DNA of 64,000 nt, from the NCBI GenBank assembly GCA_963665235.2, contig CAXXLX010000001.1, positions 4,288,001-4,352,000 of the forward strand. The letters are read 5' to 3'. Numbering within the stretch: position 1 is the first letter of the stretch; every line of letters starts with the position of its first letter. Shown here in pieces: positions 1 through 64,000 of this stretch. The DNA is from Candidatus Poribacteria bacterium. Lineage in GTDB: Bacteria; Poribacteria; WGA-4E; WGA-3G. The notes beneath the pieces are model-generated. The model had not been told where the DNA came from. It ran no database searches and saw nothing but the letters and a program-made list of their open reading frames with translations. Both the position numbers and the translations under genes were made by a program.

Positions 1-2
1 AT

Positions 3-1199
3 TACGTTGGAGGTAATAGATGGGGCTTAGGGTGGCCGCACCATTCAAATAGATATGGTGGAGGTGCAGTTGTAGCTGGTAGCAGTCCCCATTTTAATAA
101 AGAGCTTGTATTTCATGAATTAGGACACTGCTTTGCTTTGTATCATAAAGAACATAGCGATCATTTATTAGATCATTATGAAGCTAGATGGTTAAGTAAA
201 CATTACCATTTTAATAATAATGCCAATAATTTCACATATCCTGAACCTGTACATAAAAATCCTACGCTCACTGCTATAGGTAATAACATTATTCGATTTG
301 AACTGCCAGTTATGAGTAATATAGGTTTACATCAAGCAATGATTTTTAATACAGAAAATATAATGGTATTAGGTTACGATTATTTGAACGGAAAAGCACA
401 AGATGTAGTTTCTTTTGATGTAGCAAGACATAAATGGGGTCATACTGCTACTCTTCAGATTATGGATACTCGAGGTAACCATCACATGGCGATAGGTATT
501 ACAATTAATTTACCTGAAGAAAAAGAAGTTAATAAAAACCCAGATTTACCTACTACCCCTAATACTATAAAAGAAGATACCAAAGATAATGTAGTATATC
601 TTACTTTGATTAAAGGCGGAAAAGATGCTCCGAATGAACACGGAATTATACCGATTAATCCTGTAGCTGAATATAAGAATGGTTGGGGATCAGATAACAT
701 TACAGATAATCAAACTAATAATGGCAATCCTATAATTATTCGGAATACAACTTTCGAAAGAGGTATCTCGTTATCTCCCCCAGGAGCTCATAATAATTCT
801 ATATTGCAATACGACATTAGTGAAAATCGTTATGTTGACTTTCGAGGATACATCGGCATCACCAACGATCGAACCACTGAAATAGATAATCATCACAATC
901 AAAGCTGCAATGTAGGCGGTAGTTCAATCTTTACTTTTAAGATAGATAATAAAGAAGTATACAAATCTGAATTGCTAACTGGTAGAGACGCTGCTATACT
1001 AGTTGAATTTGACATTCCAGCTAAATCTAATGTTTTAGAAATTATTATTAATAGCGGCCCTGATGGTGAATGGTGCGATCATCCTGCAATTGGCGATGCT
1101 AAATTGATATCAGATAAAACTATTGTAGACAGTGAACAAATATTCGTAAATCATAGAGATAAATTGGTTACAATATGGGCTAAAATTAAAAAGCAATAA
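3..1199 (+). CDS. 5'-partial zinc metallopeptidase-motif protein with C-terminal NPCBM/NEW2-like carbohydrate-binding domain
   Basis: Frame is open from the window edge (YVGGNRWGLGW...HELGHCFALYH, a metzincin-like HExxHxxxxxH). C-terminal half has an NPCBM-like pattern (FERGIS..., FRGYIGI, CDHPAIGDAKL) and ends VNHRDKLVTIWAKIKKQ. Markedly AT-rich. Confidence 0.7.
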   Translation, partial: YVGGNRWGLGWPHHSNRYGGGAVVAGSSPHFNKELVFHELGHCFALYHKEHSDHLLDHYEARWLSKHYHFNNNANNFTYPEPVHKNPTLTAIGNNIIRFELPVMSNIGLHQAMIFNTENIMVLGYDYLNGKAQDVVSFDVARHKWGHTATLQIMDTRGNHHMAIGITINLPEEKEVNKNPDLPTTPNTIKEDTKDNVVYLTLIKGGKDAPNEHGIIPINPVAEYKNGWGSDNITDNQTNNGNPIIIRNTTFERGISLSPPGAHNNSILQYDISENRYVDFRGYIGITNDRTTEIDNHHNQSCNVGGSSIFTFKIDNKEVYKSELLTGRDAAILVEFDIPAKSNVLEIIINSGPDGEWCDHPAIGDAKLISDKTIVDSEQIFVNHRDKLVTIWAKIKKQ

Positions 1200-1419
1200 A
1201 AAATCGGTTCTATGGGTTTACATCTGCGCTTAAAGTGCCCTTGTGCTTTCCCATTTGAAGGGAATGGCAAATAGCGAATCGGAATCAATGGCAAGTAGGA
1301 GCGTGTTGAAAAAATTCACGATACCTTTGCATCTGATTGCATCTGATGATAAAGCCGGTAAATTGTCACAACAACCCCTCTTGCCAACAGCCAATCGCCA
1401 ATCGCTAATTGCCAAAGAG

Positions 1420-1620
1420 ATTGTTACGCATCTTAAATTCCGCGTTCTCTGCGTCCCCCGCGATAATCCGCGATTTGCGGCGTACTCGCCCAAATGCGAC
1501 GTGCATTCAGACAACACATGCCAAATCCATCCTTCCCCTCTTCCATTCTTCCATTCTTCCATCCTTCCACCCTTCCCCTCTTCCACCCTTCCACCCTTCC
1601 ACCTATCCCTGTGACAAAAA
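1420..1620 (-). repeat. Composite intergenic repeat (GGAAG-rich tract + TGTCTGAAT...CGCGGA module)
   Basis: Same modules recur at about 5470, 16360, 29060, 49390, 53575, 55670 and 56290. Confidence 0.75.
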
Positions 1621-1736
1621 CTTCACATCCCCGCAGTTTTCCGCGTAGACCTATTGCACAATCTACAAATTTCTGCTATAATGCAGCTAAAGAGAAATTG
1701 CAGTAAAAAAAGCTACACCCATCAGGAGAGAAAGAG

Positions 1737-2897
1737 ATGCCAGAAAAAACAGTGAAGACACAGCGCGGACTGCCAATTTGTACCCTCGGTGCCACTGGAC
1801 ACGGTAAAACAACCTTGACCGCCGCGATAGCGAAAGTCGTTGCAAGAATCGGAGCTATTCACACAACCGGCACTAACGATTTTGAGGCACAACCCCCAAC
1901 CCATCATCCCATCCGAGAAGGCGTAGGGTTCACCTCCCGCGAAATCGCCTATGAAACCAGCGGTAAATTTTATACGCTGCTAGACTGTGAAACACATCTG
2001 GATATCGTCAAAATGCTTGTCAGCGGGGGGGCTGCAATTCAGGGAGCAATTTGGGTAGTCAATGCTGTTGAGGGCGTTACACCGGAGGCAGAAGCACATC
2101 TTCGTCTTGCAAGCAACCTACACCTCTCCACAGTGATTCCCTTTCTTAATACCGGAAATATCGCAGAAGATGACGAACTGTTGGAGATTTGTCAGATGGA
2201 GATGCAGGAGCTGCTCAACCAACATGAAATGGCAGGAGAAACTGTCCCGATGATTGCTGGCGATGCACAGAAGGCACTAAAGTATAAAGGCAATAAAATC
2301 GCCGCTGCGCAATGGAAACCGATTGTTGACCTTATCTCCGCAATGAACCGGTGTATGCCAGAACCGCTGAAATCGGCACGGTTGCCGCTCATCATGCCCG
2401 TTTATGAAATCGTTGAGGAGACAAAAGTACGTGTAACGGTGCGTGGCGAAATTGTGCAGGGACAACTTGCCATCGGACAGGCGGTCGATGTTGTCGGTAA
2501 AGGCGAGCGGATTAAAACACGATGCCTCGGCATAAAAGAGAACGAAGTCTCTGTAGAGGCTGAACCCGATTGGATTTCTGTGGGACAAGTGCTTTGCACC
2601 CCCAAAACTATCAAGGCACATTCTACCTTCACAGCGATTATCTATCTACTGACGCACGAAGAGAGCGGAACGCATATCCCACTCATTGAAAACGATAAAC
2701 TACAAATCTATTTGTGGGGGGTAGAAATAACGGCTCAAATCAAACTTCCGCCTGAACTAGCGATTGTGACACCGGGGACTTATGCCCCCGCCACCGTTAC
2801 GCTTGAGCTGCCGCTTGCGATGGATACCGGCACCCGGTTTGAGGTTAAAAAGATGGGCACCTCTATCGGTCTTGGCGTTGTGACTGACTTAGTATGA
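1737..2897 (+). CDS. Divergent elongation factor Tu-like protein (degenerate G-motifs)
   Basis: GATGHGKTTLTAAI P-loop, YTLLDCETH, EF-Tu-like domain II/III (HSTFTAIIYLLTHEESGTH, GLGVVT); 386 aa; RBS aggaga upstream. Confidence 0.8.
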   Translation: MPEKTVKTQRGLPICTLGATGHGKTTLTAAIAKVVARIGAIHTTGTNDFEAQPPTHHPIREGVGFTSREIAYETSGKFYTLLDCETHLDIVKMLVSGGAAIQGAIWVVNAVEGVTPEAEAHLRLASNLHLSTVIPFLNTGNIAEDDELLEICQMEMQELLNQHEMAGETVPMIAGDAQKALKYKGNKIAAAQWKPIVDLISAMNRCMPEPLKSARLPLIMPVYEIVEETKVRVTVRGEIVQGQLAIGQAVDVVGKGERIKTRCLGIKENEVSVEAEPDWISVGQVLCTPKTIKAHSTFTAIIYLLTHEESGTHIPLIENDKLQIYLWGVEITAQIKLPPELAIVTPGTYAPATVTLELPLAMDTGTRFEVKKMGTSIGLGVVTDLV

Positions 2898-2911
2898 GGC
2901 CCGTAAAACTG

Positions 2912-3532
2912 CTATGTTTGTGGGAGTTTATCCATTGTTTCTATGAAGGTATAAATTCTTTTCACTTCGACTGGGGAAGTGAGAAACCATTCAGTACCTT
3001 TCGCTTCCTCTACATGTCTGCCGCGTGCAGTCAAGACTCCGTGTATTGCCTTCTCCAGCACTTGTGGAATATCTGTTTTAATAATAAGCGCAACTATAGG
3101 ATCTTCGGGAATCCCCGTACTCGGGCGGGTTTGCTGTTCTACTCTTTCGCGAGGATCTTGGTCAGTCCAACCAATTTTGCATTTCCAAAAAGGTTTACCT
3201 TGAGCTTTTGCCTCCTTGCGAAAAGTGGGAAAATAATAAAGGTAAACCGAACTCGCTCCGGAGCCGAGTTCATGAAGCGGATAAATTCGCCAATAACCTA
3301 CGGTAAGATGTTCGGCACTTCCTTCCTTGGACAAACCCCCTAATGCTACAGCGACAACTTTAGCTGGTTTAGCCTCTGCTGGTAACCCTCCACGGTTCTC
3401 GTGGTGTTTAACTACCGCTTCAACAATATCTGTTTTGTTAGCAGCTGGCTGCCCCGAATATACCTCAATGATAATTTCCATAGCAACGCCCCGTGTAAGA
3501 GGGACTCCCTCATACTTATAGCGACTATTCAT
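2912..3532 (-). CDS. GIY-YIG / T5orf172-like domain protein
   Basis: VYLY...CKIGWTDQDPRERV...LEKAIHGVL...GTEWF pattern. Confidence 0.7.
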   Translation of the reverse strand: MNSRYKYEGVPLTRGVAMEIIIEVYSGQPAANKTDIVEAVVKHHENRGGLPAEAKPAKVVAVALGGLSKEGSAEHLTVGYWRIYPLHELGSGASSVYLYYFPTFRKEAKAQGKPFWKCKIGWTDQDPRERVEQQTRPSTGIPEDPIVALIIKTDIPQVLEKAIHGVLTARGRHVEEAKGTEWFLTSPVEVKRIYTFIETMDKLPQT

Positions 3533-3595
3533 TTGAGTCGTTCCTCCAATAAAAATTTTAGAACCTATTCAATATACACAGCGAAAGTAATACTT

Positions 3596-4297
3596 TTACC
3601 CAGCAATTGCGTCGCGTAGGGTTAGGGCACCGGTATACAGAGCCCGTCCAATAATCGCACCGCTGGCACCGATATCCTTCAACGCTTCAATATCGGAAAG
3701 CGAGGTAACCCCACCCGAACCGATAACGTCCGCGGACACAGCATTGATTATATCCGCGGTTGCCTCAACATTAGGGCCTTTAAGCATACCATCGCTCTTG
3801 ATGTCCGTATAGATAATCGTTTCAACCCCCTCCATCTCCCGTGCGAACGTTACTGCGGACTTTTGTGAAACCGTTAACCACCCATCTGTCGCGACCATAC
3901 CATCTTTTGCGTCGATGCCGACAGCGATACGCGCGCCATATTTTGCACACGCCGCTTTAACCAAACTCGGCTGTCTAAGTGCCGCTGTACCGAGAATTGC
4001 CCGGTTCACGCCTAATTCCAAAACCGCCTCGACCTGTGCCATGCTGCGAATACCGCCCCCCAGCTGGACAGGGATTTCAATTGCATTGACAATCTCGCGG
4101 ACAATATGTAGATTTGCCGATGCTCGCTGGAATGCCCCATCCAAATCCACAAGGTGCAGGTATTCCGCACCCTCCGCCTGCCACCGTTTTGCCATGTCCA
4201 CAGGCGAATCCGAGAAAACAGTCTCCTGCTCAGCGATTCCCTGAATGAGGTTTACACATTTCCCACCGCGAAGATCTATTGCTGGTAATATTTGCAC
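3596..4297 (-). CDS. hisA: ProFAR isomerase (histidine biosynthesis)
   Basis: ILPAIDLRGGKCV, LHLVDLDGA, QLGGGIRS, YTDIKSDGML, GRALY motifs. Confidence 0.95.
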   Translation of the reverse strand: MQILPAIDLRGGKCVNLIQGIAEQETVFSDSPVDMAKRWQAEGAEYLHLVDLDGAFQRASANLHIVREIVNAIEIPVQLGGGIRSMAQVEAVLELGVNRAILGTAALRQPSLVKAACAKYGARIAVGIDAKDGMVATDGWLTVSQKSAVTFAREMEGVETIIYTDIKSDGMLKGPNVEATADIINAVSADVIGSGGVTSLSDIEALKDIGASGAIIGRALYTGALTLRDAIAG

Positions 4298-4343
4298 AAG
4301 TTTTCCTTTCTGCAGTTAGCAGCACAACAACGTGTGCCTACGC

Positions 4344-5243
4344 CTATTCCTCTCGAAAAATGCCGAGTAATCGCAATTGCACAATTGAGATGATAGCAAT
4401 AATGATAAAAAGCACCCAACCGATTGTCGCCGCATAGCCGAGGCGCATGAACTGAAATCCGTTTTTGTAGAGATACATCACGATAGTTGACCCTGCATCA
4501 GCAGGTTCACCACCGTTTGTCAAAATATAGGGCAGGTCAAAGAGTTGAAACGACCCAATCATTGAGACAACGAGGACGAAGGCAATCACAGGCCGCAACG
4601 AAGGCAGTGTGACATGACAGAACGCCTGCCACCAATTTGCACCATCAACCGCTGCTGCTTCGTATAACTCCTGTCGGATACCCTGTAACCCCGCCAGAAA
4701 ATAGATCATGTTGAACCCTGCCCACTGCCAAACACCTGTTAGGATAACCGCGGGCATGACATACTTTTCCTCCTTTAGCCAGCCGAGCTCGTTTCCAAAC
4801 AGAACAAATTCGTTGTTGATTAAACCAGCACGCTGATCGTATACGAGGTTAAAGATAATCGCCACAAACACCCCTGCAACTAATACCGGCGCAAAAAAGG
4901 CGAGCCGCAGGAAGTTTTTCCCTTTGACAAATTTTGAGTTGAGCAGAATTGCTAATAACAGGGCTATCGGCAACTGAACCGTTAGCGTACCGAGCGCAAA
5001 ATAGGTGGTATTCCAGAGCGACTTCCAAAATATTCGGTCCCCAAAAAGCTCGGTGAAATTTCCGATATCGACAAAGATTCGGCTCTGAAACCCCCGCATT
5101 TCATACAGACTCATAATAAGAGACGAAATAAGGGGGTACCCCATAAAGACCACAAAAAGCAGGTAAAACGGGGCAATAAAAAGATAGGGGGCTATCTTCT
5201 GCTGGTGGTGCCAAAAGCGATATGTAGTTCGTTTCGTCTTCAT
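4344..5243 (-). CDS. Carbohydrate ABC transporter permease
   Basis: Hydrophobic helices; EAA loop YEAAAVDGA...F.HVTLP. Start moved to the ATG at 5243. Confidence 0.9.
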   Translation of the reverse strand: MKTKRTTYRFWHHQQKIAPYLFIAPFYLLFVVFMGYPLISSLIMSLYEMRGFQSRIFVDIGNFTELFGDRIFWKSLWNTTYFALGTLTVQLPIALLLAILLNSKFVKGKNFLRLAFFAPVLVAGVFVAIIFNLVYDQRAGLINNEFVLFGNELGWLKEEKYVMPAVILTGVWQWAGFNMIYFLAGLQGIRQELYEAAAVDGANWWQAFCHVTLPSLRPVIAFVLVVSMIGSFQLFDLPYILTNGGEPADAGSTIVMYLYKNGFQFMRLGYAATIGWVLFIIIAIISIVQLRLLGIFREE

Positions 5244-5308
5244 CACTACAGGACCTATAGTTTGGACAATTTCCGTGAGCCTGATGCCCGATGGACAAAG
5301 CATTTCTC

Positions 5309-5450
5309 ATTTTTCTCTAAGTTGCTCACACAAGGACAGATAGGAGAAAAATAGGATAGGATGTGCGAAAACGCAGCCCCAGCGGGGCGGAATGTTTATA
5401 GAAAACGCAAACACACCACAAACTAGCCCCATCGGGGCGGAATGTTTATG
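5309..5450. repeat. ~140 bp repeat containing GCCCC.CGGGGCGGAATGTTTAT hairpin units
   Basis: Near-identical inverted copy at about 56109-56250; related units at 42313-42440. Confidence 0.8.
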
Positions 5451-5595
5451 GATTTTAGCCAAACCCCTTCCGTGTTCTCCGCGTCCTCCGCGCCCTCCGT
5501 GATTCAGACAACACACGCGAAATCTTTCCACCCTTCCACCCTTCCATCTATCCTTTTGACAAGAACGTTACGCCCCTCAAACTGTCCAAAGTCTA

Positions 5596-7560
5596 CTATA
5601 ATTTTAACTCAAGTTCTTCTAACGTCTTCGCTTTCTCAAAGTCGGCATGAGCCGCCTCTGTTTGCCCGAGGGCTTCTTTCGCTTGTCCGCGATTAAGATA
5701 GGTAATCGACTGATGTGGGTTTATCCGAATCGCCTTATTATAGTCGTCAATCGCACCGGTGTAATCACCAAGGACAGCCCTTATAACCCCTCGCGTGTGA
5801 TAGCTGGTATTATGTGGATTTAGCCGTACTGCTTCGTTGCTATCGGATAACGCCTCTTTATAGAGCCGCTGCGCTTCTGCTTCATTTCCCTGCTCGGCTT
5901 TAAATTGCCCGATGAGGTATTTCGTCCATCCCAGGTTGTTATATGAGAGGGCATGATTCGGATTCAGTTGAAGTGCCTTCATATAGTCGTCAATTGCTGC
6001 GTGATAATGCCGCTGTGCTTCTGCTTTATGTCCGTGCTCCGCTTCGAGTTCTCCGGTGCGGTACTTCACCCAGCCGCGGTCGCTCCATGTAACGGCATCC
6101 CGGGGGGTTAGTTTTAGCGTTCGTGTATAGTCGCCAATTGCAGTGCGGTAATGCTGCTGTGCTGCTTCAACATCCCCCTGCTTCGCTGCCAATTCACCAA
6201 GGAGATATGTTGAAGCGGCCCGATTGTGGTAGGCAACAGGCCCTCTCGGATTTAGTTGGATAGCTCTATTGCAGTCTTTGATTGCCTCTTCATAGTCGCC
6301 AAACAGCCGTTTTGCCTGTCCGAGGCTCGTATAGGCTAAGTCATCTTTTGGGTTCAATTCTAGGACCTTGTGAAAGTCTGCAACTGCCCCTGCGTAGTCG
6401 TTTAATTGGAGTTTCAGATTTCCACGGCATAAATAGGCTCCCGGTGAATTTGGATTTAATTTTAAGCCTGCCTCATAATCAGCGAATGCTGCTCTGTATT
6501 GGCCTAAGAGAGATTTTGCGATTCCTCTGCAAACATAAGTTCGAACATCCGGAGCAAGTTCGAGGGCAGCATCACAGTCATTGATTACCTCTCTATATCG
6601 CATTTGGGACATATTCGTGAGGGCGCGTTCGTTATAGGCTCTTATAAAATCGGGTTTAAGTCTGAGAGCCGCGTCACAGTCCGCAATAGCCGCTTGCATC
6701 TGGTTCAGGAACGTCCTTCTTAGACCTGCTCGGTCAAGGTATATTTCCGCTAAATCGGGATTAAGTTTGAGTGCAGCATCGAAGCATGCGATTGCTTCTC
6801 TGTTTCTACGTTGTACCCTTTTCACCCGTCCTTTTACAGCTTCGGCATACCCCTGTATGCGTGGCTGTTTTTGCCATTCTGTTAACGGTTTGACCTCTGC
6901 CACGTTCGCGAGCAGGCAAATCAAGAAGTTTGAAGAGATTGCACGGCTGTGAGATGCTGTCGGGTCTGCAATGTCTGCCGGGATTGCGTGGCCAGGCAAT
7001 GTCTGTGCTTCACCGCTAAAAAGGCCTTTCCTAAGGGTACCCCCCGCGGGAATACCGATAACTTCACCTTTGCCGTTTAGGAGAGGACTGCCACTCTGTC
7101 CGGGGTCAAATGTCTCTTTAACTAGCAAACATTTGTCACTTTTCCGAATACTGTGAATAGTGGCCTGTTTGCCTTCCCCTGCTTCTCCGCGAGGGTATCC
7201 TACAGCATAAACGGTATCGTCAACCTGAACGGTATCGCTATCGATAATGGGAAGTGGTACACCTTCTCCGGTAACTTTTAAAAGCACAAGGTCGTTTTTG
7301 TCGTCAAACGCTACGACACCCTCAATTAAAAATTGGGTTTCGGTGCGTGGGAATTCAGCAAAAATGGAGGGTGGTGCCCCCGCAACACAATGAATAGTAG
7401 TTGCAATCAGGTTTGGCTCGACAAAAAAACCGCTTCCATGTAGTTTGTTAATAAGTTTACGGGATTTGCCGGCGGTATATTTCGATGACAAACGGACAAC
7501 AGAATTTTTTAGGGATTCTTCTGTAATTTGCTGTAGTATTTCATCTCTTTTGTCTGTCAT
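5596..7560 (-). CDS. Trypsin-like serine protease domain fused to TPR array
   Basis: GSGFF, TTIHCV, NDLVLL, PGQSGSP triad motifs; about 10 TPR repeats (A..DY..A..LNP). Confidence 0.85.
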   Translation of the reverse strand: MTDKRDEILQQITEESLKNSVVRLSSKYTAGKSRKLINKLHGSGFFVEPNLIATTIHCVAGAPPSIFAEFPRTETQFLIEGVVAFDDKNDLVLLKVTGEGVPLPIIDSDTVQVDDTVYAVGYPRGEAGEGKQATIHSIRKSDKCLLVKETFDPGQSGSPLLNGKGEVIGIPAGGTLRKGLFSGEAQTLPGHAIPADIADPTASHSRAISSNFLICLLANVAEVKPLTEWQKQPRIQGYAEAVKGRVKRVQRRNREAIACFDAALKLNPDLAEIYLDRAGLRRTFLNQMQAAIADCDAALRLKPDFIRAYNERALTNMSQMRYREVINDCDAALELAPDVRTYVCRGIAKSLLGQYRAAFADYEAGLKLNPNSPGAYLCRGNLKLQLNDYAGAVADFHKVLELNPKDDLAYTSLGQAKRLFGDYEEAIKDCNRAIQLNPRGPVAYHNRAASTYLLGELAAKQGDVEAAQQHYRTAIGDYTRTLKLTPRDAVTWSDRGWVKYRTGELEAEHGHKAEAQRHYHAAIDDYMKALQLNPNHALSYNNLGWTKYLIGQFKAEQGNEAEAQRLYKEALSDSNEAVRLNPHNTSYHTRGVIRAVLGDYTGAIDDYNKAIRINPHQSITYLNRGQAKEALGQTEAAHADFEKAKTLEELELKL

Positions 7561-7684
7561 AATAGAATTCCTTTTATTGGTTGAAGCACGTTTGCTTTAT
7601 TTAGTATATATGGCATTTTCAAAAATGTCAACTAAAAAACAGGGATAAATCGGCAATTTTAGTCCATAAATTCATACTTATTCG

Positions 7685-9040
7685 CTACAATTTTTGCCAA
7701 CGTTCCTTATCTTTCGCAATAAGCGCACGTACCTTTTTGGCAAGTGCTGTCAAAGCCTCTCTCGGTGTCTGCTTTTCCGTAACAGCGGCGAAGATAGCAT
7801 CGTTCAAGAGGTCCGCTGCTTCGGACCAGTAAGGGTTCTGATAACGCGGCGGTAAATCGGGAGCCAACTGGATAAACAATTCACCAAGCGGTTGTCCACC
7901 TAAGTAGGCATCAGGCTCTTTAAAGATAGGGGCGTTCCATGCTGCTTTAAGCGGTGGAATAATCCGTGTCGTCTCATATCGGTTTATCAAACCTGCCCTA
8001 TCAAAATAGGTGAATTTCAGGAGCTCCCATGCAAGGTCCAGGTTTTTGCACTGTTTCGTTATCCCAATCATCGTGCCGCCGCGCGTTGTAGTACGTCTCT
8101 CCCCGGGAGCCCACGCTGGCATCCCGATAGCTTTCCATTTACCCGCCATCTGCGGCACTTGACTTTTGAGAATGCCGACGTACCAATCCGGTGCAAGGAC
8201 AGAGAGGATTTTGCCATCTTGCATCGCTGCGAAGGTGCTCGGAGCGCCGTGCCATGCACCGTAAACCGGCGTAGCAATCTTATGTTCATTGAACAGCGAG
8301 GTGAGAAATTCCAATGTCTCAATCGCAATGTCGTTGTCAATAATAACGTTGCCTTTTTCGTCAAAGAAACCCCCGCCTCTTTGGAGGAGTAGGTTAAAAT
8401 AATCGCTTTCAGTTTGGCGGTCTAACACAATTGCATATTGGTCAATATCGCCATCACCATTCAGGTCTCGTGTGGCTTTTTTCCCTGCAGCGATGAAGTC
8501 ATCCCATGTCTCAATATCGGTCATCTCAACACCGGCTGCTTTAAAGAGGTCATCGCGGTAGAGAAGGACGACAGGGTGCAAGTCATGCGGTATGCCGAAA
8601 ATACGGCCGCGGTAGGACCACGGTGTGAACCGACTAGCGACTAACTTTTCCATCCACCCTTCGCTTTCCAAACGGGGTCGGAGGTCAATAAACCCGACTT
8701 CGTCAATTGCCCCCTTAAGAAATCGGCCGATAGCGTTAATTTCAACTTCGACCACATCGGGTGCACCGAAATCGGACAGCATAGCGGTGAGCAGTTTATC
8801 GTGCATTGTGCCGCCTAAATTAATAAGTTGCACGTTCACGCCCGGATGTTGTGCCTCAAAAATCGGGACACGCGCCTGGTATTCTTCATAATGTGTATTG
8901 GCAAAAATCCAAAACTCTAAGTTCTCACCGCTTTCTTTGGAGGGTGCTAAAATGAAAACGGCAGAAATAAGAAAGAGAATTAGCATGACCATCGGCCCTT
9001 TGCCGAGTGGAAAATTGTCAACGTCAAATTGGAACGACAT
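7685..9040 (-). CDS. Sugar ABC transporter substrate-binding protein
   Basis: SBP_bac_1-like motifs (APDVV, FGIP...LLYRDDLF, TWDDF, GG..IGI..., AWELLKF). Confidence 0.85.
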   Translation of the reverse strand: MSFQFDVDNFPLGKGPMVMLILFLISAVFILAPSKESGENLEFWIFANTHYEEYQARVPIFEAQHPGVNVQLINLGGTMHDKLLTAMLSDFGAPDVVEVEINAIGRFLKGAIDEVGFIDLRPRLESEGWMEKLVASRFTPWSYRGRIFGIPHDLHPVVLLYRDDLFKAAGVEMTDIETWDDFIAAGKKATRDLNGDGDIDQYAIVLDRQTESDYFNLLLQRGGGFFDEKGNVIIDNDIAIETLEFLTSLFNEHKIATPVYGAWHGAPSTFAAMQDGKILSVLAPDWYVGILKSQVPQMAGKWKAIGMPAWAPGERRTTTRGGTMIGITKQCKNLDLAWELLKFTYFDRAGLINRYETTRIIPPLKAAWNAPIFKEPDAYLGGQPLGELFIQLAPDLPPRYQNPYWSEAADLLNDAIFAAVTEKQTPREALTALAKKVRALIAKDKERWQKL

Positions 9041-9377
9041 AGCAAACCTCACGTGAAAATGTCCTTATTTAAGTATATCATACATTACAGAAGGCGGCAA
9101 AGGGTGTGTAAATATTTTGTACTTATGTGTGAATTTAGCGTGTCCTTCTCCACCGTTTGTAAAATGACGAGGCAATCTTTGGGGTTGGAGCTTAGGTGGG
9201 GCCTACAATGCGGGCATACAACCAAAAAACATACTCGTCATTCTGGCTTTCCACGCCTCTAGGCCTCTATCCTTTAGTCCTCCGAAAACTTTACACTTGA
9301 CATTTGAACGGTTACCTATTAAAATTTATCATACATACTTTTTTATCAACTACGAGAAATGAAGGAGAAAATGCTAT

Positions 9378-9692
9378 ATGCCAACGTATGACTATAAATG
9401 TCTTGAATGTGATATTCAATTTGAGCAGTTTCAAGGTATAACAGCGCCGGTACTTGAGGAATGCCCCGAGTGTAGTGGCAAAGTGAAACGGCTCATCGGG
9501 GCTGGTGCAGGACTTATTTTTAAAGGCTCCGGTTTCTATACCACCGACTACCGGAGCGAAGGTTACAAGGAATCCGCAAAGAAGGATAAAAGCTCTTCAT
9601 CGGACAAAAGCAAAACGGATAAAGATAAAAAAGAGACGAAACAGACCGACACGAGTAGCGAACCGACGAAAAGTAAAGCTACGGACGACTAA
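9378..9692 (+). CDS. FmdB-family zinc-ribbon protein
   Basis: MPTYDYKC..C...CP.C...FKGSGFY.TDY with low-complexity K/S/D tail. Confidence 0.9.
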   Translation: MPTYDYKCLECDIQFEQFQGITAPVLEECPECSGKVKRLIGAGAGLIFKGSGFYTTDYRSEGYKESAKKDKSSSSDKSKTDKDKKETKQTDTSSEPTKSKATDD

Positions 9693-9704
9693 AACGGAGT
9701 TGTA

Positions 9705-10646
9705 GTGCACAAACATAACCACCAACATCATCACGACGAAACGCACCCACACGGCCATCAAATCCATCTTCAGAAGAAATTTAAGGTAGCTGTCCTTGTG
9801 ACGTTTTGCGTTTTTCTCGGAGAAGTTATCGGAGGAATTTGGTCGGGGAGCCTCGCGTTGCTAAGCGATGCTGTGCACATGATGTCCGATACGCTTTCGC
9901 TTCTCATCAGCTGGTTGGCAATCTATCTCTCGACGCGTCCAGCGACTTCGTCTCGGACGTACGGGTATCACCGTGCTGAGGTTTTCGCCGCATTTTTGAA
10001 CGGGGTGTCGCTTATCGGCATTTCCGGTTGGATTTTTTATGAAGCTTATCAACGGTACACGTCCCCGGAGCCGATTAAAACGGTAGGGATGCTTATTGTG
10101 GCGTGCCTCGGTTTTGTAGCGAACCTTATCATCTTATGGCAACTGCACGGTGAAAGTCATAGCAACCTTAACGTTCGGAGTGCGGTGCTTCACGTGATAG
10201 GGGACACGCTATCTTCAGTGACTGTTGTTGTCGGTGGGCTGGTGATCTATTGGACCGGGTGGTACCAGATTGATGCGGTCCTCAGTTTCCTCATCGGTGG
10301 GATTATCCTCTTCGGGGCACTTCATGTTACAAGAGAGGCGGTGCATATCCTGCTTGAAAATTCCCCCCGGGATATTGACGCGGCCACCGTAGCAAAGCAT
10401 ATCTGCAATTTAGCTCCTGTCAAAGAGGTACACGACATGCACATTTGGTCATTGTGTTCCAACTATCGGGCGTTGAGTGCCCATGTTGTGGTTCATGAAA
10501 ACACCGTTTCAACCCCTGATCAGATTCTACAACAGATTAACGCTGAGTTGCAAACACATTTTGGTATCGGACATACCACGCTTCAATTAGAGCAGATTGA
10601 ATGTGCGCAAGCGGGGAATCTCCTATGTAATGCTCAGCATCAGTGA
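9705..10646 (+). CDS. Cation diffusion facilitator (CzcD/ZitB-like) metal exporter
   Basis: His-rich N-terminus, SLALLSDAVHM, HVIGD, HDMHIW, HTTLQ. Confidence 0.9.
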   Translation: MHKHNHQHHHDETHPHGHQIHLQKKFKVAVLVTFCVFLGEVIGGIWSGSLALLSDAVHMMSDTLSLLISWLAIYLSTRPATSSRTYGYHRAEVFAAFLNGVSLIGISGWIFYEAYQRYTSPEPIKTVGMLIVACLGFVANLIILWQLHGESHSNLNVRSAVLHVIGDTLSSVTVVVGGLVIYWTGWYQIDAVLSFLIGGIILFGALHVTREAVHILLENSPRDIDAATVAKHICNLAPVKEVHDMHIWSLCSNYRALSAHVVVHENTVSTPDQILQQINAELQTHFGIGHTTLQLEQIECAQAGNLLCNAQHQ

Positions 10647-11179
10647 TGTGCTTTTAAGCGATGTGCTTCGCGAATCAGTTCATTATTTTTAGAAAACTTT
10701 TGTGTGGCTTTGACGAGGCCATCTACGTGTGAGTCCATATCCTTCTCGACCTGTACAATCCTGTTTATCAAGTAAGGTTGATTGCTCTGCTGGATTGCTT
10801 TTCTCATGATGGAGAGCAGGTACATATAGATGGTATCCGCTTCGCTTCCCTCAATTGCAATGGCAATTGCGAATGCTTCATCCAACGAAATTATGCCGCT
10901 ATTTACTTTCCGCTCATGTGCATCTAGTTTGTCTGTAATTTGCTGAATAGGGATATCCGGCAATTCTGTCACAGGTGCATCCATTCCGAAGGTTTTAGCG
11001 CATAAGGAGCGTCCGAAATCCACGAGAATGTAGTGTTGCCATTCCTCTGTGCTCATTCGTTCCCAAAACCGCGCAATTCGCTCATCGATGTTCCCCAGAA
11101 GTAGTGAGAAAGAGGCATATAATTTGGCCTGTCGCAATTCAATGTCTTGGCAAAGATTAAAGAGTTCACCTAATGTCAA
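10640..11179 (-). CDS. Ferritin-like/rubrerythrin-like hypothetical protein
   Basis: E...Y, EE..H and IE..E...Y helical pattern. Confidence 0.55.
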   Translation of the reverse strand: MTLGELFNLCQDIELRQAKLYASFSLLLGNIDERIARFWERMSTEEWQHYILVDFGRSLCAKTFGMDAPVTELPDIPIQQITDKLDAHERKVNSGIISLDEAFAIAIAIEGSEADTIYMYLLSIMRKAIQQSNQPYLINRIVQVEKDMDSHVDGLVKATQKFSKNNELIREAHRLKAHH

Positions 11180-11211
11180 TTTTTCACCTTTCTAAAATTC
11201 ATAGCGTTCGT

Positions 11212-12249
11212 CTACATTTGAAGAGGCAAAGGAATTGCTGTCCCGGACGACATGCTCCGCGTGACGGCTTCTGTAAATTCCATATATTTTACCCCTGTGT
11301 CAAAATCGGTATGTGTAATAATTTCGGTGCCGCGGATGGCATTGACAAATTCAGTTTCAACTCGCCACGCGCCTTCTTCGGCAGGCGGGATATCAATCTC
11401 GTGCAATTCTGCATCCTCTTTTTGTCCCCCGTAGAGCCGATTGTCGGAGAATCGTAACGTGCCGCGGCTTCCAAAAATAAGGGCTTCCGGGGCACCTGCT
11501 AACCCTGTAACGGCAGAAATCTGTATATGGAGTTGCGCGCCACATGCAAGCTCGCCAACAACGTCAATATGTTCAGGAATTCGTACTGCACGCATGCCCC
11601 CATCGGCATCGGGCCGCATTTTGACGAATGTTTTGCCCATCGCCATAATTCGTGTTGCTTCCCCGACCCATCGCATCAACGCCTCGTACCAGATGCCGAG
11701 GCTCATGATGTTAAATCCGCTCAGGTCGAAGTCTTGTCGCCATTGTAACGGTGCATCGCTATTTAGGAACGCGCCGCCTGCACGCACTTCAACCGCTAGC
11801 ACATCTCCGATGTACCCTTCGGCGATGTGTCGCTTTATCGCCTTATCGACGCGTAACGTCATCGGGGAGGGGACAATCTGTGCGGTGAGATGCGATTTTC
11901 GCCGGGCCATCAGCCGCATTGCATGTGCCTCACGTGCGTTCATCGCCATGCGTGCTTCACACATCACATGCTTGTTTGCCATAAGCGCACTGACTGTCGC
12001 ACGGCAGTGCATGTAGGGCCATGTTCCGATGACTATGGCGTTCGTCTCTTTATCAGCGATGACATCCTGCCAGTTATCGTAGATTTTTGGGATACCAAAC
12101 TCGTCAGCGACGCGTTGGGAAGATTCCCTGCTTCGATTGCAAACGCCGATGATTTCAACATCTTCAATGGCTTGTAGTCCTGGGATATGTCGTGATTTTG
12201 TATTTCTGCCCGCGCCGATGATGCCGACTCGGACTGTTTCTGCTGCCAC
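11212..12249 (-). CDS. Gfo/Idh/MocA oxidoreductase
   Basis: VGIIGAG Rossmann motif; KHVMCEARM. Confidence 0.85.
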   Translation of the reverse strand: MAAETVRVGIIGAGRNTKSRHIPGLQAIEDVEIIGVCNRSRESSQRVADEFGIPKIYDNWQDVIADKETNAIVIGTWPYMHCRATVSALMANKHVMCEARMAMNAREAHAMRLMARRKSHLTAQIVPSPMTLRVDKAIKRHIAEGYIGDVLAVEVRAGGAFLNSDAPLQWRQDFDLSGFNIMSLGIWYEALMRWVGEATRIMAMGKTFVKMRPDADGGMRAVRIPEHIDVVGELACGAQLHIQISAVTGLAGAPEALIFGSRGTLRFSDNRLYGGQKEDAELHEIDIPPAEEGAWRVETEFVNAIRGTEIITHTDFDTGVKYMEFTEAVTRSMSSGTAIPLPLQM

Positions 12250-12397
12250 TTTTTTTTGCTCCTTTCGTTATTTGTGTCGTGTTACCTATTTTAGCAGAAA
12301 GAGGGGCAAAATGTCAAGCTGCAATTTAGTCTGGGTGTGTAAAGTTTTTGTACGTCTGCGATATTTTTTCTGAAGAAAAATCAAACCATTGGCAACT

Positions 12398-12804
12398 AAT
12401 ACCATTTCTAATTGGAAATGTCTCTTTATTGGAGCATAAACTTCCAGTTTGTGTTCTTTCTTGTAGCATAAACTTCCAGTTTGTGTTCTTTCTTGTAGCA
12501 TAAACTTCCAGTTTGTGCTCTTTATCGTAGCATAAACTTCCAGTTTGTGTTCTCATGGCGTTTTGACATAAGACAATACCTCCTGGGACAATTCTGTAGC
12601 ATAAACTTCCAGTTTGTTCTTTCTTGTAGCATAAACTTCCAGTTTGTGCTCTTTATCGTAGCATAAACTTCCAGTTTGTGCATAAACTTCCAGTTTGTTC
12701 TTTCTTGTCTCTTTATCGTAGCATAAACTTCCAGTTTGGGTCTTCCGTTCTCCGTTTCATTTCTAACAACCGGTAATGATAGAATAATTAATAAAAATGG
12801 TATA
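12398..12804 (-). mobile_element. MITE family A (TIR ATACCATTT) carrying ~9 GTAG-REP units
   Basis: Ends ATACCATTTCTAATT...AAAAATGGTATAA; internal repeats GTAGCATAAACTTCCAGTTTGT; further copies at 21260-21445 and 55904-56056. Confidence 0.75.
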
Positions 12805-13270
12805 ACATAACAGAGAACCAAAACATTTTTCGGAGGAACGCGGCACGGTTTGCAACTCACCTGACCAGACATCGATAGCGAAAGTGTCACATTTCTTTTT
12901 TTTTGAAAATCGTCCAAGGGGGGTGTAAACGGCGGACAAACATAGATGGGGCGGGCGTTTGGGCACATTCAGCACCGAGAACCATAAGTTACACTTTGTG
13001 TCGAAAGTGTAACTTATGCACACAAATAGCACAAAAAAGTAGGGGGCAGAACGATAAGAAAAGTAGGCAGGACAGATACCTGAAATCCGCGCTCGAAATG
13101 ACACATTTTGTTTTTTTTGTGTTGCGAAAAAGATAGGGGTAAACCGCTTACAAACATAGACGTGGCGTGAGTTTGTGCGACTGCAGCACTGAGAAGTAAA
13201 TGTTACACTTTGTGTCAAAAGTGTAACATTTCCACCGGTTTTGTACAAAAACTTTACGCACCCTTTAGTC

Positions 13271-13299
13271 TTGACATTCAAACCGATAAGTGGTAACAT
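13271..13299 (+). promoter_or_regulatory. Sigma70-like promoter
   Basis: TTGACA-17 nt-TAACAT upstream of the ATG at 13339. Confidence 0.55.
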
Positions 13300-13338
13300 A
13301 TTAGGTAAAGCTATATCAAAAAAAAATCAAAGGATAAC

Positions 13339-15363
13339 ATGAGAAAAATAATCACTACCGAACGTTTGTTACAATTTTGTGCACTTACATTAATTTTTTC
13401 GCTTTTTCTGCTAAAAGAGGTTTCCGCCGTAGAATTTATCAAATTAGAACGGGAATTTTCAGGTAAAGGCACAACCCAAGGGAGCTTCGGCAAAGATATT
13501 CACCTCGCTTTTAAGCAGAATATCTACGTCAGTGACACGGAGAATCGGCTTATCCAGAAGCTGTCACCGGCCGGGGAATTTCTTTTTCAAATTCCGGCGA
13601 ACCCGGAATCTTCTGATAACATTTTGCGGAAGCCGGGGCATATTGCCGTGGATAACGATGGAAATATCTATGTCGCCGATGCAACCGCGCATCACATCGC
13701 TAAAACGGTCGAGCCGAAAATCTACATGTTCGCACCATGTGTTCATAAATTTAGTCCAACGGGGGAGTTGCAACATACCTATTTCGTTGACCGGGTGGAT
13801 GAACGTCCGGGTGTAGTTTTACCCGCAAAACTGATTATTGACGAAGAGGGTAAGACCGCCTTCGGCATTCAACCTGCTGGACACGACCGCACGCTTCGCA
13901 TCGCTGTCAATGCCCAAAACCAAATCTATATCTTAGACGCGAAACGGGGACGTATCCATAAGTTCGCTGCGGATGGAGAAAAGATGCACACCTTCGGTAG
14001 ATACGGTGGCGGGGCAGGAGAATTTGATAGAGATGCCGCCGATATTGCTCTCGATGCCCGCGGAAATGTTTTCGTGGCAGATACAGGTAATCACCGTATC
14101 GTTAAATTTGATGCTGATGGACAATTTCTACGGAGCTTCGGGAGAAAAGGACGCGGAAACGGCGAATTTGTAAAACCGATGGCACTCGTTACACTGCCTA
14201 CAGGTGAGATTTTAGTCAAGGATGAAAGTCGATTCCGTAGAAAAGTCGGCGGGTTGCCTGAGGTTATCGCGCTCTCCCCAACATTGACACAGCTGACAGA
14301 GAGCTCCCCAGGACAGGCGAATCTTGCCAATACAATTACGAATGCAACCCAACCACAATACGGCCCGTTTGCACAAAACCCGATGGAAACCGTTGATACG
14401 GCTTCTCTGAATCGCCGGTTACGCTTGCTTGAAGAGGCGGAATACAGCCGGTATTATGATTATGAAACAGACGATGAAGCAGATGAAGAACTGGCTGAAG
14501 AACTCAAACGGAAAGATATCCGATTGACGTTGTTTCATAATGTCATCTCACGTATCCAAAAGTTTGATAACAGTGGCAACTATGTCGGGCGGATTGTTTA
14601 TGAAACCGATCAGCTCAGTGAGAAAAGGCATGACCTCACGTTCCTCGATTTTGACGGTTCCGGTTATCTCTATTTGCGAGACACGAGTGACTTCACTATC
14701 GCGCAATATTCCGTTACAGGGTTCACTGTGAAACCCTCCCACATGAACGGGTTTTACAGCACCCGTATCGCTAATCTTAGCAACAACTATCTAGAGGATT
14801 ATGAAGATATCGATATATCAACCGATGTTCAGGATGAGCTGAACCAGTTAGAACTTAAGAATCTATTCGGATGGACCTATAGTATCTCTGAACGGTGGCA
14901 TTTAACTTTCCTTGACGAGTTGACTTACGCGGAGCAGGACGAGCGGTATGTCACCCCCGCTAAGGTAGAGGATAGCTACGATTTTCAAACCCGGGCGTTG
15001 GAGAATGCATTCGCTGCTAATCTGAAGTTTATCACAAATCCTAATCCGTATCGGTATAAGGAGTTAAATCTGTCCATCGGCCGTGTTGATGGTACGTCTG
15101 ATTTGACACAGGATGCCCTTTTCCCTGAACTGAACAAACAGCATAGAGAAGACACGGGGGATGCTACTTCTACAGTGATAGAGCTGAATTGGGATATTTG
15201 GTCACGGGCAAATCTGTGGTTCCGCTATGCTGACCTGAATCCTGCCGATACAAGCCGCAATTTTGTGCGCCGATTTTACGATGTTTCTGGTGACCTCTAC
15301 GAAGTTTTTGGAAGTCGCAATGAGGCACGTCAATTTCTCGGTGAATTGACGATAAAGTTCTGA
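13339..15363 (+). CDS. Secreted NHL-repeat beta-propeller protein with possible C-terminal beta-barrel
   Basis: Signal peptide; NHL repeats (IYVADTGNHRIVKFD..G.F..SFG..G...GEF..P); amphipathic strands ending in Phe. Confidence 0.75.
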   Translation: MRKIITTERLLQFCALTLIFSLFLLKEVSAVEFIKLEREFSGKGTTQGSFGKDIHLAFKQNIYVSDTENRLIQKLSPAGEFLFQIPANPESSDNILRKPGHIAVDNDGNIYVADATAHHIAKTVEPKIYMFAPCVHKFSPTGELQHTYFVDRVDERPGVVLPAKLIIDEEGKTAFGIQPAGHDRTLRIAVNAQNQIYILDAKRGRIHKFAADGEKMHTFGRYGGGAGEFDRDAADIALDARGNVFVADTGNHRIVKFDADGQFLRSFGRKGRGNGEFVKPMALVTLPTGEILVKDESRFRRKVGGLPEVIALSPTLTQLTESSPGQANLANTITNATQPQYGPFAQNPMETVDTASLNRRLRLLEEAEYSRYYDYETDDEADEELAEELKRKDIRLTLFHNVISRIQKFDNSGNYVGRIVYETDQLSEKRHDLTFLDFDGSGYLYLRDTSDFTIAQYSVTGFTVKPSHMNGFYSTRIANLSNNYLEDYEDIDISTDVQDELNQLELKNLFGWTYSISERWHLTFLDELTYAEQDERYVTPAKVEDSYDFQTRALENAFAANLKFITNPNPYRYKELNLSIGRVDGTSDLTQDALFPELNKQHREDTGDATSTVIELNWDIWSRANLWFRYADLNPADTSRNFVRRFYDVSGDLYEVFGSRNEARQFLGELTIKF

Positions 15364-15378
15364 TGGAGCCGTATAGCT

Positions 15379-16356
15379 ATGGAGTTTCGTGCGCTTTATC
15401 CTGATGAATTTGAGACGTGGTTGGACCATGTTGCACATGTCTTTTCCGCAGGTCGGCAATACTTTTCTAATCATTGGTATAACGACCCGTGGAGAGATGT
15501 AGCAGGTATTCGCGTTGCGGTGGATGATGGCAAAATTGTTAGCACAGTGCGGGTTTTTATACGGAAGATGTTTTTGCACGGTGAACCTATATCTGTCGGA
15601 GGTATTGGGGAGGTGAGTACTCGTCCTGAATATCGTCGACAAGGTATTGCTACGCAGCTTCTCAAAGATTCTATTGCGTTTATGGAAGACCGCGAAATTG
15701 CTATCTCTCTGCTGCACGGAAGTCAACGTATCTATTCAGGTGAAGGCTGGCAAAAGGTGCCACGGTATTATGCGAAGATAACTCTGTCTGCCCAAAAACA
15801 GACCCAATGGCGTATCTGTCCTATCAACTTTGAAAATGAAAATGAGGTCGAGCAGCTCGCTGCCCTCTACGACACTTATTCTCGCAAATTTAATGGACCT
15901 TTCGTTAGGGACAATAGGGCATATTGGACCGATTGGGTAAAGACTGAATCTCCAAGCACATGGGGGGTTGAACGTGATGGTGTTATTGAAGGTTATATCG
16001 CAATTAGAAAACAGAATGGACAGCTGCATGTGAAGGAGTTTGCTGTTTCAGATGCGGTGTTTGAACAAAATAACGCGAAGGTTTTTTTTGAGATGGTGTT
16101 ATCTGATATTATAGCACAGCTGGATGCGGAGCGTTTTTTGGTAGAGTATCCCGCGCCGCTCGCTGATGGGTTCAATGCCCCGACGGTTGAGCCGCGTGGG
16201 AGTACGATGTACCGTGTGATTCTACCCGACGCGTTACCGTCAGCTTTTGCGGAAAAATCGGGCGATGTGTTTCCGAATCTTCTGCATGAGCAGGTGGAAT
16301 CTCTGCGGCAACCTATCCGGTCACATCACGTCTTTTGGTCGACGGATGGGTTTTGA
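15379..16356 (+). CDS. GNAT family (Eis-like) N-acetyltransferase
   Basis: GGIGEVSTRPEYRRQGIA acetyl-CoA motif A. Confidence 0.85.
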   Translation: MEFRALYPDEFETWLDHVAHVFSAGRQYFSNHWYNDPWRDVAGIRVAVDDGKIVSTVRVFIRKMFLHGEPISVGGIGEVSTRPEYRRQGIATQLLKDSIAFMEDREIAISLLHGSQRIYSGEGWQKVPRYYAKITLSAQKQTQWRICPINFENENEVEQLAALYDTYSRKFNGPFVRDNRAYWTDWVKTESPSTWGVERDGVIEGYIAIRKQNGQLHVKEFAVSDAVFEQNNAKVFFEMVLSDIIAQLDAERFLVEYPAPLADGFNAPTVEPRGSTMYRVILPDALPSAFAEKSGDVFPNLLHEQVESLRQPIRSHHVFWSTDGF

Positions 16357-16858
16357 GGGGTGTGTAAAGTTTTTGTCAAAGGGATAGGTGGAAGGCTGGA
16401 AGGCTGGAAGGCTGGAAGAATGGGTTTCGCGTGTGTGTTGTCTGAATCGCGGATTAGCGCGGAGGACGCGGAGAACGCGGAATTAAGAGAGCCTTTGTTA
16501 CCAACACGTCTCTTGCAAAAGGAAAGGGCCGAGACACAAAAGGATTTTCCGCGTCCTCTGTGTTCTCCGCGCCTTCCGTGATTCAGACAAAAAGAGAATA
16601 GACCTCACACAAGAGAAACATTAAAGAACGCAAGTTTGAAAAAAGTTTTGACCTAGGGCGTTCTCTGGTAGTTTTAGCAAAAACGGAAGACCCAAACTAG
16701 AAAGTTTGTGCTACAATTACACCGCTTTTTTTCGCAATGGAAAGTGTCTACAGCATACGGACATTTATTATCAAGCTCACGTTATACTACAAACGGAAGA
16801 ACAGTGAGGACGACGGGCAATGAATTGCCCCTACTACAAATAGGAGAATAGCGGAGGT

Positions 16859-16995
16859 CGCGTGCGAAGCACACTCCTACATAAGAGAAGGTATCGCGTG
16901 CGAAGCACACTCCTACATAAGAGAAGGTATCGCGTGCGAAGCACACTCCTACATAAGAGAAGGTATCGCGTGCACGGCACGCTCCTACAGAGGAG
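16859..16995 (+). repeat. 36-bp tandem GTAG-REP-like repeat (4 units)
   Basis: CGCGTGCGAAGCACACTCCTACATAAGAGAAGGTAT units; same family as 29231-30066. Confidence 0.85.
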
Positions 16996-17005
16996 AGGAG
17001 GATGT

Positions 17006-18823
17006 ATGAGCCCTAATCAATTGACGCAGTGGATTGGTAAAAACCGGTTGAGCTCGAACGAAATAGAGAGCAATCGCTTTTTAAAAGCTGCCGGTCTCTT
17101 TGCAGATACGGCTGTTCAATACGGGAGAGATAGATATAGCGGTAAAGATATGCCGCTCTTTGCTGATTGTCTCCATACCGACTATTTAAAGGCACCCAGG
17201 TCGATGACATCTCACCGCTCTGGCAGCGAGCCGAAGCCTACGGTGTGGTGTTTCTTTCAGAATCAGCAGAATCTGATGCGGTTGCTGGCTTCTTTAAGCC
17301 AATTCACCGGAGATAGCAAATATGTCCAGGCCGCAGGAGAAGCTGCTGAATATATGTTTAACAACTACTGGTATCCAGAAAGTGGGGTTTTGCATTGGGG
17401 CGGACACGGTTATGTGGATTTGGCAACCGGTAATAGATACGGCATGAAGGGTGTTGTTCACGAAATAGAGGACGTATATCCATATTGGGAATTGCTGAGA
17501 GCTGTGAATCCAGAGCGCGGTGAGATGCTGATGAAGGGTATTTGGGAAGCAAATATTAAAGACTGGGATGCCCTGCATTACAATCGACACGGTGATTTCA
17601 AAAAACAGGTTGAGCTTGCTAATACCTGGAATAGACCCTGGCATGGATACAAACCCCCCAAAATCAGCGGCGATCTTTCGTTTATCAGTGTAGCTTTGGA
17701 TATGGCTTATGCTGCTTATAGCTTGGGCTATCAAAGGCAGGAGACAGCACCACGTATTTGGGCGGAACGTTTGCTAAATCTGATTATAGAACAACGTGAC
17801 CCAGAGACCGGTATTTGGCCTAATCTCGTTCATCCGCAAAGTGCTAAACGGGGGATTAATGTGTTCGGTAGAAAATACCCGCAGGCAACGGAACCGAGGG
17901 TCTATGTAGGCAATCTGCTGAATCACACTATTACCCAGATGATGGGTATGCTTACAATCGTAGAAAATGCCCAAAAGTATGAGCACGTTGACGAAATGGC
18001 ACATATCAAAGTGGCAGTTGAACAACATATCATCGGTTTCCTAAACGCCTCATACTCTCCGGAAAGCAATACGTTGAGAAGCATTATTATTGATGGTACC
18101 GATTTAACGGATTTTCGGATAAAGGGCCCGTTCAAGACAGAGAAGCTCTACTTTGGCGCGAAGGAAGGCGGTGCGTTTCTGCCGCAAAATATTACGCCGC
18201 TTTTTACGTCCGTTTGTGCCCGTGGATACCGGGTTTCTGGGGGTAAAGGTGCGTTCAGAGATTACCTACGCACTATGTTTAATGCCTTCGGACTCGGAGA
18301 CATCGGGGTTGATACAAACTGCAACCCCTCGCTGAATTTTGGGACGACTGCCGTGGAACCTGCTTTTATTTTCGCACTGGTAGATTTGTACCGGGTTGAA
18401 CCGAAGCCGGAATTTCTGTCAATGGCGGAGCATATAGGGGATAACCTGCTTCGGGTTAGACAGCATGCCGATAGCGGTCTTTTTACACTGGAAGATGAAT
18501 TTATACTCCATAACCAAATTATGGATATGCCGACCCTACAGGAGGGGCACGAAGGGAAAAGTGTGAGTGACATCTTGCAGGCGGGCCATAAAACCGCTAA
18601 TCTAGATGCAATGGAGCCGTTAGCACTGCTTAGCATCTATGCTGCACAAACGGGACACTATGACATGATGCCAGCTTGGACAGCCGGTGGCCTTTACCTT
18701 AAGGTAAGTAGTGTCGGGCACATTGTGAACAAAGAGATGCAGCTATGGTTTGATAAACCCGCGTTAAAGCAATTTTATCAGGAGCATAATATTAACTGTA
18801 CCTGGTCGATTGACGAGGGGTAA
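17006..18823 (+). CDS. Polysaccharide lyase family 2-like (PelW/pectate lyase-like) protein
   Basis: QQNLMR, LHWGGH..VDL, HEIEDVYPYW, DW..L.YNRHG motifs; RBS aggagagg before ATG 17006. Confidence 0.65.
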   Translation: MSPNQLTQWIGKNRLSSNEIESNRFLKAAGLFADTAVQYGRDRYSGKDMPLFADCLHTDYLKAPRSMTSHRSGSEPKPTVWCFFQNQQNLMRLLASLSQFTGDSKYVQAAGEAAEYMFNNYWYPESGVLHWGGHGYVDLATGNRYGMKGVVHEIEDVYPYWELLRAVNPERGEMLMKGIWEANIKDWDALHYNRHGDFKKQVELANTWNRPWHGYKPPKISGDLSFISVALDMAYAAYSLGYQRQETAPRIWAERLLNLIIEQRDPETGIWPNLVHPQSAKRGINVFGRKYPQATEPRVYVGNLLNHTITQMMGMLTIVENAQKYEHVDEMAHIKVAVEQHIIGFLNASYSPESNTLRSIIIDGTDLTDFRIKGPFKTEKLYFGAKEGGAFLPQNITPLFTSVCARGYRVSGGKGAFRDYLRTMFNAFGLGDIGVDTNCNPSLNFGTTAVEPAFIFALVDLYRVEPKPEFLSMAEHIGDNLLRVRQHADSGLFTLEDEFILHNQIMDMPTLQEGHEGKSVSDILQAGHKTANLDAMEPLALLSIYAAQTGHYDMMPAWTAGGLYLKVSSVGHIVNKEMQLWFDKPALKQFYQEHNINCTWSIDEG

Positions 18824-18968
18824 GTGAAAAAGATTGTGATAGTCCGTATATCCGCCCGCGGGAGAGGGGAAAAGAGGGTCGCGTGCACAGCACGCGCCTA
18901 CATAAGAGTCTACGGAAATACTGAAGAAACGGGCAATAAATTGCCCTACTACATAAGAGGTAAAGAAA

Positions 18969-19805
18969 TTGAAACTTGGCGTATCTACTTATTCGTATTG
19001 GCATTTTACACCTGAACGCGTTCCGATTGAAGAGGTAATTGAGGCGGCTGCCCGACTTGAATTGGATGGCGTTGAAATTTTACATCAACAGATGGCTTCG
19101 GAGGCTACCCCGTATCTTCAAAAACTGAAACGGCTCTCCTTTATTCACGGGCTAGATCTGTATGCTCTCTCTATTCACCAAGGTTTTGTTTCGCCGGACT
19201 CGCAGGTGCGGCAAAGAAATATCAATCACACGGTGCATTGCATCCGGCTGGCACATGAACTCGGTATTCCCGCAATCCGCCTTAACTCAGGACGGTGGGG
19301 GACTGTCAAATCTTTTGATGAATTGATGAAGACAGAGGGGCAGGAGCCGACACTCCCTGGGCACACAGTGGATGAGGCGTTTGGATGGGTGATTGACTCT
19401 ATTGAAGAATGTCTCCCGGATGCGGAGAAGTACGGTGTTATCCTGGCACTGGAAAATCACTGGGGATTGACCTGTACCCCGGAGGGTGTTAATCGCATTG
19501 TGTCTGCTATCAATTCAGAATGGCTAAAGGTGACGATGGATTGTGGTAATTTTCTGTCGGAGCCGTACCAGAAATTGGAGCAGATTGCACCTGAGACGGT
19601 GCTTGTTCACGCGAAAACGTATTACGGCGGTGGTGAATGGTATACCCTAGACCTTGATTACGCTAGAATTGGTGAGATTCTGCGGGAGGTCGGGTTTCAA
19701 GGCTACGTCTCGATTGAATTTGAAGGGAAAGCAGACGCGGATGTCGGGGTTCCGAAAAGTGTGACGATGCTGCGTGCGGCTCTTGATAATAAAAGCAATA
19801 CGTAA
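18969..19805 (+). CDS. Sugar phosphate isomerase/epimerase (xylose isomerase-like TIM barrel)
   Basis: LALENHWG, DCGNF, HAK, SIEFEG. Confidence 0.85.
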   Translation: MKLGVSTYSYWHFTPERVPIEEVIEAAARLELDGVEILHQQMASEATPYLQKLKRLSFIHGLDLYALSIHQGFVSPDSQVRQRNINHTVHCIRLAHELGIPAIRLNSGRWGTVKSFDELMKTEGQEPTLPGHTVDEAFGWVIDSIEECLPDAEKYGVILALENHWGLTCTPEGVNRIVSAINSEWLKVTMDCGNFLSEPYQKLEQIAPETVLVHAKTYYGGGEWYTLDLDYARIGEILREVGFQGYVSIEFEGKADADVGVPKSVTMLRAALDNKSNT

Positions 19806-19888
19806 TTGGGATATGGTGTGGTTGGCGGGCGTTGTGCCCGCCAATGACTCTTTCTCTAAAGCGAGGTTACAAATCCCTCCTCCCCTCG

Positions 19889-21001
19889 CTAGTTCGCTTC
19901 CCATGGCGGTATGTCCCCAACTGGGGGTGGGGCAGGGAATCGGCTGGAGACATCGACCGGTTTTCGGAGCTCAGACGATTCAATAATCCGTTCGCAAACC
20001 TCTAGGACATGCCGAGCTTGGGCACCGTTGCAACGGGGTGCGCGATTGTTTCTAATTGCGTCTGCGAAATCGGCTACGCCTTTTCCCCAATCAAGTCCCG
20101 TATATGCCTTCGCTGGAGAGGGTTCGTCTGTCCAGCTGGTTTTTGCTGTGAATTTTTTGATGCCGCGGCCATCATCGTGCGCCTGAATTGAGAATCCACC
20201 ATGGGTGCCATGTATCTCATAAGGCGGAATGTGTGAGGTTACGGTGAAGCTGTGATAGATAAATCCATGGGCTGCTTGCGCTTCCGGTTGGTCAAATTCA
20301 AGGACAGCAAACCCGTGGTCCTTTTCAGTCACCTCAAATTCGGTACCTTGACGCGGGCCTTGGTGTAATGTCCGCTTAGGGACAGCAACTCTGGCAAATC
20401 CGTGAACTGTCTTCACAGGTGCAATCATCGTTGTCATTGCGGTTAAGGGATAAGGGGCAACATCTCGAAATGGACCTGCATGTATCAAAAATGCGTCGGC
20501 ATTTGGGTGCCAATATTCTAAGGGGCCCCCGAAGTTGCCAAGTGTTGAAATGACGGTCCCAATTTCGCCATCACGTATCCGTCTCCAGACGTTCTGCTGG
20601 ACGTACCCAAGTATGGCGGAGGGGGCACACGCTAATTTCAATTCCATAGCTTCGGCGGTTTCGACGAGTTCGTTGGCTTCATCGGTGCGGATAGAAATCG
20701 GTTTCTCTGAATAGACATGCTTTCCGGCTTTCAAGGCTGCAAGCGAGATGGGATAATGTGAGATGTGGATGGTCAAATTGACAATTGCTTCTACGTTTGC
20801 ATCCTCTAGAACGGCTTCAAAGGATGGATAGACTTTTCCACCGTTTCTCTCAGCGAGTGCTGATGCCCGTGCTTTGTCCTGGTCATAAAAGCCGACCAAT
20901 TCGATATGGTTTGGATATGCTTGGCAGCGGGGCTGATAACCGCCAGCTGCAATCATGCCGCATCCGACAATAACGGTTCGGAGCGGGGTTGTATTAGCCA
21001 T
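19889..21001 (-). CDS. Gfo/Idh/MocA oxidoreductase
   Basis: IVGCGMIA, GKHVYSEKP. Confidence 0.85.
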   Translation of the reverse strand: MANTTPLRTVIVGCGMIAAGGYQPRCQAYPNHIELVGFYDQDKARASALAERNGGKVYPSFEAVLEDANVEAIVNLTIHISHYPISLAALKAGKHVYSEKPISIRTDEANELVETAEAMELKLACAPSAILGYVQQNVWRRIRDGEIGTVISTLGNFGGPLEYWHPNADAFLIHAGPFRDVAPYPLTAMTTMIAPVKTVHGFARVAVPKRTLHQGPRQGTEFEVTEKDHGFAVLEFDQPEAQAAHGFIYHSFTVTSHIPPYEIHGTHGGFSIQAHDDGRGIKKFTAKTSWTDEPSPAKAYTGLDWGKGVADFADAIRNNRAPRCNGAQARHVLEVCERIIESSELRKPVDVSSRFPAPPPVGDIPPWEAN

Positions 21002-21112
21002 TTTGCTTCTCCTTTTTTTTAGTCCTATACAGCATACCAGTTTTTCAACTAGAGGTCAAGAAGAAAATTAGCTCACTAGCGATTGGCAAGATGTTGTGAT
21101 TCTAATGAGGAA

Positions 21113-21253
21113 CAAGACTTACGCAGCGCGTTGATAAATCCTTCTGATAGTGGGATTTAGAGGGAGTCCTAGCGGGCGGGGGGACCCCGCCCAGAGGAGC
21201 GGGAAACTGTTTGCCCGAATACTGAGGGGCCTGCTAAATTTGCGTAAGTCCTG
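21113..21253. mobile_element. Putative MITE with TIR CA(A/G)GACTTACGCA
   Basis: CAAGACTTACGCA at 21113 and TGCGTAAGTCCTG at 21241-21253; non-coding interior with a GC hairpin. Confidence 0.55.
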
Positions 21254-21259
21254 ATTATG

Positions 21260-21445
21260 TTATACCATTTTTATTAATTATTCTATCATTACCGGTTGTT
21301 GGAAATGAAACGGAGAACGGAAGACACAAACTGGAAGTTTATGCTACGATAAAGAACACAAACTGGAAGTTTATGCTACGATAAAGAACACAAACTGGAA
21401 GTTTATGCTACAAGAAAGAGACATTTTCAATTAGAAATGGTATAA
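21260..21445 (+). mobile_element. MITE family A copy with 3 REP units
   Basis: TTATACCATTT...AAATGGTATAA; three CAAACTGGAAGTTTATGCTAC units. Confidence 0.75.
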
Positions 21446-21514
21446 CTAGTCATAATGGGATGGAGGCTGCCTGAGGAATATCGGCAGCCTCTTCTGATTT
21501 GTAACCGAACTTAA

Positions 21515-21656
21515 ACTCTGGGTCGAGAGAGTGTGTTATCATAATGATTAGGTCGCAGGTTCGAGCCCTGCCAGCAGTCTGAGCATGTGTCATGTGAAGC
21601 CTACTGTAGCTCAGTGGAAGAGCAAATCAAAATGCATTCCAATCCTTATCCAGAGT
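21515..21656 (+). ncRNA. YrlA-like Y RNA, copy 1
   Basis: Terminal stem ACTCTGGGT-C-GAG / CTT-ATCCAGAGT with bulged C; T-arm GCAGGTTCGAGCCCTGC, closed acceptor-like stem, then D-arm TAGCTCAGTGGAAGAGC; rsr downstream. Confidence 0.85.
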
Positions 21657-21665
21657 CGCATTTGT

Positions 21666-21740
21666 GCGGGCCGAAGTATTGTGTTATCCTCCGTTTACTC
21701 TCGGGGCCGGAATCCCGAGCGCAATACACACCTTGTCCGC
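21666..21740 (+). ncRNA. Short (YrlB-like) Y RNA, copy 1
   Basis: GCGGGC-C-GAAG ... CTT-GTCCGC terminal stem with GNCGAAG motif; inner GTATTGTG/CGCAATAC stem. Confidence 0.75.
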
Positions 21741-21762
21741 CATGAAGAAATATTTTTTTAAT

Positions 21763-21792
21763 TTGACAACAGACACCTAAATGTGATATAAT
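21763..21792 (+). promoter_or_regulatory. Sigma70-like promoter upstream of Y RNA pair 2
   Basis: TTGACA-18 nt-TATAAT, immediately followed by a MITE. Confidence 0.5.
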
Positions 21793-21947
21793 AACCCAAG
21801 TTGCTACTTATAAGTTTTTAGACCTGGAAACACCGTCTTTAATGAAAATATGCTGATAATTAGCTAATATTTGTCCGGTTCACTTCCAATTCGCACACAA
21901 ATATGCACAATCTGGAAGATTATGCTACTATGTGGCAACTTAGGTTA
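21792..21947. mobile_element. MITE family B (TIR ACCCAAGTTGC / GCAACTTAGGT)
   Basis: Near-identical copy at 49111-49268; isolated end at 28835-28847. Confidence 0.8.
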
Positions 21948-22030
21948 TAATATATAATTGCTGTATGAAAATGGATGTGCGCTGCCTAAGAAATATTGGC
22001 AGAGCCTCCTGATTCGAAGCCCAACTTAAA

Positions 22031-22157
22031 CTCTGGGTCGCGAGAGTGTGTTACCCCAGCGCAGGTTCGACTCCTGCCAGTAGACCAAGCTTCATGCGAA
22101 GCCTACTGTAGCTCAGTGGTAGAGCAAAACTTCAACGCATTCTGTTCTTATCCAGAG
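22031..22157 (+). ncRNA. YrlA-like Y RNA, copy 2
   Basis: CTCTGGGTCG...GCAGGTTCGACTCCTGC-CAGTAG...CTACTG-TAGCTCAGTGGTAGAGC...CTTATCCAGAG. Confidence 0.85.
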
Positions 22158-22167
22158 CCATATTTGT

Positions 22168-22225
22168 GCGGGCCGAAGTATTGTGTTATCTTTGAAAGAG
22201 CATTCGCAATACACATCTTGCCCGC
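22168..22225 (+). ncRNA. Short (YrlB-like) Y RNA, copy 2
   Basis: GCGGGCCGAAGTATTGTG...CGCAATAC...CTTGCCCGC. Confidence 0.75.
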
Positions 22226-22273
22226 CACCGATTTATAACTGAAGAATTTAAGGTGAAAATATAGGGAGGAACA

Positions 22274-22651
22274 ATGAAAACGTTTTCGATACAAACACTT
22301 ATCGCGCTATTCCTCATCAGCGGCATACATTTTGTTTTCGCAGATTGTCCTGATGAGCAACTAAAGGCTGAAGGTTCGTTTTTCATCAATGAAGCGGATG
22401 AGGCCTATATCTACGGGCAGGCTTCAGTAAGCAATCTCACCTATTGGCCCGCCAAGAACATTGAGCAAGCCCATTGGCCCGCCCTTCTCTTTAAGAGAGC
22501 TTAGATTAGTAGTGACCACTCCGTCAGTTGCTGGCACTACTATGAAAAAGAAAAAGAGACTTTCACCGTTTATTGGGCATACCGGCTGGTTGTCGATGAG
22601 GATGCACGGTATCAGGCGAATCCGCGATATGGTCCTATGATTCTGCTGTAG
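22274..22651 (+). pseudogene. Small secreted protein interrupted by an in-frame TAG at 22502-22504
   Basis: RBS ggagga and signal peptide; frame stays open for 48 more codons after the TAG, ending at the RBS of the next gene. Confidence 0.5.
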
Positions 22652-22662
22652 GAGAAAAAACA

Positions 22663-23637
22663 ATGCGCACCCTTTTTATTATCAGCATACTCTTCATCAG
22701 TATCGTGCCCGTTGCCTCCGCAAAAATCGTGTGGATGGCGTTCTGGGAAATCTGTGTCATGGACGATGATGGCAGCAACCGCCAAAGATTGACACATAAT
22801 GATCGCTATGACACGAAACCACGCTGGTCACCCAATGGAAAGTGGATCGTTTTTCAGGGCGAACAACCTAAGGAAACCAATGAACAAAATCATGATCTGT
22901 TCCTCATGAATATAGATGGAACACAGATACGGAAACTTACCACCTACACAGGGCTTGATGTAAATCCAGACTGGTCCCCCGATAGTCAACACATAGTCTT
23001 TACAAGTACGCGAGGTGATGTGACGAGTCTTCATATCCTGGATGTTGAGACACAAGATGTCCGCGACCTCACGCGCACCCTAAAGGGGCAGGCCGCGGAT
23101 AGCGCGGCTTGGTCTCATGATGGGAAACAGATTGCCTATGTAGGCAAGACTCTAAACCCCTTCACATCCGCCATCTACATCATAGGGGCAGATGGTAAAA
23201 ACCCACGTGCCCTCTTCCGCCCCGTGGTTGCACAGTACCATTCTCCCGACTGGTCGCCGGATGGGAAACATATTCTGTATGGCGAAAAAAAAGCCGTAGG
23301 CAAAATGCGGATTTCAGATAAAATCGTCATTCGCACCGTTAATGGGAATTTGGTAAAGGAATTAGAAATGCCGGCGCTTGCGAAATGGTCAATACAAGCC
23401 GCTTGTTGGATGGGGACGAAACATGTTCTCATTGATGCCATAGAAGACTTCAAAGCCGCTGATGGGGGGCAGAGTGATATCTATCGGTATACACTATCCA
23501 CCGATGAAATCGTCAATCTCACGAAATCAGATAGAACTAACGACGGTTTTCCGGATTGGATAGATGATGGGGCACTAGCTGTTTCTCCTGTGAGCAAACT
23601 CGCCATCCGATGGGCACAACTCAAGCAAATCCATTAA
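22663..23637 (+). CDS. Secreted TolB-like (PD40 repeat) beta-propeller
   Basis: Signal peptide; P.WSPDG repeats; tail LAVSPVSKLAIRWAQLKQ. Confidence 0.85.
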   Translation: MRTLFIISILFISIVPVASAKIVWMAFWEICVMDDDGSNRQRLTHNDRYDTKPRWSPNGKWIVFQGEQPKETNEQNHDLFLMNIDGTQIRKLTTYTGLDVNPDWSPDSQHIVFTSTRGDVTSLHILDVETQDVRDLTRTLKGQAADSAAWSHDGKQIAYVGKTLNPFTSAIYIIGADGKNPRALFRPVVAQYHSPDWSPDGKHILYGEKKAVGKMRISDKIVIRTVNGNLVKELEMPALAKWSIQAACWMGTKHVLIDAIEDFKAADGGQSDIYRYTLSTDEIVNLTKSDRTNDGFPDWIDDGALAVSPVSKLAIRWAQLKQIH

Positions 23638-23664
23638 GACAGTATCACAACTAAGAAGGTTGAT

Positions 23665-24103
23665 TAACAGTAGCAAAAAATCTGTGTTTTTCAGAACATA
23701 AGCTTATGTTACTAAACCTTTTAGGCAATTAAACGTCTAAATTAATGTTTTACATCTGAATGTTCCGCGTTGTGAGTTGTGTTACTTAAACACCATGTAC
23801 AGAGTGCTTAGCGGGCATCCGCCCAATGTTTGCCTGGGTGGGCACAACCTCTGACAACGAAAGTAGCGAAAACCAAGCTTTGATGGAAATAGCAGGCGGA
23901 AATTGTGATAAAAACCTGCTTGGTAGTGTGACTTCGAAGCACGTAAAAAACATCGAACCTTCACAGAAGAAGCAATAAGCGTTCGCTGCCTTGTGTAGCG
24001 AACTTTGGGAGATGACCCCTGGCTGTATTCGTACAGCTTGCAAAACGTGTGTGGAAGTGAAATACATAGTATTCCACGGAAATATACAGTTTAATATCAT
24101 CGG
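23665..24103 (+). mobile_element. Non-coding structured-RNA element, copy 1 (putative non-autonomous IS200/IS605-like)
   Basis: Follows TTGAT and ends ACAGTTTAATATCATCGG; second copy at 24492-25422 shows compensatory stem changes; no TIR and no transposase. Confidence 0.6.
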
Positions 24104-24208
24104 TAACTGATGCCAACACTCACCCAACTGCGCGATGATGCGTTTTCAGCGTCCCAAGAGGCACATAACCGCATGAAACGGGAGATGGCTATCTACAAAA
24201 ATGAACTT

Positions 24209-24340
24209 AATTCTGGGTCGCGGGGATGTGTTACCGGGTCGCAGGTTCGACTCCTGCCAGTAGACCGAGCGTCATGCGAAGCCTACTGTAGCTCAGTGGT
24301 AGAGCACAATATTCAACGCATTCTGTTCTTATCCAGAATT
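24209..24340 (+). ncRNA. YrlA-like Y RNA, copy 3
   Basis: AATTCTGGGTCG...T-arm, acceptor-like stem, D-arm...CTTATCCAGAATT; terminal stem covaries relative to copies 1 and 2. Confidence 0.85.
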
Positions 24341-24346
24341 TTATTT

Positions 24347-24434
24347 GGCGGGCCGAAGTCCTACGTTAACTGCCCGTATAGTAATACACAAAGTGTATCT
24401 ATACTTAAATATCGTAGTACACACCTTGCCCGCT
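24347..24434 (+). ncRNA. Short (YrlB-like) Y RNA, copy 3
   Basis: GGCGGGCCGAAGTCCTACG...CGTAGTAC...CTTGCCCGCT. Confidence 0.75.
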
Positions 24435-24558
24435 GCCTTAAAAAAACGTTAAAAATATAAACCAAACTTAAACTCTGGGTCGAGGATTGATTAACAGTAG
24501 CAAAAAACCTCTATTTTTCTAGGAACATAAGCTTATGTTCCTAAACCTTTTTGAGAAC

Positions 24559-25027
24559 TTGACATACTCTCCCAGCTAAAGCAAGGGAGATTCTTTTAAA
24601 AAGTTCCGCTACGCGTTAGCTATTGGATTGTGGTTTTCAGACGTGTGAACGTCAACGGAGATGCTTGGGCTGTTCCAAGTCTTACTGCCCCTAACTCAAA
24701 GGAATGCCCTTCGTGCTTCGCACCTTCTTTATGCGTTGTGAATCAGTGCTTTGGTATCCAATGCAGCATGACCCGTCTTTTGGATACCGAAAGCATTGCA
24801 CAAAAATGTGGATATTGACTGGGTATCGCCAGAACATCAGCACACAACCCTACCATAGGTTGAGGTTCGGAACTTCAACATTGGTGGCGTTGAAGGTGGT
24901 AATCCGAACCACTGATGATATATATATTATACCACATTTTAATGCAAAAGTCAAATTAAAATTTTAGCTCATGCGCCGCTACTACATCCCCCAGCTAAAG
25001 CACGGGGGTTTTGTAGCGGAAGACTTG
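24559..25027 (-). mobile_element. Non-autonomous IS200/IS605 (IS605-type) element
   Basis: Minus strand: TTTAT|CAAG...CCCCCGTGCTTTAGCTGGGGG left-end hairpin; right end GAATCTCCCTTGCTTTAGCTGGGAGAGTATGTCAA; no tnpA or tnpB ORF; absent from the sister copy. Confidence 0.8.
24926..24954 (-). promoter_or_regulatory. Near-consensus sigma70 promoter inside the IS605 derivative
   Basis: TTGACT-17 nt-TATAAT with extended -10 TG. Confidence 0.7.
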
Positions 25028-25527
25028 ATAAATTTATGTTTTTAATGTTTTACATCTGAATGTTCCGCGTTGTGAGTCGTGTTACTTAAACACCATGTAC
25101 AGAGTGCTTAGCGGGCATCCGCTCAATGTTTGCCTGGGTGGGCATGACCTCTGACAACGAAAGTAGCGAAAACCAAGCTTTGATGGAAATGAGAGGGCAA
25201 AGAAAACGTGAAAAAACCTCTCTGGTAGTGTGACTTCGAAGCACAATAAAAACCTCGAATATTCACAGTATAAGCGTTCGTTGCCTTGTGTAGCGAACTT
25301 TGGGAGATGACCCCTGGCTGTATTTATACAGCTTGCAAAACGTGTATGGAAGTGAAATACCTAGTGTTCCACAGGCTTCAGGCTACAAGCCTGCTCTTCA
25401 ATATACAGTTTAATATCATCGGCGCACATCATCGGAAGCAAGCAGGTTCGACCCCTGCCGGCGCACTTGTGTTTGACGCGCAAGTTTGCCGAGCAATGTC
25501 CGCTGTTTCTTATCCAGAGACACATTT

Positions 25528-25594
25528 GGCGGGCCGAAGTCCTACGTTAACCTATATTTATCCCATATAACCCGTAGGACACACCTTGCCCGCT
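25528..25594 (+). ncRNA. Short (YrlB-like) Y RNA, copy 4
   Basis: GGCGGGCCGAAGTCCTACG...CGTAGGAC...CTTGCCCGCT, 20 nt before the rsr start codon. Confidence 0.75.
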
Positions 25595-25614
25595 ACATTT
25601 CAAAAGGTGACATC

Positions 25615-27261
25615 ATGAGCTATTTAGGGAAATATTCTCCATTGCATCCACATCAGCGGCAGCCGTTGGACGAAAAACAGGTCCAAAATTCTGCCGGCGG
25701 ATACGCCTATCCTGTCTCTATCTGGACAAACTTAGACCGGTTTCTCATTTTAGGGACCGAAGGCGGCTCCTATTACGCCACAGAACAGGATTTGACGAAG
25801 GTCAATGTCGATGCTGTCAAGCAGTGCATTGCCGAGGATGGGGTTCAAGTTGTTGAGCGGATACGTGAGATTTCTGTCTCCGGGCGCGCCCCGAAAAATG
25901 ACCCCGCATTATACGCACTAGCCCTTGCCTTTACCCATGGCGATACGGCAACGAAACGAAAAGTGGAAGAGGTCTTCTGTGATGTCGCACGTATCGGCAC
26001 ACACCTATTCAACTTTGTGGTGTTTGTAGACGGTATGCGTGGCTGGGGCAGGTCGCTACGCCGATTAGTCGGCAACTGGTACCGCACGAAGGACGATAAC
26101 ACCTTGGCGTATCAGGTCCTGAAATATCAATCTCGGAACAGTTGGCGGCATGCGGATGTCCTTGCAAAGTGCCACTACGGTGAAAACCGGGGCATCTACC
26201 GTTGGATAAAAGGGCTTGACACGGATAAGCGTATTGTGCATCGCACCCTACAAAATGAAGAAAAGACAGCTACCGTTTACGAGGCCACCGACGCTTTGCC
26301 TGAATTGCTCGCCGGATATGAGGACCTGAAACGCACAGAGAAACGCGTGGATGTTATCCAGCTCATTGAGAAACATCAATTCACCCACGAAATGGTGCCG
26401 AACGAGTGGAAAAATGAAACGGAAGTATGGGCGGCGTTGCTACAGAACATGCCCGTTATGGCAACGGTGCGAAACCTCGGTAAGATGACGCAAATCGGGT
26501 TGTTGAAACCTTTTGGAGCAGAGGTTCAAACCGTGCTAGAAAGACTCTCCGCTGAGGCGATTCAACGTTCGCGCATCCATCCTATCCAAATCCTTATGGC
26601 GTTGATAACATACAAGGCAGGTAAGGGAGTGAGAGGCAGCTTAACCTGGGAGCCCGTGCCGCAGATTGTTGATGGGTTGGACGCTGCGTTTTATATGGCG
26701 TTCGATAACGTTGAACCGAGCCAAAAGAACACGCTCCTAGCACTTGATGTCTCTGGGTCAATGGCAGGCAGAACTGTGGCAGGATGTGAAGGCTTAACAC
26801 CGCGTAATGCGTCCGCTGCCATGGCACTCGTAACCGCACGCACGGAACCGCATTATCATATCTTCGGGTTTTCAGAAGGTTTTGTGACCCTGCCGATTAC
26901 AGCAAACGATACGTTGGATAGTGCTATTAAAGCTGTCTCTGGATTGCCCTTTGATGGCACCGATTGCGCTCTCCCCATGCTGTATGCATTGGAACATAAA
27001 CTACAGATAGACACCTTCGTCATCTATACAGATAATGAAACGTGGTATGGCGACATTCATCCGAAAACAGCATTGGACAACTATCGGCAAAAGATGGGGC
27101 GACCCGCAAAGTGTGCTGTTGTCGGGATGGTGGCGAACGACTTCTCTATCGCTGACCCAGAGGATGCGGGCATGCTCGATTTTGTCGGGTTTGATACCGC
27201 TACACCTGCATTGCTCAGTGATTTCGCTAAAGATGCAGACATCTCCGATGAAACGGCGTAA
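25615..27261 (+). CDS. rsr: Ro60-related RNA-binding protein (TROVE + vWA domain)
   Basis: QVQNSAGGY, LDRFLILGTEGGSYY, GRAPKNDP, RIGTHLF, KYQSR..W.H.D, RNLGKMT, MIDAS DVSGSM, GTDCALPM, YTDNETW, GMLDFVGFD. Start moved to ATG 25615 (RBS aaggtga). Confidence 0.95.
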   Translation: MSYLGKYSPLHPHQRQPLDEKQVQNSAGGYAYPVSIWTNLDRFLILGTEGGSYYATEQDLTKVNVDAVKQCIAEDGVQVVERIREISVSGRAPKNDPALYALALAFTHGDTATKRKVEEVFCDVARIGTHLFNFVVFVDGMRGWGRSLRRLVGNWYRTKDDNTLAYQVLKYQSRNSWRHADVLAKCHYGENRGIYRWIKGLDTDKRIVHRTLQNEEKTATVYEATDALPELLAGYEDLKRTEKRVDVIQLIEKHQFTHEMVPNEWKNETEVWAALLQNMPVMATVRNLGKMTQIGLLKPFGAEVQTVLERLSAEAIQRSRIHPIQILMALITYKAGKGVRGSLTWEPVPQIVDGLDAAFYMAFDNVEPSQKNTLLALDVSGSMAGRTVAGCEGLTPRNASAAMALVTARTEPHYHIFGFSEGFVTLPITANDTLDSAIKAVSGLPFDGTDCALPMLYALEHKLQIDTFVIYTDNETWYGDIHPKTALDNYRQKMGRPAKCAVVGMVANDFSIADPEDAGMLDFVGFDTATPALLSDFAKDADISDETA

Positions 27262-27264
27262 ACC

Positions 27265-27437
27265 TGTACTGCCATCGGATATTCGGGCCACCCTCTAAAC
27301 CAAGATTGTGATGTAATAACAATCTAAGTGAAAGGAGTATCCAATGGCGAAACGAAAACGAAGAACCTTTGGAATTTCAACGACAACACTTGTCTTAACT
27401 TTGCTAATTTTTGGTCTGAATAACCGTTAGCAGGACA
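27265..27437 (+). mobile_element. Internally deleted IS3-family remnant
   Basis: 26-bp imperfect TIRs with TG...CA ends (TGTACTGCCATCGGATATTCGGGCCA vs TGTCCTGCTAACGGTTATTCAGACCA); RBS plus start MAKRKRRTF typical of IS3 OrfA. Confidence 0.7.
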
Positions 27438-27494
27438 AATGTCTTTCACACCTTATCCTCCAAACAACCCGTTCCTGATGGGGCCCTCTTTTTA

Positions 27495-28121
27495 TTAATC
27501 TGAATAGTTGCATGAGACTTCTTTGTTGAAAAAAATCGGGTCATGCCAATAACATCCGACACACGTTCCATTGTATAATCCATTACCACGCACTTGGCTA
27601 ACTTGATAACCTAAGCGTTTCGCGTCAAAACGCTGCCCTGTCTCTCGACACTCAACACAATGTTGTCTCTTGGCATAATTAGCAGCCTTCGATAGTGGTT
27701 GAAAATCATCAAGTGTTACCTGATTTGCGTCACTCAGCCTCGGGTCGTCCAGTCTTCCGTCTTTATGGTCACACTCTGGACCACTTGTTCCCAATACAAC
27801 ACAGCGTTGTGCCCTCACCTCCTCTCTAATGTTATTGGGTATTGGCTTTTCAGTAACCGGGACTTTTCTAAAGCCTTGCAACTCAACGTGAGTTATTTTA
27901 CCTCTGCCTTCAGGGTGGCGGCGAATATTGTAATATCGTGATAAACTACCGTCTTTGCGTATCCAATCACCCCCGTTTCCAAACTGGAGTGATGCATATT
28001 TTCCTACAAATTCTGTAACTGGAACTGGACAGCTGAAACCGAGATCATCTGGTTTAGCAAGCTGAATAAACAGCGCAGGCTTGCTTCCTTTTCTAAACTG
28101 AGAGCCTTGATCGTTACTCAT
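27495..28121 (-). CDS. IceA1/NlaIII-like HNH restriction endonuclease
   Basis: LAKPD, EFVGKY.SLQ.GNGG.W, DHKDGR.DD.R, DDFQ.L, CVGCY..DP resemble the ICEA family as I recall it. Confidence 0.75.
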   Translation of the reverse strand: MSNDQGSQFRKGSKPALFIQLAKPDDLGFSCPVPVTEFVGKYASLQFGNGGDWIRKDGSLSRYYNIRRHPEGRGKITHVELQGFRKVPVTEKPIPNNIREEVRAQRCVVLGTSGPECDHKDGRLDDPRLSDANQVTLDDFQPLSKAANYAKRQHCVECRETGQRFDAKRLGYQVSQVRGNGLYNGTCVGCYWHDPIFFNKEVSCNYSD

Positions 28122-28815
28122 TCTCAATCCTCTCTTGTGAAATTTTCGCATAATTGGAATCTATATCACATCCTGCAAACCTTCGGAAATTTCTGACGGC
28201 AGCAACACCTGTAGTTCCTGCTCCAAGGAATGGGTCCACAACAAGATCGCCCTGGTTACTGTGCTTGCGCACTAAATCCTCAAATAACTCTAAGGGTTTT
28301 TGTGTAGGGTGTTGTCTTTTACCCTTATGTCGAGGGATTGGATATTCATAGATACCAGAGTCATACTGGCTATGGAAAGTAGGTGTACCAACTTTGACCC
28401 CTGCAACAGCCATTTCTCGACTGTTAGAAAGATAAGTAGAGCGCATATTTAACGGGACAGGGTTGGTTTTCTGCCAGATAATCTGGCGAATCATTTTAAA
28501 TCCTGCTAACTCCATAGCCTCTTTTACCTTACCTATCTTCCAAAGATCATACCACACGATGGCAGTTCCGCCACGACGCAAGGATTTATAAAACACCCTT
28601 GCCATCGCTTCGAGATTTATCTCAACGTGATCCCATACACCGAAGTCCATACTAACGGCGAATTTCTTTTCACCGTTCACCACTGCCGAAAATCCTGTTT
28701 TTTTACTAATGCAATATGGTGGATCTGTTAAGATAAGGTCTACTGATCCAGCCGGTAACGAATCCATAAATTCATGATAATCAGATACTTTGACGCTAAA
28801 TTCTGTAAAGGGCAT
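28114..28815 (-). CDS. N4/N6 DNA methyltransferase, beta class
   Basis: DLILTDPPY ... HPTQKP ... DPFLGAGTT (motif IV before motif I); overlaps the endonuclease start. Confidence 0.9.
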   Translation of the reverse strand: MPFTEFSVKVSDYHEFMDSLPAGSVDLILTDPPYCISKKTGFSAVVNGEKKFAVSMDFGVWDHVEINLEAMARVFYKSLRRGGTAIVWYDLWKIGKVKEAMELAGFKMIRQIIWQKTNPVPLNMRSTYLSNSREMAVAGVKVGTPTFHSQYDSGIYEYPIPRHKGKRQHPTQKPLELFEDLVRKHSNQGDLVVDPFLGAGTTGVAAVRNFRRFAGCDIDSNYAKISQERIENE

Positions 28816-29230
28816 AGTTGTCTTCTCTCTTATTTAACCCAAGTTGCTAGTTAATAGTATGGTTTGGACAGTTTCATCTTTGCCTTTCATTATTTTTCCA
28901 CTTTTTTGCTGCTAGCCCACCTACTACGCAGACGGTCTTTACCGTGCAGTACTGGTATCCGTCGCCAGCAGTCCGCGCTTAATCAACGCGTTAATTTGAT
29001 TTTACACTAAGAGTATAACATATATTTTGCTACTTGTCAAGTGAAAATATAAAAAAATGGGTGTGTAAAGTTTTTGTACTATGATAGAGGGAAGAATGAA
29101 AGATTGGATTTCGCGTGTGTGTTGTCTGAATGCACATCGCATTTGGGCGAGTACACCGCAAATCGCGGATTATCGCGGAGGACACGGAAGACGCGGAGTT
29201 TAAGAGGTGTCCGCCTATCTAAAAAGGTAT

Positions 29231-30066
29231 CGCGTGCACAGCACGCTCCTACAGAGGAAAAGAGGGCGCGTGCACAGCACGCTCCTACAGAGGAGAAGAG
29301 GGCGCGTCACAGCACGCTCCTACAGAGGAAAAGAGGGCGCGTCACAGCACACTCCTACAGAGGAGAAGCGGTCGCGTGCACGCGTACAGAGGAGAAGCGG
29401 TCGCGCACAGCACGCTCCTACAGAGGAGAAGAGGGCGCGTGCACAGCACGCTCCTACAGAGGAAAAGAGGGCGCGTCACAGCACGCTCCTACAGAGGAGA
29501 AGAGGGCGCGTCACAGCACGCTCCTACAGAGGAAAAGAGGGCGCGTCACAGCACACTCCTACAGAGGAGAAGAGGGCGCGTCACAGCACGCTCCTACAGA
29601 GGAAAAGAGGGCGCGTGCACAGCACACTCCTACAGAGGAGAAGAGGGCGCGTGCACAGCACGCTCCTACAGAGGAAAAGAGGGCGCGTGCACAGCACACT
29701 CCTACAGAGGAGAAGAGGGCGCGTGCACAGCACACTCCTACAGAGGAAAAGAGGGCGCGTGCACAGCACACTCCTACAGAGGAAAAGAGGGCGCGTGCAC
29801 AGCACGCTCCTACAGAGGAAAAGAGGGCGCGTGCACAGCACACTCCTACAGAGGAGAAGAGGGCGCGTGCACAGCACACTCCTACAGAGGAAAAGAGGGC
29901 GCGTGCACAGCACACTCCTACAGAGGAAAAGAGGGCGCGTGCACAGCACGCTCCTACAGAGGAGAAGAGGGCGCGTGCACAGCACGCTCCTACAGAGGAA
30001 AAGAGGGCGCGTCACAGCACGCTCCTACAGAGGAAAAGAGGGCGCGTCACAGCACACTCCTACAGA
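29231..30066 (+). repeat. Head-to-tail tandem array of ~23 35/36-bp REP-like hairpin units
   Basis: CGCGTGCACAGCAC(G/A)CTCCTACAGAGGA(A/G)AAGAGGG repeated without unique spacers. Confidence 0.95.
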
Positions 30067-30158
30067 AATGACCCTGAAGATGTTTAAATATTAGATTGCA
30101 CAATTAAGGTGAAATGTGGTATGATAACAGCATCAACGTCTAAAGGAGGGATCTAGCA

Positions 30159-31010
30159 ATGAATCAACACAATTTCAACCTTACCGATTCGGAGATTAAT
30201 TTTTTCAAGACGTTCGGTTACCTCAGTTTTCCACAACTGATGGCGGACCGAATTCAAGCAATTCAGGATGCATTTGAAACCGTCTGGATGGAACGCGGCG
30301 GGGGCCACAACGGTAAACCTCACGAAGGCAAAGCACGCTCCTGCATTGTGCCCTTCATCGATCAGAGTGAAGAGCTATCATCGCTGTTAGATGACCCGCG
30401 AATTCTAGCGATTGCAAAAACACTGCTCGGCGACGATTTTAACTACATGGGAAGTGATGGCAACTTCTACGTCGGCGATACGGGGTGGCATTCAGATGGT
30501 GGGCATAAGTTGGAAGACCCGATGCATATCAAAATCGCTTTCTATCTTGATCCGCTCACGCGTGACACCGGAGCACTTCGCGTTATTCCGGGGAGCCATC
30601 TCTTCGGGGATAACTATGCGGATGGACTCAGTCAGCAGATTGGAAGAAGTCAAGAGACGTGGGAGTTGCACGGTAAAGATGTACCAGCAGTTATCTTTGA
30701 AACAACCCCCGGCGATCTGGTGCTGTTCAACCATAACACGAAACATGCAGCGTTCGGGGGCGGAACACGTAGGCGTATGTTTACGATGAATCTCTGTGAG
30801 CGGTATCCAGAGCACAAGTTGGATGCCTTGCGCGCCTATATTAGCGGTGCCGCACGTTTCTGGATTGACCGCAAATATGGCGAGAAGATGGTGAACACAG
30901 CAACACCAGAAAGACAGATACACCTTGAACAGGGAATGGCGAACGATGGACACCTCGCGGAACTTTCACGGCAAGCCAAGGAACGTATGAGTGAACCGTC
31001 ACGCGGATGA
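30159..31010 (+). CDS. Phytanoyl-CoA dioxygenase (PhyH) family protein
   Basis: WHSD, GALRVIPGSH, PGDLVLFNH...H, RR motifs. Confidence 0.9.
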   Translation: MNQHNFNLTDSEINFFKTFGYLSFPQLMADRIQAIQDAFETVWMERGGGHNGKPHEGKARSCIVPFIDQSEELSSLLDDPRILAIAKTLLGDDFNYMGSDGNFYVGDTGWHSDGGHKLEDPMHIKIAFYLDPLTRDTGALRVIPGSHLFGDNYADGLSQQIGRSQETWELHGKDVPAVIFETTPGDLVLFNHNTKHAAFGGGTRRRMFTMNLCERYPEHKLDALRAYISGAARFWIDRKYGEKMVNTATPERQIHLEQGMANDGHLAELSRQAKERMSEPSRG

Positions 31011-31830
31011 TGCCTGTTGCCACGTCTGCCGGACAAAAGCGGTGGCTTGTTCAAAACCTTCCTGTCCTAAACGACTGGCTTCCTCAATGCTGAGCCATCC
31101 ATTGTAACCTGCTTGTCGCATGCGGGAAAAGACTTGCGGAATCGGGGCGGCACCTGTGCCGACACGGACCGGCACGAACGTTCCCGCTGCTTCCATATCG
31201 AAAACGTGAAGTACGACAACGCGTTCAATGACTTTCTCCAAAAGTCCGAGCACATCTTCATTGAGGACGAGTGGGTTGGCGGTGTCAAAGCAGACACCGA
31301 GTGGCGTGTCAGCGAGGGCATCTAGGATTTCTAAGAAAATCTCTGTCCGTTGTGAGAAATCCCAATAATCCCACGGCGCGCCTTTGGTATGATTCTCATA
31401 GGCGAGGGTAATGCCGTGTCGTTCCGCTTCGTCAAGGGCATATCGGAATCCATCTGTAACCCAGCGCACCCCCGTTGTGTGTTGGGTACCGGGATGGTTT
31501 TGTCCGGCAGTTCACGCGAACAAACTTCGCGCCTAACGCCTTTGCAAGGACAATGTCCGCCTTCAGTTCGGTTAATTCTTGGGCGCGGTGTGTTGCATCA
31601 GGGTGTGTGAAGTCGGAATAGCAGGCGAGCATGCACGGTTCGATGCTATATTTTTCCAGAGCAGCGCGAGTGGTGTTTACTGTTTCAGCGTCGCGCTGTG
31701 GGAAAAATTTGATGCTAAAATCAACGCCATCCAGTCCTAATTTTGCCCCCAATTGAATCCATTCGACAACGGTGCTTTTTCCGCTGAAAATAGCATCGTA
31801 AAGAGAGACAGGGAGACAACTGAGTTTCAT
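30999..31830 (-). pseudogene. Sugar phosphate isomerase/epimerase, frameshifted
   Basis: Two overlapping ORFs (31432-31830 and 30999-31469); removing one base at 31511-31512 restores RVTAGQNHPG...LAYENH. Confidence 0.75.
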
Positions 31831-31877
31831 GGTCTTGTTATGTGTTGTAGATGGGGTTTGAAACGTCGCTTATACTG

Positions 31878-32870
31878 CTATTCGTCAAGCCAGCTCATCA
31901 TACTGCGTAGATTTTTGCCGACCTCTTCAATCTGCAATTCCGCTTCCTGTCTTCGGAGTGCGCGGAGGACAGGTTGATTCGCTTCGTTTTCCAGCACCCA
32001 TTCTCGTGCAAAGATGCCACCCTGCACATCCTTCAAGATTTGACGCATCTTTTCTCGGACACTATCGTCAATAAGCTGTGGGCCGCGTGTGAGGTCACCG
32101 TATTCAGCGGTGTTGCTAACATCGTTCCGCATTTTGCTCAACCCACCAGCATAAATGAGGTCCACAATCAGTTTCAACTCATGTAGGCATTCAAAGTAAG
32201 CCATTTCGGGTTGATATCCCGCCTCAACGAGCGTATCGAAGGCGGCTTTGATAAGTGCAGCAGTTCCGCCACACAGCACGGCTTGTTCCCCGAAGAGGTC
32301 GGTCTCGGTTTCCTCGCGAAATGTGGTCTCAATGACTCCAGCGCGGGTGCCACCGATGCCTCTGGCGTAAGCAAGGGCAATATCTCGAGCTGCGCCTGTC
32401 GTGTCTTGATGGATGGCGATGAGACACGGGACACCCCCCCCGCCTTCAAAAACTTCGCGGACGAGTGAGCCCGGCCCCTTCGGTGCAATCATCGTCACGT
32501 CAATGTCCGCGGCGGGGATAATCTGGCCGAAGTGGACACTGAACCCATGCGAGACCATGAGCATGTTTCCCTCTTGCATGTTTGGTGCAATCTGGTCCCG
32601 GTAAACAGCGGAGTGGCGTTCGTCAGGAATGAGAATCTGCACGATGTCTGCCATCGCTGCAGCTTCTTCAACCGTTTTGACGGTTAACCCTTCAGCCTCT
32701 GCGCGGGCTTTTGAGGGGCTGCCTTCGTATAATCCAATAACGACGTTCGCGCCGCTGTCCTTGAGGTTTAGGGCTTGTGCCCTGCCTTGTGCACCATAAC
32801 CGATGATGGCGACGGTACGTTGTTTCAGTAAAGCGAAATTGGCATCGCTATCGTAATAAATTGTTGCCAT
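31878..32870 (-). CDS. ilvC: Ketol-acid reductoisomerase
   Basis: [34 protein letters not shown]. Confidence 0.97.
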
Positions 32871-32951
32871 AAATTCTATACCTCTTTTAATATTTTGAAG
32901 GCTCCCTATAATCCACTAAAGGTGTGTACCGGCTCATGAAATCAGGTGAGA

Positions 32952-33452
32952 CTATTTTGTAGCTCCTCGCGGCATCGCGATTTTGCCGGTACGCGCTAAC
33001 TCAAGAATACCGTACGTGTTGAAAATTTCAATTGCGGCTTCCAATTTTCCTTCATCCCCGGTAATTTCAAGCACAAGGGAGGCGGGTTTCGTATCAATAA
33101 CGCGGGCGCGGAAGACTTCAGCGACCTGTAAGATTTCAGCGCGTTTCCGAGGCTCATCAGTGCCAATCTTGATTAAGAGGAGTTCCCGTTCAACATGCGT
33201 TCCGGCGGATAGGTTGGTAACCTCTATAACATCTATCAGCCTATTCAGGTGCTGATAGATCTGTTCGATGATTTGCGCGTCCCCGTGTGTCACAAGGGTT
33301 ATCTGTGAGATGCTCTCGTCATGCGTTGCAGCGACGTTAAGGCTGTCGATATTAAAACCGCGTCCGCTGAAAAGTCCCGCAACCCGTGCAAGGACACCGA
33401 ATCGGTTTTCGACTATGACAGAAAAAATATGTCGTTCTTCTTTATTATCCAT
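32952..33452 (-). CDS. ilvN: Acetolactate synthase small subunit
   Basis: VENRFGVLARVAGLFSGRGFNIDSL ACT domain; ARTG. Confidence 0.95.
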   Translation of the reverse strand: MDNKEERHIFSVIVENRFGVLARVAGLFSGRGFNIDSLNVAATHDESISQITLVTHGDAQIIEQIYQHLNRLIDVIEVTNLSAGTHVERELLLIKIGTDEPRKRAEILQVAEVFRARVIDTKPASLVLEITGDEGKLEAAIEIFNTYGILELARTGKIAMPRGATK

Positions 33453-33542
33453 AATGTTAAAAACTTTTTATCCCCTAGCATTGATAACGGTTGTTGGTTA
33501 TTGGTAGGGTTGGGAGTCTGAGATTAATTGCTAATTGCCAAT

Positions 33543-35225
33543 TTAGGATAATCCGCGGATAACATCTCCGAGGCCTTCGCCTGCTGGCACCATCGGGAAC
33601 ACGTTTTCCTCTTCATCAACGATAAAGTCAATGACGACGGGGCCATCATTAATCCCTTTTGCCTTCAGCAACGCAGGTCTTACATCTTCGGGGTGTTCAA
33701 CGCGTAGCCCGGTTGCACCGAATGCTTGCGCGAGCAAGGCAAAATCGGGATTGTCGTGATAATCCACAGCGGAATAACGTTTGCCGTGGAAAAGTTCCTG
33801 CCACTGCCGCACCATCCCGAGATACATGTTGTTGATGATGAATATCTTAAGCGGTAGTTTCAACGTAATTGCAGGGACGAGCTCCTGAATGGTCATGATG
33901 TAAGAGCCATCGCCGTTAATATTGACAACCGTTTCGTCTGGGCATCCGAGCTGTGCACCGATTGCTGCGGGAAGACTGAAACCCATCGTGCCGAGCCCCC
34001 CGGAGTTAAGCCATTGCCGAGGCTCCGTGAATTTGAAGTACTGCGCTGCCCACATCTGATGTTGCCCGACATCCGCTACAACAATAGCGTCGCTGTAATG
34101 TTCATAAATCTGTTCAATGACATATTGCGGCATCACACGAGTGCCTTTCTGCTCGTATTCAAACGGATATTTCTGTTTCCACTCCTGAATCTGTGCGCGC
34201 CACGGGTCAATGTCTGCCATGCCGACCTGTTTATTCAGTTCCCTGAGAACGTTCTTTGCATCCCCAACGATGGGTACATCAATAGGCACATTTTTACCGA
34301 TACAGGATGCGTCGATATCGATATGAATTTTCTTTGCGTTCGGTGCGAACTTTTTCAGGTCGCCTGTAACGCGGTCATCGAATCTGGCACCGATAGCAAT
34401 GACAAGGTCCGCATCGGTGAAAGCGTAGTTTGCACAACAGGAGCCGTGCATGCCTGGCATCTCCATCGCCAGCGGGTGGGTTTCGGGGAACGCGCCGAGG
34501 CCCATTAACGTGACGGTAATCGGGATGCCGGTTTTGAGGGTCAGCTCTCGAAGTTCTTCACTTGCATTTGCTAGAACAACGCCGCCGCCTGCATAAAGAA
34601 TCGGTTGTTTCGCCGTTTTAATCAGGTCAGCTGCTTTTGCAATTTGTGCAGGGTCACCCTCTACCTGCGGTTTGTAGCTGCGAATGTCAACGTTCTCTGG
34701 ATACTGGAAAAATGTCTCGTTTTTCTGTGCATCTTTTGCGATGTCAATGATTACAGGACCGGGCTTCCCTGTCTGGGCGATATGGAACGCTTCGGCGACA
34801 ACATCCGCCACCTCGTCGCAACTTTTGACGAGATAACTGTGCTTACAAATCGGGCGGGTGACACCGATGACATCACATTCTTGAAAGGCATCACTGCCAA
34901 TAAAATGTGTAAACACCTGTCCGGTAATCGCTATCATCGGAATTGAGTCCATATAGGCCGTTGCGATTCCGGTGACAAGATTCGTTGCGCCGGGGCCGGA
35001 GGTTGCAAGGGCAACGCCGACTTTACCTGTGGCGCGTGCGTATCCATCAGCAGCGTGAGAGGCGCCTTGCTCGTGCCGCATCGGAATTAATTTGAGGTCT
35101 GTCTCACTGTAAAGGGCATCGAAAATCGGCATAGCAGCGCCACCGTTTACACCGAAAATATATTCTGCCCCTTCGCGCTTGAGACTTTCAACCAGGATTT
35201 GGGCTCCTGACAATTCCATCGCCAT
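33543..35225 (-). CDS. ilvB: Acetolactate synthase large subunit
   Basis: RHEQGA, TSGPGATN, RFDDRVTG, GDGS...NN.YLGMVRQWQ. Confidence 0.97.
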   Translation of the reverse strand: MAMELSGAQILVESLKREGAEYIFGVNGGAAMPIFDALYSETDLKLIPMRHEQGASHAADGYARATGKVGVALATSGPGATNLVTGIATAYMDSIPMIAITGQVFTHFIGSDAFQECDVIGVTRPICKHSYLVKSCDEVADVVAEAFHIAQTGKPGPVIIDIAKDAQKNETFFQYPENVDIRSYKPQVEGDPAQIAKAADLIKTAKQPILYAGGGVVLANASEELRELTLKTGIPITVTLMGLGAFPETHPLAMEMPGMHGSCCANYAFTDADLVIAIGARFDDRVTGDLKKFAPNAKKIHIDIDASCIGKNVPIDVPIVGDAKNVLRELNKQVGMADIDPWRAQIQEWKQKYPFEYEQKGTRVMPQYVIEQIYEHYSDAIVVADVGQHQMWAAQYFKFTEPRQWLNSGGLGTMGFSLPAAIGAQLGCPDETVVNINGDGSYIMTIQELVPAITLKLPLKIFIINNMYLGMVRQWQELFHGKRYSAVDYHDNPDFALLAQAFGATGLRVEHPEDVRPALLKAKGINDGPVVIDFIVDEEENVFPMVPAGEGLGDVIRGLS

Positions 35226-35244
35226 CCTCCTTATAAAATGACAT

Positions 35245-35525
35245 GAAAAAACCCTCCCGTTCCAAAACTGGAGACGAGAAGGCTCTATAAGATTACCTTA
35301 CCGTGGTACCACTCCAATTCCCGTTCTCATTTTTTCACTGAGAAAGGGCACTCTTGGGGATGCGATAACGGGCATCACACCGGCTAACCCTACACAACAA
35401 CCCATGCCTTCGGATTAGCAGCTCCAGGGCGACCTTCAGTCGGTAGCACTTGAGGAAACCTCTCAGCCTACGAATTTCCTTCTCTGACAAGCCGAGCCGA
35501 CTTACTCCTCCCCTTCAACGCTTTT
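35245..35525 (-). promoter_or_regulatory. T-box riboswitch (Val, GUC specifier) with terminator
   Basis: Minus strand: AGTA, CAGAGA, GGCTGAGA, GAAG-GTC-G specifier (35431-35433), T-box GAGTGGTACCACG (35302-35314), terminator CCTTCTCGT...ACGGGAGGG-TTTTTT. Confidence 0.9.
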
Positions 35526-35576
35526 TTTGTAAATTTAATTCAACGTGTTACTAAAAATTGTGTTTCCTTTTTTTAA

Positions 35577-35605
35577 AGTATAACACATTTAAAGCGAGAT
35601 GTCAA
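35577..35605 (-). promoter_or_regulatory. Sigma70 promoter of the T-box/ilv operon
   Basis: TTGACA-17 nt-TATACT with TG extension. Confidence 0.75.
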
Positions 35606-35702
35606 GAAAAAATGTGAATCTTTTCGGGAACATCCGGTTTACCGAGGGCCGATAGGTGCAATTTCCTAACTTGCACCTACTACACTGTCCAAATAATGGT
35701 GT

Positions 35703-36515
35703 CTATCGCAGAGATTTTAGTCGTCCCCACACAGTGCTGACTTTATCGGCAGGGTTGACTGGTCTTGCGTCAGCAAACCGGTTTGAAATCAGTTCGGCAT
35801 ATTCCGTTGCGACCTGCTCGTTCCCTGGTATTGACGTGCCGCAGCAGGAGGTATGAAAATTGATGAACCACCCCTTCATATCTTCTGTTCGGTAAGCAAT
35901 CGGATCAGCGTCTGAGCCATTGTCTGCATAGCTTTCAAACTCAAAATTGTTTTGCTCTAATGCTCCTATACCTACAGGACGATTTGATGTCCAATTCTTA
36001 AGCGAAGGGATGTACTGCTTGCCGAGATCGGTGGGTTTAACAGCTGCGGTGTTTGCATTGGTAACGGTAGCACCAAACACAGTTTGCTGGCCTGCCCCTG
36101 TTATGGGAACTCGGTTATTCGCTCCAAAATCCCAATAGTAGTAGAAAGGGTAATCCCCTATGAAACCGCCGATACCGCCTTCTCTCAACCATGAATGAAC
36201 CAGATCGGCTTTTCCTTTGTTCTGAAATATCGTTTCAGGGGTGTTCCCTTGTGTGAGCACATAGATACCTTGTGGGTTTGCATCCATATAATCTACTAAC
36301 TGGTCAGCGTCGACGATTTCTGCCTCCAGTTTTTTATCCTGAAGTTTTTCTACAATGAGGTCAGCTAACCCTTTCGCTCCCGCTGCCCCACCTGCAATAC
36401 CTAAGCCCTCGCCATTTTCCATTCTAGCATCGTAAACGACAGCGACATCTTGCGCGAAGGCGTAACCGGATAAAGTTATAGCGATAATCGATACCAAACA
36501 AAATAATCTTTTCAT
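35703..36515 (-). CDS. Secreted hypothetical protein
   Basis: Signal peptide (AFA|Q), RBS ggagga, tail VNPADKVSTVWGRLKS. Confidence 0.75.
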   Translation of the reverse strand: MKRLFCLVSIIAITLSGYAFAQDVAVVYDARMENGEGLGIAGGAAGAKGLADLIVEKLQDKKLEAEIVDADQLVDYMDANPQGIYVLTQGNTPETIFQNKGKADLVHSWLREGGIGGFIGDYPFYYYWDFGANNRVPITGAGQQTVFGATVTNANTAAVKPTDLGKQYIPSLKNWTSNRPVGIGALEQNNFEFESYADNGSDADPIAYRTEDMKGWFINFHTSCCGTSIPGNEQVATEYAELISNRFADARPVNPADKVSTVWGRLKSLR

Positions 36516-36630
36516 TTCAATTCCTCCAAATTGTTTATAAGCATGGGGAAAACCGAATGGTGTGTAGGCGAAACGTTAGGTAGGTAGGGACAGATTAAAG
36601 GCTGTCCCTACAAACACGTCCAATCGGTTT

Positions 36631-37236
36631 TTAGGCATGTGCCGCATAGATTTCGTTGACTTTGGTCCAGTTAATAACATTCGTCCATGCTTCAACGTAA
36701 TCTGCTCGCCGGTTCTGATAGTGCAAGTAGTACGCGTGTTCCCAGACATCAATACCGAGTATTGGGATATGCCCCTGCATGATAGGACTGTCCTGATTTG
36801 CCGTGGAATAGATTTCTAATCCATCGTCGCCAATGACGAGCCATGCCCAGCCGGAGCCGAAACGTGTCGCAGCGGCTTTTCCAAATTCTTCTCTAGCACC
36901 TTCAGCGGAGCCGAACGCAGCGGTTATCGCTTTAACCAAGTCTTCACTCGGTTCGCCGCCATTGGGGCTCATAATTGACCAGAAGAGCGAATGATTCGCA
37001 TGCCCGCCACCGTTGTTAATAACAGCCTGACGTTTGTCTTCCGGCACCTGGTCGAGGTTGCCAAGCAGTTCGTGAACATCCATATCCGCGAGGTCCCCGA
37101 GGCCTTCTAAGGCAGCGTTCAGGTTGTTGACGTAGCCTTGATGGTGTTTGCCGTGATGGATTTCCATCGTTTTCGTGTCAATGTAAGGTTCCAAAGCATC
37201 GTGTGCATAAGACAGTTCTGGTAATGTGTGTGCCAT
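36631..37236 (-). CDS. sodA: Superoxide dismutase, Mn-type signature
   Basis: [28 protein letters not shown]. Confidence 0.9.
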
Positions 37237-37336
37237 TTTAAAAATAGCCTCCTGAAAAATATATGATAATAAACATAGTATAACAGATTTATGGAAAATG
37301 TGCAAGTTTTTTCCGCGAGAGGCATCGAACAGTCAT

Positions 37337-40291
37337 CTATTCCTCAAATTGGAACTTCTCGGAAAATGCGCCGACACGGCAGACGCGCTTATAGCTACAG
37401 TAATTACAAGGGGTTGTCCTATCGCGAGGCGTGAGAGGTGCATCCCCCTCGTCTTCCGAATCCACATAAGTGTCAACCCGCGTGATAAGCTGAAATTTAC
37501 CGCTAGAGATACTATCAACGTACTGCTGAACATAGCCGCTAACACGGTTAAGTATTGCGTCAAAACGTTCATCCTCTAACAATTGCCCACTTTTTGACAT
37601 TTTTGTCCAAGCTGCACCGTTGTAACGTTTGAAAGCCTCCCCATTTAGAGCTTCGTTGCCCAAACCGAGTTCAACATCGCACTGGTCCAGCCTGATTTTG
37701 TGATAGAGCCCTGCTGCTGGCTCTAAGCCTGTCATGCCATTTTCATCTAACAATTTTTTTGCGATTTGTAGATAAATTGGGAGTTGGAGACTGTGTCCCT
37801 CAAGCACGCTCGGGATTTTAGGCGTGGTGCTGCCGGTCTTATAGTCAATTACATTAAAGACACCGTCACCAATATCAATACGGTCGATTTTGCCTGTGAT
37901 AGGCACGTCGCCAATAGGAATCGGTTCAGAGCAACTGAGTTCAGTGTCCCTGATGTTATCTGTTTTGCCAATGCCGACTTCGAAGTAGCTCGGTTCAATA
38001 GGTAAATCATAAGCGCGTTCCGCTTCAAGCCATTTGTGTAGTGAAACGTTTAGTTTGTCGATATCTATTTTCCAAAAGAGATTGTGTTCATTAATATCGG
38101 AACGTCGGGTCCGTTTTTCTTCAGATTTGTCCCGTATTATTTCATCTAATTGCCGTTTTGCTTCCTCAAATAGCACGTCGCTACAGTTCGCGATAGGTGG
38201 CATTTGTCGGTCATGGCGGTTGGTGTAGAATGTGTGAACAACTTCATGCACCAACGTGCCTCTTTCAAGACTAGATAACTCATCCTCCGTTTCGTCGTCT
38301 CCAGTCTTGAGGTTCAAGACGTTGCCAACGAAGTACTGAAACGGACACCTGGCGTAAGTTTCCAATTCGGTGACAGAATACGTTTTATCTTTTCTCTCTT
38401 CCAATGCTGCCCGGCTTTCGTCAGAAAGGGCCTCAATTGTCAACAGCCCCTCGTAAGCTAATGCCTCGTGTGTTTTTTCGCGGCTCTTTTCAACCTGAAC
38501 GACGTGTTCTATCTGATAACGTCTGTCTGCCAGGGCACTCGGGAATTCCGTGTCATCAGGGGTGTCCGTTGACCATACATGATTACCGTAAGTGCTGAGA
38601 AAACCTGATGCCGTGATTTGTGTGGGGTTCTCAATTTTAAGCCTTTCAATATTGATTATCTTCTCTAAGTCCGCTATAAATGGCGAGGCAATAAGTGTGG
38701 ATTCACCCTCATGCTGCGGGACCGTTAGATAGAGCAACTTCCGAAAAGATTTGAGGACCCTATAGAACAGGAATCGATTGTCATAACGTTGTGCTTCCTC
38801 AGTGCGATAAGGGGCTGTGGGCAGAAGCGGGTCGGGTCGATAATTCACAGGGAATCTGCCTTCCACAAAATCGCCTAAAAAAACAGTATCAAACTCAAGG
38901 TTTCTCAGTTCAGCTAGCTGCAAAATTTTGATAGTCTCTCCCACCGCTACTGCCTTAGTTTGATACTTTGTATGCCTTGCTATGAAGCGAAGTTCTTCAA
39001 CGTAATCGTTTAAGGGCTGAGCCTCATTTCCCTCCGCTTCTAAAACCTCACAAAGCTCTGTAACGAGCTTATTGAATTGGTGATACGCGTTCACTTCCCC
39101 TTCAACGATATGGCGGTTTGTTTGCAGCATCGGGTTCAGAATTTGCGAAATAACCTCGCTTTTTTTGAGGACATCGGTGACATATCCCAGAAATTCCTTA
39201 GGGAGGAGTGGACGTTTGGAGGATGAAAACCCCTCAAAAATTGTTTTGACAACCTTTGATTTGGTGAGCGGTACGCCTTCTGTAAACGAATGGGGGATTC
39301 CGTAAGCGGGAAAAACTTCCGCGATACGTTGTTGATATTGCATAGGATTGTAAAAGGTAACACAGATGTCGCTGAGTTTGCAGTCACCTTTTGAAACGTG
39401 TTGTTGAATTTGATACGCTATCTGTTCCACCTCTTCGCCTCGGTTGGCAGGTTCCAAAAGTCTAATCTGATGCGTTGTGTCAGCGATACGGGTAGGGTTC
39501 GGACAAAATAGGTTTTCTGCGAAATGTTGGTGTTCCTCGAGGTCGCGTTCATAGGTGGTATCAATATGGATGTCTTTAAATTCCGAGATGAGGGGAACAA
39601 TATTTCCGTAGAGGTTTTCATTTTCCTCAAGGTAATCCGTGCGAAACCACATCTCTACTGTAGGTATCCGGGCAGTCCGTTTCAGAATTTTGATGTCGGT
39701 TTCCGAAAGGACAGAGAATCCTTCAACAACAACAAGGTTCGTTTGGCGAAAAGCATTCGCCATAAACTGTGCCTCAAAATTGTCGGCAAGATAAGCGTGT
39801 TTCCCCTGTTCATCTATCCACTGGTCTTTGAGTTTTTTCTGATAATCGGCGTAAATGTCGGTCAGGTCAGCAAGGAGCGGATTGTTTTCACCTAAGTCCT
39901 GGGGTGAAGTGCTACGCTCCTTAAGCCGATTAATCGTTTCTACAATCAGGGAGAGCGTACTATCAGGTGTTCCGATATTTTCCATCGGCCGAAGTGCTTG
40001 ATATCGGTAGGTGTCGGCGTTAGCAGCTTTAAAATCGGTAATTTGGTGCAGCCAACGGGTTTGTAGTCCCGATGAGATGCTGCGTTTCTCCGGGGTTACC
40101 TGTTTATAGAGCATACTCACAAAACGTTCAATCGCGTACACTTGCAAATTGGCAATTGCCCTATTTGGGTGGTACGCGATTAATTCACGCTCCCGTTTCA
40201 AGCGGGCGGCATCGTTCGGAACAATGACGATAAAGGTGTGTGCCTCATCGTTCTGAATGCGGGTTTTAAGAATGTCCTCTATGTTCTGCAT
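37337..40291 (-). CDS. AddB/RexB-like protein with C-terminal PD-(D/E)XK nuclease and Fe-S cysteines
   Basis: SVTELETYARCPF, GTLVH, GKIDRID, IDYKTG, LQLPIY, C.YC.Y..VC. Confidence 0.8.
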   Translation of the reverse strand: MQNIEDILKTRIQNDEAHTFIVIVPNDAARLKRERELIAYHPNRAIANLQVYAIERFVSMLYKQVTPEKRSISSGLQTRWLHQITDFKAANADTYRYQALRPMENIGTPDSTLSLIVETINRLKERSTSPQDLGENNPLLADLTDIYADYQKKLKDQWIDEQGKHAYLADNFEAQFMANAFRQTNLVVVEGFSVLSETDIKILKRTARIPTVEMWFRTDYLEENENLYGNIVPLISEFKDIHIDTTYERDLEEHQHFAENLFCPNPTRIADTTHQIRLLEPANRGEEVEQIAYQIQQHVSKGDCKLSDICVTFYNPMQYQQRIAEVFPAYGIPHSFTEGVPLTKSKVVKTIFEGFSSSKRPLLPKEFLGYVTDVLKKSEVISQILNPMLQTNRHIVEGEVNAYHQFNKLVTELCEVLEAEGNEAQPLNDYVEELRFIARHTKYQTKAVAVGETIKILQLAELRNLEFDTVFLGDFVEGRFPVNYRPDPLLPTAPYRTEEAQRYDNRFLFYRVLKSFRKLLYLTVPQHEGESTLIASPFIADLEKIINIERLKIENPTQITASGFLSTYGNHVWSTDTPDDTEFPSALADRRYQIEHVVQVEKSREKTHEALAYEGLLTIEALSDESRAALEERKDKTYSVTELETYARCPFQYFVGNVLNLKTGDDETEDELSSLERGTLVHEVVHTFYTNRHDRQMPPIANCSDVLFEEAKRQLDEIIRDKSEEKRTRRSDINEHNLFWKIDIDKLNVSLHKWLEAERAYDLPIEPSYFEVGIGKTDNIRDTELSCSEPIPIGDVPITGKIDRIDIGDGVFNVIDYKTGSTTPKIPSVLEGHSLQLPIYLQIAKKLLDENGMTGLEPAAGLYHKIRLDQCDVELGLGNEALNGEAFKRYNGAAWTKMSKSGQLLEDERFDAILNRVSGYVQQYVDSISSGKFQLITRVDTYVDSEDEGDAPLTPRDRTTPCNYCSYKRVCRVGAFSEKFQFEE

Positions 40292-40295
40292 CCGT

Positions 40296-42179
40296 TTATT
40301 TTACCTCCGTGCCCGACGGAACCTCCGCTTCAGGGGTTGCTAGTACAATAGATTCACCGCTTGCGGCAAGAATCATGCCGTGCGATTCTACGTTGCGAAT
40401 AGTGGCGGGCTCCAAGTTTGCCACAATTATTACCTGTTTCCCGACCAATGCGTCTGGGGTATAGTGTTCAGCAATGCCAGCAACCACTTGCCGCTGTTCA
40501 GTACCGAGGTCCACCTGTAATTTCAGGAGACGGTCAGCCCCTTCAATCGGTTCAGCCGTGAGGATAGATGCGACCCGCAGGTCCAGTTTCTGGAAATCAG
40601 CATAAGAAACGAGAGGGCTCGTTTTAGCTTCCTTCTTTTGCTTCGGCTGTTTTTGCTGCGGCACTTTGACATCAACCCGTGGAAAAATAGGGTCGCCTCT
40701 TTTGACTTTCAACCCTGTGGGCAAATTTCCCCATGCTGTGACACTATCAAATTCTGTCAACCCAATCTGTTTCTGAATCTTCTCAGCAGTTTCCGGAATA
40801 AAAGGCGAAATCAGCACAGAGATAACACGCAACGCCTCCAGACTATTGTAAAGGATAGTGCCCATTCTCGGTTTCGTTTCTGACTTTGCAAGTGTCCAAA
40901 CCTGTGTCTCTTGTACATAACGGTTGATACGGCGCACAAATTCCCAGATAGTCTCCAAAGCAGCGTCAAACGCGAACGCCTTTATGTGTTCGTCTAATTT
41001 ACCTACCGTCTCCTGTGCCATTTCAGCGATTTCGTCATCAATTTCCTCCGGCGTTTTCGGTTCAGGAATTGCCTCGAAGTTTTTGTTGACCAACCCGAGA
41101 ACACGATTGAGTAAATTACCGAGGTCGTTCGCCAGATCGGCGTTATAACGTTCGTGCAAGCGGGTGGGTCTATAATCCCCATCGTTACCGAAACTAAATT
41201 CACGGAGCAGGTAGTAGCGAAATGCATCTAACCCATAATCTGTGATGGCTCCATCCATATCAATAGAGATGTTTCGCGTCTTGCTCAACTGCTCCCCATC
41301 CTTTGTTAACCAACCGTGTGCAACGATTTGCTTCGGAAGGGGTAAATCAAGGGCCATAAGCATCGCAGGCCACAGCAGTCCATGAAAGCGGGTGATATCC
41401 TTTGCCATCATGTGCACATTTGCAGGCCAAAACGTCTGATATCTTTCAGCATCGGTATCATAACCGAGCCCGGTTATATAGTTCGACAGTGCTTCTATCC
41501 AGACATAGCAGATCTGCTCCGGATCGAAAGGTAACGGGATGCCCCAGGAGACAGAGGCACGGGATATACTCTGATCTTCCAATCCAGATTCCAACACCTT
41601 GAGTAGCTCGTTGCGTCTGCTTTCCGGGTAGATAAAATCCGGGTACTTCTGAAAATGTTCAAGGAGCTTGTCCTGGTATTTGCTGAATCTAAAGAAATAG
41701 TTTTCTTCCTCCAACCATTCCAGAGGTAATTTATGAATCGGACAGATTTTTTCAGGTGTTAATTCTTTCTCCGGAAAAAAACGTTCACACGGACGACAGT
41801 AATGTCCCTCGTAAGTGCCCTTGTAAATATCCCCAGTTTCATAGAGTGCTGTAAGAAATTTCGCCACGCCGCGTTTGTGCATACTGCTTGTGGTACGCAG
41901 AAAAATATGTTCCGAGATGTTTAAACGTTTCCACAGATCAATAAATATAGGTGCCATCTTATCGCAGTATTCTTGTGGGGCGAGATTTTCGTTTTCGGCT
42001 GCTTTATGTACGTTCGCACCGTGCTCATCAACCCCCGTCAGGAAAAGAACGGCATCCCCTTTGAGGCGGTGGCGGTGATACCGTGCCAAAACATCGGCAG
42101 CGATAGTGGTGTAAGCATGACCCGCATGCGGCTCACCGTTCACGTAATAGATAGGCGTAGTGACGTAAAATGTACTCAT
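40296..42179 (-). CDS. metG: Methionyl-tRNA synthetase with C-terminal tRNA-binding domain
   Basis: TTPIYYVN..PHAGH, DEHG, KDITRFH, QLSKT, ANDLGNL, C-terminal OB fold. Confidence 0.95.
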   Translation of the reverse strand: MSTFYVTTPIYYVNGEPHAGHAYTTIAADVLARYHRHRLKGDAVLFLTGVDEHGANVHKAAENENLAPQEYCDKMAPIFIDLWKRLNISEHIFLRTTSSMHKRGVAKFLTALYETGDIYKGTYEGHYCRPCERFFPEKELTPEKICPIHKLPLEWLEEENYFFRFSKYQDKLLEHFQKYPDFIYPESRRNELLKVLESGLEDQSISRASVSWGIPLPFDPEQICYVWIEALSNYITGLGYDTDAERYQTFWPANVHMMAKDITRFHGLLWPAMLMALDLPLPKQIVAHGWLTKDGEQLSKTRNISIDMDGAITDYGLDAFRYYLLREFSFGNDGDYRPTRLHERYNADLANDLGNLLNRVLGLVNKNFEAIPEPKTPEEIDDEIAEMAQETVGKLDEHIKAFAFDAALETIWEFVRRINRYVQETQVWTLAKSETKPRMGTILYNSLEALRVISVLISPFIPETAEKIQKQIGLTEFDSVTAWGNLPTGLKVKRGDPIFPRVDVKVPQQKQPKQKKEAKTSPLVSYADFQKLDLRVASILTAEPIEGADRLLKLQVDLGTEQRQVVAGIAEHYTPDALVGKQVIIVANLEPATIRNVESHGMILAASGESIVLATPEAEVPSGTEVK

Positions 42180-42466
42180 CGGATTTCCTTTTATCTGGCT
42201 AATTGCTCATGACTAATGACTTGCAGTCAAGAGGGCTCTGACCCTTTTTCCTATCTGCTGACTGCTAATTAGATTTTACCATGAACGTTTCTGTTTGTCA
42301 ATAACGCAAATACTATAAACATATCGCCCCGCTGGGGCTAGTTTGCGGGGACATTGTGTTGTCTATAAACATACCGCCCATACTGGGCTAAGAGAAGGGC
42401 AGAAACCGCTGCGCCTATAAACATATCGTCCATACTGGACTAAGAGGAGAGACAGAAACCGAGGCA

Positions 42467-43576
42467 CTATTGTGTTAGAGAACGTTGTGCAATTGTGCGT
42501 CCCTCTTCCGTTAAGGTTAGCTGCATCTCTTCCCTATAAACATATTGATTGTTCAGGGCATGTTTAACAACCTGTAATGCAAAGTCCGGGGGCCAACGGA
42601 GGTGCTCGTGGAGGTGTGCTATTTCTGATTCTACCGCTGCTTCGGGGAGCCCCTCGTGATTCAGAAGATGGATAACCAACATCTGTTGTGCAAATTCCCA
42701 TTTTTGTTGAACACGCCTACGCGCAATAGCGATAAGCCCACGGTTCGGTACGACCAGAAAAATTAATCCAAATACGAGAAGCGTCACCGTTGCAATTGCC
42801 CCGGCAATAGAGACTTCGAAGAGAACAGCGAGCCAATAACCGCTAACGGCATTCACACTGCCAATAATCGCGCTGAGGATGAGCATTCGCGTCAGACTAT
42901 CTGTCATGAGATACGCAGTAGCTGGCGGCCCGGCGATCAGGGCGACGACTAAAATTGAACCGACCGCGTCAAACGCGCCGACTGTTGTCATGGAGACTAA
43001 CATCATCAAACCGTAGTGGATGAGGGTAGGGGCAAATCCAAGTGTGGCGGCGAGACTTGCATCAAAAGTGGCTAACTTCAATTCTTTATAGAACAGAAAA
43101 ATAAAGAGCACATTCAGGGAAAGAATGCTCCCCATCACATATAGTGAAATAGGTCCTAAATCGTAACCGAAAGCCTCAAAACGGTGAAACGGTGCAAGCG
43201 CGAGCTCCCCAAGCAGGACAGCATCCATATCTAGATGCACATTGTTGGCAAATCGGGCAATTAGGATTACGCCTATGCTAAAAAGGGCGGGGAATACCAA
43301 TCCGATTGCAGCATCCTCTTTTAGTAGCTTCGTCCGTTGTAGCAATTCAACGAAAAGGACAGTGAGCATGCCGGTGCCAGCCGCAGCAAGAATGAGGAGC
43401 GGCGAGGAGAGACTCTCTGTAAGAAAGAAGGCAAGCACAATGCCGGGGAGAATCGCGTGACTAATCGCGTCGCTCATCAAGGTCATCCTGCGTAGCACAA
43501 GGAATACCCCCGGTAAGGCACATGCTACTGCGACGACAATTGCAATGAGTTGGATTTCAATTTGTTGTATTTGCAT
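42467..43576 (-). CDS. Mn/Zn/Fe ABC permease (TroD-like) with C-terminal DtxR-like extension
   Basis: DAISHAILPG, KELKLATFD, VGSILVVA. Confidence 0.9.
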   Translation of the reverse strand: MQIQQIEIQLIAIVVAVACALPGVFLVLRRMTLMSDAISHAILPGIVLAFFLTESLSSPLLILAAAGTGMLTVLFVELLQRTKLLKEDAAIGLVFPALFSIGVILIARFANNVHLDMDAVLLGELALAPFHRFEAFGYDLGPISLYVMGSILSLNVLFIFLFYKELKLATFDASLAATLGFAPTLIHYGLMMLVSMTTVGAFDAVGSILVVALIAGPPATAYLMTDSLTRMLILSAIIGSVNAVSGYWLAVLFEVSIAGAIATVTLLVFGLIFLVVPNRGLIAIARRRVQQKWEFAQQMLVIHLLNHEGLPEAAVESEIAHLHEHLRWPPDFALQVVKHALNNQYVYREEMQLTLTEEGRTIAQRSLTQ

Positions 43577-43617
43577 AATGTAGCATTTGGTGCCTACAAA
43601 CGGTGGGGGGCTGCCCC

Positions 43618-45318
43618 CTATTTTTCCGTAGTCGTTATCATCAGCTGCACTTCACTCTGCTGAAAGCGGGGTTTTTCATCGCTTAGCGGCGGCTCAATCG
43701 GTTTCGGTTCCTCGGTTTTTTCTATCGGCTTTAACCCTCGAAAAAGTTCAGCAGCCTTCTCTATATCCTGATTGATAAGGAGGTGATATCCATCCTCTTC
43801 CCGAGTTTCAATAGGTGGAAATTTGTCGGTGCGTGCTGCGACGTTCAGAAATTCTATGCCGAAAGGCGGGGTACACACAAACTCACCCATTTCTGCAGCA
43901 CCGTTTACCGCCTCTGGACCGATATAGTGGTTGTCCTTAAGGAGTATACGTCTCCCATCGGCAAGGGTGTAAAGGAGCCGGATATACGCGGATTGATTTA
44001 CGCGAACGTAGATTTTTAACCTATCGTCTTTTGTGTAATGCAGGGGACCGTGCCCTTCGCTTGTCCACACTTCGACCTTTAAACCATCAATCGGAGCAAA
44101 TTGATGTTCGCTGATTGTTTCGGCATCGCCCCGGCTATGTTCACTTCGATAATAACGTGGTTCGAAAGCCTTTTTCTGCTCTTTTGCTTTCTCATAGCCG
44201 CGCGGTTTATAGATAAACTTATCACCATCGCGCAGTTTAGAATGCAAAAACCGGACGACAGCAGTTGCGATAAATTTGCCAGTCTCTATATCGCGCAGTG
44301 TGGCTCGGAGCGTAATTTCATCGCCGTTTTCCCAGAAGGAGGGGTTGAGTCGCCACGGGTAGCGAACTCGGTTAATTTTGTTTGTGTCAATAGCGGTCTG
44401 ATTAAACTCACGGACAGGCTCAACAACTATCCAGCGAAACTTTTTCTGTAGTATATTGTTGAACGTTGAGGCGAGGGGACTAATCATTTCGGAATCTTCA
44501 TAAACCAAAGGATGGACGGGGACGCTGTGCGGTTCATTGGTCTGCTGCAAAAGTTGAGAGATGAGACTCAAGCAAACGTCGTTAAAGTTGACAATGGTCT
44601 CTTCAGCAAGTTCTTCTACCCGCTTAATCACGTTCCGATGCGGTAATATCTCGCCATCTATTTGCGTTGCTGCGGTTGCCAATTGCTTGAACGTCTCACG
44701 AAAATTAGGAGTGTATTGCGCGCCAATCTGAATAATTTCTGCCTCTTTGAGTGCTTCATAAAGCGGATAGGTTCGCAGATAAGTTCTTATCACCCCTTCT
44801 CTGTTCAACATCTCTTCTTGGCGCTTAGCAATTGCAAGCTCCATTTGAATTTGTAAGCGTAGCATCGAAGCGCGAGCAGCGTAAAGTTCCTTAAGTTCGG
44901 CGCGCTTAATATAGACGAGGGAATATGTTTCCTTGTCGTCTTGGCGTGCCATATCAACGGTAAGGTTCCGAACTTTAAGACTTTCTAATTTGAGAGCGGG
45001 GACGACTTGCCGCCATGAACAGTAATCTTCCAGGACTGCACTATAGTGTTCCCGAACCATATCGTACTCCAGTTCATCCTGGTTGGAACGAATGATATGG
45101 GATACCTTTCTGAGAATCTTCGCGGCGACTTTTCTATGGGCTTCAGCGGTAGCGTTTTTAAAGGCTTCCTCCCCGGAGGCCGTACCGATATCACGGAGGT
45201 ATGTGTCAGCTGGATACTTCTTGAGTTCAGGTAAAATCCACCCTGGCAGTGCCCAGGTCACGGATGATGTGAAAAAGGTTATAGATATAAATATAAAAAT
45301 AAAAAGCAGTTTTCGCAT
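43618..45318 (-). CDS. Secreted protein with C-terminal DUF4384-like domain
   Basis: Signal peptide; Y..DD.LKIYVRVNQSAYI.L...DG...PPFGIE. Confidence 0.6.
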   Translation of the reverse strand: MRKLLFIFIFISITFFTSSVTWALPGWILPELKKYPADTYLRDIGTASGEEAFKNATAEAHRKVAAKILRKVSHIIRSNQDELEYDMVREHYSAVLEDYCSWRQVVPALKLESLKVRNLTVDMARQDDKETYSLVYIKRAELKELYAARASMLRLQIQMELAIAKRQEEMLNREGVIRTYLRTYPLYEALKEAEIIQIGAQYTPNFRETFKQLATAATQIDGEILPHRNVIKRVEELAEETIVNFNDVCLSLISQLLQQTNEPHSVPVHPLVYEDSEMISPLASTFNNILQKKFRWIVVEPVREFNQTAIDTNKINRVRYPWRLNPSFWENGDEITLRATLRDIETGKFIATAVVRFLHSKLRDGDKFIYKPRGYEKAKEQKKAFEPRYYRSEHSRGDAETISEHQFAPIDGLKVEVWTSEGHGPLHYTKDDRLKIYVRVNQSAYIRLLYTLADGRRILLKDNHYIGPEAVNGAAEMGEFVCTPPFGIEFLNVAARTDKFPPIETREEDGYHLLINQDIEKAAELFRGLKPIEKTEEPKPIEPPLSDEKPRFQQSEVQLMITTTEK

Positions 45319-45360
45319 AGGTTGAGTTCTCCTTAATTTAAGAAATTGCAAATTGAGTGC

Positions 45361-47976
45361 TTAGTCTATGGCAAAAAACAGGAAATTGCTTCCTGGTTCA
45401 TCGATTCCGAAGCTGTCTGAGCGCGGTTTAGGATTAACGCCCTCCATTTCACTCACAATTTCAGCAATCGTTAGGATATTGTCGCCCCCCCCTTTACTTC
45501 GTAATGCCTTAAGGAGGGCTCTAACAAACGCGGATTCATCAGGCACCTGCTCCTTACCGCCGGATGTCAAGTACCGCCGGGTAGTGTATTTAAAGTTCCG
45601 TATGATATCGCGTTCTGTGAGAGATTCAGGGCTGCCGCGCATAGCAATTTCCCGATCGAATGTCCCGCTGTAGCAGGTATCCAGGACCAAAAAGATATGT
45701 TTACAATTCATCCTATTCACAATATCGTGAATTTCTGAGTGCGACACGTAGCTTATAATTGCATCTTTATCTGATGGCAATTTTGTATCGCGTGCGACAA
45801 GGTAGCCGCCTTTGAATGCCTCATCAAAGTGTCCGTGTCCGGCGAAGAAGATGAACAGTTGCGCATCCTCCGGGTAGTCTTTCTTTGCGTATTCACGGAA
45901 CGCTTCAAATATATCTGCCTTCGTTGGGTTTTTGATTAACCGTGTTTGAAAGCCGTATAGGTCCTCTAAATCTCGTTGGACAGCTTCCGCGTCAGAAACC
46001 GGTTTACGAAGTTTGGGCCAATTGTCATAGTCTTCGACGGCAAACAACAAGGCGTAGTCCTTTCCTTCCCTGATGTTTCGTGGCCGGTGGATGACAATTT
46101 CCTTATAGGATTGGTTTCCCAGCATATCTGTGGCGACAACATGCACAGAATTTTCCCCATAAATTAGTGAAACCGAAGTGGAGAATTCCTTTCCTCTCAA
46201 CTGGACGTTTATATTGCCTATCCTGATTTCGGATACGCCATCGTCATCCTCAACTTCACCGGCGACAGTCGTGGTGGCATCGTATATGGTGATTATAGGT
46301 TTGATACCCCGTTTAGCACTTGCCTCCGGTGGTTGGAGTATGCGAATCACAGGTCCCGGATTCGGAAAGCGCCTCGGAAAGGCTCGAGAGATAGTGAAGC
46401 GGTTTGTATCCATGTTGCCGTGTCTGTCTGTAGCAGCGATACGAATCTCGTTTTCACCGTAAGAGAGTGGTACTGTTGCCGTAAATACCCCATCCTCAGA
46501 AAGATAGACCTCCTTGTTATTGACCTTTACTGTGCTAACGTTGTTATCGTCGGTAACACTGCCTCGGAAACTGAAGTACTCATGTTCAGCAGTGACCTGA
46601 TTCTGTCTCTGTAAATCGAGAGAGATAGTCGGTGGATTCGGGTCTAATGGAACGGGCCGGAGGACAATAAGTCGGTTTGTATCCATGTTTCCGTGTGTGT
46701 CTATCGCTGTGATACGGATTTCGTTTTTACCGCCACCCAATTCGACAGACGTACTAAATCTACCTTCTGCCAAGACCTCCACCTCTAATCCATTGACTTT
46801 GACTTCGGCAATACCGTTGTTGTCTGTAACTTGTCCACGAATAGTAAGGTATTCCGTAGTATAGGGTACAATACGCCCGGTAGGCGAGATGATTTCAATA
46901 TTAGGGGCGGTTGTATCTGCTAAAATGGCGGTAGGTTTAGGCAAAACGTTAATTTCAGGCGGAACGACATTGAAATGCGAAAGATCCCAGAGCAGTACAG
47001 TCCGATCGCGACTGCCACTTGCGAGTGTTCTTCCATCCAGTGAAAACGCGACAGAGGTTACCTTGCCAGTATGCCCACTAAGCGTTTTAAACATCTGCCG
47101 ATCAACAACATCCCAAAGTTTTACAGTGTCGTCACCACAGCCTGCGGCGAGATACTTTCCATCCGGTGAAAACGCCAATGCTGTGGCGTAAACCTGGTGG
47201 GTACTATTAACCCTATTAACAGTAAAGCTTACGAAGGCTTCGCCAGAAGATATTCGCCAGAGCTTGATAGTTTTATCACGGCTGGCGGTTGCAAGCATGT
47301 CTCCATTCGGTGAAAACGTCACGGCGTACACAACCCCTTTGTGTTTCATAGAAGGTTTCCGTATCTGTTGACCCGTAACATCCCACAATTTAACAGTCCC
47401 ATCACGATCGGTTGATGCAAGCAGGTTTCCATCGGGCGAAAACGCGATGGATTCGACGATATCGCTATGTCCGGCACTCGGGGCGATGCGACTATTTCGC
47501 GAAATATCGCGAAACATAACAGTACCCTTCTGATCGCCACCCCCGCTGGCAAGTACCTCTCCATCCGGTGAAAATACAACTGACTTCACATCGCCGTCGT
47601 GTTTATGTTGAAAGGCTCTGAGTCTATTTTCGGAAATAACGTCCCATACCCTAACAAAACCATCAAGACTTGCTGATGCAAGCAGTTGTCCATCGGGTGA
47701 AAACGCCACCGACATAACCGATTTACTGTGTCCTCCGAAAACTCTACTTTTATCTCTATTCTCAACATCCCACAAGACAACGGTGCTGTTATCACCACCG
47801 ATTGCAAGAAGCTGCCCATCCGGTGAAAACGCAACAGCGTACACATCCGCTCTATAGTTAAATTGTGCTATCGCTCCGGCAGGAAGTTCAGCATGGCCTC
47901 GCTGCCCCTCCGAGGCAGCGAGGCTCAGTAGACATATTAGAGCAATGGTATAAGCGAGAAAAATTTTGCGTTTCAT
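45361..47976 (-). CDS. Secreted WD40 + Ig-like repeats + caspase-family (C14) peptidase
   Basis: 7 WD40 repeats (VAFSPDG..LAS), three G.V.D...V.V.....L..G.N.I...A.D..GN repeats, catalytic FFAGHG and LDTCYSG. Confidence 0.9.
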   Translation of the reverse strand: MKRKIFLAYTIALICLLSLAASEGQRGHAELPAGAIAQFNYRADVYAVAFSPDGQLLAIGGDNSTVVLWDVENRDKSRVFGGHSKSVMSVAFSPDGQLLASASLDGFVRVWDVISENRLRAFQHKHDGDVKSVVFSPDGEVLASGGGDQKGTVMFRDISRNSRIAPSAGHSDIVESIAFSPDGNLLASTDRDGTVKLWDVTGQQIRKPSMKHKGVVYAVTFSPNGDMLATASRDKTIKLWRISSGEAFVSFTVNRVNSTHQVYATALAFSPDGKYLAAGCGDDTVKLWDVVDRQMFKTLSGHTGKVTSVAFSLDGRTLASGSRDRTVLLWDLSHFNVVPPEINVLPKPTAILADTTAPNIEIISPTGRIVPYTTEYLTIRGQVTDNNGIAEVKVNGLEVEVLAEGRFSTSVELGGGKNEIRITAIDTHGNMDTNRLIVLRPVPLDPNPPTISLDLQRQNQVTAEHEYFSFRGSVTDDNNVSTVKVNNKEVYLSEDGVFTATVPLSYGENEIRIAATDRHGNMDTNRFTISRAFPRRFPNPGPVIRILQPPEASAKRGIKPIITIYDATTTVAGEVEDDDGVSEIRIGNINVQLRGKEFSTSVSLIYGENSVHVVATDMLGNQSYKEIVIHRPRNIREGKDYALLFAVEDYDNWPKLRKPVSDAEAVQRDLEDLYGFQTRLIKNPTKADIFEAFREYAKKDYPEDAQLFIFFAGHGHFDEAFKGGYLVARDTKLPSDKDAIISYVSHSEIHDIVNRMNCKHIFLVLDTCYSGTFDREIAMRGSPESLTERDIIRNFKYTTRRYLTSGGKEQVPDESAFVRALLKALRSKGGGDNILTIAEIVSEMEGVNPKPRSDSFGIDEPGSNFLFFAID

Positions 47977-48012
47977 TCACTTTCTCCTAAAACGTGTTTT
48001 GTTAGCAAAGGT

Positions 48013-49062
48013 TCACTCTGTAATTTCCAGTTTTTTCTCAATATCGGGATGAATAACACCGCTAGATGTCTCAAAACGGAGGGTGACCGACACCGTTTTT
48101 TGTTGTCCATCCGCATTTATCATGCAACGCAATGCTTTAGTTTCTGATTCGCCGTGCGCGATGTTCCCAAACTTTAGCTCCCAATCATTGAAATCCGGAT
48201 TGCCACTGATGGTTTTTACGGTTAACCCGGTAAGTACAGCACTGCTGGTATTTCTCACACGGACTGTTAATGTCGTTTTTTCCCCGGCGCGTAAACGGGC
48301 TTTGCTCCAGTTTGCATCTACTTGAACCTGGTGGGCAGAACGGATAGGGGGTTCTAAATCAAACTGTGTGATGGGTTCTGAAGGCACAGAGAGCCCTGAA
48401 ACAGTGTAATCTTTTTTGTACCGCTTTCCGCCAACCTCTGTAGACACTCGAAACTTAAGCGATTCAATGTTTCGGAGGTATGGTGGATTGCCGAGATCTG
48501 CTAGAAAATCTCTGAACTCAATCCGTTCGGTCCCAGTTATTGTGGTGTAATTTGTGCTAAGTCCTGCCTGGTCGGGAAGTTCAATGCGGTAGGGATGTCC
48601 TGTCAGCGGTTGTTTTGGCTGTTTTATGTTATGCCGATCGAACGTATAGGCGAAACCCCAGTAAAGTAGAATGTCTATCGGCACGCCTATCAGGACCGCC
48701 TTTTCCCACAGTTCCGAATCTTCCCAGTCGAAAGTATCATCTGAAAAGTCAAACGTATTATCGTGGTCCCAATTGTCGTAGAAAACTTTTCCTAAAAGTC
48801 CGAGAGCAGCAAGTCCTATTCCCAGGTCGTTAAGTGTTATCCGGGGTTTATAGATATTATAGGGTTGACGTTCTAGCTTTACAGTGAGACTGTTGTCTAT
48901 TGCATCAAAACCGACTTGGAAGTCCAGTGCCATGTTGATTTTATTGGCGTTTTTGACACCGTATCCCATCCGAGTTTCAGCGAATCGTGCTACCGAGCAA
49001 CCTGTTATATTTAATATTAATATCAAAAAACTGAGTGTCAATAGGAGTGAGCTTTGTTTCAT
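48013..49062 (-). CDS. Putative lipoprotein with C-terminal Ig-like domain
   Basis: Lipobox-like ITGC; co-oriented with the metacaspase gene. Confidence 0.6.
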   Translation of the reverse strand: MKQSSLLLTLSFLILILNITGCSVARFAETRMGYGVKNANKINMALDFQVGFDAIDNSLTVKLERQPYNIYKPRITLNDLGIGLAALGLLGKVFYDNWDHDNTFDFSDDTFDWEDSELWEKAVLIGVPIDILLYWGFAYTFDRHNIKQPKQPLTGHPYRIELPDQAGLSTNYTTITGTERIEFRDFLADLGNPPYLRNIESLKFRVSTEVGGKRYKKDYTVSGLSVPSEPITQFDLEPPIRSAHQVQVDANWSKARLRAGEKTTLTVRVRNTSSAVLTGLTVKTISGNPDFNDWELKFGNIAHGESETKALRCMINADGQQKTVSVTLRFETSSGVIHPDIEKKLEITE

Positions 49063-49110
49063 AAACACCTACTATTTTAATTTTGGGACGAATGCTGATT
49101 TTTGTATAAG

Positions 49111-49268
49111 TATACCCAAGTTGCTACTTATAAGTTTTTAGACTTGGAAACACCGTCTTTAATGGAAACATGCTGATAATGAGCTAATATTTGTAGCGTC
49201 CACTTTTAGTTTGCACACAAATATGCACAATCTGGAAGATTATGCTACTATGTGGCAACTTAGGTATA
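49111..49268. mobile_element. MITE family B, copy 2
   Basis: TATACCCAAGTTGC...GCAACTTAGGTATA, collinear with 21792-21947. Confidence 0.8.
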
Positions 49269-49554
49269 AGTATACAAAATTTGCATAAAAATTTCAAGAG
49301 GATAATAAATTTGAGTGTGTAAATATTTCGTACTTATGTGTCAATAATGCGGAAAACACGCTAAACCTCCAATCACAAAACTTCGATTGTTACGCAGGTT
49401 AAAATCCGCGTAATCCGATAAATCCGCGATAATCTGCGATTTGCGGCGTACTCGCCCAAATGCGCCGGGCATTCAGACAACACACACGCTAAATCCCTTC
49501 TTCCATTCTTCCTCTCTTCCACCCTTCCAATTTTCCAATCTTCGCGAACCGGCA

Positions 49555-50502
49555 TTAGAGCGAATCACCCTCTTGACGGGGTTGCTCTAATAACCGGCTT
49601 GCTGCCATTTTTAGACTTTGTTCGTTGCGTCGCTGTCGCACCCGGTGCCAGACAAGCCCACGGTTCGGTGCAAAGGCAATTGAGAATCCCACGACGGCTG
49701 TTGCACAGAGGACAATCGTTGGACCGGTGGGGATACGGGCAGCACTGCTGCTGATAAGGGTTCCGCTTACACCTGCAAGCGCGCCGAAGCACGCAGCGAG
49801 AAACACCATCAACCCGAGCCGGTCCGTCCACTGCCGCGCAGCAACGGCTGGCGCGACCAACATTGCACTCATTAACACCGCACCGACCGCTTGCAAACCG
49901 AGGACGATTGCGATTACGAGAAGACTTGTTAAAAGAACGTCAAGTGCGCGGATAGGGAAACCGAGCGAAGCAGCGAAACCCTCATCGAAAACCAACAGTT
50001 TCAACTCTTTCCAAAAAACGAGCATAACGATAATGGCGATACCGCCGAGGATGCCTATTGTTAAAACATCCCGTTTCAGAATTGTGGCGGCTTGTCCGAA
50101 GAGAAACGTATCCAACCCCGCTTGATTCGCATTGCCGGTGCGCTGAATAAGTGTATGGAGTACGAGACCGAATCCGAAGAAGGTCGAAAGCACGATGGCG
50201 AGCGCGCTATCGTCCTTAATCCGTGTGAGCCGCACAATACTCATAATGAGCAACGTGCCTAACCAGCCTGCTATTGCCGCACCGAGAACGAGAATCAGCG
50301 GCGTTTTGCTGCCTGTGAGGAGAAAGGCAATTGCAATGCCGGGCAGGGCAGCATGTGAGATGGCATCCCCAAGCAAGCTCTGCCGACGCAAAACGGCGTA
50401 GGTACCGAGTGAGCCGCTGACTGTTCCAAGCAGTGCTGTCCCTGCAGTGACAACCATCAGTGTATAATCAAAAAGAATAGGTATTTGTAAAAAATTGCGC
50501 AT
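49555..50502 (-). CDS. Mn/Zn/Fe ABC permease (TroC-like)
   Basis: SLLGDAISHAALPG, LFGQAA, KELKLLVFD, PTGP. Confidence 0.9.
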   Translation of the reverse strand: MRNFLQIPILFDYTLMVVTAGTALLGTVSGSLGTYAVLRRQSLLGDAISHAALPGIAIAFLLTGSKTPLILVLGAAIAGWLGTLLIMSIVRLTRIKDDSALAIVLSTFFGFGLVLHTLIQRTGNANQAGLDTFLFGQAATILKRDVLTIGILGGIAIIVMLVFWKELKLLVFDEGFAASLGFPIRALDVLLTSLLVIAIVLGLQAVGAVLMSAMLVAPAVAARQWTDRLGLMVFLAACFGALAGVSGTLISSSAARIPTGPTIVLCATAVVGFSIAFAPNRGLVWHRVRQRRNEQSLKMAASRLLEQPRQEGDSL

Positions 50503-50515
50503 GATTTGGGTGCTA

Positions 50516-51259
50516 TCACCTGTTTTTGATGAAGGCAACACGGCCGCCATAAGTCTCCCGTAAATTTTCGGAAGTGAACGTTTCCTCAACGGGGCCACTG
50601 GCGATGCGCCGCACGTTCAATAGCGTCACCCAATCGAAGTAGTCGGTGACGGTTTGGAGGTCATGGTGTACCACAACGACAGTTTTGCCATTTTCACGGA
50701 GTTCTTGCAATAAAGCGATGATAGCGCGTTCGGTGGTAGCATCTACCCCCTGGAAGGGTTCATCCATCAGATAGATTGTAGCATCTTGGACGAGTGCGCG
50801 TGCAAGAAAAACGCGTTGCTGTTGTCCACCGGAGAGTTGGCTTATTTGTCGGGAGGTATACGTCTCCATTCCGACCTTCTCCAACGCCTGCATTGCGAGT
50901 TCGCGTTCCCGTTTTCCCGGACGCCGTATCCATCCCAATGTGCCGTATCGACCCATCATGACGACATCTAATACGTTCGTTGGAAAATCCCAGTCAACAC
51001 TGCCACGTTGTGGTACATAACCGACAATGCGGCGTTGTGCTTCATAAGGTTTATTGTAAATTAGGACGCGTCCTGCAGCGGGACGTACCAACCCTAAAAT
51101 GGCCTTAATTAGCGTGGTTTTACCAGCACCGTTGGGGCCGACAATTGCCAGAAGTACGCCTGGGGGCACATTTAGGTCAACATCCCACAAAACAGGTGTC
51201 TCCTGATAGGCAACTGTCAAGTCAGTTACCTCAATAGCTTTGGCATCAAGTTCGCGCAC
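50516..51259 (-). CDS. Metal ABC transporter ATPase (TroB-like)
   Basis: [25 protein letters not shown]. Confidence 0.92.
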
Positions 51260-51260
51260 T

Positions 51261-52238
51261 TTACTTCTCCGTTATAGACACGGTCGGTTCATCAGGTGTG
51301 GCTGTCAAGGCTTTTACAATCAGATCAATGTTGTACCGCATCATGCCGATATAGGTGCCTTCAGGTGTGCCAGCGTCTCCCATAGCGTCAGAGAAAAGTT
51401 CGCCGCCGATTTGCACGTCAAACCCTCTTGCCTTGACCGCAGCTTTGACAGCTTCAAGGTTGCGTGAAGAGACCGATGTTTCCACAAAAATTGCGGGAAT
51501 ACGCCGGTCTGCAATAAATGTAGCCAATTCCTGCACGTCAGCGATGCCCGCTTCTGTTGTGGTGCTAATTCCCTGTAGCCCGCGGACCTCAAATCCGTAG
51601 GCTCTGCCGAAATAGCTAAAAGCATCGTGTGCCGTCACGACTACGCGTTGTTCAGGGGACACTAAGGCCGCCTGGGTCTTTACGTATTGGTGCAGCTCTG
51701 CAAGTTCAGCGAGGTAACGCTTGGCGTTGTCCTGATATATAGATGCGCCCTCGGTATCGTTCTCGCTGAGCACATCTCGTACCTTTTCTACAGCCTTCAT
51801 CCAGAGCGTCACGTCGAACCAGAGGTGCGGGTCGTATAGCCCTTGGCAACATCCAAATTCCGGAGGTGTTAAGAGTAGCGATTCGTCAACACCCGCTGTG
51901 ACTGCGAAGGTTTTTGTGTTTCCTGTCATCTTGGCAAGGACATCCCCCATCTTTGCCTCAAGGTGGTGCCCGTTATAGAAGATGAATTGCGCAGCACTCA
52001 GTCGCTGTTGGTCATTTGGGGTCAGTTTATAGAGATGCGGGTCAACCCCTGGTCCCATAAGTCCTATCACCTCGAGGCGTTCGCCGCCGACGTTTTTGAC
52101 AATATCGGTAATCATACCGATTGTTGTGACAACCCGGATTTTTCCATCTTCTGTGGTACCGTTATCCTGTTTTTTGGTATCACATCCGGTATAGACAAGT
52201 ATAGCTATTGTGCATAACAGAATGTAGAATTTTTTCAT
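51261..52238 (-). CDS. Metal ABC transporter substrate-binding lipoprotein (TroA-like)
   Basis: Lipobox TGC, GVDPHLY, DPHLW, HDAF.YF, LFSD. Confidence 0.92.
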
Positions 52239-52242
52239 GTTT

Positions 52243-53379
52243 TTAGTTTCCTATCCAGAAGTATTCTAAGATTACGCCGACGATGGAGCCAATTCCTGCA
52301 ACTCCGAGGCCGACAACAAACATATCAATGCCGCTCCGAATTAATCCGCGTCCGGTGAAAAGACTACGCGCGGCTCCGACGATGAAATGGGACAGCATAG
52401 CGAGGCTGAAAGCAATCCATATCGCGGTTGCCCCCGTGGTAAAGAGAAAAGGTGCAACCGGAATAAACGCACCGAGGGCTGTTGCAATCCCGGTAATCCA
52501 TCCCTCTTTGAGGGGGGTTGCATGGGTCTTACCAATTTTAAGTTCCGCTTGGATTTTTTCCTCAAGGGCACGTTCCGGGTCGCTCATTAACTCCTCGGCG
52601 AGCAGACGCGCCTGTTCCTTAGGTACGCCGCGTGCCGCGTAAATAAGGACAAGTTCTTCCTCCTCAAGGTCAGGCATGAGTCGAATTTCCTCTCTCTCTA
52701 CCTCTATTTCGTGTTCATAAACCTCCTGTTCACTCTTCGCGGCAAGATAGCCCGACGCGCCCATAGAGAGTGCATCGACCACAGTGCCGACGATGCCTGT
52801 CAACAGAAGCGTTCTTGGGTCTTGTGTGGCGACAATAACGCCCGCGACTAAACCGAAGTTTGCCGTTAAGCCATCATTAAACCCGTAAACGATAGTGCCG
52901 ACCATTCCGCCGGATTCAGTTTTGTGCCACGGTTCATCACTGGAGCCGGTGAGTTGCTGTAAGTTCTCAGTATGCATAGCGGATTCTCTAGCTAAAATAA
53001 GTGCAGTCTCTTTTGCGTCGGGCAACGTGCTGCTCTTATGAAGTGCTAGATAATCTTTAACCTCCCCCGCTTCCTCGTTCAGCATCCGGGCAAGTGGAAA
53101 TGCACTGCCAAATTTTCGGGCGTACCACGCCATGAGTCTTGCTTTTAAAGTCGGTTTCGGTGTTTTAATTTGGACGTTGTATGAAGTCAGTATCTCTTCC
53201 CAACGTTCTACGTGTCGGCTTTCCACATCAGCAAGTTCGAGTAAGATTTCTTTCCGCTCAGCAGCCTCTTCAAGCTCAGCGAAGACACTGTAGAGGTAGC
53301 TGGCATCGACTTCATCTTGTAGATGGTGTTTCCAGATTTTAATAGTTTTTTTATCTGGGTGTCCCTGTTTTTGTTCCAT
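52243..53379 (-). CDS. VIT1/CCC1 transporter with N-terminal rubrerythrin-like domain
   Basis: DE.DA..LY, E.RH; VYGFNDGL, SMGASGYL, EE.EL. Confidence 0.85.
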   Translation of the reverse strand: MEQKQGHPDKKTIKIWKHHLQDEVDASYLYSVFAELEEAAERKEILLELADVESRHVERWEEILTSYNVQIKTPKPTLKARLMAWYARKFGSAFPLARMLNEEAGEVKDYLALHKSSTLPDAKETALILARESAMHTENLQQLTGSSDEPWHKTESGGMVGTIVYGFNDGLTANFGLVAGVIVATQDPRTLLLTGIVGTVVDALSMGASGYLAAKSEQEVYEHEIEVEREEIRLMPDLEEEELVLIYAARGVPKEQARLLAEELMSDPERALEEKIQAELKIGKTHATPLKEGWITGIATALGAFIPVAPFLFTTGATAIWIAFSLAMLSHFIVGAARSLFTGRGLIRSGIDMFVVGLGVAGIGSIVGVILEYFWIGN

Positions 53380-53720
53380 TTTTTAAGATTTCCTTGCGGT
53401 TCGTTAAGGATATAAGTAAGAAATACGTGTTCTTCCGTATATCCAGCACGGCGCGTTGCTTGTGCTTACATTTTTTGACTTTTGACTTGACTATAGTGAC
53501 ATTTAGAATTAAAGGGACATGTTGTAGAGCAACTTTATGAAGATTAATTTTTTCGGTAATCCTGCTCTCTTTTCTGTCTGAATCGCGGATTAGCGCAGAG
53601 GACGCGGAAACGCGGAATTAAGAGAGCCTTTAGTTACCGACCCATCTCTTGCGAAAGGAAATGTCCGAGACACAAAACCATTTTCCGCGTCCTCTGTTTT
53701 CTCCTAATATGTAAGCGCGT

Positions 53721-54398
53721 CTACGTATCGTCTATATCTGGCCCTTGCACCTTATCGACGAAAATATGTTTTGCGACCTCCCGTCCGATGACCGCCTGCT
53801 GTCCCGCAATGTCAATAGTGAAGGGGCCCTCAAAAGGGGCAACCTCAATAACACGGAATGCTGTACCGGGGTAAAGGTTAAAACCGCCAAGATGTCGGAG
53901 CAGTGCAGAGTCGTCATCGTTCACTTCAGCGACAACACAAGATTGGCCGGTCCGTAGGTCCGTCATTGGGACAGATGGCGTTTTTGTCACGACCCCGTTT
54001 TTATCCGGTATGGGTGCACCGTGTGGGTCCGTGGTCGGATATCCGAGAATCTCATCCATCCGTGCCTCTACATCTTCAGAGATGACGTGTTCCAATTTTT
54101 CGGCTTCTTCGTGGACACCATCCCACGGTACGCCGAGTGCTTTGAATAGGTAAAGCTCCAATAAACGGTGATGGCGAATGATTTCAAGCGCGATGGCTCT
54201 GCCCGCCTCTGTCAGCGTCACCTCCTGATACCGTTCGTGGTTGACTAGCTTCATCGCCTTCAACTTTTTAATCATCCCCGTCGCCGATGCGGGTTTAACG
54301 TTGAGGTATTCTGCCAAAAGTCCAGTCGAAACTTTACCGCCCTTTTCCTGTAGCTTGTAAATTGATTTTAGGTAATCCTCAGCTGCATGTGTAAGCAT
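53721..54398 (-). CDS. DtxR/MntR-family metal-dependent repressor with FeoA domain
   Basis: EDYLKSIY, RHHRLLELYL, EAEKLEH, DPHGAPIP. Confidence 0.92.
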   Translation of the reverse strand: MLTHAAEDYLKSIYKLQEKGGKVSTGLLAEYLNVKPASATGMIKKLKAMKLVNHERYQEVTLTEAGRAIALEIIRHHRLLELYLFKALGVPWDGVHEEAEKLEHVISEDVEARMDEILGYPTTDPHGAPIPDKNGVVTKTPSVPMTDLRTGQSCVVAEVNDDDSALLRHLGGFNLYPGTAFRVIEVAPFEGPFTIDIAGQQAVIGREVAKHIFVDKVQGPDIDDT

Positions 54399-54435
54399 TC
54401 GATTTTTCCAATTTAGACACTCGGTGCTAAAATTA

Positions 54436-54475
54436 TTAGACGTGTCTATAAATTAATTTAGGTATAACTAAATTA
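54436..54475. promoter_or_regulatory. Putative DtxR/MntR operator palindromes
   Basis: TAGAC-GT-GTCTA and TAATTTAG-GTATAA-CTAAATTA directly upstream of the repressor gene. Confidence 0.6.
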
Positions 54476-54531
54476 TATCTTAATGTCCATAAAATTGTCA
54501 AGCAATTTTTTCATAAATTCTGAAATTGGAG

Positions 54532-55584
54532 TTAAAATTCGTTGTAAACCTTGACAGGTTGACCCGTTTCAATGGATTTCCATGCAGCAACGCCGACAGC
54601 AATAGACTTCGCGCCATCAATCACATTCGGGGAGGGTTCCGTATTGTGTTTTAGGCAGTGTTGAAAATGCCGCATGTACCGGATAACGGTTTGTCCGTGT
54701 CCGTAAACGCTTGTGTCAACTTCGGCGGGGACCGTCATTTCAAAAGGCACTCTTGCGGTTGCCTTATCAAGCATGAGTTTAACCGTGCCTTCCGTGTTAT
54801 CGGTGAATTCCCCAATCATTGTGGCTTTAGTGCCGTAAAGGGACACCTGCATCATCGGCATCGGTGGGTGGACGACATCGTAAAGCCCCATCGCCCTTGC
54901 AATCTGGCCGCTCTTAAACTTCAGGTTGAGAAAAAAGTTGTTCATGATAGGGTATTCGGGCGTGAGCGTGCCTTTCGCGCCGTAAGCGTGTACCTCTTCA
55001 ACATCACCGAGGAAACTTCGTAGAATGTCAACGGGGTGCACAACACCGCCGAACATTAGGTCTTGTGGGGTGTGCAGTCGCCACGGCGTGAAGTCGTAAA
55101 CATCCCGCAGGTCGTGTACATAATATGCGTCTGCCACCATGAGGTCGCCTAGGTCGCCATCGTCAAAGAGTCGTTTCATCGTCAAAAACTGTAGGTCAAA
55201 CCGCATTGTCTGCCCAACAAGGAATTTGACATCGTGTTGGCGAACTAGGGCTACCAACCGTTGTGCATCTGCTAAGGTTGTCACCATTGGTTTTGTGCAG
55301 ACGACGTGTTTGCCAGCTTCAATAGCGGCGATGCAATGTTCCGCGTGCAGATGGTCCGGCGAATAAACAGCGATGACAGAAATATCATCGCGCTGAACCA
55401 ATTCACGATAATCTGTCGTCCAGAACGCCACACCGAGCTGTTTGGCATAGTTTTCCAGAACATCCGGCCGCTTTGCACAAATACCGCGGAGTTCGTAATT
55501 TAGGTCTGGTACATCTTTCAAAAGTGCCGTGGTTGACCCCATATTGGTAGGATTCATCCCAATAACGCCTAATCCGATTGCCAT
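54532..55584 (-). CDS. Gfo/Idh/MocA oxidoreductase
   Basis: GLGVIG, PDHLH, GKHVVCTKP. Confidence 0.85.
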   Translation of the reverse strand: MAIGLGVIGMNPTNMGSTTALLKDVPDLNYELRGICAKRPDVLENYAKQLGVAFWTTDYRELVQRDDISVIAVYSPDHLHAEHCIAAIEAGKHVVCTKPMVTTLADAQRLVALVRQHDVKFLVGQTMRFDLQFLTMKRLFDDGDLGDLMVADAYYVHDLRDVYDFTPWRLHTPQDLMFGGVVHPVDILRSFLGDVEEVHAYGAKGTLTPEYPIMNNFFLNLKFKSGQIARAMGLYDVVHPPMPMMQVSLYGTKATMIGEFTDNTEGTVKLMLDKATARVPFEMTVPAEVDTSVYGHGQTVIRYMRHFQHCLKHNTEPSPNVIDGAKSIAVGVAAWKSIETGQPVKVYNEF

Positions 55585-55903
55585 TTTGTGTCTCCTCACT
55601 TGAAGTTGTTGATTTTTGGAACATTCTATCACGATTACTTTTTTTGGTCAAGAAATTTATGAACTAAGAGTGTGTGAAATTTTTGTAAATATGATAGAGG
55701 GAAGGGTGGAAGGGTGGAAGAGGGGACGGATGGAAGGATGGAAGAGGGGACGGATGGAAGAGGGGATTTCGCGTCTGTCCTGTCTGAATCGCGGAAGGCA
55801 CAGAGGACACAGAGGACGCGGAAAAAGAGGGTTGTTGCTAACATCTACGGATTTTTTGTCTGAACCGGGGATTATCGCGCATTACACGGATTGCGTGGAT
55901 TGT

Positions 55904-56056
55904 AATACCATTTCTAATTGAAAATGTCTCTTTCTTGTAGCATAAACTTCCAGTTTGTGTGCTTTATTGTAGCATAAACTTCCAGTTTGTGTCTTCCGTT
56001 CTCCGTTTCATTTCTAACAACCGGTAATGATAGAATAATTAATAAAAATGGTATAA
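55904..56056 (-). mobile_element. MITE family A copy with 2 REP units
   Basis: ATACCATTTCTAATTG...AAAAATGGTATAA. Confidence 0.75.
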
Positions 56057-56676
56057 GATGCGTAACACGCCAAGTTTTGTGATTATAGGTTAGGGTGTTG
56101 TTGCTTCTATAAACATTCCGCCCCGCTGGGGCTAGTTTGTGGTGTGGTTGCGTTTGCTATAAACATTCCGCCCCGCTGGGGCTGCGTTTTCGCACATCCT
56201 ATCCTATTTTTCTCTTATTTGTCCTTGTGTGAGAAACTTTGAGAAAAATAGACACCGCTAGTCACAAAACTTTGATTGTTCCGCCTCTTTTTTCCGCGTC
56301 CTCCGCGTTCTCCGCGCCTTCCGCGATTCAGACAAGCAAGCACACAACCCCCCCCTCTTAGCCCCATCCGGGCGAAATGTTTCATGGGCGAGAACCTCTT
56401 CTTTCCGCGTTCTCCGCGTCCTCCGCGCCTTCCGCGATTCAGACAGCACCCGCGAAATCCCCTCTTCCATCCTTCCCCTCTTCCACCCTTCCCCTCTTCC
56501 ATCCTTCCCCTCTTCCACCCTTCCACCCTTCCATCCTTCCCCTCTTCCACCCTTCCCGCTATCATAATTACAAAAACTGGACACACCCATTATTGATTAT
56601 TAATTTTTTTGCTGGACAAAATTATGAGAAACGTGTATGATGGTTAAAGTGAATAATTTTAAAGGCAGATATATCT

Positions 56677-58191
56677 ATGACTTCCACAAAAAAACCTATC
56701 CGCTGGTGGCCGATTTTTAGCATCGCTGGTCTCGCTCTCCTGGGCATCGGACTGATCTGGTTTATGGATGCTGACCATCGTCAAGACGAAATTATCAAGA
56801 CAATCATGGTGCTGCTCCTTACGGTGATTCTTGCAGTGTTGTGGCTGCTATGCTTCTCTCGGCTCGCCTGGCGGGTTAAACTCGTTGCTGCTGCTGTGCT
56901 CATCTTAGGGGGTGTAGCGTGCGGTAGTCTTTTCCAATTTGACGGTTTTAGCGGCGACCTTGTTCCTAAATTTAAGCTGCGATGGGACAAGAAAACCGCG
57001 GAGCCCACTGTTTCGAACCCATCCGAACGCGTTCCTGAAAGTTATCAGATGGATTATCCACAGTTCCTCGGCCCGAACCGGAATGCAGTAATAACCAATG
57101 TCAAATTGAAACGGAATTGGGAGGAACACCCACCCACTTTAGTGTGGCGGAAACCGGTCGGTGCTGGCTGGTCAGGTTTTGCTGTGGCTGGCAATTTCGC
57201 AATCACACAGGAACAGGAGGGCGACTGGGAAAAAGTTGTCTGTTACGACTTGCACACCGGGGATATCAAGTGGAGCCATCGCGACCGGGCGAGATACGAC
57301 ACCGCCCTTGCAGGGCTCGGCCCCCGAGCCACCCCAACGATTGATAAATCAAAGGTTTACACGCTCGGCTCAACCGGTATTCTGAACTGTTTAGAGCTCA
57401 ATACTGGGCAACCCCTCTGGTCAAAGAATGTCTTTGAGGCACACGGTGCGGGAACACCGCCCTGGGGCGTGAGCAGTTCACCGCTTGTGCTTAACGACAT
57501 CGTCGTCGTCAGTGCTGGGGGAGCAGTAGCATATCACACGGAAACGGGGGAGGTTGCATGGATAGGACACAGAACCCGCACCGGTTACAGCTCACCGTTC
57601 GTCACAACCTTAGCAGGCACCGAGCAAATTATCCTCTTTAACCAGGGGCTTGTCACCGCGCATGAGCCCGCAACTGGAGAGCTCTTATGGAAGCAACCGT
57701 GGCCAAGGGCGGAATGTGTGGCACAACCAATGCCGCTGTCCGGGGACCAACTGCTCGTCTCAACCGGGTATGGTGTCGGTGCGAAGCTGTTTCAGGTTAC
57801 ACGTAACCCGACAGCAGACTTTAACGTTTCTCTTATATGGGAAACCATCTATCTCAAAGCAAAATTCACTACTATTATCTATCACGCGGGCTACCTATAT
57901 GGTCTTGACGATGGTATTTTCGCTTGCGTGAAGCTAGCCGATGGGACACGCCAATGGAAACGCGGCAGGTATGGACATGGACAGACACTTCTGGTCTCGG
58001 ATGTCCTGCTGGTCCTTACGGAATCTGGAGAGGTTGTCCTACTAGAACCGACACCGGAATCGCATAGAGAACTCGCGCGGTTCAGAGCGTTGACCGGGCA
58101 CACGACCTGGAACACACCGGCACTTGCTGGCAGCTATCTGCTTGTCCGAAACAACCGAGAAGCCGCCTGTTATCAGCTACCGACAGAATAG
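56677..58191 (+). CDS. Membrane-anchored PQQ-like beta-propeller protein
   Basis: Three N-terminal TM helices; PQFLGPNRN, GPRATP, GYSSP, TG...W repeats. Confidence 0.8.
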   Translation: MTSTKKPIRWWPIFSIAGLALLGIGLIWFMDADHRQDEIIKTIMVLLLTVILAVLWLLCFSRLAWRVKLVAAAVLILGGVACGSLFQFDGFSGDLVPKFKLRWDKKTAEPTVSNPSERVPESYQMDYPQFLGPNRNAVITNVKLKRNWEEHPPTLVWRKPVGAGWSGFAVAGNFAITQEQEGDWEKVVCYDLHTGDIKWSHRDRARYDTALAGLGPRATPTIDKSKVYTLGSTGILNCLELNTGQPLWSKNVFEAHGAGTPPWGVSSSPLVLNDIVVVSAGGAVAYHTETGEVAWIGHRTRTGYSSPFVTTLAGTEQIILFNQGLVTAHEPATGELLWKQPWPRAECVAQPMPLSGDQLLVSTGYGVGAKLFQVTRNPTADFNVSLIWETIYLKAKFTTIIYHAGYLYGLDDGIFACVKLADGTRQWKRGRYGHGQTLLVSDVLLVLTESGEVVLLEPTPESHRELARFRALTGHTTWNTPALAGSYLLVRNNREAACYQLPTE

Positions 58192-58288
58192 CGTGCTATC
58201 CAGAAAATGGCAGCATTACAAAAAATGCAAAAGCAATCATACTCCCTACTCATCGGGGATAACCTACAGAAAGGAAGACAAAATACTG

Positions 58289-59200
58289 ATGAAAAGATGT
58301 GCTATCTATATCCTTAGCTTATTCGTTTGTTGTGGGGTCGGCCTCCTATTTTCCGGAACCACGACATTCGCGACGAAGTATGACCCAACGATAGATTCCT
58401 ATCTAGAAAGAATTTTTGAAAACTATATTAAGAACCAGCGGAGGCGCGGCCAGCTGGCATCAACGGAACAAACCAGTTTCGTTGTTTATGATATCTCCAA
58501 CGAGAAAAAATTGGTATCTATCAACGAGGAACGTCGAATGATGGCTGCATCGCTGGCGAAAAACTTCATTATGCTTGCATATTTTCACGAAGTCAAGTAT
58601 CGCCGTTTAAGCCATACCCAAACAAATCGCTACCATCTGCGGGAAATGATTCAGAAGAGCTCAAATACTTCTACCAATCATTTTATCAGACTCATCGGTG
58701 GCCCCTATAGAGTCAATAAGATTTTAAAAGCGAATTACCCCTATTTCGAGCAGACCGAGATTGTGGAATACATTCCTGCAAGCGGGAGAACTTACAGAAA
58801 TTTGACCTCAGCGCGAGATTTGAATAAGTTTTACGTCCAGCTATGGCGCAACAACCTGCCGCACTCCGACAAAATGCGGTATTACTTCGAGCTGCCGAAC
58901 GGCGATTACATCTACAAAAAAACTTACATTCCGCGAACAACGAAGGTGTATAACAAAACGGGCACTGTCTATGGATTGATAGGAGATAGCGGTATTTTAG
59001 TGATTCGCGATTCGCACGGACGGGCGCGCCCCTATGTTTTTACAGGGTTAATTCAGGATAAAACCAAAACCCGCACCCGAAACCGGTCGCTTCCGTTTGG
59101 CACTTGGGTCAGCCGGCGCGCGAATATTCTACGGCGGGTATCGGAAAGGGCGTACACTTATGTTAAAAACTACCATGACAGCCGGTATTCTATGCGCTAA
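58289..59200 (+). CDS. Serine hydrolase, class A beta-lactamase-like fold
   Basis: AASLAK (SxxK), SSN (SxN), NKTGT; N-terminal signal. Confidence 0.8.
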   Translation: MKRCAIYILSLFVCCGVGLLFSGTTTFATKYDPTIDSYLERIFENYIKNQRRRGQLASTEQTSFVVYDISNEKKLVSINEERRMMAASLAKNFIMLAYFHEVKYRRLSHTQTNRYHLREMIQKSSNTSTNHFIRLIGGPYRVNKILKANYPYFEQTEIVEYIPASGRTYRNLTSARDLNKFYVQLWRNNLPHSDKMRYYFELPNGDYIYKKTYIPRTTKVYNKTGTVYGLIGDSGILVIRDSHGRARPYVFTGLIQDKTKTRTRNRSLPFGTWVSRRANILRRVSERAYTYVKNYHDSRYSMR

Positions 59201-59232
59201 ACGCTCTGTCCAACGTAAAGCAAGGCAATTTT

Positions 59233-59871
59233 ATGGCATCTATCGTTAATATCGGCAGACGCATTGAACTTGTGCCGATTGACCCCCATTTCCATGACAT
59301 CACTATCGCGCTCTACCGCCAGCAACACGATGCACGTACTGTCTTCCGCGTGCATACCTATAGCAGTGTAACAGATGCGGATACCCGAATTCAAGGGGTG
59401 CGCCAAGCGATGCAAACCTTAGGCGGCATGTTAGAAACGCCGGAGGGGCTGCTCTATTTTCCTTGTGGCGATGGGCATGAAGCGGCGTGTCGGCGCGTCT
59501 TTTTGGAGGCGTGCAAACTTGAACCGAACGCGCCTATAGAAGTTCGTCCCTTGAACACGGTCGATAAAAAATCTAAGCTAAACATCACGGTGGATTCTGT
59601 AGGGGATGGCATCTATCGGGTGACGGCTGATGGTGAAGGCAGAAGTGCTGAGCGGCGGGTCTCTGCCATTGCTGGAGGTCTGATAAAATTAGGCGAAATG
59701 GAAGCCGTTGAAGAGAACGGCACTGACACCGTTGCCTTTTCATGTAATAGCTCCCACGATGCCCTGGTCGGGCTGCTGTTAGTTCGTGCACCGAACGTCC
59801 GCGTCGTCCTGCGAGAGGCAGAGATGGAGGCTTCTCGCGGAGTCCTCTCCGCACCCAGCCAGCAGACATAA
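59233..59871 (+). CDS. Hypothetical protein
   Basis: 212 aa ORF packed between co-oriented genes. Confidence 0.65.
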   Translation: MASIVNIGRRIELVPIDPHFHDITIALYRQQHDARTVFRVHTYSSVTDADTRIQGVRQAMQTLGGMLETPEGLLYFPCGDGHEAACRRVFLEACKLEPNAPIEVRPLNTVDKKSKLNITVDSVGDGIYRVTADGEGRSAERRVSAIAGGLIKLGEMEAVEENGTDTVAFSCNSSHDALVGLLLVRAPNVRVVLREAEMEASRGVLSAPSQQT

Positions 59872-59927
59872 GCATACCAACCCTTCCTCCTCACAAACGT
59901 TTCCACGCCCAATTTGCGGAAGTCCTG

Positions 59928-61421
59928 ATGCTTACAACACTTATTCGCAGGGAACTGCTCAACAATCTAATGACCTTCCGTTTCGCAGCGGTATTGCTTA
60001 TCACACTACTACTCGTTGTTGCGAATACCGCCGTGCTTATCCAAGATTACGAACAACGTCTGGAGAGTTATAATGATGCGGTCAAAATGCATCAGCAGGA
60101 TTTACGCAATTCCAAAACCTACTCTACTTCGTATCTGTTCATTGACCGGGCACCGAATCCGTTGAGCATCTTCAATGTCGGGTTAGATAAACGTTTGGGC
60201 AACCTCGTCGGTATTTATCACGGATTTATGCCGACACTATGGGATGCCCAAATGCACGGGACTGACAATCCATTTATCGCCTTCTTTTCTTCAATTGATA
60301 TTGTCTTCGTCTTTGAAGTCATCCTCAGCCTGATGGGGTTGATATTCGCTTACGATGCGATTGCGGGGGAACGTGAGCACGGCACGTTACGTCTTGTTCT
60401 CACACAACCTATCGGACGCGGACAGATTTTACTTGCAAAATATATCAGTGCCATGACGTGTCTGTTGCTTCCCCTGATATCGAGTCTGCTCTTTTCCCTA
60501 CTGTTGCTAACGCGTTCGATTCCGCTGTCAGCTGCGGATTTTCTCCGTATCGGTGGTATTGTTCTTACCTCATTCGCGTATCTATCGCTATTCTACCTCA
60601 TTGGATTGCTGCTTTCCGTAGCGACGCGTAGAACCGGCACGGCGTTAATGCTGGCGATGTTTGTATGGGGGTTTCTGATACTCGTGTATCCGAACTTGAT
60701 TCGGGCAACGGTTAACCCAGGAGGCAACATTCAGGCGCGTGTGAAGACTACCCATAACCAGATTCAACAAATTTTAGATGAATATGAAAGAGAACGTCAA
60801 AAGTTTCTTGAAAACGAGGGTATCGCTGGAGAAATATCGGAATTCAGCAAGGCGTTAGGGTTCTATCACCAAGCGGATGTAGACCCTGCAACCCTGACAT
60901 CTTATATTGAGAATATGAGTGTTATTTCAGAAATCCAGCCGAACTTTGAGAAGTACGTCCCCGTCGCTAAGCGGTATTACAATTTCGTTGAACCGTTGGT
61001 CACCCAAACAGTGGAAAAGGCTTGGCGTATCCGCAAGCAGGCACTTGATGAAATTTACGTTCAACAAGCCACAACTGATAGGATGTTGTTGAAATTCTCA
61101 CCTGTAGGCATCTATGACGCTGCGACACAAGCGTGGGCAGGAACAGATTTCTCGGGACTCAGAGATTTTTTCGATGCAGCACGACGTTACCGAAGAGTCA
61201 AAATTGACTATCTCTATGCAAAAGACGCATTTGCATCACGGGAGTGGTTTGTTGCTGATAAAGGCGCAGTCGATTGGAGCACGCTCCCAACCTTTTCTTT
61301 TCAGAGAAGTGATGTCCGAACCAATGCAAAGCGGGCTTTACCAGACCTGTTTCTACTACTGATATGGAACCTCGTTTTGTTCATGGGGACCGTTCTTATT
61401 TTCATCAAAAGCGAAGTGTAG
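59928..61421 (+). CDS. ABC-2 type transporter permease
   Basis: YDAIAGEREHGTLRLVL.QP..R..ILLAK. Confidence 0.85.
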   Translation: MLTTLIRRELLNNLMTFRFAAVLLITLLLVVANTAVLIQDYEQRLESYNDAVKMHQQDLRNSKTYSTSYLFIDRAPNPLSIFNVGLDKRLGNLVGIYHGFMPTLWDAQMHGTDNPFIAFFSSIDIVFVFEVILSLMGLIFAYDAIAGEREHGTLRLVLTQPIGRGQILLAKYISAMTCLLLPLISSLLFSLLLLTRSIPLSAADFLRIGGIVLTSFAYLSLFYLIGLLLSVATRRTGTALMLAMFVWGFLILVYPNLIRATVNPGGNIQARVKTTHNQIQQILDEYERERQKFLENEGIAGEISEFSKALGFYHQADVDPATLTSYIENMSVISEIQPNFEKYVPVAKRYYNFVEPLVTQTVEKAWRIRKQALDEIYVQQATTDRMLLKFSPVGIYDAATQAWAGTDFSGLRDFFDAARRYRRVKIDYLYAKDAFASREWFVADKGAVDWSTLPTFSFQRSDVRTNAKRALPDLFLLLIWNLVLFMGTVLIFIKSEV

Positions 61422-61422
61422 G

Positions 61423-62832
61423 ATGGGTATGATTTGGCATATTGCAAAACGTGAACTCTACGACAATCTGAATAGCCTCCGTTTCGCACTGGCAACAGTG
61501 CTGTTGTTGGCATTGATGCTGACCAACGCGCTCCTGTATCTGCGCGAACACCCGCCGCGGACACAAGCATATCATAACGCCGCTGCCGGTGCCATAAAGA
61601 GCTTAGAAGCACGTAGCACCAACTTATATCGCCTTGCAACTGAAGGCCCCGGGGACCTCCACAAGGCACCCTCACCTCTCCGTTTCTGTGCGGAAGGCGA
61701 TGAGGCGTTCCTACCGACGCACGCCAGCGGAGCAAACTTTGCACGCACAATCGCCAACATGACACCTATCTGGCGGATGGGGTACCCACAAGAGACACCA
61801 AATCTCCGTAATATCCGTCCTGATTTCGCCACATTGGATTGGGCGTTCATTGTCGGTTATGTGCTGAGTTTCGTGGCAATTCTCTTTACCTTCGATTCGG
61901 TCTCTGGCGAACTACAACGCGGTACATTGCGCTTAACACTAGCAAATCCTATTCCACGGCACACAGTACTAATTGGAAAGTTCTTCGGCGCGTTCATTAG
62001 CATTAACATTCCGTTTGCCATTGCGATATTGATGAACCTACTCCTGATTGCCATTTCAGATGCGGTGCAGCTCAACGCTGAGTCTTGGGGACGTTTAGGC
62101 ATCCTATATGTTGTCGCTATTCTCTATATGTGCATCTTTATGGCGTTAGGACTTCTCATTTCCGCTGTAGTACGAGAGAGCGGGGTGAGTCTCGTTGTGC
62201 TACTGTTAATCTGGGTCAGTTTTGTGGTGTTTATGCCGAATACGTTGGCATCTATCGGCAGTCGAACGTCAGTCCCGATAGCTTACGAGAAGTTTTGGAC
62301 CCAGCGCATTCGGATTGCAGACGAGGCGCGCGAGGCATACCAAGATAAATATGGCGACTCACAGGTTACGCCATCAGTGCATGTCCTCGGGGAGTATGTC
62401 GCCTCAGAGGCAGAAGAATATGAACGTTTCAACGAGGCATATTTGAAGCAGCAGCTTGCACAAGGGAAACGGGCGCGTGCGATAACGCGAATCTCACCAG
62501 CAGCCATTCTCCAACACCTCTTTGAATCTTTCGCTGGAACAGGCTTTGAACGGCATCTGCAATTTATTGAGAACGCGCAGCGTTACGCCCGGGAATACCG
62601 CGAATTCGTCGTTGATACCGATAGAGCCGATGCAGAGAGTCTTCATATTATTGGGATTCCTGAAGGGATGTCCCAGAAACCGGTCAGTCCAGAAGCAATT
62701 CCTAAATTTAAGGATACGCTCAGTCTCACCCGTGATTTCAACGCCGCGGCGTTAGATTTTCTGCTGTTGACACTGTTTCTGGTCGTGCTGTTTTCAGGAG
62801 CATATCTCGTCTTTGTCCGCCTTGAGGTTTGA
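61423..62832 (+). CDS. ABC-2 type transporter permease (paralogue)
   Basis: FDSVSGELQRGTLRLTLANP.PR..VLIGK. Confidence 0.85.
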   Translation: MGMIWHIAKRELYDNLNSLRFALATVLLLALMLTNALLYLREHPPRTQAYHNAAAGAIKSLEARSTNLYRLATEGPGDLHKAPSPLRFCAEGDEAFLPTHASGANFARTIANMTPIWRMGYPQETPNLRNIRPDFATLDWAFIVGYVLSFVAILFTFDSVSGELQRGTLRLTLANPIPRHTVLIGKFFGAFISINIPFAIAILMNLLLIAISDAVQLNAESWGRLGILYVVAILYMCIFMALGLLISAVVRESGVSLVVLLLIWVSFVVFMPNTLASIGSRTSVPIAYEKFWTQRIRIADEAREAYQDKYGDSQVTPSVHVLGEYVASEAEEYERFNEAYLKQQLAQGKRARAITRISPAAILQHLFESFAGTGFERHLQFIENAQRYAREYREFVVDTDRADAESLHIIGIPEGMSQKPVSPEAIPKFKDTLSLTRDFNAAALDFLLLTLFLVVLFSGAYLVFVRLEV

Positions 62833-62910
62833 TGGAACATTAAATCATTGACACCCTTTTTCACCTATGCTATGTTTTAAAGCAGACTACGAACGTTCTC
62901 GGAGGCTATT

Positions 62911-63942
62911 ATGAAAGCGGCACAGTTTTACGGTGGAAAAGACATTAGAGTTGAAACAGTACCAGATCCAACCCCTGAAGCAGGACAGGTCCTCGTAGAA
63001 GTGGAAGCGGCTGGCATCTGCGGAAGCGACCTGCACGGGTATCACCATCAGCCGGCCCAACCTTTGTCCCCTCGGATTGGCGGGCACGAATTGGCAGGCA
63101 AAATTATTGATATAGGTAAAGACGTTGCAGGCTATCAAACAGGAGCCCGCGTGGCAATCGAACCGATTAGTCCATGCAACAACTGTCCGGAATGCTACAA
63201 CGGCTACTATAATATCTGCGCGAATTTACGGCACGGCGGTGGCGGATTCGCAGAATTTATGGCAGCTCGCACATCAAACGTCTATGCATTACCCGATAGC
63301 GTCACCGTTGAGGGAGGTGCACTGGCGGAGGTCTACGCCGTAGCGGTTCACGCTGTCAACAGAGCCATGGTATCCCCCGGAGACCGTGTCGCTATCATCG
63401 GCAGCGGGCCTGTCGGTTTAACAATTGCACAGGTGGCAGATATTGCCGGGGCCACATCTATTGCCATGTTAGGAAAACCGGATGCACCGCTACACATCGC
63501 CCAGGAAGCGGTCGGTGCCGTACCTATTCATGTGGATAAGACAGATGGGACAGCGGCAGTCATGGAATGGAGTGCCGGACGCGGCGCGGATGTCGTCTTT
63601 GAAGCGGTCGGTGGTACAGCAAATACATTGGAGCAAGCGACCGCCATAGCCGCAAAACGGGGACGCGTCTGTATGGTAGGCGGGCACCGCACACCGCTCA
63701 CCTTTTCCGAAAGGTACGCCCGAAGCCGAGAACTTACCATCATCTGGTCGTTCTGTTACGGACGACGCGGCGGAAAAACGGAATTCCAAATCGCCATTGA
63801 CCTGCTCGCCGCCGGTAAACTTAATCCGAACCCACTGGTTACGCACCGGTTCAATTTAAACGACATTACACAAGCATTCGCCGTCGCTGCAGGCCGCGAC
63901 GAACACGGCTCTGTCAAAGTGCTTGTAATGCCCAACAGCTAA
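62911..63942 (+). CDS. Zn-dependent alcohol dehydrogenase family protein
   Basis: GICGSD, GHE, C..C..C.......C, GSGPVG. Confidence 0.9.
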   Translation: MKAAQFYGGKDIRVETVPDPTPEAGQVLVEVEAAGICGSDLHGYHHQPAQPLSPRIGGHELAGKIIDIGKDVAGYQTGARVAIEPISPCNNCPECYNGYYNICANLRHGGGGFAEFMAARTSNVYALPDSVTVEGGALAEVYAVAVHAVNRAMVSPGDRVAIIGSGPVGLTIAQVADIAGATSIAMLGKPDAPLHIAQEAVGAVPIHVDKTDGTAAVMEWSAGRGADVVFEAVGGTANTLEQATAIAAKRGRVCMVGGHRTPLTFSERYARSRELTIIWSFCYGRRGGKTEFQIAIDLLAAGKLNPNPLVTHRFNLNDITQAFAVAAGRDEHGSVKVLVMPNS

Positions 63943-63953
63943 CGGAGAAAAAA

Positions 63954-64000
63954 ATGGACGCACTTCAATTACTTATATTTGTCGGAACGGAAGGAATTTA
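63954..64000 (+). CDS. 3'-partial CDS of unknown function
   Basis: RBS ggag plus ATG; open to the window edge (MDALQLLIFVGTEGI). Confidence 0.4.
   Translation, partial: MDALQLLIFVGTEGI

Follow-up and report, generated by a model that had tools for sequence, protein, structure and literature searches.

Four units that each pair a long with a short Y RNA lie in front of the single-copy Ro60 gene (rsr) of a Candidatus Poribacteria genome. They occupy positions 21516–25594 of the 64,000-nucleotide stretch that was analyzed (the window), and the locus is a genuine, unusually large example of an already known RNA-cluster type. A reading made earlier from the sequence alone had described AACTTAA-led units in front of a Ro60 gene, and all four were found (long RNAs starting at 21516, 22031, 24211, and 24473). 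The ATTTG linker that it placed between long and short RNA is present in every unit, with a measured length of 9–10 nt. The gap of 20 nt between the end of the last short RNA and the ATG (25615) was also as described, and the gene encodes the TROVE and vWA_Ro60 Pfam domains (Table 1). The proposed number of eight Y RNAs is correct for copies but not for intact RNAs: this strain has seven, because a 937-nt IS607-type element splits long RNA 4. A signature consisting of the long-RNA 3′ end, the linker, and the short-RNA 5′ end (at most two mismatches) occurs at only five sites in the 5.3-Mb genome, the four units and a remote copy of unit 1, and the array is therefore more than chance. None of the eight RNAs was detected with Rfam at gathering thresholds or with ARAGORN. 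The contig that holds the array is 4.36 Mb long and belongs to a metagenome assembly with 92.6% completeness and 5.65% contamination.

Table 1. Features of the Y-RNA array and rsr (window coordinates)
Feature	Position	Strand	Evidence or remark
Multi-copy repeat element with 32-nt tandem array	21240–21449	.	Two ends with 32 and 148 near-full matches; left boundary approximate
Leader hairpin before long RNA 1	21460–21492	+	Stem read from sequence
Long Y RNA 1, YrlA-like	21516–21655	+	Rfam YrlA 27.5 bits, E 0.007; fold; covariation
Short Y RNA 1 (GCCGAAG motif, no tRNA module)	21666–21741	+	Fold; covariation; motif
Predicted sigma-70 promoter, 12/12, extended TG	21763–21792	+	Consensus match only
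MITE with terminal inverted repeats, at −10 box/unit-2 leader start	21787–21952	.	46 near-full genomic copies
Long Y RNA 2, YrlA-like	22031–22157	+	Rfam YrlA 31.0 bits; fold z −2.74
Short Y RNA 2	22168–22226	+	Fold z −3.75
1,962-nt insert bounded by 4-nt direct repeats	22240–24201	+	Joint 22239→24202 in X6, X7, X8
Small ORF in 1,962-nt insert	22274–22504		
TolB-like PD40 propeller gene in 1,962-nt insert	22663–23637		Pfam
IS607-type MITE in 1,962-nt insert	23660–24103		
Long Y RNA 3, YrlA-like	24211–24338	+	Rfam YrlA 36.4 bits, E 1.9e-5, full model
Short Y RNA 3	24348–24434	+	Fold z −3.47
Long Y RNA 4, interrupted	24473–25519	+	5′ stem strand 24473–24484, body 25422–25519; empty-site joint, run X6
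Non-autonomous IS607-type element, 937 nt, gene-less	24485–25421	+	Ends common to TnpA-serine/TnpB elements
Nested IS200/IS605-like MITE inside IS607-type element	~24559–25033		9 near-full genomic copies
Short Y RNA 4	25529–25594	+	Fold z −4.43; 85% identical to short RNA 3
rsr, Ro60 orthologue, 548 aa, TROVE + vWA	25615–27261	+	Pfam; D. radiodurans Rsr 2nvo, E 1.9e-126

The long RNAs resemble YrlA. Long RNA 1 is made up of a bulged-C terminal stem, a mid stem, a T-arm, a closed acceptor-like stem, and a D-arm, and the permuted tRNA mimic proposed for long RNAs 1–3 (T-arm, closed acceptor-like stem, D-arm, in that order) was confirmed. All three also carry the tertiary signatures of YrlA: the Levitt pair G15:C48, which is likewise present in 21 of 22 long RNAs of related genomes, a UA (DNA TA) linker between acceptor-like stem and D-stem, GG in the D-loop, and UUCGA in the T-loop. 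The long RNAs lie on the same strand as rsr and, as is typical of YrlA, within about 4 kb of it. Long RNAs 2–4 start 3.6, 1.4, and 1.1 kb from the ATG, and the 4.1 kb for long RNA 1 is due solely to insertions that total about 3 kb. Scanning with the Rfam YrlA and Y RNA models, as the sequence-only reading had proposed, gave YrlA matches of 27–36 bits for long RNAs 1–3 and none for long RNA 4. Since these scores fall below the gathering cut-off of 69 bits for YrlA (RF02553), the long RNAs are filed as YrlA-like, outside RF02553 membership. The YrlA 5′ motif GNCGAAN0-1G is missed by one mismatch in long RNAs 1 and 4 and by two in long RNAs 2 and 3. Folded alone, long RNAs 1 and 3 were no better than shuffled sequences (z −1.2 and −1.1). 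Long RNAs 2 and 3 are 90% identical and are sisters in the tree (97/98 support), the only starred grouping among the window copies; the trees of copies are short and mostly unresolved, and we claim no duplication order.

All four short RNAs (59–87 nt) are of the YrlB type, being long hairpins adjacent to rsr with an exact GNCGAAN0-1G motif and no tRNA module. Their loops vary freely, and short RNAs 3 and 4 group at 90/91 support (unstarred). The Rfam YrlB and Y_RNA models gave no match at E values up to 10 in 21200–25700. Covariation was analyzed in alignments from related Poribacteria, and both types of RNA covary. In the long fold (24 rows, 34 pairs, 816 cells) 96.2% of the cells are paired and 10 of the pairs changed on both sides; the corresponding values for the short fold (26 rows, 16 pairs, 416 cells) are 93.0% and 6. 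Neither paired percentage was reached by any of 500 shuffles, and slid controls gave 28–50%, but the shuffle controls overstate the result because the structures were drawn from the same sequences and the rows are kin. The bulged C is invariant in both alignments, and the terminal stems (8 bp and 6 bp) contain two-sided changes. The feature that defines bacterial Y RNAs, a bulged-C terminal stem formed by the 5′ and 3′ ends, is thus present, with the pairs above the bulge partly kept. In the long RNAs these pairs are weak, 12–140 failing in 8 and 13–139 in 7 of 24 rows, and pair 11–80 of the short RNAs fails in 25 of 26 rows.

Five mobile-element insertions were found within the 4.1-kb array. 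Alleles of other populations were read from contigs of four of the 12 listed runs (X1–X4, from the likely source study, and X9–X12 were left out). Just 5′ of unit 1, the multi-copy repeat seems to have displaced that unit's −35 box; in the remote unit-1 copy the corresponding site holds a promoter, TTGACA-18-TACAAT. The perfect sigma-70 consensus at 21763–21792 is a predicted promoter for units 2–4 and probably also serves rsr; promoter matches in kin were counted without a chance control. The MITE at its −10 box is missing in run X6 (joint 21793→21964), and a related copy of the leader hairpin precedes long RNA 2 at about 21975–22007 (81% identity over 81 nt).

Comparison of unit number across related genomes bore out the claim of an expanded set. 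Among 14 rsr loci of kin, eight have two pairs, five have one, and the remaining locus combines one pair with a solitary short RNA; protein cargo is absent from all of them. Strong long-RNA matches were obtained in 27 of 32 sister-genus genomes (13 with two, 14 with one, none with more), counts that leave out matches of 30–38 bits to our long-RNA model R1 as probable tRNAs, one of which, in genome G000, overlaps tRNA genes. Because relatives have one or two pairs and never more, we interpret the four pairs, together with a fifth, partial copy (of unit 1) 78 kb from the array, as a lineage expansion. The general statement that rsr loci usually have one or two Y RNAs understates the norm, given that arrays of at least four Y-like RNAs exist at other rsr loci.

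In long RNA 4 the body retains a T-arm and a long acceptor-like stem, but relative to model R1 the D-arm is missing, and with it the permuted order of YrlA. The empty-site allele from another population (DNA run X6) folds as a complete Y RNA (z −2.76) with a T-arm and no D-arm; it is documented by two contigs of a single study, one from DNA with a depth of 13 and 83 nt on its short side, the other a weak one from an RNA library. Metagenome contigs contained no match to a 21-nt stretch of long RNA 4 searched as an exact pattern. The inserted element has the hallmarks of the IS607 family: ends common to serine-TnpA/TnpB elements, a precise empty site, and GG junctions, the right end being GG in nine of nine copies and the left in eight of nine (GA in the long-4 copy). 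The sequence predicts that this IS607-type MITE knocks out long RNA 4 in this strain. About 250 nt in the middle of the element are not common to full-length IS607 copies; only the last ~30 codons of this middle resemble TnpB, and it was found in 0 of 100 relatives, bar one 34-nt match (E 5.5e-4).

TTGAT at the left junction, an IS605 IStron target, first prompted the now rejected idea that the element is a self-splicing, IStron-like intron whose removal would restore the RNA after transcription, such that all eight RNAs are made. IS607-family IStrons have been described (10.1101/2023.11.20.567912), and both the 250 nt absent from full-length copies and the joined form in an RNA-library contig would fit such an intron. 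The joined form also occurs in the DNA run, however, so an empty allele explains it, and the two junctions of this strain do not rejoin to the exact X6 allele. Furthermore, the ends match intron-less IS607 elements, seven full-length relatives run from the left end directly into tnpA, and the z score of the uninterrupted element copy (−1.44) does not set its fold apart from those of shuffled sequences. Group I and II intron models gave no match at E values up to 10 over both element copies, although an Rfam model can miss divergent introns. We therefore regard splicing as highly improbable.

The protein gene between units 2 and 3 had been taken as part of the module. It lies in a separate 1,962-nt insert that has three paralogous DNA copies elsewhere in the genome (82–84% identical), and in an insert-free population unit 2 continues directly into unit 3. 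These comparisons identify the TolB-like insert as a putative unrelated passenger outside the Y-RNA module; we infer the direction of the event, gain here versus loss there, from kin. Units 1–3 were also found as contigs in two RNA-library assemblies, in which contigs show neither ends, strand, nor level. Contig depth in the RNA libraries X7 and X8 was higher for units 2–3 than for rsr, a value that cannot rank genes and to which DNA may contribute. That the repeats are an assembly artefact is scarcely credible. The sequence does come from a metagenome assembly with some contamination, and among the listed contigs of other runs none spans the whole array. Yet the unit copies are only 64–90% identical in pairwise comparisons and thus are not duplicates, the array sits in a multi-megabase contig, and contigs from two studies besides the likely source reproduce unit 1, the empty site of unit 4, and the junctions of unit 2 with unit 3 and of short RNA 4 with rsr.

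The Rsr protein is full length, has TROVE plus vWA domains, and is similar to solved Ro60. The earlier view that YrlA-architecture RNAs paired with hairpin Y RNAs precede one Ro60 gene is supported, the genome having a single rsr. As had been noted, the window contains no rtcB or rtcR; rtcB is 945 kb away, and the search of the genome, at its 92.6% completeness, gave no RtcR or RtcA. Neither the adjacent rtcB/rtcA nor the RtcR control of an rsr–rtcB RNA-repair operon was found, and the locus is not an RtcR-controlled operon of this kind. The genome does contain a PNPase gene and a Dus gene.

Detailed knowledge of bacterial Y RNAs comes from three species. The sequence, folds, covariation, copy numbers in kin, and mobile-element insertions with their empty sites are direct observations, and we consider it likely that they reflect duplication of an ancestral cassette to four pairs whose transcripts would be cut into Ro60-bound RNAs. 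The ancestral poribacterial rsr leader would have held one cassette, a YrlA-like tRNA mimic, an 8–10-nt U-rich linker, and a YrlB-like hairpin. Tandem duplication in this species would have produced the four pairs, with the partial copy landing at the remote site, and the copies would have diverged while keeping their stems. By analogy with Salmonella, M. smegmatis, and D. radiodurans, sigma-70 promoters may drive polycistronic precursors that read into rsr, nucleases may cut the single-stranded linkers, and Rsr may bind and thereby stabilize each RNA at its bulged-C terminal stem. The same three species suggest that the long RNAs, through their tRNA-elbow end, could tether Rsr to an effector, for example PNPase, for decay of structured RNA, and that the hairpin RNAs could gate or re-target Rsr.

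A reading that is compatible with cassette duplication but goes further is that each copy was retuned to its own partner, for instance by mimicking one specific tRNA as a decoy or adaptor, with the D-arm-less long RNA 4 recruiting another effector. Long RNA 4 is only 67–71% identical to the other long RNAs with full stems kept, double compensatory changes occur in the upper stems of short RNAs 3 and 4, and long RNAs 1 and 3 match the D-arms of the genome's tRNA-Thr(cgt) over 21 nt and of a tRNA-Met(cat) over 22 nt, respectively. The Thr match includes a D-loop variant found in 1 of 24 long RNAs, but it is a single substitution from the common D-loop; moreover, long RNA 4 is disrupted here and kin manage on one or two pairs. 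Indeed, the disruption of long RNA 4 and the five insertions suggest relaxed selection on individual copies, and we consider such a repertoire unlikely. Each unit might instead be one uncut RNA of ~210 nt whose two Ro60-binding stems bridge two Rsr rings. Linker length is constant (8–10 nt in 22 of 22 pairs of kin, 9–10 nt here), the pair duplicates as a unit, and an RNA-library contig covers long RNA 2, short RNA 2, and long RNA 3, although contigs cannot show a transcript. However, the long and short halves each form a closed terminal stem of their own, in genome G007 a lone long RNA lies on a separate contig from a lone short RNA at rsr, and the M. smegmatis precedent is processed (PMC4201824), making an uncut RNA improbable.

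Cassette duplication thus remains our preferred explanation. In its boldest extension, which we offer as speculation, a duplicable cassette would have been used to build constitutive, RtcR-independent, differently tuned tRNA mimics for one Ro60, with D-arms copying Thr-CGT and Met-CAT plus a D-arm-less form, acting as separate decoys or adaptors and possibly as uncut two-site RNAs. If so, strains with and without the IS607 insertion would form a natural knockout pair. The locus leaves the known nature of Y RNAs unchanged, and its host is an uncultured, sponge-symbiont-type bacterium. It nevertheless yields a clean poribacterial alignment in which both types of Y RNA covary, and it shows growth from one to two to four pairs via whole-cassette duplication; standard annotation misses all eight RNAs of this array. 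The natural D-arm-less derivative and the alleles with and without one RNA may help in asking what the tRNA-like end is for.

Like IS607-family elements (PMC6188088), whose parents encode serine TnpA and TnpB, the element in long RNA 4 ends at GG and lacks a target duplication, but it differs in lacking genes, in its GA left junction, and in containing a nested MITE. The long RNAs share with YrlA of S. Typhimurium and M. smegmatis (PMC4201824, 10.1101/312249) the position next to rsr on the same strand, the permuted T-arm/acceptor-like/D-arm order, the Levitt pair, the UA linker, and YUAY; the 6-bp acceptor stem of long RNAs 2 and 3 is also that of Salmonella YrlA. They differ in scoring below the Rfam cut-off, in having GUCGAG or GUCGCG instead of GNCGAAG, in conserving both strands of the Ro-binding stem, and in occurring as three intact copies, a D-arm-less fourth, and a remote fifth. 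The short RNAs, like YrlB of S. Typhimurium and M. smegmatis and D. radiodurans Yrn2 (PMC4201824), are long hairpins with an exact GNCGAAG between tRNA mimic and rsr; unlike these, they have no Rfam match, variable loops, and four copies, each 9–10 nt from a long RNA. The Salmonella rsr-yrlBA-rtcBA operon (PMC7790460) also combines Rsr with a YrlA/YrlB pair, whereas here rtcB is distant, the genome search gave no RtcR or RtcA, and promoters look like sigma-70. M. smegmatis encodes both YrlA and YrlB upstream of rsr and derives them from a common precursor (PMC4201824). The rsr cluster of D. radiodurans (Yrn1, Yrn2, and RNAs a, b, and d; PMC4201824) likewise has several small RNAs upstream, some with a T-arm only, and a polycistronic precursor, but its RNAs are dissimilar and belong to a separate lineage, whereas here one two-RNA cassette is repeated.

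The array ends immediately before rsr, the Ro60 gene, whose ORF starts 20 bases past short RNA 4 and encodes a 548-aa protein with TROVE and vWA_Ro60 domains. The product resembles D. radiodurans Rsr (2nvo, E 1.9e-126), and the genome carries a single copy. As the sequence-only reading had described, four AACTTAA-led units precede this gene, each pairing a long RNA with a short hairpin RNA. The linkers measure 10, 10, 9 and 9 nt in units 1-4. The eight RNAs are not all intact, as the halves of long RNA 4 are separated by 937 nt. The initial observation was thus confirmed in part, and its interpretation was also partly supported. The junction signature occurs at five sites in the 5.3 Mb genome; beyond the four units, the fifth site is a distant copy of unit 1.

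Positions of the RNAs, the remote copy and a further element (bare numbers are window positions; AACTTAA heads each of the four units)
Feature	Position	Strand	Basis
Long RNA 1, start	21516	+	sequence
Long RNA 2, start	22031	+	sequence
Long RNA 3, start	24211	+	sequence
Long RNA 4, start	24473	+	sequence
Short RNA 1	21666-21741	+	sequence
Short RNA 2	22168-22226	+	sequence
Short RNA 3	24348-24434	+	sequence
Short RNA 4	25529-25594	+	sequence
Second gene-less IS607-type copy	23660-24103		
Remote unit-1 copy with leader	L033:5447-5750 = G000:C1:4231456-4231750	minus	sequence

In the Rfam scan suggested as a check, a T-box elsewhere was the sole match in the window at gathering thresholds and none of the Y RNAs was reported; ARAGORN returned nothing. 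With relaxed thresholds, long RNAs 3, 2 and 1 matched YrlA at 36.4, 31.0 and 27.5 bits, below the cut-off of 69, and the short RNAs matched none of the Y-RNA models. The motif GNCGAAN0-1G is exact in all four short RNAs, and the 5' motif of long RNAs 1-3 is one or two bases off it. We file the long RNAs as YrlA-like and not as RF02553, since they score under the cut-off of the model and depart from the motif at their 5' ends.

Both proposed folds show covariation. In an alignment of 24 distinct long RNAs, 96.2% of the cells in the five helices were paired, and 10 of 34 pairs changed on both sides; for the short fold (26 distinct RNAs) the values were 93.0% and 6 of 16, against 28-50% in slid controls of both folds, a comparison that is too favourable because the structures were derived from the same sequences and the rows are related. 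Pairing above the bulged C is badly preserved, in line with the statement in the available text of PMC4201824 that Ro60 recognises mainly the 5' strand. Long RNAs 1-3 retain G15:C48, the TA linker, the D-loop GG and YUAY. Their contiguous acceptor stems measure 3, 6 and 6 bp, against at least 7 bp for 16 of the 22 RNAs from genomes of one sister genus within Poribacteria. Since RNase P cleavage in M. smegmatis is linked to a 7-bp stem (PMC4201824, available text), cleavage of that kind is not predicted for long RNAs 1-3. The D-arm of long RNA 1 (21598-21626) is identical over 21 nt to the D-arm of tRNA-Thr(cgt) from this genome, unusual GGAAG loop included, and that of long RNA 3 (24284-24309) is identical to a tRNA-Met(cat) D-arm over 22 nt; chance or conversion may account for these identities. 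Related leader hairpins of unit 1 (21460-21492) and unit 2 (about 21975-22007) could be processing signals or extra small RNAs.

An intron-model search and the fold gave no sign that the insert in long RNA 4 is an intron. Its ends match seven 1.6-1.8-kb elements of the same genome, and the one full-length relative scanned encodes a MerR-HTH/resolvase TnpA and TnpB; from these common ends we place the insert in the IS607 family. The left junction is GG in 8/9 element copies and the right end in 9/9, in common with the GG junctions described for IS607 (PMC6188088, available text). About 250 nt within both gene-less IS607-type elements (23742-24000 and 25042-25295) are 88% alike; this middle part is absent from full-length elements and essentially absent from 100 relatives. 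Nested in the long-4 insert is a MITE of ~470 nt with nine near-full genome copies, whose ends match elements bearing a 400-aa ORF that, from its motifs, is presumably TnpB-like. The genome's rtcB (L001, G000:C1:3342010-3344081) directly follows a copy of this IS605-like MITE.

Four public runs were compared with the array region. In a contig of DNA run X6, a single base separates 24484 from 25422; an RNA-library contig from the same study as X6, with weaker support, has nearly the same joint. The empty-site allele folds as a complete 112-nt Y RNA (z -2.76; 3/200 shuffles as good) with terminal stem, bulged C, mid stem, T-arm and long acceptor-like stem, and without a D-arm. Given this allele and its fold, long RNA 4 is a real gene and the insert in it a transposon footprint. 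X6 and RNA-library runs X7 and X8 also join 22239 to 24202 across a 4-nt repeat, placing unit 3 straight after unit 2, with the TolB-like gene on separate contigs. This gene has three DNA paralogues elsewhere (82-84% identity) and is a passenger; the idea that protein cargo forms part of the Y-RNA module was not supported. The small cargo ORF (22274-22650) is interrupted by stop codons here; other populations vary at 22488 and 22504, where it may be a longer gene. Two more multi-copy elements sit at the unit-1 and unit-2 promoters, and mobile-element insertions in the array number five, in a genome rich in such elements.

The nearest Rsr relatives (73-84% identity) are Candidatus Poribacteria records. 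Rsr was found in 15 of 60 relatives; the sister genus, with 15 genomes, accounts for 14 of these. These 14 loci hold two pairs (8), one pair (5) or one pair and a lone short RNA (1), with less than 4 kb of upstream contig at four; linkers are 8-10 nt in 22/22 pairs, and at all 14 inspected loci no gene lies between pairs. With a model trained on 25 long RNAs (strong match, 75 bits or more; 48 candidates scored per genome), which can miss D-arm-less forms, 27 of 32 sister-genus genomes gave strong matches (two matches in 13, one in 14, never more), and none of 38 genomes from four other genera did. Besides the interrupted long RNA, the window's genome contains four intact ones, the remote copy included. 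From these counts the array is an expansion within its lineage, and the claim of an enlarged Y-RNA set for one Ro60 held.

The remote unit-1 copy (99% identical, 78 kb off, opposite strand) is equivalent to window 21441-21734; it ends short of the short RNA's 3' strand and has a promoter-like site of its own. Flanking it are what we take to be a toxin-antitoxin-like small-ORF pair and a probable argininosuccinate synthase gene. Long RNAs 2 and 3 are sisters in the tree, short RNAs 3 and 4 probably are, and short RNAs 1 and 2 match each other at 85%. Such an offset pattern is compatible with recurrent unequal duplication or conversion, in trees that do not order the events. In relative G007, a solitary long Y RNA (L111:1322-1444) lies on another contig than the rsr locus (L025) with its lone short RNA, as if a rearrangement had split a pair.

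The unit 2 promoter matches the sigma-70 consensus at 12/12 positions; in the sister genus, 11/14 loci have a match of 10/12 or better no more than 200 nt from the first RNA, a count without chance control. The only terminator-like sites between Y RNAs on the plus strand are two within the long-4 insert, which may lower read-through to short RNA 4 and rsr here. Converging on rsr is a likely restriction-modification pair, an IceA-family nuclease and an N6/N4 methylase (27495-28815, minus strand). A T-box leader (35267-35527, minus strand) is followed by genes we assume to be acetolactate synthase/ilvC. On the model of M. smegmatis and D. radiodurans (PMC4201824, available text), the U-rich linkers would be cutting sites of precursors, the terminal stems would be bound by Rsr and the tRNA-elbow end would recruit an effector, e.g. 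PNPase. A PNPase gene is present in the genome.

The array would thereby work like the YrlA/YrlB system. The genome differs from the Salmonella operon (PMC7790460, available text) in that rtcB lies 945 kb from the array and neither RtcR nor RtcA was found in the genome, which agrees with the earlier remark that rtcB/rtcR are missing from the window. Other genomes, too, carry many Y-like RNAs ahead of rsr. In D. radiodurans, five small RNAs lie upstream of rsr (PMC4201824, available text). A poribacterium of a different family (L032, G044) has four Y-like hairpins of another subtype in 462 nt upstream of rsr, one of the four having a T-arm-like loop but lacking an evident D-arm. Another bacterium (L076:3752-4830) has a single hairpin Y RNA before rsr, together with about five units shaped like tRNAs, the latter in normal, unpermuted order with the anticodon arm seemingly swapped for a Y-like module. 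A Chloroflexota rsr is directly preceded by genes for tRNA-Pro, -Lys and -His and by a tRNA-like match of 127 nt (L074:4129-4744). Searches of the Y-RNA literature, passages of 10.1101/312249 included, gave no account of whole-pair tandem amplification or of poribacterial Y RNAs. The array is distinctive in its size, its cassette-wise repetition, a fourth copy that lacks the D-arm, and natural alleles that either have or lack that copy.

Follow-up and report, generated by a model that had tools for sequence, protein, structure and literature searches.

The window, the whole 64,000-nucleotide stretch of DNA analysed here, contains two copies of a gene-less element, each of which is very probably a non-autonomous mini-transposon (mini) of the IS607 family. 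Each keeps a left end of about 38 bp, a right end of about 128 bp and the scaffold of the TnpB omega-RNA, and would be moved and served in trans. An earlier note on this DNA had proposed a protein-less, mobile, structured RNA; this idea has proved right in kind (no ORF is conserved, a precise empty site exists and the helices covary), and wrong as to the family and the target motif.

Repeat searches and comparison of the flanks bear out the presence of two protein-less copies. Copy 2 extends over 24487-25422 with a 474-bp nested interruption, and the flanks of the two copies are unrelated on both sides (Table 1). The direct repeats pair 23655-23692 with 24482-24519 (87%), 23742-23890 with 25042-25190 (97%), 23975-24077 with 25270-25372 (94%) and 24081-24103 with 25400-25422 (100%). 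An alignment of the copies that leaves out the nested insert has 478 columns, with substitutions in 44 and gaps in 40; the full-length profile match of copy 1 scores 408.7 bits (nhmmer). The left boundaries had been placed at 23665 and 24492. The similarity begins 5-10 nt further left, with GAAGG and GAGGA at 23655 and 24482, and the element proper starts with TTGAT at 23660 in copy 1 and at 24487 in copy 2. The AAGCTT palindrome of copy 1 has as its counterpart in copy 2 a perfect 24-bp palindrome (24520-24543). Copy 2 also contains an extra 24-nt hairpin at about 25378-25401, common to full-length copies A, B, D, F and G of the parent element described below.

Table 1. Features of the two copies and their surroundings (positions counted from the first nucleotide of the window)
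Feature	Position	Strand	Remarks
AAGG, target/TAM-like motif immediately 5′ of copy 1	23656-23659	+	Final GG is the recombination core
Mini-IS607 copy 1 (el1)	23660-24103	+	444 nt; no ORF conserved between both copies
Left end common to full-length IS607 copies	23660-23692	+	Putative TnpA binding region
Imperfect palindrome around AAGCTT, copy 1	23691-23714	unstranded	Inverted repeat I1
Three-way junction of 5′ module	23791-23840	+	Outer helix CACC/GGTG; encloses hairpins GTAC..GTGC and CGGGCA..TGCCTG
Hairpin 3 (AGCAGG/CCTGCT)	23891-23920	+	A-rich loop; the stem singled out in the earlier note
Hairpin 4 (GTGT/GCAC)	23926-23942	+	Preceded by conserved TGGTAG
Omega-RNA core scaffold, copy 1	23978-24103	+	Homologous to full-length IS607 right end (BLASTN)
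Putative guide of copy 1	24104-24123	+	From 3′ flank; unique in genome at 12, 16 and 20 nt
Target motif of copy 2	24482-24486	+	Reads GAGGA; left-junction core GA, not GG
Copy 2 (el2), left part	24487-24558	+	Left end and palindrome
Nested 474-bp protein-less element	24559-25032	-	Different family; inside copy 2
Copy 2, right part	25033-25422	+	5′ module 25091-25244; omega-RNA core 25273-25422
Putative guide of copy 2	25423-25442	+	Belongs to interrupted Y-RNA-like unit Y3

The insert within copy 2 has a parent of its own, an IS200/IS605-type tnpB-only element of about 1.44 kb with hairpin ends, carrying a 332-aa tnpB-like ORF whose sense strand is the - strand. Nine further near-full-length copies of the insert are present in the genome at 89-99% identity, and its ends are common to the elements of about 1.4 kb.

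The longer autonomous parent of the two copies themselves, predicted in the earlier note, was looked for and found in the same genome. It is an IS607-family element of about 1.8 kb that encodes a serine-recombinase TnpA and a TnpB, with near-full-length matches at seven places; both ORFs are open in full-length copies A and D. In BLASTN comparisons the minis match the 1.8-kb copies over 38 nt at the left and 78-128 nt at the right, the left end being 95-97% identical over 33-38 nt to C1:873918-873955 and C1:1061746-1061781. TnpA matches NF033518 (IS607 family transposase) with 174.8 bits against a cut-off of 110, and TnpB matches NF040570 (guided_TnpB) with 118.8 bits against a cut-off of 100, as well as Pfam OrfB_IS605 and Cas12f1-like TNB. 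The best solved relative of TnpB is PDB 9b0l, the mimivirus TnpB-like protein L79 (E = 1.1e-23, residues 174-369), and the pro-Fanzor-type TnpB of the full-length copies has an extra N-terminal domain. With a serine recombinase and no Y1 transposase in the parent, the filing of the copies under IS200/IS605 has to be abandoned. Nor is TTGAT a 5′ target motif, since it forms the first five nucleotides of the element, where other copies have TAGGG, TTAAG, TTGCG, TAGCG or CTGAG. A Y1 PATE of the IS200/IS605 type, with subterminal hairpins and a TTGAT TAM, is thus ruled out both by the serine recombinase and by a TTGAT that is internal and variable.

The motif that does flank the elements is RRGG. 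Across 26 distinct insertion sites, position -4 is A in 20 and G in 6, -3 is A in 19 and G in 7, -2 is G in all 26, and -1 is G in 25 and A in one. At the other side nearly all of the 37 distinct right-end cores finish in TCGG, as does the scaffold of copy 1. Inverted-repeat searches and comparison of the ends revealed no terminal inverted repeats in either copy. For copy 2 there is a precise empty site, found in two RNA-library contig sets and one DNA run from a related population; the joint runs from 24484 to 25421/25422, skipping 936/937 nt. In these contigs the flanks are joined with one GG core and zero duplicated bases, and the Y3 unit is uninterrupted. The minis have the ends of a serine-recombinase element, no terminal inverted repeats or target-site duplication, insertion at GG and a right end in GG, the features of an IS607-family derivative.

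The 3′ part of the element had been taken for an omega-RNA, and its homology to the scaffold region of a TnpB transposon agrees with this. The core scaffold comprises helices 5-8 and two long-range helices, and in the parent the right end of about 128 nt overlaps the 3′ end of tnpB, with helix 5 lying over the codons for NGARGIFLRA. Among the 37 distinct right-end cores the 30 pairs are 98.2% paired on the + strand versus 88.3% on the opposite strand, and compensatory changes are found at 22 of the 30. Two C-to-T changes between the copies had been said to preserve pairing. That of GTTCGCTGC to GTTCGTTGC is indeed a C-G to U-G change, in helix 5; the other, CCGCCCA to CCGCTCA, is less clear, and comparison across the family favours a position for this base in a hairpin loop. 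An H-type pseudoknot between CCGCCCA and TGGGTGG, the second stem read earlier, was rejected: it shows one-sided changes only, with a C-A mismatch in one lineage, and the nested three-way junction accounts for these bases as well, a C-G pair in it being replaced by U-A, which is a compensatory change.

The flank immediately 3′ of the scaffold differs among all 37 right-end cores, and the first 20 nt of this flank for each copy occur once in the genome. The minis thus have the attributes expected of a putative omega-RNA: a right end on the tnpB strand that overlaps the 3′ end of tnpB, a covarying scaffold, a variable flank and an RRGG TAM. RNA-library contigs span the right end with several different flanks, although such contigs cannot show RNA ends, strand or level, and an RNA library may hold DNA. 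In two RNA libraries the bins of the right end and of the Y-RNAs were deeper than those of neighbouring genes; we read nothing into this difference, because the right end is multicopy and expression cannot be ranked by contig depth.

Between the two ends lies a 5′ module of about 230 nt, comprising a three-way junction and two hairpins, that is present only in minis and absent from full-length copies. The architecture of the junction is the same in 7/7 lineages examined, with different stem sequences. The stem change reported earlier is present as quoted, AGCAGG/CCTGCT (23891-23896/23915-23920) becoming GAGAGG/CCTCTC (25191-25196/25217-25222). In an 11-sequence family alignment all six pairs of this hairpin 3 carry compensatory changes and 100% of the cells are paired; hairpin 4 has four pairs, likewise 100% paired, two of them with compensatory changes. 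Taking 46 pairs together, 95.4% of cells are paired, compared with 31-51% in slid controls, and 34 of the 46 show compensatory (two-sided) changes, values reached by 0/500 shuffles; the basis for this covariation is about six independent lineages. Read on the opposite strand the same pairs are 82.6% paired, and G-U pairs favour the + strand, as the earlier note had held for the RNA. The folding energy of the single sequence is unremarkable and uninformative (z = -1.21 for the + strand, -1.90 for the - strand).

No relative of the module was detected in the full-length elements. Local alignment of the middle, about 290 nt, with the parent IS scored 12-15, no better than 30 shuffles (10-16), and in the six full copies tested nhmmer --max had no hit at E up to 10. 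The module hence does not belong to the guide RNA of the parent, and any function given to it is a guess. The suggestion of an unusual scaffold class therefore applies to this upstream module, whereas the 3′ 128 nt are the TnpB scaffold of the resident IS607. The earlier note had also raised the possibility of an unrelated Rfam family; lenient scans at E up to 10, which included minis of three other loci, gave no match inside the elements. At gathering thresholds the only Rfam match in the whole window is a T-box.

A covariance model of the 5′ module detects 17 minis in 5/112 genomes of the family. Full-length minis occur in G000, G092, G109, G112 and G115 (nhmmer and BLAST), and all five genomes have left-end and right-end matches about 1.78 kb apart, the spacing of full-length elements. 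When the mini middle was compared by BLAST with 173 genomes of the class, the only real matches were the genome's own two copies, and four others were 25-34 nt long with E of 7e-4 or weaker. BLAST is too insensitive for this region, since the profile and covariance-model searches later found diverged minis. A pattern scan of the genome collection gave 14 loci, all within four records already known, and a metagenome scan with a degenerate 31-mer pattern gave none.

The minis might alternatively be inert relics left by deletions in IS607 and maintained solely by their remaining mobility, the RNA structure being a leftover and the 5′ module filler DNA. Simple internal-deletion derivatives do exist: one, L109, retains tnpB codons, and micro elements of about 280 nt lack the module. 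Both copies here also lack the tnpA promoter kept by minis of other genomes, the AAGCTT palindrome standing in its place in the alignment, and a scan of their + strand for sigma-70-like promoters found none. From the missing promoter and the nested insertion in copy 2, both copies may be decaying. However, the module is not derived from parent sequence, and its helices have been kept by many compensatory changes across lineages that can otherwise barely be aligned, which argues for selection on the RNA fold. We therefore regard inert relics as improbable. At the other extreme, the module could have arisen solely among gene-less IS607 derivatives, as a new RNA domain with a function of its own that extended a scaffold of about 130 nt to a guide RNA of about 350 nt. 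This is a tentative proposal, which we would not favour at present. Such a domain might define or protect the 5′ end without processing from tnpB mRNA, or might help the mini to compete for the pro-Fanzor-type TnpB of the full-length copies.

Immediately upstream of rsr four YrlA-like units form an array; both copies lie within it and are oriented like rsr, with which they would be co-transcribed. They could in principle be a host non-coding RNA of the locus that merely resembles a transposon end, for instance one that serves the Ro60 orthologue as partner or substrate. This explanation is largely refuted, and very unlikely: in other genomes none of the 15 mini loci, of about 3.2 kb each, gave a match to Rsr or YrlA, the element has IS607 ends, and the related population has an intact Y3. 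Least credible of all is a mini-IStron, a group I intron fused with IS607 ends that self-splices from host transcripts, for while IS607 IStrons are known in Clostridium botulinum from the available text of one account (bioRxiv 10.1101/2023.11.20.567912) and the element sits within a transcribed RNA gene array, neither the region nor minis of three other loci match Intron_gpI or a ribozyme family at E up to 10, the guide scaffold leaves only about 230 nt, and the full-length copies contain no intron.

Returning to a mini-transposon of IS607, the following cycle may be proposed from the sequence. A full-length copy elsewhere in this genome would supply the serine-recombinase TnpA that excises and inserts the mini in trans, as suggested by the 17 copies at different loci in five genomes and by the empty site. 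Crossover is proposed at the GG core inside the RRGG site, which would account for the lack of target-site duplication. The + strand is probably transcribed here by read-through of the Y-RNA/rsr operon, and in other genomes from the retained tnpA promoter. The RNA is predicted to fold into a pseudoknotted scaffold of about 130 nt, with its 3′ end entering the flank as a guide of 16-20 nt. TnpB, binding this RNA in trans, would cleave the joint left in the emptied donor (RRGG plus flank; for copy 1 the target would be AAGG followed by TAACTGATGCCAACACTCAC), after which the element would be copied back by recombination, while the TCGG of the right end would protect the occupied site. The least certain point is the 5′ module, most likely a stabilising or processing leader, or else an extra protein handle for a guide RNA outside the tnpB mRNA.

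Transposons without genes, carrying a guide RNA alone, are on record for IS200/IS605, and the IS607 form presents this kind of selfish DNA in a new guise; we found no description of natural gene-less IS607 derivatives carrying a guide RNA in the literature searched. The full-length, ~445-nt and ~280-nt forms within the same genomes, together with the precise empty site, provide a natural test set, and the RRGG motif is a target motif for a TnpB close to the eukaryotic and viral Fanzor2 lineage. The covariation-backed 5′ module is a candidate new RNA domain whose effect on guide-RNA stability or TnpB loading is directly testable, and which could aid the engineering of compact editors. The elements are also remodelling the rsr/Y-RNA locus of a sponge symbiont.

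A close parallel in kind is provided by the PATE-like IS200/IS605 elements of Geobacillus stearothermophilus, as described in the available part of the report (Meers et al. 2023, PMC10055086). Like the minis these are gene-less, retain their transposon ends together with a guide RNA for TnpB that takes its guide from the flank, and rely on TnpA and TnpB in trans, as the minis presumably do. They are, however, Y1/HUH "peel-and-paste" elements with subterminal hairpins and a TTGAT-type TAM, whereas the minis have serine-recombinase IS607 ends without hairpins, an RRGG target with a GG core, and an added 5′ RNA module. The likeness to the Fanzor2 or "pro-Fanzor" clade of IS607 TnpB concerns the TnpB protein of the parent, not the mini. 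RAGATH-18-derived reRNAs, in the accessible portion of their description (PMC11061315), resemble the minis in that they guide an IS607 TnpB whose TAM is rich in G (AGGAG or GAGGG in ISFba1). The RAGATH-18 reRNA lies wholly downstream of the gene, while the core here overlaps the 3′ end of tnpB; identity with it was rejected, no Rfam covariance-model match being obtained at E up to 10.

The minis are also close to the IS607 elements CboIStron and ISXfa1. According to the available texts, the former has a TGGG TAM and a TCGG right end, with 40 bp of the left and 60 bp of the right end sufficient for excision (bioRxiv 10.1101/2023.11.20.567912), and the TAM of the latter is GGG, not CGG, with a scaffold of 144 nt (bioRxiv 10.1101/2023.08.09.552727). 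As far as these two accounts go, both systems share with the minis a GG-containing TAM that is also the transposase target, a right end in CGG for self-avoidance, no terminal inverted repeats or target-site duplication, and a right-end scaffold of about 130-145 nt. The minis differ in their TAM, RRGG (mostly AAGG) rather than TGGG or GGG. Both published elements encode proteins, and the Cbo mini-IS of the former account is man-made; the elements described here are natural and gene-less.

A sequence of about 445 nt occurs twice on the + strand of the window, and the second copy is split by a 474-bp element. With this insert taken out, an alignment of copies 1 and 2 over 478 columns has 44 substitutions and 40 gap columns. 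No open reading frame common to the two was found, none of one copy being kept in the other, and comparison of the flanks reveals no relation, bearing out an earlier note that had described a protein-less element with unrelated flanks. The stem change quoted there (AGCAGG/CCTGCT at 23891/23915 to GAGAGG/CCTCTC at 25191/25217) is exactly in place.

The parent element was sought by BLASTN against the window's own genome (G000; 5.31 Mb, four contigs). The first ~38 nt and last 78-128 nt of these small elements, termed minis, were also found ~1.8 kb apart at several places, and one ~1.8-kb copy used as query gave seven near-full-length matching places. The genome-wide search proposed in the earlier note has thus yielded longer elements carrying both tnpA and tnpB. 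TnpA (195 aa) has MerR-type HTH and Resolvase domains, and matches NF033518 ("IS607 family transposase") with 174.8 bits (cut-off 110). TnpB has the Pfam domains HTH_OrfB_IS605, OrfB_IS605 and Cas12f1-like TNB, and matches NF040570 with 118.8 bits (cut-off 100); its best solved relative is the mimivirus TnpB-like protein L79, a Fanzor2 (PDB 9b0l, E 1.1e-23). Both frames are open in full-length copies A and D. These two proteins place the parent in the serine-type IS607 family, and rule out the IS200/IS605 parentage under which it had been filed. The tnpB open frame of the full copies overlaps most of tnpA in a different frame. The C3 copy and the C1 copy starting at 1029459 have identical flanks on both sides, indicating that contig C3 (34 kb) is a duplicated chromosomal stretch or an assembly variant. 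An extra 24-nt hairpin (the GGCTTCAGGCTACAAGCCTGCTCTTC region, 25378-25401) at the right end of copy 2 is present in full copies A, B, D, F and G, and missing from copy 1 and full copies C and E; the two minis therefore fit different right-end subtypes, with an A/D-type left end in both.

Coordinates of the elements and neighbouring features (window positions unless prefixed by contig or locus)
Feature	Position	Strand	Remarks
Mini, copy 1	23660-24103	+	
Mini, copy 2	24487-25422	+	
Nested insert	24559-25032		474 bp, protein-less; hairpin ends TCTCCCAGCTAAAGCAAGGGAGA and TCCCCCAGCTAAAGCACGGGGG
YrlA-like unit	21500-21740		
YrlA-like unit	22017-22240		
YrlA-like unit	24200-24450		
YrlA-like unit	24459-24485+25423-25605		
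rsr	25615-27261		TROVE + vWA_Ro60 domains
Full-length IS607 match	C1 872149-873955	-	tnpB frame open 528-550 codons stop to stop (example of full copies)
Full-length IS607 match	C1 1029459-1031266		
Full-length IS607 match	C1 1045784-1047535		
Full-length IS607 match	C1 1059977-1061783		
Full-length IS607 match	C1 1079912-1081664		
Full-length IS607 match	C3 1730-3537		
IS607 match, internally deleted	C1 74023-75599		
Micro IS607 derivative, example	L022:1501-1781	-	

RRGG closes the 5' flank at 26 distinct insertion sites, with A 20 and G 6 at position -4, A 19 and G 7 at -3, G 26 at -2, and G 25 and A 1 at -1. TTGAT, previously taken as the 5' motif, is instead the element's own start, whose five bases are variable (TTGAT, TAGGG, TTAAG, TTGCG, TAGCG, CTGAG). 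The right terminus is ...ATCGG, and the next 25 nt differ in each of 37 distinct cores.

Mobility was assessed by aligning public contigs to window positions 21400-27300. A 386-nt RNA-library contig joins 24308-24484 to 25421-25626, and copy 2 is likewise skipped (936/937 nt) in a second RNA library and in a DNA run from that study. A related population thus has this site unoccupied, with one GG and no duplication, in keeping with the earlier report of no consistent TSD. The joined flanks are collinear with the neighbouring Y-RNA-like units, so that copy 2 interrupts the fourth unit of the array. Contigs of the related population cease to match exactly at 23659, the base preceding copy 1, and several contigs match to 24103/24104 and then run into differing flanks. 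The end of the second unit is also joined directly to the start of the third (22239/24202, 1962 nt skipped) in one DNA run as well as two RNA libraries. Neither the PD40-repeat gene (22663-23637) nor copy 1 would then lie between these units in that population; alternatively, a repeat has collapsed in the contig.

Using copy 1 as query, BLAST gave only right-end matches in relatives, in 2 of 41 genomes and, across the phylum, in 20 of 176. Two weak longer matches led to ORF-less elements of ~460 nt in G109 and G092, from which a mini profile was built. This recovered full-length minis in G000 (two), G092 (three), G109 (two), G112 (five) and G115 (three), besides a shorter variant in G092 and a diverged one in G112. 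With a covariance model restricted to the mini-specific 5' module, 17 copies were detected in 5 of 112 family genomes, and nothing besides among the 20 candidates scored per genome under strict filters. A degenerate 31-mer matched 14 loci in four records of a public genome collection, titled Candidatus or uncultured Poribacteria MAGs and being the same loci as already recovered; it was not found in a metagenome collection. The mini-bearing genomes also have left- and right-end matches separated by ~1.78 kb, as in full-length copies, a plain internal-deletion derivative in which tnpB codons are still there, and ~280-nt micro elements lacking the module. In these micro elements the left end, promoter included, is separated from the right-end core by ~90 nt of unrelated sequence; by BLAST, G112 has 10 or more of them and G115 has 7 or more.

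Do the minis specify a structured RNA, as the earlier note had proposed? In an alignment of 11 minis, 34 of 49 predicted pairs have compensatory changes. For 46 pairs in eight helices 95.4% of cells are paired, compared with 31-51% after the partners are shifted by 1-3 columns and 82.6% on the opposite strand, and none of 500 shuffles attained the observed pairing or covariation. The structure and its + strand orientation are thus upheld. Single-sequence folding energy is unexceptional (z = -1.21 on the + strand, -1.90 on the - strand). Helices 5-8 belong to the right-end core, common to minis and full-length copies; over 37 distinct cores, pairing amounts to 98.2% for 30 pairs, 22 of them with compensatory changes. 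Helix 5 overlaps the tnpB codons NGARGIFLRA. The core has two long-range helices, AACCGUAU with AUAUAGGUU, and GAUGA with the terminal UCAUC, which uses the helix 6 loop and so forms a pseudoknot. Helices 1-4 lie in the ~230-nt module, seen in minis only, which in all seven lineages examined opens with one and the same three-way junction, its 4-bp outer helix enclosing two hairpins, despite differing sequences. Copies 1 and 2 might, with low probability, be inert relics, although the compensatory changes point to a fold under selection. No similarity between the module and full-length IS607 elements is detectable. Neither it nor the core matches any Rfam family, RAGATH-18 included for the core, in the comparison by which an unrelated known RNA was to be recognized; these negatives and the small size make a group I intron or IStron improbable.

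Both minis lie among four YrlA-like units upstream of the Ro60/Rsr gene. Their matches to the Rfam YrlA model (36.4, 31 and 27.5 bits) do not reach the gathering score of 69. A tRNA-like T-arm is present in every unit, and a 5'-half segment in all but the fourth, which is split by copy 2. A fifth unit lies ~57 kb upstream (C1 ~4231500). It is nevertheless improbable that the minis represent a host RNA belonging to the rsr locus, since Rsr or YrlA is near none of the minis at 15 loci in other genomes. The window's only above-threshold Rfam match is a T-box leader (35267-35527, - strand; 110.1 bits, gathering score 93). The nested insert has nine further near-full-length copies in G000, and shares its 47-nt and 114-nt ends with ~1.44-kb elements whose opposite strand encodes a tnpB-like ORF of 332 aa or more. 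It contains an 11/12 promoter match on the - strand (24954-24926).

The best reading is that the minis are hitch-hiking IS607 derivatives. TnpA of copy A or D would move a mini in trans, and the + strand RNA would provide TnpB with a guide specific only to the mini's own empty site. The putative guides of copies 1 and 2 are each unique in the genome. We infer some role for the 5' module. As read from the alignment, minis of G112, G115 and G092 retain the tnpA promoter TTGACA-17-TAATACT; at this place copies 1 and 2 have a palindrome, and scanning them for promoters gave none on the + strand. Their transcription would rely on read-through of the Y-RNA/rsr operon. A perfect sigma-70-type match (12/12; TTGACA, 18 nt, TATAAT, with TG) at 21763-21792 (+) lies between the first and second units, facing the array, both minis and rsr.

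Protein-less elements carrying omega-RNA are known for IS200/IS605 (PMC10055086). The literature consulted, mostly as abstracts, describes no natural gene-less guide-RNA form of IS607 and no 5' module of the mini type; the supplementary locus tables of the bioRxiv preprints might list gene-less copies. According to bioRxiv 10.1101/2023.11.20.567912, IS607 has a GG core and a TGGG TAM that is the TnpA target, the TCGG right end serves self-avoidance, and the left 40 bp and right 60 bp are enough for excision. A GGG but not CGG TAM and a 144-nt scaffold are given in bioRxiv 10.1101/2023.08.09.552727, and the TAMs AGGAG or GAGGG in PMC11061315. The ends and target of the minis agree with these published IS607 features in the GG-containing TAM and the TCGG right end.

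Follow-up and report, generated by a model that had tools for sequence, protein, structure and literature searches.

What does an insertion sequence that has lost all of its genes keep between its ends, and what might this cargo do? The question is raised by a locus in a 64,000-nt stretch of the genome of a Candidatus Poribacteria bacterium (hereafter the window), where positions 24559-25027, minus strand, form a 469-bp ORF-less derivative of the IS200/IS605 family (PATE). An earlier note had described this locus as an IS605 shell in which tnpA and tnpB are replaced by a densely folded non-coding RNA under its own promoter, and all of the features that it named could be located on the minus strand, to the base. 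On the plus strand the longest ORF overlapping the element has 87 aa, and on the minus strand 50 aa. According to passages of PMC10691335, which cite Altae-Tran 2021, stand-alone omega-RNAs function in trans with compatible effectors, and passages of PMC10055086 (Meers et al. 2023) state that PATEs 'often encode' omega-RNAs requiring TnpB in trans. Stand-alone omega-RNAs and omega-RNA-bearing PATEs are a kind already published; the new part here is a structured module at the 5' side of the RNA. From the left to the right end, the element and its flanks contain:

25028..25032, minus strand: target motif (TAM) TTTAT, directly 5' of the left end
24955..25027, minus strand: left end with nested subterminal hairpins, starting at 25027
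24926..24954, minus strand: sigma-70-type promoter TTGACT-17-TG-TATAAT, agreeing at 11 of 12 positions and with the TG extension
24835..24917, minus strand: 5' three-way-junction domain, from helices and covariation
24748..24794, minus strand: long hairpin GCTTTCGGTATCCAA..TTGGATACCAAAGC, lying after the 5' domain and before the omega-RNA core
24559..24712, minus strand: TnpB-type omega-RNA scaffold, from a match to the covariance model R3, running into the right-end hairpin TCTCCC..GGGAGA and GTATGTCAA
24540..24558, minus strand: predicted guide (flanking DNA, reached by read-through from the right end), from this anatomy and the TnpB mechanism as described in passages of PMC10055086 and PMC10691335

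The promoter faces about 360 nt of structured sequence, which include the 5' module of about 110 nt and, at the 3' side, the 154-nt omega-RNA scaffold. When the 386-nt RNA was folded and compared with 100 shuffled sequences, none of the shuffles folded as well (0/100; z = -3.2).

A gene-less element with the ends of resident insertion sequences

We searched the window's genome (4 contigs, 5.3 Mb) for further copies and found nine near-identical full copies of the element, at 89-100% identity. Since the copies at C3:14403 and C1:1018312 have both flanks in common, these represent eight distinct insertion contexts. There is in addition one truncated copy (79%, C1:1843824), as well as a divergent one (C1:1298508) in which the promoter and the 5' domain are missing. 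In the window copy, the first omega-RNA stem is shortened by a private deletion, and a single base is added. Comparison of the nine copies sets the boundaries, similarity being lost exactly between TTAT and CAAGTC on the left and directly after the terminal GTATGTCAA (at 24559) on the right, so that the copies diverge from 24558 onward. Both ends have subterminal imperfect hairpins, those on the left being CCGCTAC/GTAGTAGCGG enclosing CCCCC/GGGGG (25019-24976, minus strand), and terminal inverted repeats are absent. All nine full copies are preceded by TTAT (TTTAT in seven, ATTAT in two), and among the 25 left ends of this type in the whole genome TTAT stands before 24 and TTTAT before 18. TTTAT is also the TAM of G. 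stearothermophilus TnpB2, as given in a passage of PMC10055086.

The description of an IS605 shell was borne out by the resident insertion sequences. The left end of the element is 95-100% identical over 61-62 nt to those of tnpB-only and tnpA+tnpB elements. A tnpB-only IS of 1.41 kb shares the left end and the promoter up to about the transcription start (positions 9-122 of our 501-nt query) and, at the right, the last 43-48 nt. It encodes a TnpB of 400 aa (C1:3242626-3241427) with Pfam matches to OrfB_IS605 and to a Cas12f1-like TNB domain. A tblastn search with this protein matched 39 segments of the genome, and 10 of its matches have at least 94% identity. A Y1 tnpA lies beside tnpB in three resident elements whose left ends match that of the present element, at 98-100% over 61-62 nt in two and over 32 nt in the third. 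Given these ends, the target motif and the Y1 elements, the shell, its target and a likely trans-acting transposase are all present in the same genome.

The IS1341-type tnpB-only and the autonomous IS605 elements thus have in common with the gene-less element the left end, the promoter, the TTAT target and a homologous omega-RNA scaffold, and the tnpB-only IS also shares the right-end hairpin and the terminal GTATGTCAA. In contrast to them, the gene-less element has no 1.2-kb tnpB and a scaffold sequence of its own: homology to the tnpB-only IS breaks off near the transcription start and is found again only in the last 43-48 nt of the element. The promoter, which lies within the common stretch, had been presented as near-consensus, and with 11 of 12 positions it is; however, it is the IS family's own left-end promoter and not an addition. 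It is the best of four promoter-like sites in 1 kb, where shuffled sequences average 1.9.

Two further observations were made on the left end. Between the left-end hairpin and the promoter, five of the nine full copies and the truncated copy contain the palindrome AACATAAGCTTATGTT, and the window copy and three others have a different stretch at this position. A near-identical palindrome is the host terminator beside the right end of the window copy (window 24520-24543), and palindromes of this type occur at only eight places in the genome; this sharing may point to recombination or capture. Separately, an ORF-less element of about 600 bp (C1:490750-491347) agrees with the present one in left end and promoter, and its omega-RNA 3' part is related. 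Its interior is different and has no three-way-junction module, and the element is absent from the nhmmer matches to the module.

Insertion site in the window

The surroundings of the window copy contain a non-coding module of about 440 nt that occurs twice on the plus strand, about 830 bp apart (window 23665-24100, and 24480-24558 plus 25028-25400). Both copies are preceded by a hairpin terminator (AGGAACATAAGCTTATGTTCCT, with a T-run after it) and followed by a plus-strand ORF (24110-24460 and 25486-27261, respectively). It has no match in Rfam and could be a conserved leader. It is the second copy that contains the element; at the corresponding point the first shows 19 other letters.

In contigs of three runs, 24551 is connected to 25042 by 19 other letters, which suggested an empty allele. 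We rejected this reading: the unoccupied paralogue of the module, at window 23665-24100, contains these 19 letters and is the source of the joint, and the contigs are thus no evidence of insertion polymorphism. We found no precise empty site for the element. The earlier statement that the predicted guide matches its own empty site after TTTAT is true by construction and carries no information.

A TnpB-type omega-RNA scaffold at the right end

The right-hand part of the element had been called omega-RNA-like in the earlier note. A covariance model (R3) was built only from nine TnpB-linked omega-RNAs, five from the window's genome and four from others, each with a confirmed upstream tnpB gene. 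This model matched 24559-24712 over its full length (97.5 bits, E = 1.2e-23, model positions 1-161), upholding the omega-RNA reading; its other match in the 64 kb covers only the left-end hairpin (19.6 bits). Alignment by eye with the 3' ends of resident tnpB genes gives the same elements in both, namely a stem, TTTGGnTTAG, GTAAGAC, CCACAAT, the right-end hairpin and the terminal motif. As the R3 match stops where the transposon does, transcription continuing into 24558-24540 would provide a guide. The divergent copy at C1:1298508 retains the long hairpin GCTTTCGGTATCCAA..TTGGATACCAAAGC upstream of the scaffold and has a compensatory change in it. Judged from these sequence features, the element is very probably a PATE with a stand-alone omega-RNA.

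Which nuclease would use this RNA is a separate matter. The earlier note had called for tnpB genes with matching right ends in the genome; such genes exist as far as the last 43-48 nt are concerned, and none of the resident tnpB genes, among the 39 tblastn segments of the window's genome, is joined to the exact scaffold of the element beyond that. The nearest TnpB-linked scaffold, in a tnpA+tnpB element of another genome, is 78% identical over 82 nt, and the TnpB of that element is 43-44% identical to both resident TnpB types.

It might be asked whether the interior is what remains of a tnpB gene, which the earlier note had named as grounds for abandoning its reading if structural conservation were also lacking. 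This is not what we found. Three copies compared by blastx with 20 resident TnpBs gave a best E of 0.6, and the one sensible alignment covers only the last 18 TnpB codons, which overlap the right end (E = 0.8); moreover, the interior has structural covariation, as described below.

Repeats were seen in and around scaffolds of this kind. A short unit, GATGTCCTCGGTGGGACC, was seen from C1:892520 onward, in three of the nine copies of the window's family and at C2:317210-317290. Some copies have it as a single insert in the omega-RNA, and one element has it expanded to a long tandem array; in appearance it is a small hairpin insert that expands within guide-RNA scaffolds. Repeats of about 37 nt in tandem (..CTTTATCGTAGCATAAACTTCCAGTTTGTG..) adjoin omega-RNA fragments or elements at C2:317300-317470, upstream of C1:102437 and downstream of C1:494727.

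Fold and covariation of the 5' module

The 5' module, of about 110 nt, is a three-way junction locked by a 7-bp pseudoknot and followed by a hairpin, P5. Its outer helix, CATCAG/CTGATG, encloses GGTTCGGA/TCCGAACC, CTTCAAC/GTTGAAG and CAACC/GGTTG. The parts are:

24917-24912 with 24840-24835, minus strand: P1 (CATCAG/CTGATG)
24910-24903 with 24871-24864, minus strand: P2
24902-24896, minus strand: internal loop of 7 nt between P2 and P3
24895-24889 with 24879-24873, minus strand: P3
24862-24858 with 24849-24845, minus strand: P4
24857-24850 (P4 loop) with 24902-24896 (internal loop), minus strand: pseudoknot
24832-24819, minus strand: P5 hairpin, with loop CGATAC
24810-24799, minus strand: P6, a small hairpin after the single-stranded TCAATATC stretch that follows P5

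To assess this fold we compared homologues of the module. In a MAFFT alignment of six sequences, 97.6% of cells pair, as against 27-43% when the partners are slid, and double-sided changes occur at 8 of 35 pairs; on the whole RNA, RNAalifold gives compensatory change at 22 of 84 pairs. Inspection of 77 matches to a covariance model of the module (R1) left 64 distinct rows. Here 96.1% of cells pair, against 35-47% when slid, and compensatory (both-side) change is seen at 30 of the 35 pairs in an alignment that was fitted to the model and is thus biased toward the structure, and with which the six-sequence MAFFT alignment agrees. The pseudoknot has all seven nucleotides paired in 35 of 41 distinct loop combinations and six in three more; pairing over 7 nt arises in only 12% of cross-sequence combinations. 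More than 10 different loop sequences occur, each with a matching partner. The pseudoknot of the window copy has 6 bp.

Two other pairings were considered and set aside. Pairing of the P5 loop (CGATACC) with GGTATC of the next hairpin is invariant in the window's family, and the complement is absent from other subfamilies; a long-range GTGG/CCAC pairing had been based on one co-change in one genome.

The sequence of P2 and of the 7-nt internal loop is highly conserved. Furthermore, in 32 of 51 distinct sequences a word of at least 5 nt from the 3' arm of P1 recurs as a direct repeat in the 5' arm of P5, compared with 8.5% of shuffles. The repeated words vary by subfamily (GCAAGT, AGTGC, TGGTGC, CAGGTGA), so that four strands co-vary, and this suggests alternative pairings. 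Compact folds that combine a junction with a pseudoknot are of a general kind found in ligand-binding RNAs. The module could on these grounds be a sensor or switch that binds a metabolite or protein and uses competing P1/P5 pairings to control folding or release of the omega-RNA, in which case the supply of guides would be regulated; the near-tandem repeat, the four co-varying strands and the conserved P2 and loop all speak for it. We nevertheless regard a switch as unlikely, because no terminator or ribosome site lies downstream for it to control, the 3' strand is paired in both pairings, no known riboswitch family matches and the P1/P5 repeat is weak in the window's own family.

A broader form of this idea holds that the module is a new functional RNA class by which gene-less transposons hijack TnpB, either as a switch or as an adaptor that binds TnpB or a host factor. 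It could then gate the maturation or loading of the stand-alone guide, with the P1/P5 strands as its moving part. We consider this improbable, if slightly less so than the sensor or switch just described.

Distribution of the 5' module

By BLAST, the 5' domain was found at 76-85% identity in three Poribacteria genomes of a sister genus, in the same family as the window's genome, as a single copy in each. These copies have another left end, a promoter of their own and an omega-RNA. The R1 model gave 84 matches in 29 of 112 genomes of the window's family. A second model (R2), built from the 77 inspected matches, found the module in 80 of 151 sampled genomes, the sample being one phylum; by family the matches fall in 69/99, 1/10 and 9/26 genomes, and in 0/15 for six other families. 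The window's genome itself has 20 R2 matches, and 21 by nhmmer.

The module is linked to more than one kind of scaffold. Among the nhmmer matches are ORF-less elements with other right ends (..GGGTGCTATCAC, ..GGGTACTATGAC and ..GGGAGATGTCAG). In ORF-less elements of the TATGAC class, the last 99-121 nt match two resident tnpB genes at their 3' ends with 92-99% identity, so that cognate nucleases exist for those sister families. A scaffold of the R3 type follows the module in 28 of 76 sources, with no R3 match at E <= 0.001 in the remainder; those of the latter that we inspected have other right-end and scaffold classes. A tnpB gene was found within 1.7 kb downstream in none of the 77 matches, and tblastn detected only C-terminal TnpB vestiges of up to 62 aa in four of the 77, one of them 1.5 kb distant. 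The genomes of relatives have 10-72 tnpB matches each (5/5 checked).

Homologous elements also keep the promoter: a promoter-like site with at least 9 of 12 positions is present in 62 of 77, and in 59 it ends 0-6 nt before the module. This bears on whether the fold acts as RNA at all. IS200/IS605 elements move as single strands, and the hairpins might act in single-stranded DNA during transposition or be a decaying relic, with no selected RNA function. The folding strand is the same in the DNA as in the RNA, so covariation alone cannot fully separate the two, and the window copy does have private lesions. Against this stand the promoter retained directly before the fold, the persistence of the module across three families of the phylum and several scaffold classes, an interior that is not decayed tnpB, and the frequency of G-U pairs (about 166 of 1938 cells, tallied from per-pair counts in the 64-row alignment). 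A G-U pair would be an A-C mismatch on the opposite strand, which indicates that it is the promoter strand that folds. We therefore hold a purely DNA-level role or a relic to be highly improbable, and are confident that the module is a selected RNA structure.

A complete member of the class was also seen on a 14.9-kb IMG/VR contig classed as viral (L175, 211-640, minus strand), with left-end hairpin, promoter, 5' module, omega-RNA and right end ..GAGTATATCAA. Pattern scans yielded no other members: of four loci on genome contigs three were already known and one was a chance match in a kinase gene, and on metagenome contigs 11 of 11 loci were chance matches in which only the 23-nt pattern agreed.

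Comparison with known RNAs and elements

The earlier note could assign no function to the 5' domain. It has since proved to be a conserved, covarying module without an Rfam match, for which a role can be proposed. An Rfam 15 search of the window returned nothing in the element, the sole match lying elsewhere. This is a T-box leader (RF00230, window 35267-35527, minus strand; 110 bits against a gathering score of 93). At E values up to 10, the element gave only HgcC (16 bits, gathering 50) and sRNA41 (18 bits, gathering 45), both confined to the end hairpins, and a search of 15 homologous loci gave tRNAs only. ARAGORN reported no tRNA-like gene. A 'Poribacteria-1' RNA motif was considered and dropped; the name did not occur in the literature searched, and Rfam gave no match. 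In the literature searched we found no description of the module, and among the papers listed none that joins Poribacteria with TnpB or IS605. The 5' module is hence a well-supported candidate for a new structured RNA family.

With the stand-alone omega-RNAs and PATEs described in passages of PMC10691335 and PMC10055086, the present element shares the protein-less IS200/IS605 build with both ends, the TnpB scaffold at the right end, effector-carrying elements in the same genome and the TTTAT target of G. stearothermophilus TnpB2. It differs in its module of about 110 nt, since the passages of these two papers on such elements contain no conserved 5' RNA domain.

IStrons are IS605/IS607 elements with a group I intron at the 5' side, according to passages of bioRxiv 10.1101/2023.11.20.567912 (see also PMC4227781), and like them the present elements, which belong to the IS605 family, have a structured RNA close to their left end and ahead of the omega-RNA. 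Unlike IStrons, they have in this place a domain of about 110 nt with no group I intron or Rfam family, they carry no tnpB, they have their own promoter and they give no sign of splicing. The parallel invites the thought that the module is a processing element, that is, a new self-cleaving ribozyme or a nuclease entry site that sets the 5' end of the mature guide, or that is freed as a separate small RNA with its own job. Catalytic RNAs are joined to IS605 elements elsewhere, as the group I introns in passages of bioRxiv 10.1101/2023.11.20.567912 illustrate. Passages of PMC10278001 report that TnpB trims the 5' side of its RNA and that an upstream stretch of mRNA can inhibit cleavage; a cut 5' of the scaffold would here free a fragment of about 200 nt. 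A processing function seems very unlikely to us all the same: no Rfam ribozyme matched even at E values up to 10, ARAGORN saw nothing tRNA-like, and the predicted transcript starts a few nucleotides before P1, which makes 5' cleavage appear unnecessary.

A proposed role for the 5' module

Overall, we think it probable that the element is best explained as a non-autonomous PATE with a promoter-driven, trans-acting guide RNA and a conserved 5' module. Both transcription of the element and use of its RNA by TnpB are predicted from sequence. Under this explanation, Y1 TnpA from one of the three tnpA+tnpB elements would mobilise the element as single-stranded DNA. RNA from the promoter would read into the flank and so gain a guide; loaded with this RNA in trans, the TnpB of another IS would cut the TTTAT+guide site left by the element. 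Repair from the sister copy after the cut would then restore the element. In using TnpB in trans for its own restoration, we infer, the element would be a parasite of tnpB-carrying ISs.

Within this scheme, the 5' module would be a self-contained fold that protects the 5' end of the untranslated guide RNA. It may also prevent RNA upstream of the scaffold from misfolding with it, so that the guide could accumulate and compete for TnpB. We propose this role of stabiliser or insulator tentatively, as one that the module may possibly have. Two findings count against it: a pseudoknotted fold of 110 nt goes beyond what 5' protection by a hairpin would require, and a pure stabiliser leaves unexplained the alternative pairings implied by the conserved repeat of the P1 arm in P5.

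Conclusion

To conclude, stand-alone guide RNAs are thought to broaden the target range of TnpB nucleases and resemble steps toward the tracrRNAs of CRISPR systems. The module described here occurs on such guides in several hundred copies, in 80 of the 151 sampled genomes and together with several scaffold classes. If it is true that it raises the stability or loading of the guide RNA, it could be tried on engineered TnpB guides. A module kept by selection on stand-alone guides points to a concrete, testable requirement, and it bears on how an untranslated guide RNA competes with the cis guides that derive from tnpB mRNA.
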